From a virus (lineage: Duplodnaviria; Caudoviricetes), in IMG/VR virus record IMGVR_UViG_3300001460_000143, positions 1 through 27,813 of that record: a stretch of DNA of 27,813 nt. One strand, written 5' to 3'. The translations under genes were made by a program, and so were the position numbers. This document shows, one piece after another, positions 1 to 27,813 of the stretch. Within the stretch, counting starts at the first letter, position 1. Each line of letters begins with the position of its first letter. The notes beneath the pieces were generated by a model. The model saw nothing but the letters and a program-made list of their open reading frames with translations, searched no databases and was not told the DNA's origin.

Positions 1-115
1 CCTGGAATCTGGCTGCAGCTCCTAAAACCTGATGGTGCAAAAATGGGCGAAAACGCTCGACAATGGAGAATGTAAATAGCACCAGCGTGTCTGGCTGCAC
101 CCAACTTCTCCTATA

Positions 116-529
116 CTACGTGATGGCTGGAGGTTTTGGCAATGGACAATGCAGAAGGACTCTTTCGACCTGCTTCCAGGGCTCCTGATCCAGCTCAAAC
201 GTCCACTTAGGCTCGGTTCGGGTTCCCTCTCCCGCAATGGAGTGGACCAAGGAACCATCAAAGATATAAAGTAAGCTCTGAGAGGGGGCCTTGGCCATAA
301 TGAAAGATCTTCCACCGCACAAACTATGCTTATAGTTCCACATTATTTGGTGTGGTCTTAAATTTAATTTATTACTCCTTATTACTTTTAACTCTACCCA
401 AAACGATATTCCATCTTTAATTCCATAGACATCAGGCACACCAGGCATAGCCCAGTTTTCATGTCTAGTCCAAAATATATTTGGTAGATTTTCTTTAACC
501 TCCTTCCAGAATTTGCTCTCTGGCTTCAA
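116..529 (-). CDS. VRR-NUC / PD-(D/E)xK family nuclease (Holliday-junction resolvase-like)
   Basis: 137 aa with N-terminal E, GVPD and WVELK catalytic motifs followed by LRPHQ, typical of phage VRR-NUC. TTG start overlaps the upstream stop (TTGA). Confidence 0.8.
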   Translation of the reverse strand: MKPESKFWKEVKENLPNIFWTRHENWAMPGVPDVYGIKDGISFWVELKVIRSNKLNLRPHQIMWNYKHSLCGGRSFIMAKAPSQSLLYIFDGSLVHSIAGEGTRTEPKWTFELDQEPWKQVERVLLHCPLPKPPAIT

Positions 530-657
530 CTAAAAAACCACCTCAACAAATACACAAATGCAATAACCAGTATAAAAGCTTTTATACCTCCAAAAACAAT
601 AAGTATGGGAAATATCTCCCACCACTTAGGCCCTATATCAAGGCTAATATCTTTCAT
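526..657 (-). CDS. Small membrane protein (43 aa), not in ORF track
   Basis: My translation: MKDISLDIGPKWWEIFPILIVFGGIKAFILVIAFVYLLRWFFS*. Long hydrophobic stretch; fills the gap and its TGA overlaps the TTG start of the VRR-NUC gene. Confidence 0.6.
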   Translation of the reverse strand: MKDISLDIGPKWWEIFPILIVFGGIKAFILVIAFVYLLRWFFS

Positions 658-688
658 TTTAGCTTCCAAAGGTATTGATTGTCTGACC

Positions 689-892
689 TCAATCTTTTGC
701 ATTTTTCTTGACTTTCTTAGACTTTAATTTCTGTTGCATAGACCATGCAATATAATCTCTTAATTCTTTTTTTGTTGCTGGCGCCATTCTCTGTTCCATT
801 AAGCTTCTAACTTTTTTTTCAAGGTTGCTTATTCTGTTAGAGAATGACTCACGCATTGATGATATTTGATCTTCTAATTTAATAGCCATCAT
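689..892 (-). CDS. Hypothetical protein (coiled-coil, basic C-terminus)
   Basis: 67 aa ORF, AGGAGG Shine-Dalgarno just upstream, overlaps the previous gene end. Confidence 0.65.
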   Translation of the reverse strand: MMAIKLEDQISSMRESFSNRISNLEKKVRSLMEQRMAPATKKELRDYIAWSMQQKLKSKKVKKNAKD

Positions 893-1076
893 GCCTCCTT
901 ATTGCAATTTTTCTGTCTCTCGCACTATAACCAATAACACCACAACTAGCCTCATTATGTATGTGATGCCATATTAAACTACGTTGTTTAACAGACCTAA
1001 AACGATTAAATAAATTAAATATAAAGTTCTTCATCTTTCTTCCTTTCTTTTTAAACTTTCTATACATTACTCCCAT
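879..1076 (-). CDS. Hypothetical protein
   Basis: 65 aa ORF in operon order; may start at the ATG at 1034 (MKNF..., preceded by AGGAAGAAAG). Confidence 0.5.
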   Translation of the reverse strand: MGVMYRKFKKKGRKMKNFIFNLFNRFRSVKQRSLIWHHIHNEASCGVIGYSARDRKIAIRRHDGY

Positions 1077-1088
1077 TTAATCTTATAG

Positions 1089-1619
1089 TCAATTAGTTTT
1101 TTTAATTTGTTTAAGTTCTTTAATTTCCTCGTAATCAACTTCAATACTGTATTGTTCTTTTAACTGTTGTAGCTTTGCTTTGACTTCTTCTCTGTCCATA
1201 GAATCTATTGTTCCTGTTAGTATTTCTTTTTTATCAACGTAAAGTCCTGCAATCTGTCCTCTGCGAGTCTCAGCAGCTACAGCAGCATTCCAATTACCTG
1301 ATTCACTTGCTTTGTCTCTAATTCTTGCCAATGTAGCCAATGATCTATCTTGTGTACATTTATATCTTTCTACAATAGCTCTTCGCTCATGCTCAATTGC
1401 TTTAGCAACAATAGGATATTTATCAGGGTTTTGTAATTCAGAAGCTCTCACTACAGCAGAGTCCCTGGCATAGCCTGCTTCAGTAGCACACTGTGTTCCA
1501 GTTTTCAAACCTTCAGAATGCACTAAAAGTAAAATAAACTTTCTTTGTTTACCAGTTATCTTCGGATTATACAAAGTATCTGATAAAGGTTCTGGTACGA
1601 TTAAATTATTCTCTTCCAT
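1089..1619 (-). CDS. terS: Terminase small subunit
   Basis: KQRKF...GTQCATEAGYA...A...ASEL pattern of the Terminase_2-type HTH, followed by helical oligomerisation region and GLYVDKKEI. Confidence 0.8.
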   Translation of the reverse strand: MEENNLIVPEPLSDTLYNPKITGKQRKFILLLVHSEGLKTGTQCATEAGYARDSAVVRASELQNPDKYPIVAKAIEHERRAIVERYKCTQDRSLATLARIRDKASESGNWNAAVAAETRRGQIAGLYVDKKEILTGTIDSMDREEVKAKLQQLKEQYSIEVDYEEIKELKQIKKTN

Positions 1620-1699
1620 ATATAACTCTTACAATAGTAGATTTTTACCACATAAATCAACAAAAATAAATAATTTTACCTCCTGTTATCGCTATGACT

Positions 1700-1788
1700 A
1701 GGTTACCTGAGGTTACCTGTAAATATTACAAAAGTAACCTTACTATCGTTGATATACTTGAAAAGTTACTCGGTTACCTAGGTTACCT
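1700..1788. repeat. Cluster of GGTTACCT repeats (iteron-like)
   Basis: Exact GGTTACCT at 1701, 1711, 1772, 1781; inverted degenerate AGTAACCT at 1733; AGTTACT at 1764; non-coding with AT-rich flanks. Confidence 0.85.
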
Positions 1789-1847
1789 CTGGTTTTGTAA
1801 AATATTTTTTATTTTATCTGACAGAAAACATCTATAGAGAACCCACT

Positions 1848-2051
1848 TTATGGGAACTGCTTTGGATCTTCAATAATATGCCTAACAATCTTAGATAATA
1901 CTTCTTCACCATCTGTCATTACTACACCCCATTCTTCTTTTGAGTATCGAGCGTTAAAAATAGGATTATAGAATTTTACTGAAACATCGCCACATTTAGG
2001 GCAACTAGATATTTTTCTTACGGGGCTGTTTGGTAGGTTTATTTGGGACAT
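1848..2051 (-). CDS. Hypothetical protein with one CxxC
   Basis: 67 aa, CPKCGD; start overlaps the upstream ORF by 47 nt. Confidence 0.6.
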   Translation of the reverse strand: MSQINLPNSPVRKISSCPKCGDVSVKFYNPIFNARYSKEEWGVVMTDGEEVLSKIVRHIIEDPKQFP

Positions 2052-2229
2052 TTATCCTTCTCACCTTGTGAAATGGAAACAATATTACGTTTTCAGGTAA
2101 ATCTTTTTGAAAGTATAGAGCGTCCATTAGTTCTAGACTAGCCTTATGCTCGTGAGCCGTGGTCTCTGTAGCAAGTAAAGTGTCCAGCAAATTACGCTGA
2201 GCCATCTTTTCTTCATAGTCATAAGCCAT
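2005..2229 (-). CDS. Hypothetical protein
   Basis: 74 aa, AGGAGAG Shine-Dalgarno upstream, NVILFP motif common in small alphaproteobacterial/phage proteins. Confidence 0.65.
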   Translation of the reverse strand: MAYDYEEKMAQRNLLDTLLATETTAHEHKASLELMDALYFQKDLPENVILFPFHKVRRINVPNKPTKQPRKKNI

Positions 2230-2292
2230 TGTCTCTCCTATAACGCCCCCGTATGGATTAAATCCTTAACGAGGGCATCAATTTAAGACTAA

Positions 2293-2321
2293 ATTATAGC
2301 TTAAAATGGGAAAAAACGCAA
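2293..2321 (-). promoter_or_regulatory. Sigma70-type promoter
   Basis: TTGCGT (2321-2316), 17 nt spacer, TATAAT (2298-2293), upstream of the 2229 gene. Confidence 0.7.
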
Positions 2322-2323
2322 TA

Positions 2324-2551
2324 TCAGTCTTCTCTGTGCGTTTCTTCATAATCTTCCGACATGGCTGCTGCCAATGCCCATTCCTTATCATCTTTCAACT
2401 CATTGTATTTACGATAAGCTTTTAAACGAAGAGTAGTAACTTCTCCTTGTGAGTGGCACGTCTTACATTGATCGACAAAATCATCTCCTTCCCATGAGGA
2501 ACGGATGTAGCCATTACCTTTACATGCAGGACATACAACTTTATTATACAT
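2324..2551 (-). CDS. Small DnaJ-type zinc-finger protein
   Basis: CPACKGNG and CKTCHSQG, two CxxCxGxG-like motifs. Confidence 0.7.
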   Translation of the reverse strand: MYNKVVCPACKGNGYIRSSWEGDDFVDQCKTCHSQGEVTTLRLKAYRKYNELKDDKEWALAAAMSEDYEETHRED

Positions 2552-2843
2552 TGATAGTTAGTTTAGTATTTTGAAGGTCGATGCCCTCAACTCCATTGAG
2601 ATCCACTATGGTGTACATAACTCCATAATAATCTTGATTACTACAAAACTCATCCAACGTCATGGTTGTTCCCGGTCTATATTTCATCATATGACTAAAA
2701 AAAGCTTTTGAATTACTTTTCAATGGAACTATTTTACCTTTCTTGTCAGGTTTTGCCACAGGAAACGCAATACCATCTACTTTAAGTATTGTCATCATTT
2801 CTGTTTCAGCATCAAAAGACCAACTAATTTTAGCTATGCTCAT
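2544..2843 (-). CDS. Hypothetical protein
   Basis: 99 aa ORF, ATGA-coupled to the upstream RHH gene. Confidence 0.65.
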   Translation of the reverse strand: MSIAKISWSFDAETEMMTILKVDGIAFPVAKPDKKGKIVPLKSNSKAFFSHMMKYRPGTTMTLDEFCSNQDYYGVMYTIVDLNGVEGIDLQNTKLTINV

Positions 2844-2995
2844 GCTACCTTCCTTCTTTTAGATTTTTTACTTTCTTTTTCTACCAATTCAGTAATTTGA
2901 CCTCCTACTGATCGATTGTTTTCTTCTGCTTGTCTTTTAAGTTTTTGATAAGTATCAATTTTTACAGCTACTGATTTAAACTTTTGAGTGTTCAT
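2840..2995 (-). CDS. Ribbon-helix-helix (Arc/CopG-like) DNA-binding protein, 51 aa, not in ORF track
   Basis: My translation: MNTQKFKSVAVKIDTYQKLKRQAEENNRSVGGQITELVEKESKKSKRRKVA*. Alternating beta strand KSVAV, helix, (N)RS turn, helix; ATGA overlaps at both ends. Confidence 0.8.
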   Translation of the reverse strand: MNTQKFKSVAVKIDTYQKLKRQAEENNRSVGGQITELVEKESKKSKRRKVA

Positions 2996-3294
2996 GCTTC
3001 TTTCCTTTCCAATGAAGATACTGTTTCATCATTATCTAAAAGCTCTGTGTCTCCTAGATCTAGTTTTAATTGATTTGTTTCGTGAGCCGCGACTGGTGTA
3101 AATTTACGCCCTGAATTCTCAGCAAGATCCTGCCATCTCTTGGCACTTCTCTCGTAAAAATCAGTCATAAAAATATCACCTAAGTTTCGACATTCACGTG
3201 CTCTTTCGTGATTAGTTTTAGCTCTTGTTAAACGAAGTCCTAAACGAAACCCCTCTTTAAATGTAGCCTCAAACTCTGGTTTAAGTGTTGTCAT
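2992..3294 (-). CDS. Hypothetical protein, first gene after the structured leader
   Basis: 100 aa, GAAAGGA Shine-Dalgarno upstream. Confidence 0.7.
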   Translation of the reverse strand: MTTLKPEFEATFKEGFRLGLRLTRAKTNHERARECRNLGDIFMTDFYERSAKRWQDLAENSGRKFTPVAAHETNQLKLDLGDTELLDNDETVSSLERKEA

Positions 3295-3318
3295 GTTATC
3301 CTTTCTTAAATATCCAGT

Positions 3319-3474
3319 TAAGGCGTGGGACTAGTTTCTCACCCACAAGCTTTCGACTACAGATGAACATTTCATACATGTCTACTCACAACCACCCTTG
3401 ATTACCTCATGCATTTGCACATACTTCATCTCAAGTGTACCTTACCCCTCTGTTACAGAGTTGTTCAGTCAGCC
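3319..3474 (-). ncRNA. Structured RNA, manA-motif-like (candidate)
   Basis: Hand folding: closing stem GGCU-GACUG / UAGUC-GAA-AGCU; hairpins CUCUG/CAGAG, CUUGA/UCAAG enclosing GUGC/GCAU, GACAU/AUGUU, GUGGG/CCCAC; pseudoknot UAAGGU/GCCUUA. GACUGAA and CUGUAGU resemble my recollection of manA RNA; not checked against Rfam. Confidence 0.55.
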
Positions 3475-3502
3475 GATAAAACTAATTAGATTTTATCACC
3501 AG

Positions 3503-3541
3503 ATATGTGGGATAATATATATAAATATGTGGGACTGTCAA
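3503..3541 (-). promoter_or_regulatory. Sigma70 promoter with two operator-like direct repeats
   Basis: TTGACA (3541-3536) with TATATT at 16 nt or TATTAT at 18 nt spacing; exact 10-bp repeat ATATGTGGGA at 3503-3512 and 3525-3534. Confidence 0.75.
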
Positions 3542-3561
3542 CCCCTTAAATAATGACTATT

Positions 3562-3747
3562 TTAAAGGGTTTTTCTAACAGTTTGAGGAAATCTACCGTC
3601 TTCTAAGTAACAAATATAAGCGTGCTCCCAATCATTACCATACTCTGCTTTACAGAATTGAACAACACCGCTTTCCTGTTTTTCGGAAAAGAAACTACTA
3701 AAGAAGTTTAAGAAGTGGTTCTTGGCACTTTCTGTTAATTGATACAT
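3562..3747 (-). CDS. Hypothetical protein
   Basis: 61 aa ORF with FCKAEYGNDWEHAY core; no Shine-Dalgarno, TATAAC 6 nt before the ATG. Confidence 0.6.
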   Translation of the reverse strand: MYQLTESAKNHFLNFFSSFFSEKQESGVVQFCKAEYGNDWEHAYICYLEDGRFPQTVRKTL

Positions 3748-3802
3748 GCGTAGGTTATACGCAAACTTTTTTTAAAAGACTTGTGTTATTATTGCAAATC
3801 TT

Positions 3803-5698
3803 CTATCCACCTGCTTCACCCCAGTTATCTCCTAGCTCTACATCTACTTTACTAGGAACTAAAAGTTCCACACAGGATTCCATTATCTCTTTTATTTTTT
3901 CTGCATCCTTACCACACTTACCAACACTAAAATCTAATTCATCGTGTACTTGTATATGTGCTAAGTAACCTTCTTTGTGTAGCTCTACCATAGCTTTCTT
4001 TGTTTGATCAGCTGCTGATCCTTGTATCAATCTGTTTAGTGCTTTGTATGTCCAAGCTCTTTTAATCATATGCTCTCCATACTCTCTTTGTGCTTCTGTT
4101 AATGGTAATGCTTTTGATCCCCATTCGTTTGTTGGTTCCCATAAATCAAATCTACATCTTCTACCAAGAAGAGTTCTAAGAAATCCTTTCTTACCTGCAG
4201 ACGCCATTGTTCTATTCATTAATTGTTTTACAAAAGGAACGCGTTCGTGATACGTAGCCAAAAGATCAGATGCGTCTTCTAAATTTAATCCTAACTGAGA
4301 CATCAACTTTCCTTTGCCCATACCATAAAATAATCCTAAATTAATTGTCTTGGCTTGTTTACGATCAATGCCCGCCATGTCACTAACAAGTGTATGAAAA
4401 TCTGTTCCGGGTTCCGTGGAGTATGCTTCAGCAAAATCTGTAGCTCCTGGCAATCCTCCTGTATTACTTCCTGTTAATGCTGCGTAATGAACAACAAGTC
4501 TTGGTTCTTGTTGAGAATAATCAAAGATACCCCACTCGTGTCCTTCTTCAGGAATAAACAAAGACCTTATCATAGGGCCTAGTATAGCGTTTCTAGCTGG
4601 TATCTGCTGAAGGTTAGGATTACTATAGCTAAATCTTCCTGTCACAGTTCCCCCTTGATCAGATCTCATTTGATGTATCTCTGCATGAATACGTCCGTCA
4701 ATAGAGTGTTTTAAAATTGTATCTATAAACGTAGTTCTTGCTTTATTTATTTCTCTCGCTTCCACCACCATCTTCGCAAGAGGACTATCATGACTTGACA
4801 AAAAGTTTTTATCGAACTTTGGTTGTCCTGTTGGAGTACGCTCATAAGGAATTTGTAGTGCATCAAATGCTTTAGATACGCTAGACGCAGCCCAGACTTC
4901 CACATTATGACCTGAGAGTTTTTTGATTGAAGCCAAGATTTTATTTTCTTGTTTTTGTAAATCATTCTTTACCCTTTCTGCTTTATCTACATCTACTCTT
5001 ACACCCTTCATTTTCATATCAAAAAGTACAGGGAATAATTCTGTTTCTAGCTCAAATATATTGAAGAGCTGTTGTTTTACAATTTCTGTTTTTAAATAAT
5101 GCCACAAACGAAGTGTAACGGCAGCATCTTGTTCTGCGTATTGTCCGACATGACTGGCGGGGAGTTTCCACATTTCGGACTTGGCGTCTAGTCCCCATGC
5201 TTTTGCCGCTTCATAGAGTTGGGTTTCCGCTTTTGACTCTTGTAGATAATCTTTTGCTAATGAGTTTAGATCAAAACGAAACCTGTTCTCATCCACTAAT
5301 GGCGCGGCAATTAAAGTGTCAATTATTTTACCTGCGATGTCAATGTCTAAAGTTTTTAACCAACCGACATCATAAAAGGCATTATGAAAAATATAATTTT
5401 TATCCACGTAAGAACATTGTTTGCGTAACCATTTGATAACAACTTTCTTATCCATATTGGGCGGTGTTTCGTGAGCGATGGGGTAGTAGCCTTGCCATCC
5501 GTCTACTGCAACAGCGATACCTACTACTTCTCCTTCACGTCTAACATAACCTGGTCCTCTATCTTTGATGCCAGGATCTCTTGTTTCTAAATCTATTGCT
5601 ATTTCATCGTAACCCGATAAGTCTGGAAAGTGATCAGGCATAACCCATTCACTAGGCATGCGATGAACTTTAGGAAACCAGTTACTTTGTTCTTTCAC
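3803..5698 (-). CDS. polA: DNA polymerase family A with 3'-5' exonuclease (Leu762 type)
   Basis: ExoI IAIDLET, ExoII HNAFYD, ExoIII YAEQD; TGRFS..PNLQQIP; motif A DYSQQEPR; motif B KTINLGLFYGMG; motif C VHDE. Probable GTG start at 5698 after GGAG (ORF track extends to 5713). Confidence 0.97.
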   Translation of the reverse strand: MKEQSNWFPKVHRMPSEWVMPDHFPDLSGYDEIAIDLETRDPGIKDRGPGYVRREGEVVGIAVAVDGWQGYYPIAHETPPNMDKKVVIKWLRKQCSYVDKNYIFHNAFYDVGWLKTLDIDIAGKIIDTLIAAPLVDENRFRFDLNSLAKDYLQESKAETQLYEAAKAWGLDAKSEMWKLPASHVGQYAEQDAAVTLRLWHYLKTEIVKQQLFNIFELETELFPVLFDMKMKGVRVDVDKAERVKNDLQKQENKILASIKKLSGHNVEVWAASSVSKAFDALQIPYERTPTGQPKFDKNFLSSHDSPLAKMVVEAREINKARTTFIDTILKHSIDGRIHAEIHQMRSDQGGTVTGRFSYSNPNLQQIPARNAILGPMIRSLFIPEEGHEWGIFDYSQQEPRLVVHYAALTGSNTGGLPGATDFAEAYSTEPGTDFHTLVSDMAGIDRKQAKTINLGLFYGMGKGKLMSQLGLNLEDASDLLATYHERVPFVKQLMNRTMASAGKKGFLRTLLGRRCRFDLWEPTNEWGSKALPLTEAQREYGEHMIKRAWTYKALNRLIQGSAADQTKKAMVELHKEGYLAHIQVHDELDFSVGKCGKDAEKIKEIMESCVELLVPSKVDVELGDNWGEAGG

Positions 5699-5948
5699 TA
5701 ATTTCTCCTGCAATGGCTAAGTAGGCGGCAGCATCTGTGTAGTTATCTTGTTTTTGTTTGTGCATAGACCTAGCTACCTTTACCAAGGCCATGCACACTG
5801 CCACGTCATGTGCTGTTATAGTTTTACGGAGGAAAGCGGACCACAACGCGGCAATGTTCTCATGTGTTTCTAATATGTCACCGTAATCTTTGTTACGATC
5901 ATTACTTGTAAGCCTAATGGCTTCTTCTAAAAAATCTTTTGTTAACAA
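5682..5948 (-). CDS. DUF6378-like all-helical phage protein
   Basis: R..DYGD...NIAALWS.FL...DVA.CMAL.K.AR...DNY.D.A.Y pattern, typical neighbour of phage polA. Confidence 0.75.
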   Translation of the reverse strand: MLTKDFLEEAIRLTSNDRNKDYGDILETHENIAALWSAFLRKTITAHDVAVCMALVKVARSMHKQKQDNYTDAAAYLAIAGEISERTK

Positions 5949-7586
5949 TTAAATAGTCCTTTCATAATGAAATATAGGTTCGTATTCAAACTGTCCCTCT
6001 GTTCTATGTACAATATGTAATTCTTCTTTTGCTCTTGTAGCACCAACATAAAATACTCTTGCTTCATCATCTCTTCCTTGCTGGCTATCCGTGTAAGAAG
6101 AATAAGGACCATAGGATAAATCTGTAAGCAACATAACTTTTTGTCTTTCTCCACCTTTAGAAGCATGAATAGTAGATACTTCAATACGAGGTGTTGAGTC
6201 TAATTTATTTCCTGAACGCATGACAGCACGTAAGTAATTAATTCTTTTTTGTAATCCCTTAGAATTTAACATGTCATACCAAGCTATTTCTTTTACACTT
6301 ACTTCTTTATCAATCGACAATTTAATATAATCCCTTAAACCAAAATCTGCAATAAGAGTTTCTAGATTAAATGAGCCATCAGGCTGGCCTTTAAATACTC
6401 CATAATTTCTTTTAATACGGGTGCTATCCATATGCTTGTAAATTACATCACATTGAACTCCGGAAATAGAATTTCCGTTCTGTAAGGATGTCCAAGCTCT
6501 AATAGCCTCAATGTAATTAAAGCTAATTACTGATTGACCATATCTTTTATACAACCAACCATAGGTTTCTAGTGATTCACACACTTGTTTGACAATTTCA
6601 TGCGTTCTACATAAAATAAGCCATTCTCCATGGGCTAATCCTTGATTTAAGGACCGTACAGTATGTATCTGTCTCTTGCCTGTATGATCTGTTGGCAAAT
6701 ATTGTTTTGGAATCCTTTTTGAGATGGAATTTGCTAATTTTGTAGCTAAATAGTGTACCTCAGGTGGGATTCTATAAGATTGTGTCAAAGGAATGATAGT
6801 ATTTTTTGAATCTGGATGAGCCATGTCTATAAAATGTTCGATGTCTGCTCCAGCCCATCTAAAAATTGCCTGGTCATCATCTCCTGCTACATAAGTTTCT
6901 AAAGCTCCTGATTGTTTTTGTATCATGTCTACAACTTTCCATTGTTGTGCTGATAAATCCTGAGCTTCGTCTATAAATAAATATTTTAATTGAGGTGGAT
7001 TATTCTTTTTTAAAAACTCTGTAAAATAATCAACGTATTCAAACTTGCCTCTGTCTTGTTTAAACTTTCTCAAGTCCATTTCCATTTGCTCAATCATCTT
7101 ACGAGCTCCATAGTTATTTAATTTTGTTTCTCTAAATACTAAATCTAATCTATTTTCTTTATCTGGATATTTAGCATAAGCTAGGTTAATTATATCTTGA
7201 TACTCACTTTTTGCTGTTGGCATTGATATATCAACTCCATTACCTTTACGCATTTTGTTTACATACTGGTGTCCCGTGATCCGTGATAGCTCACTGTAGT
7301 CAAAATCATCCATGATGTTTTCCTGACTTAACTGTAATCTTCTATACGCTAATGAGTGAAGAGTAGAAAAATACGGAAATAAAACTTTCATAGCTTCTTT
7401 ATCATAGTCTTGACCGAAGCTCTGTGCTATTCTGTCTCTAATCTCTTCTGCGGCCTTTACCGTAAAACTAAAATACCCTACCTCCTTTGAACTACATAAA
7501 CCTTCCTCGATAAGAGATTTAACTTTATTTTTGAGGTAGGTTGTTTTTCCTGTACCTGGTGGTCCTATAACTATATGTCTATGCAT
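5949..7586 (-). CDS. UvrD/Rep-like superfamily 1 DNA helicase
   Basis: GPPGTGKT, FSTLHS, IDEAQD, GDDDQAIF.W.GA, QSYR, STIHASKGGE, YVGATRAK. Confidence 0.95.
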   Translation of the reverse strand: MHRHIVIGPPGTGKTTYLKNKVKSLIEEGLCSSKEVGYFSFTVKAAEEIRDRIAQSFGQDYDKEAMKVLFPYFSTLHSLAYRRLQLSQENIMDDFDYSELSRITGHQYVNKMRKGNGVDISMPTAKSEYQDIINLAYAKYPDKENRLDLVFRETKLNNYGARKMIEQMEMDLRKFKQDRGKFEYVDYFTEFLKKNNPPQLKYLFIDEAQDLSAQQWKVVDMIQKQSGALETYVAGDDDQAIFRWAGADIEHFIDMAHPDSKNTIIPLTQSYRIPPEVHYLATKLANSISKRIPKQYLPTDHTGKRQIHTVRSLNQGLAHGEWLILCRTHEIVKQVCESLETYGWLYKRYGQSVISFNYIEAIRAWTSLQNGNSISGVQCDVIYKHMDSTRIKRNYGVFKGQPDGSFNLETLIADFGLRDYIKLSIDKEVSVKEIAWYDMLNSKGLQKRINYLRAVMRSGNKLDSTPRIEVSTIHASKGGERQKVMLLTDLSYGPYSSYTDSQQGRDDEARVFYVGATRAKEELHIVHRTEGQFEYEPIFHYERTI

Positions 7587-9112
7587 TAGTATGGATCCTC
7601 TTCTTTAAAATCTTTTTCACTTACTTTGTATTCTGTTTCTAAAATATCATTGGGTATCTTCCATACATGTTCTGATTTATTAATAACTTTTAACTTAGCT
7701 GTTTTACCACCAAACTCTGAAAACAATTTATATTGATGAGAGTCTGAGATTTTATTAAATCTTTTAGCTTTTAAAAAATCTCGAAAGACTTGTGGTTTAA
7801 AAAAGAAAGCATCTTCTACTTCAAATACCTGACCTAATAAAACATCCTGTCTATCTTTTGCGCCTTTATTATTTTCTATAAATATTTGCAGTTGACTTAA
7901 AAACTGTCCTTTTTGAGATACCTCTCCTGGTAACTGTATAAAATCACCTAGCCCCATATTTTTTAATAAGCCGTCTACCATGTCTGCCCAAACAGCAGGA
8001 GCTACTGGTCTAGGACTGATATCTGCTTGTGCAATACAAGCTTTTCTATACTCGGCATGACTAGATAATTGATCAACACTAAGTATTATAACTTTACCAT
8101 TATGTGTTAATTCATACATAGGGTTATCTGAAACCCACTTCTTTAAACTTGTAATGTCATCTTTACCAGCGTTGCCTACACCAAACTTTTGTGACTGACA
8201 TCTAATCTTTTCACAAACAGATTTAAAAGTAGGTTCTTCACATCTATAAAAATATTTACTGTCTTGAACTTGTTTAAATATAGTTTGCACTTCTCTACTA
8301 GGAAGAGGTGGTTTAAAATATTTACGATTATATTCATCTAACTTATCTTCTAATTCATTAGGAAATCTATTTCTTAAATAAATACCCATTTGAAACAAAG
8401 ACATGTTCCGTGATCCTTCGCTAAAGCCTTGTTCAGCAAGAGTCAATAAACAAGGCGGCGCACCTTTAAAATCGTCTTTATTATTTTGACTTACAGGTTT
8501 TTCTACTTTTATCTCACGAATACTATCAATAACTTTACTATCATAAAAATCACAAAACTCTTTAAGTTCTATTAATGATTCTCCGTTATCATTAAAAGCG
8601 TAACGTGTAGGGTATTCTGGATGATTGTAAGGCAGATTTAAAAAGTTACCTGTGCCTTTAGAATTTAATTCTATTTGTTTAGGAAATACTTCACATCCTC
8701 CATGACCTAGCCAAGCTGCTATTTCTGTAAGTTTCATCTGCATGTCTTTTGCAGACGCAGGTTCTTTGACAAATAAAAATATATGTGCTCCACCACTTTT
8801 TGATTTACAAACAATCAAAGGCAAGCTCTTTGTTTTTATTTTATCAATTAAATTTTTATGATTGAGTCCATCGTAAGAATCTATATCTATGGCTCCCCAT
8901 GTACATGTGTTATCATCTCTAATAGGTATTATACCTAAACTAGGTTCTCTACCTTCAAGATGGTCAATCCATTTTTGTTTTGTTAAATCTTCTTTTTCAA
9001 TCCAGGATTTAGCTTCTAGCTTACCTGATTCATTCTTTGAACGACTTTGTGTTTGACCATAGGCCCTGTCCAAACCACTAAATATTTGTATAAATTTTTC
9101 TTTATCGTCCAT
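7586..9112 (-). CDS. Archaeo-eukaryotic primase (AEP) with PriCT-like domain
   Basis: WGAIDID (DxD), SKSGGAH, FPKQ...GNFLNLPY, then PPCL...GSRN...PPL...EV PriCT-1 pattern; no Walker A helicase domain seen. Confidence 0.8.
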   Translation of the reverse strand: MDDKEKFIQIFSGLDRAYGQTQSRSKNESGKLEAKSWIEKEDLTKQKWIDHLEGREPSLGIIPIRDDNTCTWGAIDIDSYDGLNHKNLIDKIKTKSLPLIVCKSKSGGAHIFLFVKEPASAKDMQMKLTEIAAWLGHGGCEVFPKQIELNSKGTGNFLNLPYNHPEYPTRYAFNDNGESLIELKEFCDFYDSKVIDSIREIKVEKPVSQNNKDDFKGAPPCLLTLAEQGFSEGSRNMSLFQMGIYLRNRFPNELEDKLDEYNRKYFKPPLPSREVQTIFKQVQDSKYFYRCEEPTFKSVCEKIRCQSQKFGVGNAGKDDITSLKKWVSDNPMYELTHNGKVIILSVDQLSSHAEYRKACIAQADISPRPVAPAVWADMVDGLLKNMGLGDFIQLPGEVSQKGQFLSQLQIFIENNKGAKDRQDVLLGQVFEVEDAFFFKPQVFRDFLKAKRFNKISDSHQYKLFSEFGGKTAKLKVINKSEHVWKIPNDILETEYKVSEKDFKEEDPY

Positions 9113-9137
9113 TTAATTCTCTTTCTCATTCGTTTTT

Positions 9138-9163
9138 GAAATGGTGGTAAAAACCACCATTTC
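9138..9163. other. Perfect intergenic hairpin
   Basis: GAAATGGTGGT-AAAA-ACCACCATTTC, 11-bp stem with 4-nt loop, between the SSB-like and primase genes. Confidence 0.8.
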
Positions 9164-9181
9164 GCTAGTTATTATTTTTAA

Positions 9182-9961
9182 TTAATAAGGAGTCTGTTCA
9201 TCATCCATACTCTCCTCTTCATGTTTAACTTTTACTTCACCCTTGTCAACACTTTCTGCAAAGTTTTTTGCAGTTACGTATAACTCTTGTGATTCTATAG
9301 GACCAACTCGGTTGACTTCCCAACCAAACCAAGTTCCTTGATCGTTAGAATCAGCAAAAGAGGTTAATTTATAAACATGAGAGTAAGATGGTGGATTAAA
9401 CATACCATTTTTGCCTTTTAACTTAAGTCCAAGCATCAAAGAATTCCATCTTTTGGATATTTTTCTTTGTGTTCTACTCATAGCTATCAAAGCTTGATCG
9501 TATGTTCCGTCTTTATTTAATATTAAAACAAAGTGATTAGCAGTATCTTCAATATAGTTACCATTGTTTAATCTATCTTTATTTTGATCATCTCTTGTTG
9601 TTTGACTTAGTATGTTACTACTAATTGTATGAAAATTTACAGGTGCTCCTGTTCCTTTTCCTCTGTCCATCCACTCTATAAGTTCACGTTTGTATGCGCA
9701 GGGAACTACTTGTAGTCCTTGCTCACCATCATACAATTGTTTTGTGAGAGTGTTAAACATCATACCCGATTCCGCACCCTCAATATACTTGGCGTGTCTT
9801 TTTTTTACTTCATCATTAGTGTCTTGAAGAATCCGTAAAAAAGGAATGGATAGATCGTCAGCGCCTAAGTTATTTAGACCCTTTCCAGCATCTTCTTCAA
9901 AAAGACCTGGATCAAAAGTGACAATGTTTGTCTCTTCTTTTTTCTTGACTGCGTTTGCCAT
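9182..9961 (-). CDS. Putative single-stranded DNA-binding protein
   Basis: 259 aa in replication operon; DL.IP.L.ILQ start, N..G.W.GW end, acidic tail ending DDEQTPY; AGGAG Shine-Dalgarno. Confidence 0.65.
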   Translation of the reverse strand: MANAVKKKEETNIVTFDPGLFEEDAGKGLNNLGADDLSIPFLRILQDTNDEVKKRHAKYIEGAESGMMFNTLTKQLYDGEQGLQVVPCAYKRELIEWMDRGKGTGAPVNFHTISSNILSQTTRDDQNKDRLNNGNYIEDTANHFVLILNKDGTYDQALIAMSRTQRKISKRWNSLMLGLKLKGKNGMFNPPSYSHVYKLTSFADSNDQGTWFGWEVNRVGPIESQELYVTAKNFAESVDKGEVKVKHEEESMDDEQTPY

Positions 9962-9971
9962 TTGTTCTCCT

Positions 9972-10529
9972 TTATGTTTTTCTTGTTATTTTAGTCTTCT
10001 GTCCGATGAACAAATTAAATTTATTGTCCGGGATAGATTTTCCTTCTTCGTGCCACTTTTTTATAGTAGCCTTCAGTGTTGAAGGATGCACTGAAACTTT
10101 TACCTCAGGGATAAGACCCATTTCTTTTATGGACTCTTCTAAATGTTTGGCTTTGTTGCCTTCTCCCTTACCGAAACTTATACCGACACTATTTTTTATA
10201 ATGTCTCCTAAACCATTATTCTGTAACCACTCAAAACATTCTTGTGATTTACTAGGTTCTTTTGGAATTGATACATAAATATCTTCAACTACTTTTACTT
10301 TCGATCCGTCAAACATTTCTGTTGCAGTTAGTCCAAGTTCAGCCATGGCTGTTGGAATAGTTTCACCTGAAAGTTTTCTTAAATTTTCTTTTTGCATCTT
10401 TAGTGTATCTTCTAAAGATTCTATTAATTCTTCTAATTTTAATTGTTCTTGTAATAAAGTTGATATGCTTTTTAAATCTTCTTGTTTTATATCAGTAATC
10501 GCGTCTTGTTCAAAGTTTATCGGACTCAT
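9972..10529 (-). CDS. Conserved phage replication-module protein (coiled coil plus beta domain)
   Basis: IP.AM.E.G, F.WL..NG.GDIIK, VHPSTLKA motifs typical of the gene preceding SSB in polA phages; probable ATG at 10529 after AGGTG (ORF track starts at 10553). Confidence 0.7.
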   Translation of the reverse strand: MSPINFEQDAITDIKQEDLKSISTLLQEQLKLEELIESLEDTLKMQKENLRKLSGETIPTAMAELGLTATEMFDGSKVKVVEDIYVSIPKEPSKSQECFEWLQNNGLGDIIKNSVGISFGKGEGNKAKHLEESIKEMGLIPEVKVSVHPSTLKATIKKWHEEGKSIPDNKFNLFIGQKTKITRKT

Positions 10530-10863
10530 CAATTTCACCTTTCTCGTTAACATTAATACTCACAGGATAATATCGTCTTTCTTTTTTATCCCATTTAAGT
10601 ATTTTAAATCTACCTCTGTTTACATCCGCTGCTATACAACATGCAATACCCATCGCAGCAGGATCTCCCATCATAAGAAGATAATCTTCATCACAAAAAT
10701 CTTTTAGTTTTCTTCTTAATTTTCTAATGGCAGGTTGTGGACTAAACATAATTTGTTGTCCACTATCAAATAAAATCTCAATGTCTCCGTACTCACCAGC
10801 ACTTAAAACATTTACATATGGATTTTCTTGTACCAAATAAACTTTAGATTTTTTCTGTATCAT
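10510..10863 (-). CDS. Conserved hypothetical alpha/beta protein, first gene of replication operon
   Basis: 117 aa; DYLL..GDP, LKWD...YY motifs; AGAAAG upstream. Confidence 0.75.
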   Translation of the reverse strand: MIQKKSKVYLVQENPYVNVLSAGEYGDIEILFDSGQQIMFSPQPAIRKLRRKLKDFCDEDYLLMMGDPAAMGIACCIAADVNRGRFKILKWDKKERRYYPVSINVNEKGEIDESDKL

Positions 10864-10938
10864 CTTTCTATTATCTTATATTTACCTCTTGATTTTTATT
10901 TTTGCAAGTATTAATATTATTTTTTTTAGAAAGTAATT
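10864..10938. promoter_or_regulatory. Divergent promoter region
   Basis: 75-nt AT-rich gap between divergent genes; plus strand TTGATT (10889)-17-TAATAT (10912); AGAAAG before both start codons. Confidence 0.55.
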
Positions 10939-12378
10939 ATGGATTATAGATTTAAAACTAAACCGTTTCAACATCAATTAGATGCATTAAATGAAAGTTG
11001 GAACAAAGAAAACTGGGCTTTGTTTATGGAAATGGGCACTGGTAAAACGAAAGTTGCCATTGATAACATGGCCATATTGTATGATAAAGGTAAGATTAAT
11101 TCTGCTCTAGTTATAGCTCCTAACGGTATTAAAAGAAACTGGAACAATGAATTAAAAACTCATTTACCTGATCATATTAATTATCGTTGTGCTGTGTGGG
11201 CTTCTTCTCCAAAGAAGAAAGATTTGTTAGATCTTGCACAAATTAGTGCCATAACAGAAGACTTAGTTATTTTAATAATGAATGTTGAAGCTTTTCAAAG
11301 TCCTAAAGGATATCAATATGCTTATAGTTTTTTACTTCGTACAGCAGGTTTTGTTTGTGTAGATGAGTCCACCACAATTAAAAATCATAATGCTAAACGA
11401 ACTAAAAATATTTTAAAATTAGCTAACGTAGCTAAGTATAAAAGAATTATGACAGGATCTCCTGTAACAAAATCCCCCTTAGATTTATTTAGTCAAATAC
11501 AGTTTCTTGATCCTTATCTTATTGAACAACAAAGTTATTATAGTTTTAGAGCTAGATATGCTGTGGTTGTTCAGAGATCCGTGGGCAGTCATTCGTTTCA
11601 ACATATTGTTAAATATCAAAGACTTGATGAGTTACAAGAAAAGATTAAATCTTTTTCTACAAGAATATTAAAATCAGAATGTTTAGATCTACCTGAAAAA
11701 CTTTACACTAAAAGAACAGTTGCTATGACACCCGAACAACTAAAAGCTTATGTAGAAATGAAAAGATCTGCTATGACTTTTTTAGATAACGATAAAATGA
11801 TGAGTGCTCCTACAGTTCTTACTCAAATTATTAGACTACATCAAATTACTTGCGGTCATTTTAAATCAGATGATGGCGAGGTAGTGTCTTTAAAAAATAA
11901 TCGTCTACAAGAACTTTTAAATGTTTTAGAAGAAACAAGTGGTAAAGTTATTATATGGGCTGTTTATAGACACGACATTCAAACAATAGAGAAAGGAATA
12001 GGTGATTTATATGGTAAAGAATCTGTTGCGTCGTATTACGGTGATACGCCAGATAGTGATCGTCAGCTTATTGTGGATAGCTTTCAAGATAACAAAAACC
12101 CTTTACGATTTTTTGTCGGAAATCCAAAGACAGGAGGCTATGGACTTACTCTTACTTCTTCTCATACTGTCGTTTATTATAGTAATGATTACAGTTTAGA
12201 AGTTCGTATGCAGTCTGAAGATAGAGCTCATCGCATAGGACAAACTAATAAGGTTACTTATGTAGATTTAATTGCAGAAGGAACTATTGATGAAAAGATT
12301 GTTAAAGCTTTAAATAATAAAATTGATTTAGCTAGTCAGGTTATGGGCGAAGATGCTCGAAAAATTATCTTTGATTAA
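10939..12378 (+). CDS. SNF2-family (superfamily 2) helicase
   Basis: MEMGTGKT, VDES, MTGSP, GGYGLTLT, QSEDRAHRIGQ. Confidence 0.95.
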   Translation: MDYRFKTKPFQHQLDALNESWNKENWALFMEMGTGKTKVAIDNMAILYDKGKINSALVIAPNGIKRNWNNELKTHLPDHINYRCAVWASSPKKKDLLDLAQISAITEDLVILIMNVEAFQSPKGYQYAYSFLLRTAGFVCVDESTTIKNHNAKRTKNILKLANVAKYKRIMTGSPVTKSPLDLFSQIQFLDPYLIEQQSYYSFRARYAVVVQRSVGSHSFQHIVKYQRLDELQEKIKSFSTRILKSECLDLPEKLYTKRTVAMTPEQLKAYVEMKRSAMTFLDNDKMMSAPTVLTQIIRLHQITCGHFKSDDGEVVSLKNNRLQELLNVLEETSGKVIIWAVYRHDIQTIEKGIGDLYGKESVASYYGDTPDSDRQLIVDSFQDNKNPLRFFVGNPKTGGYGLTLTSSHTVVYYSNDYSLEVRMQSEDRAHRIGQTNKVTYVDLIAEGTIDEKIVKALNNKIDLASQVMGEDARKIIFD

Positions 12379-12577
12379 TAATTTGTTCTAACAAAACTTC
12401 TAATCTTATAACTCTTTCTTTTATCTCAGGTATATCTTGTGTAATAGTTTTCTCAAGCATAGCTTGCTTGTTTTCAATAGCTTGAAGTTTTTGAGTCATC
12501 ATTCCATATACACTACCTGCACTAATTAGTATTATAGAAAACCATACTAGGTTACGTATACTGAAATCTTTTTCCAT
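12365..12577 (-). CDS. Small protein with N-terminal transmembrane helix and coiled coil
   Basis: LVWFSIILISAGSVYGMM then heptad region; last gene of the virion operon; possible lysis accessory (inference). Confidence 0.6.
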   Translation of the reverse strand: MEKDFSIRNLVWFSIILISAGSVYGMMTQKLQAIENKQAMLEKTITQDIPEIKERVIRLEVLLEQIINQR

Positions 12578-13941
12578 TAACCCTCCGCTATTGAATTTGC
12601 AATCATCTTAAGTTTATCATAAGTAGACATTGCCTGTCCACCCGCATTGTACCCCATCATTCCTGGAGACTTTTGTTCAAATTCTAAATTTTTCATAATT
12701 CTTTCGTCAATGTTATCACTTGCAGATAATCCGTTTTGTCCGTTCATAACAGATCTGTTTACATCACCACCATAAGCAAGTCCTGCCAATGCATTTCTTC
12801 TATTTATAAATTGACTACCTATTTTAAAACCCCCTGGAAAAGCACCTTGAGGACTGTCTTGTCCGTCACCTAATTTTAATACAGAAATTGGATCGCTATC
12901 ATAATATGTGGCTGGAGTGTCTGCAAAAGCAGCTGTATTGTAGTATTGATTAAAGTCCATAGGAGCAACATTTGAATTGCCTAAATCGTTTGGAATTTTA
13001 AGTAGAGGAAATCCTGGATTACTATTAGATGTAGTTTCACCTATTAACATAGGATTTAATTCTTCTTCATTAAAGATGTCGGGTCTATCCATCTGCATAC
13101 CTTCTTTATAATCAGTTTCAGAAACTTCTGTGCCCGGTGGTGGAGTATTAGGAAATAAAGGTCTGCCACCTATTATAGTAGGATCATAAATAGTTCCTTC
13201 AGGCACTCCCATACCAGTAGGATCTGTAGCTCCTCTATTGACATCACTTTCTACTTCTGCCATGCCGCTAGGATCTGTTGATTGAAAATTAGAAAAGTCG
13301 CCTCCACTAGGCATAGGCATAATAGATTCTATTCCTTCTTTAACTATTGGAAGAACAGGGGCTGTAACAGGATTCATTGATGGATTCATTGAACCAAATA
13401 ATTCTTTTTCTCTTTGTGAGAGAGAATTTTGTAAAGATACTAAAGGAGATTGTTGTTCTTCATTTTTTATATTTAATAACTTTTTAAAAGAATCATTTAA
13501 ATTAAATTTAGTACCTATATTGTTTATTAAAGACATAACTCCAGCACCAATACCAAAATTAGGCATTGCTCTACCCATGTCTCCTGCTAGTTGAGATAAA
13601 GTAGGAGGTCTAGCTGTAAAGAACATAGGGTCACCTTCTTTATCAAAATCACTAGGAGTAAAATCTCTTGTACCATCACCAAACGCACCGCCTGGTGTTG
13701 TTTGAGCACCTCTTCCGTAACGGACTAATGCTTTTTCTAAACTTTGTTTAGCGTTATCATAGTCACGTTTAATGTCTTTTGATGTTATTGTGTCTATGCC
13801 TCTCTTGGTTTTAATTGAATCTATTATTTGTTTATCCATCGCTTGACGTTCAAACGGACTAGTCTTTCTGTCATCTAATGTTGCTTGATTTTTAGATTCA
13901 AATGCTTTTTTATTTTTATTACCGCCAAAAAAACCAAACAT
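12577..13941 (-). CDS. Probable internal virion protein, largely disordered
   Basis: 454 aa P/G/M/D-rich, TAATG-coupled to the upstream gene; LAYGG and YNAGG near the C-terminus. Confidence 0.55.
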   Translation of the reverse strand: MFGFFGGNKNKKAFESKNQATLDDRKTSPFERQAMDKQIIDSIKTKRGIDTITSKDIKRDYDNAKQSLEKALVRYGRGAQTTPGGAFGDGTRDFTPSDFDKEGDPMFFTARPPTLSQLAGDMGRAMPNFGIGAGVMSLINNIGTKFNLNDSFKKLLNIKNEEQQSPLVSLQNSLSQREKELFGSMNPSMNPVTAPVLPIVKEGIESIMPMPSGGDFSNFQSTDPSGMAEVESDVNRGATDPTGMGVPEGTIYDPTIIGGRPLFPNTPPPGTEVSETDYKEGMQMDRPDIFNEEELNPMLIGETTSNSNPGFPLLKIPNDLGNSNVAPMDFNQYYNTAAFADTPATYYDSDPISVLKLGDGQDSPQGAFPGGFKIGSQFINRRNALAGLAYGGDVNRSVMNGQNGLSASDNIDERIMKNLEFEQKSPGMMGYNAGGQAMSTYDKLKMIANSIAEG

Positions 13942-16784
13942 TATACTACTCCTCTATCTGACCCTAGAGCTATAGCTTCGTCTAAGTCTCCACCTGCTAA
14001 AGCTATTCTTTGATCATTTGTTAAACTTGCTGCTGCTTGATTTCCCATACCGACGCCAGTATCTTGAACTACTTGATTAAAGTCAACGTTTAAGAAAGGA
14101 TCTACTTGGTTACTTGCTTGTGGTGCATCTGGTATAATTTCTTGTTGTGATGTTTCGGTATTAACATTTTCTACTACACCTTGTGCGTCCATACTAAATT
14201 CATTTTTATCTGAAGATTTACTTAATTCTACTTCACTTGCAAAACCATTATTATCTGTTCCTATAACCATTTGTTCATTGCCAGGATAACTAGAGGCTTG
14301 ATTTGTTCCAAAAATTAAAATCTTCATAACATCCATAGGATTGCCGGGATCATAATTATCTCTTATTTCTGAAGGTATATTTTTATTATCAGATACATCA
14401 TCAAAAGCCATTTGACCTAATTTAATAAGTGCTTGTCTTTTAGCTAAATCACCTAGTTCTGGATTCATGACACTTGCTACACTATCTAAAAATTTAGGGT
14501 CAGCTAACTTGCTCATACCATAACGTGCCATTAAAATAGCTCCTAAATTACCGAAAGGATCTGCAGCTACAATACCACCAAAAGCAAGATTAGTTACAGC
14601 GTTTATACCACCTAAGAAACCACGTCTTTTTACAAACTCAGAAACATTACCGAAAGAAGTTTGTTGAATTTGATCTGCTAAATCTAACACATCAACTATT
14701 TTTTTATACTGATCTTCTCCAAAAATTTCTACCATAGAAGCTTTTTTATTAACATTACTAATACCAAAAACATCTCTTAAATTATCAACATCTAGAATAG
14801 GTATATTGTATTGTGCCGTTTTTGTTCCTTTAACAATTTCTTTTCCAGAAATCAAAGAACTTATTTTTTTTCCTAAACCCACTTCGTCATTTATAACTTT
14901 TACATCACCACTAATATATTTAGTAGCTCCTCTAATTTTATCATCAAAGAAAGAACGAGCGATTGCTCTTACTGCGTCATCTCCTAAAGCCTCTTTCATC
15001 TCTTTAAGAGCTAAAGGAGCCATCATTGTTTCATCATTAAGAAGAATTTTAGTTAAAGAGTCAGGAGTATAAAAACCAGGATTTACATCATCTGTTGCTT
15101 TGGCAATATTTTTGTCTGCCATTTCAAGAATTTGTTTTGTTCTTCCCTTAAAAGTATCTTTATTTTGAAAGAAAAAATCATTAGCTAATTGCATAGCAGC
15201 GCCAAACTCTTGAACTAAACCTGCTTTTGCATTGTCATCTAAGTTTTTAAAATTTTCAAAATCATTTAAAGTTTCAATCATGGTATTTGTAAAACCATCA
15301 ACCCCTGCCATATCCGTTCCAATCGCTGCATTTTTAGATGCTGCTTTTTTCATATTATTTAACAGTTTTTGTAACTGATCAAACTCTCTAGCACTAATAA
15401 AGTCATCTTTTAAATATTGAAGATTAATTAACGAGTCTTGAAAAGCCTCAGCATCTCCTGTGAACTGTCTTAAATTTTCAGCAGCGGTTGTAATATTATA
15501 TTCACCAGGAACATTCATTTTTAAATTTTCTTTTGATCCTTTTTTACCTTGTGGTCCATACACCAAAGATTCTAGTAATTGTGCTTGTTCTTTTATTCTT
15601 TTTGTTGGAATAAATTGTTCTCCTATTTTATCTCCTAAGTCTAATGCTCTTTTATAAAGAAGAGTTTTAGTACCTGTAAAATCTTTGACTGCTGTTTTAA
15701 AAGCTTTTGTTGCTGCTAAGGAAGAATCAGAAAATAAACTAATCGGTGAAAGATTGTTTAAAGTTTTGTTTATATTTTCAGCTATGGCAACTTGTTGTAT
15801 GTTTTGCGCTTGTCTTGCTTTTGTTGCTACAAAAGGAAATAAACCTATGACTTTACCAGCTGCTTGTACCATACCACTAGGGGAAACAGAAAAAACATTC
15901 ATAGGAATATTAGCTTCTTTTGCCTTTGCAATTATTTTTTTTTGAGCGTCTCCTATTCCAAAAATAGCTTTACCCATTAATCTTTTTACGTTAGGCCAAA
16001 CAGCCTGTAAGCCCATAGCTCCACCTGAAAATAACATTTCATCCCTCATATCCATAAGATTTCTTAATTGTTCATCTTTTTTATATGCTTCATCGGGATC
16101 AGGTAGACCCATTATAATTCTTGTAGCGTCGTTAATTAAATCATAAGTAATATTTCCTGTGCCTTTTGCTGCAATATTTGCTCCTACAATAGCACTACCT
16201 CCTACAACAGGATTTGTTTTAGTCAATTGAAAAATTGTTTTAGCTAAGTTTCTGTTGCCGTTTGGAACATTGCTAGAGCCTAATTGTTGTCCTGCAAAAG
16301 CCATATCACTTCCTATTACAGCTACGTCAGAAAAAGTGCTTTTAGGATCAGAACCTACTAGTGTTTTAGCAGCAAAGTTTCCTAAACCTTGACTTATTTT
16401 TTCTGGTTCAAAAGGTTCTCCCCCAGGTAATATATCTTTTAACTCTCCAAAAGCACTTCCTAAACCAGGAGCGCCGGGTTGTCTTGCTGCCGCTGCTTTA
16501 TCTTTAAGCATTGTACCTACAGGATCTTGAATCATGTTTTCTCTTTGAGTAATTAATGCTTCTGTTTGTTTCAATTTATTTGCCATGTCTTCTGAAACAA
16601 CAGAGCCTCCTTGTACCTGCATTAGTATTTGATCAAGAGCATTTTTTTCTTTATCGTTTCTTGGAAACTGACTTGCAGGCATACCATCTATTATACTTGG
16701 AACATTTAAAGGAATAGTAGGAAGACCTTCACCAAAAGGACTTAAATCAAACTGTATTGTTTCTGATCCTATTACTTCACTCAT
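13941..16784 (-). CDS. Large internal virion / DNA ejection protein
   Basis: 947 aa, helical, A/G/K-rich with glycine-rich hydrophobic segments; position after the tail genes as in podovirus ejectosome operons. Confidence 0.6.
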   Translation of the reverse strand: MSEVIGSETIQFDLSPFGEGLPTIPLNVPSIIDGMPASQFPRNDKEKNALDQILMQVQGGSVVSEDMANKLKQTEALITQRENMIQDPVGTMLKDKAAAARQPGAPGLGSAFGELKDILPGGEPFEPEKISQGLGNFAAKTLVGSDPKSTFSDVAVIGSDMAFAGQQLGSSNVPNGNRNLAKTIFQLTKTNPVVGGSAIVGANIAAKGTGNITYDLINDATRIIMGLPDPDEAYKKDEQLRNLMDMRDEMLFSGGAMGLQAVWPNVKRLMGKAIFGIGDAQKKIIAKAKEANIPMNVFSVSPSGMVQAAGKVIGLFPFVATKARQAQNIQQVAIAENINKTLNNLSPISLFSDSSLAATKAFKTAVKDFTGTKTLLYKRALDLGDKIGEQFIPTKRIKEQAQLLESLVYGPQGKKGSKENLKMNVPGEYNITTAAENLRQFTGDAEAFQDSLINLQYLKDDFISAREFDQLQKLLNNMKKAASKNAAIGTDMAGVDGFTNTMIETLNDFENFKNLDDNAKAGLVQEFGAAMQLANDFFFQNKDTFKGRTKQILEMADKNIAKATDDVNPGFYTPDSLTKILLNDETMMAPLALKEMKEALGDDAVRAIARSFFDDKIRGATKYISGDVKVINDEVGLGKKISSLISGKEIVKGTKTAQYNIPILDVDNLRDVFGISNVNKKASMVEIFGEDQYKKIVDVLDLADQIQQTSFGNVSEFVKRRGFLGGINAVTNLAFGGIVAADPFGNLGAILMARYGMSKLADPKFLDSVASVMNPELGDLAKRQALIKLGQMAFDDVSDNKNIPSEIRDNYDPGNPMDVMKILIFGTNQASSYPGNEQMVIGTDNNGFASEVELSKSSDKNEFSMDAQGVVENVNTETSQQEIIPDAPQASNQVDPFLNVDFNQVVQDTGVGMGNQAAASLTNDQRIALAGGDLDEAIALGSDRGVV

Positions 16785-18541
16785 TGATTTACTGTGACTC
16801 CTCCGTCCACATCTATACTAAAACCATTTTCTAAAAAGCTATTGTCTTTTTCTGGTACTTTAGTTTCATCCATTATACCTGTAATTCTGTCTCTGTTGTA
16901 AGAACCATATCCTTGTTCTAACATTTGAGAATAATAAGAAGGAAAAACTAATTGAATTGTACTCATGTTATCAGCGCGGGCGTTTAACAACTCATTTCTA
17001 ATAACACTAATTTTTGTTAACACGTCTGCTGATGAATCACCATAAATGTTAAGATCTTGAGCAGCACGTTCGATGTCATCTAAGTTCAATCTTCCAGACG
17101 CTTTACGGGCTCTAGCAATAGCATATATAATAGCGTTAGCTCTTACTTCGTTAGCGGGAAGATCAGTATCAAAAAATCCTAATTTATTAAATATAGCTTG
17201 TTTTTCCTCTTCACTTTTAAATAAAGGAACACCGTATTTATCTGTTGTTTGATTAAGTTCGGTATTCATTTGAGCTCTACCTACAACACCTAATTGTTCA
17301 AAAGCAGAATCTGCTTGCTTCAAAGCAGCTAAATCTGCCTCATCAATTATGCCATTTTTTATGTCTTCTTGAATAGAAGGATCATTTAAATAAATACTTA
17401 TTGTGCTAGATAAATTTTGAAATTTAGTTCCTTCTTCAATACCTAAATTTTTATTACCGTCTTTAAAAAAATCATTAAATTGATAGTTGTAAGAATCAGA
17501 AAATATTTGAGCATATGTTTGAAATCTTTTTTGAATACCTGCTAAGAAACCAGCTCTGTTTGGCTTTGCTTGAAAAGATTCTGTAAGAGCATCAAGAGTT
17601 AAAAGAGCTCTGTCTGTCACATCTAATCCGCCTTTGACATCTAAGAAGCTAGAAACATTTTTACCAATTCCAGATTCGGATGGTGTTCCTGTGATGGTTG
17701 TTTTTACTTCAATAATTCCTTCGGGATTTGCAATTAATTCCATTACAGGTAAACCGTCTGACCCTAATTCATTAGTTGGTTTATAATATTGAGGAGCGGA
17801 CAATGATCCGGAGTCCGTGATTGATTGTACAACAAACGCGTCAAACGGATCTGTTAAATTTCCATCGACACCAGGCATTCTTATTTGAACTCTTTTTGGT
17901 TCTACACCTTTTAATTGATAATCTTGAAACTTAGTTTGAGCCGCTTTTACTTGATCTCTATACAAATCCATTTTTGCTTTGTCAGAAGCTATAGCTGCAT
18001 CATATTCTTTACCTGCGACAGAAGTAAGTAAAGCTCTGTTAGCATCAAAAACTCCTTTTCTATCCAACACCCCTTGAGCATCTTTTTTCATCTTAGTTGT
18101 AATTTTTGCAATAGCGTTTTCTTTTTGTTCTTTTTTCTGAGCTGCTTTGATTTTAGAAAGATTTGTTGTTAAACCTTGTGAAGCTGCAGACAAAGAAGCG
18201 CCTATTTTACCACCGACAGTTGGCTGTAATAAACCAAAACCAAATTGTGAAAGAGCTAATAGTTTTTCATCTTTAAAACTAGTGTCTTTGTAAAGTTTGT
18301 TTATTTGTTCATCTGTTAGTGTAGGTGTTCCATACTTAGATAGATAAGATTCTTCGTCTAATAAAAAAGGAAGATATGCTTGTGCTGCAGAAGGATTTTG
18401 TAGTACAGGGGCTGTAGGAAAAAACTGTGAAGACATAACATTTGGAAAAGAAGTGTTTGTTGGTGTTGTTTTTGGAGCGGGAACTGCTACATCAAGTATT
18501 CCAGCATCTCCGCCTTGTGTAAAGATATCATCATCTTCCAT
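16781..18541 (-). CDS. Internal virion / DNA ejection protein
   Basis: 586 aa; LSQFGFGLL..GG.IG segment then coiled coil; GGAG Shine-Dalgarno; position. Confidence 0.6.
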   Translation of the reverse strand: MEDDDIFTQGGDAGILDVAVPAPKTTPTNTSFPNVMSSQFFPTAPVLQNPSAAQAYLPFLLDEESYLSKYGTPTLTDEQINKLYKDTSFKDEKLLALSQFGFGLLQPTVGGKIGASLSAASQGLTTNLSKIKAAQKKEQKENAIAKITTKMKKDAQGVLDRKGVFDANRALLTSVAGKEYDAAIASDKAKMDLYRDQVKAAQTKFQDYQLKGVEPKRVQIRMPGVDGNLTDPFDAFVVQSITDSGSLSAPQYYKPTNELGSDGLPVMELIANPEGIIEVKTTITGTPSESGIGKNVSSFLDVKGGLDVTDRALLTLDALTESFQAKPNRAGFLAGIQKRFQTYAQIFSDSYNYQFNDFFKDGNKNLGIEEGTKFQNLSSTISIYLNDPSIQEDIKNGIIDEADLAALKQADSAFEQLGVVGRAQMNTELNQTTDKYGVPLFKSEEEKQAIFNKLGFFDTDLPANEVRANAIIYAIARARKASGRLNLDDIERAAQDLNIYGDSSADVLTKISVIRNELLNARADNMSTIQLVFPSYYSQMLEQGYGSYNRDRITGIMDETKVPEKDNSFLENGFSIDVDGGVTVNQ

Positions 18542-18550
18542 TATAATCTC

Positions 18551-19477
18551 CTAACTAAAGAGGCTAAAAGGTCCGCCTGTTGCAGATCCTGTTCCACCAC
18601 TTTGATTTAATAAACCATATGCACCAAGGCCCATTCCAATTCCTCCTAATGTAGGATTAGTATAAGGCATAGGCTTTTGAGTTAGTGTTTGTGATACTGA
18701 AGGTACACCTTGTAATATATCACTATAGTAACTTGTTCTTTGAAAAGGATCCATTCTTCTAGCTTCGTCTTGTCTAAATTGTTCATTAAACCCTGCTTGC
18801 GTTTGAGCTTGTTGTTGTTGACCAAAGTTAAATAGTTGTCCTAATCCTTGTTGATCTAATCCTGCTTTTTGTACACCAAAGTTAGCAAACATTGGCGCCG
18901 CAGACATTTGCCTACCTGCTGCGGACTCAGAAGTAGAAATTGCTTTTTGTTGCGCTTGTTCAAAGTTTTGTGCTAGGTCTTGAAATATTCTTCTTGATTT
19001 AATATCTTGTAAATTATTTTCTAACTCTCCTCTAGCTATTTCATAACGAGAACCACCAAATGTGTTACCCATAGTAGCATCTCCAGCAAGTCTATTTCTT
19101 GCATCTTGTGCTTGGTCGTCCATTTGCTTAAGAGCTTCTGAAGTTACATCAGCTTGATATTGATTAAAAAATTGATTGTAGTTACTAGAACTAGGATCGT
19201 ATTGTTGAGTTGCTTGATTAAGAGTAGCTATGCCTGAAGCAAAACTAGGATCGTATTGAGCTCCTGCTCCTGTTGATAATCCTGTAGTAGGATCTAATCC
19301 ATAAATACCTGCAGTGCCTTCCATAGATCCTGTTTGAAGAGGATTCATTCCTGCTATTTGTTGTTGTGAAACTGTGCCTGGAGTCTGAGTTAAATCAAAT
19401 GTCCCTTGTAGTAATCTTCTTCTAAAATCTTCTAAGTAAGGAGCTTCTCTTTGTATTTGTGTATAAGATTCAGCCAC
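18551..19477 (-). CDS. DNA transfer/pilot-like virion protein
   Basis: 308 aa, Q/A/G-rich, APYLE, NQYQ..V, FGGSR and C-terminal GGIGMGLGAYG; GTG start overlapping the upstream stop. Confidence 0.65.
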   Translation of the reverse strand: MAESYTQIQREAPYLEDFRRRLLQGTFDLTQTPGTVSQQQIAGMNPLQTGSMEGTAGIYGLDPTTGLSTGAGAQYDPSFASGIATLNQATQQYDPSSSNYNQFFNQYQADVTSEALKQMDDQAQDARNRLAGDATMGNTFGGSRYEIARGELENNLQDIKSRRIFQDLAQNFEQAQQKAISTSESAAGRQMSAAPMFANFGVQKAGLDQQGLGQLFNFGQQQQAQTQAGFNEQFRQDEARRMDPFQRTSYYSDILQGVPSVSQTLTQKPMPYTNPTLGGIGMGLGAYGLLNQSGGTGSATGGPFSLFS

Positions 19478-20415
19478 TAAATTATTCCTCTGCCTTTTGA
19501 TGATTCAGGATCAGCTCTGTTCATAACATTATACATGGCTTTAGGTCCTCCTAAATTGTCTACAGCCTTAGCTGTAAAAACAAACTCACCATTACTTAAC
19601 ATTGCAGGTATCTTGTCGTCCTTAGGACCACCAGGACCTTTTATATCTCCAAACTTTCTAGGAAAGTAAGTTGAAATACCCTCACCCCCTTTGTTAAAAC
19701 CTCTAACGTTAAAGTTTCCTTTAACTCTATTTCTTTGCATAAAAGGGTTACCACCCATATTTAATTTAGCAATACCGCCTGTGTTTAAATTTGTAATTCT
19801 ACCTTCTTCATCTACTTCATAGTTTTTATATTCACCGTCTTTAACCATGTCGTAGTATTGACCATCTTCAGGATTTAGTTTAGTTCCTTTTATTCTGTCT
19901 TTTGCAAAAGGACTACCTCCTGTAACATCGCCGTATTTTTCATCTATTAAAGATCTGTATGCATTTATATCAGGTGGTGTATCAATATCTTTTTCTAAGG
20001 CATTTTTTGTTATTAAAGAAAGAGCTACAGGTCCTAACAGTTTACCTAAGTTACTTCCAGCAGCTTTGTTTACTCCACCAAGTAAACTCATTAAACCTGA
20101 TTGTCCAAATTGACTTGCTGTACCAGGTAATGTTGTTGTTTGTGGGCCTCTAAAAAAGTTTGATGCCATGGTTCCTGCGTTATTAAAAATATTACTAAGA
20201 GATCCTAAGCCACCACCTCCAGCACTACCTGCTCCCATACCAAATGCTTTTCCACCGAAACCACCAAGGCCTCCTAAAATAGCACTTTTAACAGGATCAT
20301 CACTAGCGAAAGCACCAATACCAGCTCCTAATAATGGATTACCTGTTAAGGCACCAATAATAGGTGCAGCATCGCCCGCTACTTTTCTGAGTTTTCTAAA
20401 AATTTTTTTAAACAT
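19477..20415 (-). CDS. Virion ejection protein with glycine-rich membrane-like N-terminus and tape-measure-type C-terminal domain
   Basis: MFKKIFRKLRK, glycine-zipper region, C-terminal GPGGPKDDKIPAMLSNGEFVFTAKAV. Confidence 0.65.
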   Translation of the reverse strand: MFKKIFRKLRKVAGDAAPIIGALTGNPLLGAGIGAFASDDPVKSAILGGLGGFGGKAFGMGAGSAGGGGLGSLSNIFNNAGTMASNFFRGPQTTTLPGTASQFGQSGLMSLLGGVNKAAGSNLGKLLGPVALSLITKNALEKDIDTPPDINAYRSLIDEKYGDVTGGSPFAKDRIKGTKLNPEDGQYYDMVKDGEYKNYEVDEEGRITNLNTGGIAKLNMGGNPFMQRNRVKGNFNVRGFNKGGEGISTYFPRKFGDIKGPGGPKDDKIPAMLSNGEFVFTAKAVDNLGGPKAMYNVMNRADPESSKGRGII

Positions 20416-20490
20416 AATATCCTTTGCAACTTATGGCTTGATTCGTAATGCAAGGAGGTTAGTCTTGAGTAAAACCTTTTTAATTCTGTG

Positions 20491-20519
20491 ATTATAGGCA
20501 TTTTTATTGTATAGTGCAA
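20491..20519 (-). promoter_or_regulatory. Sigma70-type promoter for the ejection-protein operon
   Basis: TTGCAC (20519-20514), 17 nt spacer, TATAAT (20496-20491). Confidence 0.7.
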
Positions 20520-20532
20520 ATAGAAATTAGTC

Positions 20533-20823
20533 ATGAAAATAGACATAAAGAAAGTGCCGATGGTCCGTGTCACGTGGTTAGATGCTCGTGATATGGAAAC
20601 TGGTTGGCTGTCTTTACAAGAAATTGTTAATGCTCCGTTGGCCTTGTGTCAAGAAGTAGGGTGGATGATAGTTAATAACAAAGAAAAAATAGTTATTATG
20701 CGTTCTTGGTGTCTTGATAAAGACGACAATCATGGAGGTGGTGCTATCTCTCTTCCAAAAGGTTGGGTAACAAAGATAGAATATTTAGGAGTAATGTATG
20801 CAGAAAGAAGTAAGAATAAATAG
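20533..20823 (+). CDS. Conserved small phage beta-barrel-like protein
   Basis: V.V.W.DA....GW, C..VGW, P.GWV.KIE pattern; function unknown. Confidence 0.75.
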   Translation: MKIDIKKVPMVRVTWLDARDMETGWLSLQEIVNAPLALCQEVGWMIVNNKEKIVIMRSWCLDKDDNHGGGAISLPKGWVTKIEYLGVMYAERSKNK

Positions 20824-21493
20824 TTTATTTGGAGAAACTATCTATCAAACAAATATAGATAATAAAGAAAAAATTAATAAAGAAATAACACCTCACATTG
20901 AAAAATTTGTAAAAGCTAGTCCAGGAAGCACAGCGGCAACAACAGATGTTAAAGGTAATACAATGTTTACCGATTTAGAAGAGGCAAAAGATAATTTACA
21001 CACAGACCCTAAATACAAAGTTTTATTTACTGAGTTACAGTTTTACATATCTGATTTTTTAAAAGCAAAAGGGTATAGTCAAGATAAATTTGATGCTCAC
21101 ATTACAAAAGCTTGGGCCACATATACTGTTAAAGATCAATATATAGCTAGTCATAAACACACAGCTAGTCACTTTAGTATGGTTTATTATGTTCGTAATG
21201 ATGATATGGGAGACATACATTTTGAGAAAGAACTAGCTGCTCAAACAGGTTTGTTTATACCACCCACAAAAGAATATATAGTTGACTGGAATCAGTTTAA
21301 TTTTGCCAGTTATATTTTTCCTGTTAAGACAGGAGACTTTTTAATATTTCCAAGTGGCCTTCTTCATTACACTCAGACCAATACTAAAGATGAGCCTAGA
21401 ATTAGTGTTAGTGGTGATATCTTATTAACTATGAAAGAAGGTATTAAAACAGAACACTGTATTCCGCATCCTTCGGGCTGGAAAACAATTTGA
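20798..21493 (+). CDS. Putative 2OG-Fe(II) oxygenase (TIGR02466-like)
   Basis: W...HKH...S.VYYV, GD.LIFPS.L.H, RISVS motifs; GGAG Shine-Dalgarno. Confidence 0.85.
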   Translation: MQKEVRINSLFGETIYQTNIDNKEKINKEITPHIEKFVKASPGSTAATTDVKGNTMFTDLEEAKDNLHTDPKYKVLFTELQFYISDFLKAKGYSQDKFDAHITKAWATYTVKDQYIASHKHTASHFSMVYYVRNDDMGDIHFEKELAAQTGLFIPPTKEYIVDWNQFNFASYIFPVKTGDFLIFPSGLLHYTQTNTKDEPRISVSGDILLTMKEGIKTEHCIPHPSGWKTI

Positions 21494-21501
21494 ATTAAAA
21501 G

Positions 21502-21556
21502 TCAAGCAAACAATTTTAAAATTGTTCTTGAAATTTAATTGCTACCTGTTTAAATT
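21502..21556 (+). promoter_or_regulatory. Promoter with 18-bp palindrome
   Basis: AACAATTTTAAAATTGTT (21509-21526) flanked by TCAAG/CTTGA; TTGAAA (21528)-17-TAAATT (21551). Confidence 0.55.
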
Positions 21557-21593
21557 AATTCTTACCCAAAAAATTTATAATAAGGAGATTAAC

Positions 21594-21767
21594 ATGCAAA
21601 TGTCTATGGATGACGTATTAAAAGCCATTGCCAACTTGGCTGATAAAGTTGGAAGATATCACGAAAGATTATTAACTGTAGAGAGAGAAAAGGAACATTT
21701 GCAACAAAGTTTGAGTAGTCATTTGTCAGGCTGTAAGTGTCATGATCCTGACTGTTCTAAAGATTAA
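21594..21767 (+). CDS. Small coiled-coil protein with Cys/His-rich tail (57 aa)
   Basis: ATG at 21594 after AAGGAG (ORF track starts at 21522); ends HLSGCKCHDPDCSKD. Confidence 0.7.
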   Translation: MQMSMDDVLKAIANLADKVGRYHERLLTVEREKEHLQQSLSSHLSGCKCHDPDCSKD

Positions 21768-22015
21768 TTTTCTTCATTTTTACCAAAAACATCTGGTAAT
21801 TTAACTACTTTTATAAGAACATCTTTTTTAATATCATTAATTGTTGTATCTGTTTTAGGGTCGGCAACATCATTGTCGGCATCTAATTCAGAGTTATACT
21901 CAACACCTGTCTTTGTGTTTAATACTTCCATATGAACTTCGGGATGAATGATAGGAACTTTCTCTCCATTTACTATTTCATACCCTACTACTTCACTGTC
22001 TTTAACTTTTTTCAT
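21764..22015 (-). CDS. Hypothetical protein
   Basis: 83 aa, TAATG-coupled to the upstream structural gene. Confidence 0.7.
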   Translation of the reverse strand: MKKVKDSEVVGYEIVNGEKVPIIHPEVHMEVLNTKTGVEYNSELDADNDVADPKTDTTINDIKKDVLIKVVKLPDVFGKNEEN

Positions 22016-22359
22016 TAAGTTATCTCCATTATACTTACTAATATTACTAGGCCATTGCCTGTTATATTTATAGCATCTTGTTGTTCTAAAACAATAGGTT
22101 GATCTAAAACCTCAACAAAACCACCATCCGCTACGGCTGTAGAATAAAGAACAGTTGCTAAATCTGAACTACTATTATCTGTTGCTGTTATACTTGGCGT
22201 AATAGATCCCCCACTTGAATTAGATAATCTAATACTTTTTACAATTGTAGTAGTAGGTAAAATAGGAGGAACTGCGCCTGAATTAGGAGTAGGGACAGTA
22301 TATACTGCTGTAGCAGATCCTGTTCCTGTTTTAGAAAAACTTTTAAATAAATCAGCCAA
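22015..22359 (-). CDS. Small beta-rich virion structural protein
   Basis: YTVP...IVKSI.LSN...P.VLE..D.I pattern; probable TTG start at 22359 after AAGGA (ORF track starts at 22386). Confidence 0.65.
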   Translation of the reverse strand: MADLFKSFSKTGTGSATAVYTVPTPNSGAVPPILPTTTIVKSIRLSNSSGGSITPSITATDNSSSDLATVLYSTAVADGGFVEVLDQPIVLEQQDAINITGNGLVILVSIMEIT

Positions 22360-22519
22360 GGAACCAAGTCCTTGCTGACGATTCATCTTTTAAATCTTGT
22401 TGATAACCAAAATTTAATTGTTGAACTATTTGTTCAAGTAATCTTGTCAATATATCTATTATATTCGGTTGATATTCAGGTGTTGCTTGAGGAAACCTGG
22501 TTGTTGTTATTTTAGCCAT
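22352..22519 (-). CDS. Small tail-associated protein (55 aa), not in ORF track
   Basis: My translation: MAKITTTRFPQATPEYQPNIIDILTRLLEQIVQQLNFGYQQDLKDESSARTWFLG*. TAATG-coupled to the tail tube gene; fills the gap exactly. Confidence 0.75.
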   Translation of the reverse strand: MAKITTTRFPQATPEYQPNIIDILTRLLEQIVQQLNFGYQQDLKDESSARTWFLG

Positions 22520-24375
22520 TATCTACCTCCATCGGGTTGTACATCTAATCGTAAAGTTCCGTATCTCCAGTTATCGCCTGCGGCATCACTTTCAATACGA
22601 ATGTTTGCTTGTCTGCCTCTACCTCTCAAATCAAATTTATCTGTGGTAGAAGTTACTGTTCTTGTAGCAGAAGTGGAAGTTGAAGAGCTTGGATATGATT
22701 TAAAAGTCAACTTCATGTCTACTGATCCTGTTAAATTTTTAAAGTTAGGAATTCCCTTTCCAATATGTAAAAAAGGTTGCCCGTCTGCAATATCAAAATC
22801 ACCTGATTCTATGAAAGCAGAAATACCTGCATTGACGTTATCTGTTCCTGTTTCTTGTTGATATAAAGAACTAGATCCTGCAGTTACACCTAAAGCGGCA
22901 GGGTTTGTTCCGATGGCCGTGCTTGAATAATCAGTAGCATAAGGCTTTTGATATACTCCGTAATCTTGCCACGTTGTTCTAGCTAAAGATCCAGTGGCCC
23001 AGCAATCTTCTAAATAGTTGTAAGTAACAAACCTATCTATTTGTGTTGCATCGTTGGAAGTATAAAACCAAGTAACTTCGTTAAATTCAGAATTAACCGC
23101 TGCATATGTTTCTGGTTGATTTGTTATACTAAAATCTTCAAATACATAATCTTGAACAGAGCAAGGCATTTTAGAAATTGCACCATCAAATTTGTAAAAA
23201 GAATTTTGAGACATCCAAAAAGCTGTGCCGTTTACATCTACTGCTGAGTGTAATGATACTGCTCCACAATTAGCTCCTATTTGTGTTAGATTAAATGTAA
23301 AGGGAGCACCAACAAACTGTAATGCATTTAAAGATGTATCTGTCCAAACTAATACAGCATTACGAGATCTAACCGCTGTTACAATTTTTGATCCATCTTG
23401 AATACGAAAAGAACCTGCGGTGTTACTAGAACTTGGAGTCCAATCACTAAAACTTTCTTGAGAAGAAAATCTTAAAAATAAAGAATCTTGTGTTGTGCCG
23501 GAACCTATTGTTGTTTCAGTTCCAAATAAAAAAGTATGCCTATCAGGCATAGAAACTAAATTAAATCTAGAAACAGTAGGTGCACTTGATACAACAGCAG
23601 CTGGTGTTCCTGGTCCAGCAGAAGTGTCCCATCTAAATGTTTTTCCATTGTTTACTGTAGCTAATAAGTCTTCACCAAAATTATCAAAAGACCAGTTTCT
23701 GCCTTCAATGGTAACATTAGAAGAAGATCTAGCTGTACCCCATGCTTCTTTACCCCATTGATAAGTACCCCAACCATAACCGTATTGTGATACCGCTGTT
23801 CCAACACCTATTTGATAAGTTGCTGTAACGCTTCCTCCTCCGTTACCTGTAGCATCTGCTAGAGTGCTTGTTCCAGAAGAATTTGTATATGTAACTGTAT
23901 AAGTATTTGCATTTGTAACAGTTGTTATTTGAAACTCTGCATTCATTTCTAAATTGTTTACGACATTGTTTGCAGATCCATCTGTAAATGTAACAAAATC
24001 ACCTACTTCCGCACCATGTCCTGCGTCAGTAACAGTCACAGTGGCACTATTATTAACAGTTGCGAAAGGATTTGTGAGTGTGCCACTGGTTCTTCTTATA
24101 GGTGTAATATCATAAAGAACACCTTCTGTATAAACATATAATTTTCTATCTGTTCCGATGGCCGTGTATCTAACACCATCTAAATCTGTCCAGGCATGCA
24201 TGTCTCTAGCAACACCTATTAAAGTATCAGTTATTAAATAAATCCAACCACCTATTTTTTCTGGTAGTCCGTATCTAAATCTTACAAAATCTGCATCTGT
24301 CCAACGACCTGCCGCACCATATTCTGTATCTTGTTTATCAATACCAGGTGCAAAAGCTATTTTTGTTAAAGGCAT
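22519..24375 (-). CDS. Podovirus tail tubular / head-stabilisation protein (P22 gp10 / T7 gp12-like)
   Basis: 618 aa beta-propeller-like; VRFRYG.PEKIGGW start, IESGDFDI, RGRGRQ, WR.G..R.D..PDG.R end; GHG..VGD.VT insertion. Confidence 0.7.
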   Translation of the reverse strand: MPLTKIAFAPGIDKQDTEYGAAGRWTDADFVRFRYGLPEKIGGWIYLITDTLIGVARDMHAWTDLDGVRYTAIGTDRKLYVYTEGVLYDITPIRRTSGTLTNPFATVNNSATVTVTDAGHGAEVGDFVTFTDGSANNVVNNLEMNAEFQITTVTNANTYTVTYTNSSGTSTLADATGNGGGSVTATYQIGVGTAVSQYGYGWGTYQWGKEAWGTARSSSNVTIEGRNWSFDNFGEDLLATVNNGKTFRWDTSAGPGTPAAVVSSAPTVSRFNLVSMPDRHTFLFGTETTIGSGTTQDSLFLRFSSQESFSDWTPSSSNTAGSFRIQDGSKIVTAVRSRNAVLVWTDTSLNALQFVGAPFTFNLTQIGANCGAVSLHSAVDVNGTAFWMSQNSFYKFDGAISKMPCSVQDYVFEDFSITNQPETYAAVNSEFNEVTWFYTSNDATQIDRFVTYNYLEDCWATGSLARTTWQDYGVYQKPYATDYSSTAIGTNPAALGVTAGSSSLYQQETGTDNVNAGISAFIESGDFDIADGQPFLHIGKGIPNFKNLTGSVDMKLTFKSYPSSSTSTSATRTVTSTTDKFDLRGRGRQANIRIESDAAGDNWRYGTLRLDVQPDGGR

Positions 24376-24376
24376 T

Positions 24377-25285
24377 TTATACCATCCTCAAAAATCTATA
24401 GTTTACTTCACCCGCTCCGCCTGTGCCACCATTTGTTTGTCCTTGTGCTCCACCACCACCTGCGCCAGAACCTCGAGATCCATTACCACCTGAAGAAGAA
24501 CTAGCTACACCGCCTGCTCCACCAGATACATTTCCTGCATAAGAAGCTCCGCCTACACCACCTGTAATTTGACAGTTATCTCCACCACAATTTCCAGGAT
24601 TAGTGCCTGCTACTCCATTACCACTTTGATTAAAAGTACCCACAGGGCCTGAATTAAAACTTGTTATATTTAAACCATCTAAGGTTGTACCACTTGTTAA
24701 CACTGTGCCTGAAAGAGTAGCGTTACCTCCAACACTTGCATTATTAGATCTTAAAGGTCCTTGAACACCGCCATTAAGACCCGAACCTCCTGTACCTCCG
24801 GCTAAAGAAAACAAAGATCCAGAAGAAGATCCTGAAATAGTAGTAGCTCCGCCATTGCCTGCTGTAGTATTATATGAACTACCACTTGATGCAGCTCCTG
24901 CAGCTCCTGCTGCAATTGTTAAATTTTCACCACCCGTGACTGTAAATACTTTATCAGATATGTAAGCTCCTGAAGATCCACCTGGTCCTGCAGATTCTCC
25001 ACCTGCTTTATCATATTCAGCACCCTTTACGCCACCAGATCCACCACCTACTGCAAATTGTACATGAATGGCATTAGCGTTTTGTGGAACAGCTACTGTT
25101 CCTGTTGTACTAGAAAAAGCTGTTGTGGTAAAGAGAGTGTAGATTTCACGCCACGTATTATTATCTTTAACGTAAGCGTTTGTTATAGTCTTGTTAGTAA
25201 AAGAAGTTCCATCATGAACATACAACTGTCCTGTATCAGAACTAATTTCCCTCCAAGTACCTCCATCTTTTACAAAAATTGCCAT
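24377..25285 (-). CDS. Glycine-rich tail fibre/spike-associated protein
   Basis: Duplicated (F/Y)VKD..TWREI N-terminal motif followed by a GGG.GG glycine-rich domain. Confidence 0.65.
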   Translation of the reverse strand: MAIFVKDGGTWREISSDTGQLYVHDGTSFTNKTITNAYVKDNNTWREIYTLFTTTAFSSTTGTVAVPQNANAIHVQFAVGGGSGGVKGAEYDKAGGESAGPGGSSGAYISDKVFTVTGGENLTIAAGAAGAASSGSSYNTTAGNGGATTISGSSSGSLFSLAGGTGGSGLNGGVQGPLRSNNASVGGNATLSGTVLTSGTTLDGLNITSFNSGPVGTFNQSGNGVAGTNPGNCGGDNCQITGGVGGASYAGNVSGGAGGVASSSSGGNGSRGSGAGGGGAQGQTNGGTGGAGEVNYRFLRMV

Positions 25286-25294
25286 GCATTACTC

Positions 25295-25546
25295 TTACGC
25301 GTATTTATACCAAATATCTCCATTTGAACCGCCACTGGGTGCAGAAGAACTTACAGTTCTTGCTCCGTTAGCGTTTGTTCCTGCTGTAGCAGAAATAAAA
25401 GCTTGAACATCACTACCAATAGCTACTCCTAAATTAGTTCTACTTGTGCTATCATTAGCTAAATCACTTAGGTTATTTGCTGTTTCAACTAATCCTGTAA
25501 GTTGTGTTCCTGAAAAATTATATTTTATATTTGCATATGTTGCCAT
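25295..25546 (-). CDS. Short tail-fibre-like protein
   Basis: NNLSDL...SRTNLG fibre repeat, IGSDVQA, APSGGSNGDIWY. Confidence 0.65.
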   Translation of the reverse strand: MATYANIKYNFSGTQLTGLVETANNLSDLANDSTSRTNLGVAIGSDVQAFISATAGTNANGARTVSSSAPSGGSNGDIWYKYA

Positions 25547-25547
25547 T

Positions 25548-26267
25548 TTATTTCTCCATTAATTTCCAACCATAGGTGCTACCTGAATAAACTAATGCAA
25601 AAGCCGCACCTTCGGTTGCTACTGTAAGATTTTGCACTGAACCATCTATTTTTAAACTGTTTGAATTAACAGTTAGATTATTGTTATCAAAAGAATTTGA
25701 TACATCTACAAACCTAACTTCATCACCTACTGCAGGTCCAGAGGGTAAAGTTACTGTTATTGCACTAGAAGACGTATTTACAAAAAGTTTATCACCAGGA
25801 AAAGCTGTACGAGCCCCTGTAATTGTTGTCCAACTACCGCCTGTAGTTTCTAAATTATACCAATTTGTTCCATCAGTTGCTAAAAAAGCTGTTGTATCAG
25901 GTTGAAGAACAAAAGTATTACCAGAAGCTCCTAATCTGCAAGTTATTGTGTAAGTAGTATCTGAGTTTTTTAAAAAATAAGTTTTTTGAGCAGAAGAACC
26001 TGAGGCAAACTGGACTATAAAATTAGAACCTTGACCTGAAAAAATAATAGCAGCTTGTCTATTTTCATTGCCTGATTGAGCTTGTGGCCCATTGGCTATA
26101 GTAAGTGTATAAGGAGAACTAGCAGAAGATAAATTTTTAGAATAAACACCAGCTATTGATTGTTCTAATGACTGAGATAAGTTGTTGTTTGTTGTAGTGC
26201 CCCAAGCATTAGCTTGATCTCCAACTCCAATTAATTCTATTTGTAATCTATCTGAATATGTTGACAT
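25548..26267 (-). CDS. Tail/baseplate-type structural protein
   Basis: WG.TTN.NL start; C-terminal VTLPSGPAVGDEVRFVD...NLTV...LVY...GW domain found in phage tail fibres. Confidence 0.65.
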   Translation of the reverse strand: MSTYSDRLQIELIGVGDQANAWGTTTNNNLSQSLEQSIAGVYSKNLSSASSPYTLTIANGPQAQSGNENRQAAIIFSGQGSNFIVQFASGSSAQKTYFLKNSDTTYTITCRLGASGNTFVLQPDTTAFLATDGTNWYNLETTGGSWTTITGARTAFPGDKLFVNTSSSAITVTLPSGPAVGDEVRFVDVSNSFDNNNLTVNSNSLKIDGSVQNLTVATEGAAFALVYSGSTYGWKLMEK

Positions 26268-26274
26268 TTTTTAC

Positions 26275-26955
26275 CTATGCTGCATCTAACCAATTATTTG
26301 TAGCATTATCATCCACTTTAGTCCATGTATTTGTTGATGAATCATTTACTGTTTGCCATGCTGTAGTTCCTATAATACCTAAATTAGCAGACATTGGAAG
26401 CCCTGTTGGTAAAGCTATAACTTCTGTTAGTATGGTTACAGTTCCAAGGTTTGAAGAAACAATAGATCCAGAAGGAGTTGCTACTGCTCCTGCGGTAACA
26501 ACGTAACCAGGACCTAAAGTTAAACTAGAAGATAATCCTGTTACTCCAACAGTTTGATTTTGAACAGCTGCAGGAGTCACTGTACCTAAAGCAGAACTTA
26601 TTTCCTGTCCTGTTACAGGAGCACCTAAGTTAGCAAGAGTTGTTCCGAGAGCCGTGCTCGCTGATAAACCTGTTACTTGAACAAGAGCCGTGCCAGAAAC
26701 TACAGGAGTTCCTAATACAAAATCCATATCAGGTTCGCTTGATGCGTCAATAGATACCTGACCTCCCGCTGTAACACCAAATGTTCCGATATTAGCGTTT
26801 AAGCCAAAACCTGTTAATTGAATTGTGGCAGGTTGACTTTTAATAGTAACAGTTCCAACAGCACTTGATACTGCTTGTCCTGTTACAACAACTTTTGCTG
26901 TGTCAACTTCACCTGAGAAAGGAGATGAAGCAAAGGCGTTAAAACCAAATAACAC
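26275..26955 (-). CDS. Virion structural protein with VTG...LG repeats
   Basis: 226 aa, MLFG..AF...PFS start (GTG), repeated VTG.S.S..LG.V units, W..V end. Confidence 0.65.
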   Translation of the reverse strand: MLFGFNAFASSPFSGEVDTAKVVVTGQAVSSAVGTVTIKSQPATIQLTGFGLNANIGTFGVTAGGQVSIDASSEPDMDFVLGTPVVSGTALVQVTGLSASTALGTTLANLGAPVTGQEISSALGTVTPAAVQNQTVGVTGLSSSLTLGPGYVVTAGAVATPSGSIVSSNLGTVTILTEVIALPTGLPMSANLGIIGTTAWQTVNDSSTNTWTKVDDNATNNWLDAA

Positions 26956-26957
26956 GG

Positions 26958-27239
26958 TTACGCTCCTGGTTTAGTCGGCCAAGTTACTGAGTTTACTTTT
27001 TCTACTGTATCTAATCCTGTAGTGAGATCTCTTAAATCTTGTCTATAAGTTTTCATAGCATCAGACATTGTATTATCTGCTAAAGCTGTCCAATCTGTTT
27101 TAGCAAGAAGTGAGTTTCTTGTGCTTCTTAAAGTGTTAATAGCCATTTCAAACCCATGTGTTTGTTGGTCAAGTTCATAAGCTGAAGTTTCTTCAGTAGT
27201 CATATCTCTGACAACTCCGTTAATTGCTATCTTAGGCAT
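26958..27239 (-). CDS. Phage tail assembly chaperone
   Basis: LR..RN.LL..TDW....D......YRQ.LRDL...WP.KP signature. Confidence 0.85.
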   Translation of the reverse strand: MPKIAINGVVRDMTTEETSAYELDQQTHGFEMAINTLRSTRNSLLAKTDWTALADNTMSDAMKTYRQDLRDLTTGLDTVEKVNSVTWPTKPGA

Positions 27240-27813
27240 TTGTTACTCCATATACTTTGACATCATGTTGGATAATATTTGCTGAATTTCCTACTACTGT
27301 AAAACCTCTATGACTTTCTGCATTGGTATTAGCACCTATAAATTGTGCTCCAAGATATGCACCAGTAGTATCGTGCCAACCAAAACTTTGTGAAAAAATA
27401 TGTGTTATGCTTGATGAAAATGGATCGTAAAAATCTATAACAAAGTGTCCACCACGATTTCCGCCACCAGCAACATTTCCGCCAGAATGTCTACCATTAA
27501 ACCAAGAACTTACACCATTACCAGCTTCTCCATACGCAACATTAGTTGAGTAACGACCATCATCTATGTACCTATAATCAGAAAGTCTTGCAGATCCATC
27601 TGATTTTAATAATCGTGTAAAATATCCATTATTTTGTGAATACTCTACTCTCATGTAAACTCGGTAAAATTTATAAGTAGAAGAAAAAACATTATCTATA
27701 TTAAAAGAAGCTACTGTGCTTGTTGAAGAAGTAGAATTAATTAATGTTAATCCTTGTGGTGTGCCAGTTACAGTGCCAGTAAAGGCAAAGTTGTTAGCTA
27801 AATTAATTTTATC
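27232..27813 (-). CDS. Tail fibre-like / receptor-binding accessory protein, 5' truncated by window edge
   Basis: The frame stays open from 27654 to 27813 (DKINLANNFAFTGTVTGTPQGLTLI...); ends VKVYGV; followed by a tail chaperone. Confidence 0.65.
   Translation of the reverse strand, partial: DKINLANNFAFTGTVTGTPQGLTLINSTSSTSTVASFNIDNVFSSTYKFYRVYMRVEYSQNNGYFTRLLKSDGSARLSDYRYIDDGRYSTNVAYGEAGNGVSSWFNGRHSGGNVAGGGNRGGHFVIDFYDPFSSSITHIFSQSFGWHDTTGAYLGAQFIGANTNAESHRGFTVVGNSANIIQHDVKVYGVTNA

Follow-up and report, generated by a model that had tools for sequence, protein, structure and literature searches.

What is the structured RNA in the leader of a small operon of a marine phage, and does it govern the genes behind it? 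We analysed a linear 27.8-kb virus record (45% complete) over its whole length of 27,813 nucleotides, referred to here as the window. The initial annotation had described a pseudoknotted RNA on the minus strand, either a divergent relative of manA or a new motif, and had assigned to it the control of a set of small downstream genes.

Genomic setting of the leader

The window is placed near HTVC023P-type phages. Its DNA polymerase A has relatives in 023Pt_psg01, DSL-LC04, HTVC023P, and HTVC027P, two of which have Pelagibacter as host, and the neighbouring genes encode a primase, a UvrD helicase, and Pam3 gp32–34-like proteins. The promoter at 3541 stands as first described, and so does the leader, which extends for approximately 210 nt up to the ATG at 3294. 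Promoter-like sites in the region number seven against 8.5 expected, which is not above chance; the promoter at 3541 is credible because relatives have it in the same placement. From the promoter spacing, transcription is predicted to start near 3506. Two 10-nt repeats cover the promoter spacer and the start, and possibly form an operator. They are also candidate binding sites for the Arc-like protein encoded second in the operon, and CCCA words recur in promoters of relatives. The ribbon-helix-helix regulator named in the initial annotation is this protein, whereas the first gene has no family match. Elsewhere in the window, a second sigma-70-like promoter lies at 1092 on the minus strand, after the small terminase gene and ahead of a run of small genes of unknown function.

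Table 1. Positions of the RNA elements and neighbouring features in the window
Feature	Position	Strand	Remarks
Whole manA-type RNA unit, ~197 nt	3310..3506	-	Rfam manA match, R1 model, empty-site boundary
P0, outer stem closing the unit	3506-3498 with 3318-3310	-	Minimum free energy fold
P1 hairpin	3475..3497	-	4/8 pairs compensatory
L1 (P1 loop), 8-nt palindrome CUAAUUAG	3489-3482	-	Predicted self-kissing loop
P2, long-range helix	3474-3472 with 3324-3322	-	75/75 cells paired; 3/3 pairs compensatory
Conserved manA core: UGACUGAACAA, P3a, P3b, UAAGGU	3439..3471	-	
P3a	3469-3467 with 3441-3439	-	
P3b (CUCU/GGGG register)	3460-3457 with 3448-3445	-	
L3 contact with P8 arm	3453-3449 with 3363-3359	-	124/125 cells paired; 4/5 pairs compensatory
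P4 (CACU/GGUG register)	3437-3434 with 3396-3393	-	Encloses P6 only; inner register tentative
P6, single inner hairpin within P4	3421-3417 with 3412-3408	-	P5 and P7 absent
P8 arm, irregular	3355..3392	-	Upper stem ~3384-3380 with 3368-3364; variable loop; 84% paired
P9 hairpin (GUGGG/CCCAC)	3346-3342 with 3329-3325	-	125/125 cells paired; 2 pairs compensatory
Sigma-70-like promoter	3512..3541	-	-35 TTGACA 3541-3536; -10 TATTAT 3517-3512; 11/12 matches
Two identical 10-nt direct repeats	3503-3512, 3525-3534		22 nt apart; cover promoter spacer and start
RBS (~3304-3299) and first downstream gene (100 aa, ATG 3294)	2992..3304	-	
Arc-like (ribbon-helix-helix) repressor gene, second in operon	2840..2995	-	phrog_3180, E 1.8e-4
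DNA polymerase A	3803..5713	-	Anchor for finding relatives; 53-57% identity to four phages

Fold of the RNA and its kinship with manA

Homologues were gathered by pattern scans, gene-anchored searches, and blastn, and comprise three sets: close homologues, approximately 88–100% identical, together with four more divergent sequences; a sister subtype, reached via the polymerase and not via RNA patterns; and about a dozen distant subtypes, the cyanophage manAs included. Because one viral scan covered 27 of 64 parts and the polymerase search the best 80 of 554 relatives, the counts given here are no census. A pattern scan of metagenomes returned 38 loci, five of them close homologues and the others unrelated, and relatives of a 61-aa open reading frame were accompanied by the core in one of nine loci examined, the near-identical one. 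A pattern scan of GTDB (18 of 64 parts) gave 120 loci, of which the three that passed the hairpin filter resemble chance matches in coding sequence and were set aside.

Helices are numbered in the order of the Rfam model and after the labels, as we interpret them, of a recent preprint (10.64898/2026.07.01.735769). Every helix named in the initial annotation can be drawn in the window sequence, but most find no support among homologues. In 25 sequences spanning both subtypes, the closing stem first proposed (3474-3466 with 3359-3348) is paired in 157 of 225 cells and the proposed pseudoknot (3444-3439 with 3324-3319) in 85 of 150, or 64.5% for both, whereas 99.0% of the revised core is paired and 15 of its 24 pairs are compensatory. 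The register CUCUG/CAGAG is 72% paired against 100% for CUCU/GGGG, CUUGA/UCAAG 89% against 100% for CACU/GGUG, and the hairpin GACAU/AUGUU 65%; the 3' hairpin GUGGG/CCCAC is retained as P9. The 18 close homologues show the same contrast (83.9% paired for the first structure versus 97.5%, with eight compensatory pairs, for the revised one). An interim version of the revised fold, with registers CUCU/AGAG and CUUGA/UCAAG and a helix 3396-3394/3350-3348, was dropped, as seven later sequences broke all three elements. K-turn and box C/D interpretations of the P4–P6 loop were weighed by eye and set aside.

The revised core scores above all 500 shuffles (0/500) and all slid controls. Since these shuffles ignore kinship and the pairs first proposed also exceed them on some measures, it is the contrast in pairing that carries the argument. 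The leader is no more stable than its shuffles (z -0.17, with 85 of 200 shuffles equally good), an outcome that the initial annotation had named as counting against its proposal, and the case for a structured RNA on this strand therefore rests on covariation. The RNA covers approximately 197 nt (3506-3310) rather than the 156 nt (3319-3474) originally assigned, an extent that missed P0, P1, P2, P6, and the L3 contact. P0 forms a duplex of 5–9 bp with differing letters in 11 of 11 homologues and is not evident in the sister subtype. In the P8 arm alternative registers can be drawn, and its lower stem is tentative.

The relationship to manA is seen from both directions. The Rfam manA model (RF01745) matches positions 3493-3315 of the minus strand over model positions 1–192, with 33.5 bits and an E value of 4.3e-7 (6.7e-9 in a second search). 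This falls short of the gathering cut-off of 55.2 bits; at gathering scores Rfam returns no match in the window. Those close homologues that the model matches score 29–41 bits. Conversely, R1, a model derived from 18 close homologues that extends over 3506-3306 in the window, recognises nine manA loci that lie above the cut-off (L039, L329, L289, L246, L214, L217, and L450–L452; E 2e-9 to 4e-3), misses nine manA-like loci (L453–L457, L211, L234, L248, and L275), and matches none of nine false loci found by pattern only. The end-to-end Rfam match and the recognition of manA loci by R1 together make the homology solid: as judged by sequence comparison, the window RNA shares ancestry with manA while scoring below strict membership. 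The first of the two original proposals, a divergent manA relative, is thereby borne out, and a new motif loses its support.

As in manA (RF01745; PMC2864571), P1, P2, the core UGACUGAAYAA...UAAGGU with P3, P4, P8, and P9 follow one another in equal order, and both RNAs originate from marine phages. In contrast, the window RNA has a P2 of only three base pairs, an additional outer stem (P0), and neither P5 nor P7, hence no pairing of L5 (GGUGGU) with L7 (ACCA); the lack of this cyanophage-type inner core had been correctly noted at the outset. The L8–L9 pairing reaches at least four pairs in only two of 18 sequences. In the portion of the published alignment available, some rows also lack the L5–L7 pairing, which is thus common but not universal in manA, and some also have a single inner hairpin and UAGCU loops (PMC2864571). 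The carriers differ as well, being HTVC023P-like here and T4-like cyanophages in the published cases, and no mannose or other sugar, nucleotide, ibpA, or photosynthesis gene stands behind the window RNA. We file the RNA as a manA variant and not as a canonical member because it is below the cut-off and without two family contacts. For the same reason of score, routine annotation misses this subtype, although relatives of a widespread marine phage group commonly carry it.

Three diagnostic words retrieved no row of this subtype from the available part of the published manA alignment, where gap characters can mask matches (PMC2864571). A blastn search against cultured phages gave two chance matches only. 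RF01745 was found in none of 023Pt_psg01, DSL-LC04, HTVC023P, and HTVC027P, in a search whose controls gave no match either. A term search of an HTVC023P-type genomics paper returned no report of manA, and in the literature covered, most subscription journals lying outside its scope, we found no report of manA in HTVC023P-type phages, nor any of a self-kissing L1 or of slots that are empty or swapped. ROOL and GOLLD are likewise phage RNAs of unknown function and often lie near tRNA islands (10.1101/2024.12.08.627333), whereas a tRNA search of the window found none. ROOL, GOLLD, and OLE moreover span several hundred nucleotides of unrelated sequence, compared with approximately 197 nt here, and their Rfam models do not match the window RNA.

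Occupants of the promoter slot

Among the best 80 of 554 polymerase relatives, 56 have an R1 match, 52 of them full-length. Of the 24 without a match, 16 have less than 800 nt of downstream DNA; the remaining eight include two empty slots and two slots that hold another element. In the empty slots (L572, whose polymerase segment is 97% identical, and L634) the same promoter is joined directly to the same gene family, the homologues of the 100-aa gene being recognised with E values of 8e-41 and 7e-29. In L616 (~1085-1265) and L621 (~2185-2365) the slot is occupied by a different element of approximately 180 nt without an Rfam match. The first gene after the 52 full-length RNAs belongs to the window's family in 36 cases and to others in 15, and in L639 a second element comes first. 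This stem-closed element (~2697-2765) follows AAGTTT and precedes the usual first gene.

These data bear directly on whether the RNA is a cis-acting switch, a riboswitch or a protein-sensing leader, on translation of the first gene. Such a switch would suit an RNA that lies wholly between promoter and start codon, has a gene within 65 nt in 51 of 52 relatives, 36 of them from one family, and carries many invariant unpaired bases. In the ranking of Weinberg 2010, manA counts as cis-regulatory and as a probable riboswitch (PMC2864571), and from that time on it has figured among the orphan riboswitch candidates. The CCUU that follows P2 could pair with AAGG of the RBS when the core is unfolded, and by eye this can be drawn in four contexts. 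However, arrays retain CCUU even where no gene follows, the sister subtype does not retain it, this 4-bp option is not conserved, and no terminator is predicted between RNA and gene. The RBS is partly open in the ensemble. In L572 and L634 the same promoter and gene occur without the RNA, and in L621 they occur with another element. RNAs that are nearly identical stand before five first genes with no relation to one another, and in ten of 14 loci, which all belong to one phage group, a fresh promoter separates RNA and gene. No single pathway or class of genes is regularly associated with the RNA, as it would be with a riboswitch, and relatives sit among tRNAs. Control of the downstream genes, as originally asserted, is therefore not supported, and we regard a switch as unlikely.

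Because close relatives keep, lack, or replace the element, a stand-alone RNA is likelier than a metabolite-sensing switch. The reading that we favour, with moderate confidence, is that of a compact manA variant in an optional slot between promoter and gene: a structural RNA that stands free and, by prediction, pairs with copies of itself, rather than a riboswitch. Against this reading, 36 of 51 first genes at the slot come from one family, a dominance that also fits cis-regulation. That a single promoter slot has filled, empty, and swapped alleles in nature helps directly in choosing between a switch and a stand-alone RNA.

The element also occurs in arrays. In the phage group with the fresh promoter between RNA and gene (L537–L566) the spacer between ssb and a gene of 73 aa is complete in 23 of 30 loci and has 19 versions, which are strings of stem-closed cassettes; 13 of the 19 include a manA-like cassette. 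By eye these arrays are hypervariable, with about ten kinds of cassette (e.g. L539, L550, L553, L555, and L562), and the kinds other than the manA-like one have no Rfam match at E ≤1 in the 12 loci scanned. The word RAGTTT, mostly at cassette starts, is present 48 times in the spacers against a shuffle mean of 8.7 (maximum 19) and never on the other strand, these counts coming from versions that are related. It agrees with the consensus RN↓WUU for RNase E in Salmonella (PMC5222698), and could be an RNase E-type site or, equally, a recombination repeat. In the same group a last cassette of approximately 60–70 nt recurs directly before the downstream promoter; as drawn by eye, the loop of a CCUGGAA/UUCCAGG hairpin is a potential partner for its 5' end, in a possible pseudoknot. 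Distant relatives adjoin tRNAs in ten loci (L039, L094, L211, L248, L275, L318, L327, L450, L475, and L488), and the manA of P-TIM68 is followed by a convergent gene. In L318 (~441-512) a tRNA lies immediately against the manA core, and a P1 hairpin is not apparent.

A passenger element that spreads among phages by recombination at short repeats, with little effect on its carrier, would account for the occurrence of RNAs more than 90% identical in unrelated gene contexts, for exact presence and absence, and for RAGTTT repeated at cassette starts. We consider it very improbable, as compensatory change keeps the structure across subtypes, the RNA is kept in 52 of the best 80 of 554 relatives, and no mobility gene is recognised beside it in the window.

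The position of the fold raises another alternative, in which a closed structure at the transcript start would constitutively shield the downstream message or tRNA from host ribonucleases. In the window, in L018, and in cyanophage manAs the fold starts approximately 6 nt after the -10 box, and such a role would not depend on which gene lies downstream. Parts of the region occur in two metatranscriptome runs, in contigs that show neither strand nor ends; the runs were covered at shares of 0.17 and 0.05, with absence from uncovered parts being uninformative. In the first, one identical contig of 280 nt covers 3058-3321, essentially the gene. In the second, up to four shallow contigs of relatives lie over the RNA, one of which runs from its 3' end into an L576-type RBS and so joins RNA and gene, which would count for a stabiliser and against a free-standing RNA. 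A plain hairpin would, however, suffice for protection, and the invariant core, the two loop contacts described below, and positions within arrays before a fresh promoter are left unexplained. We judge this role to be improbable.

Loop contacts and a proposed assembly

Of 91 pairings among 13 unpaired regions, which were defined after the ideas on L1 and L3 had arisen, only L3 with 3363-3359 and L1 with itself reach at least four Watson–Crick pairs in 18 of 18 sequences. In a held-out set, the L3 contact forms five of five pairs in 45 of 45 unique RNAs through six letter combinations, such as UCCAG/CUGGA in place of ACAAG/CUUGU. Across the family (44 of 48 loci parsed), 40 distinct cognate pairs score 5.0 versus 3.9 when permuted, and none of 20,000 permutations scores as high. 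The contact is weak in L012, L283, and L324. It may be either intramolecular or between molecules, and probably equals the L3–L8' kiss of manA_pho34_A767. The published consensus marks neither this contact nor that of L1, its two pseudoknots being L5–L7 and L8–L9 by column position (PMC2864571). A covariation study lists manA among the families with extra pairs.

Most of the family has a self-complementary L1. The loop is GACG in 15 of 44 loci. Among the 18 distinct loops of other sequence, 12 contain a palindrome of at least 4 nt, compared with 3.9 expected from random letters and 6.5 from shuffled loops (p 0.003), and seven contain one of at least 6 nt, compared with 0.56 and 1.4 (p 0.0005); automatic mis-calls were scored as misses. 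Control loops show no excess of palindromes: four of 25 L3 loops have one, as do 18 of 107 loops of other kinds. The idea arose post hoc and the sequences tested are related. In the held-out set L1 is self-complementary in 44 of 45 RNAs, though with only three loop words, and a further held-out scan yielded ten new upstream sequences that passed the filter, all palindromic, which add little because they contain no new loop word. Thirty-six rows of the published alignment, inspected by eye, comprise 19 with GACG (two shifted by truncation), ten with a palindrome, and seven with neither (PMC2864571). Five manA-like RNAs (L009, L012, L027, L055, and L474) are without a self-complementary L1 or without P1. 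Switching between palindromes is a mark of kisses between chains in OLE and GOLLD (10.1101/2024.12.08.627333), and GACG loops are known to kiss (PMC5874298).

A preprint reports that manA RNAs form 8-, 10-, and 60-mers in vitro, one of them through L3–L8', including an icosahedral cage made of RNA only (10.64898/2026.07.01.735769). The window RNA differs in having neither L5–L7', which is used in both solved pentamer types, nor L8–L9'; the main text names no L1 contact, which the supplements may show. A natural variant that has two other conserved contacts in place of two cage-forming kisses is a sharp test of the rules of assembly.

We propose the following course for the free-standing RNA. 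Host RNA polymerase would start near 3506, which would put the 5' end of the transcript at the very base that begins the fold; in arrays, this same end would be set by an RNase E-type site (RAGUUU). The closed fold would persist as a stable RNA that is probably cut out of the operon message, and its L1 would pair with the L1 of a second copy in a two-fold contact. Pairing of L3 with the P8 arm would yield a dimer if internal and closed rings and cages, as reported for another manA, if between molecules. The window variant may stop at the dimer or monomer because the kisses of the 60-mer pentamers, L5–L7' and L8–L9', are absent. The assembly could serve as accessory cargo in conflict with the host, with its invariant unpaired bases capturing an RNA-binding protein or nuclease of the host or acting as a decoy for one. 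This last step is the least certain and, taken on its own, only tentatively put forward.

The prohead RNA of phage phi29 forms a ring. A comparable virion or packaging RNA would fit the pentamers built by manA in vitro (10.64898/2026.07.01.735769), but the element is optional among close relatives and is present in unrelated phage groups, and we think such a role highly improbable. Returning to a free-standing RNA, a wider and rather doubtful generalisation is that manA RNAs are not riboswitches but exchangeable phage cargo with a modular code for self-assembly, consisting of two-fold L1 contacts and head-to-tail L3–P8 contacts; the variant described here would then build closed RNA-only particles in infected cells, and such RNAs would be shuffled among promoter slots, tRNA operons, and RNA arrays released by RNase E.

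One further palindrome, AAGCUU at positions 3347-3352, lies between the P8 arm and P9 and is found in 13 of the 18 close homologues.
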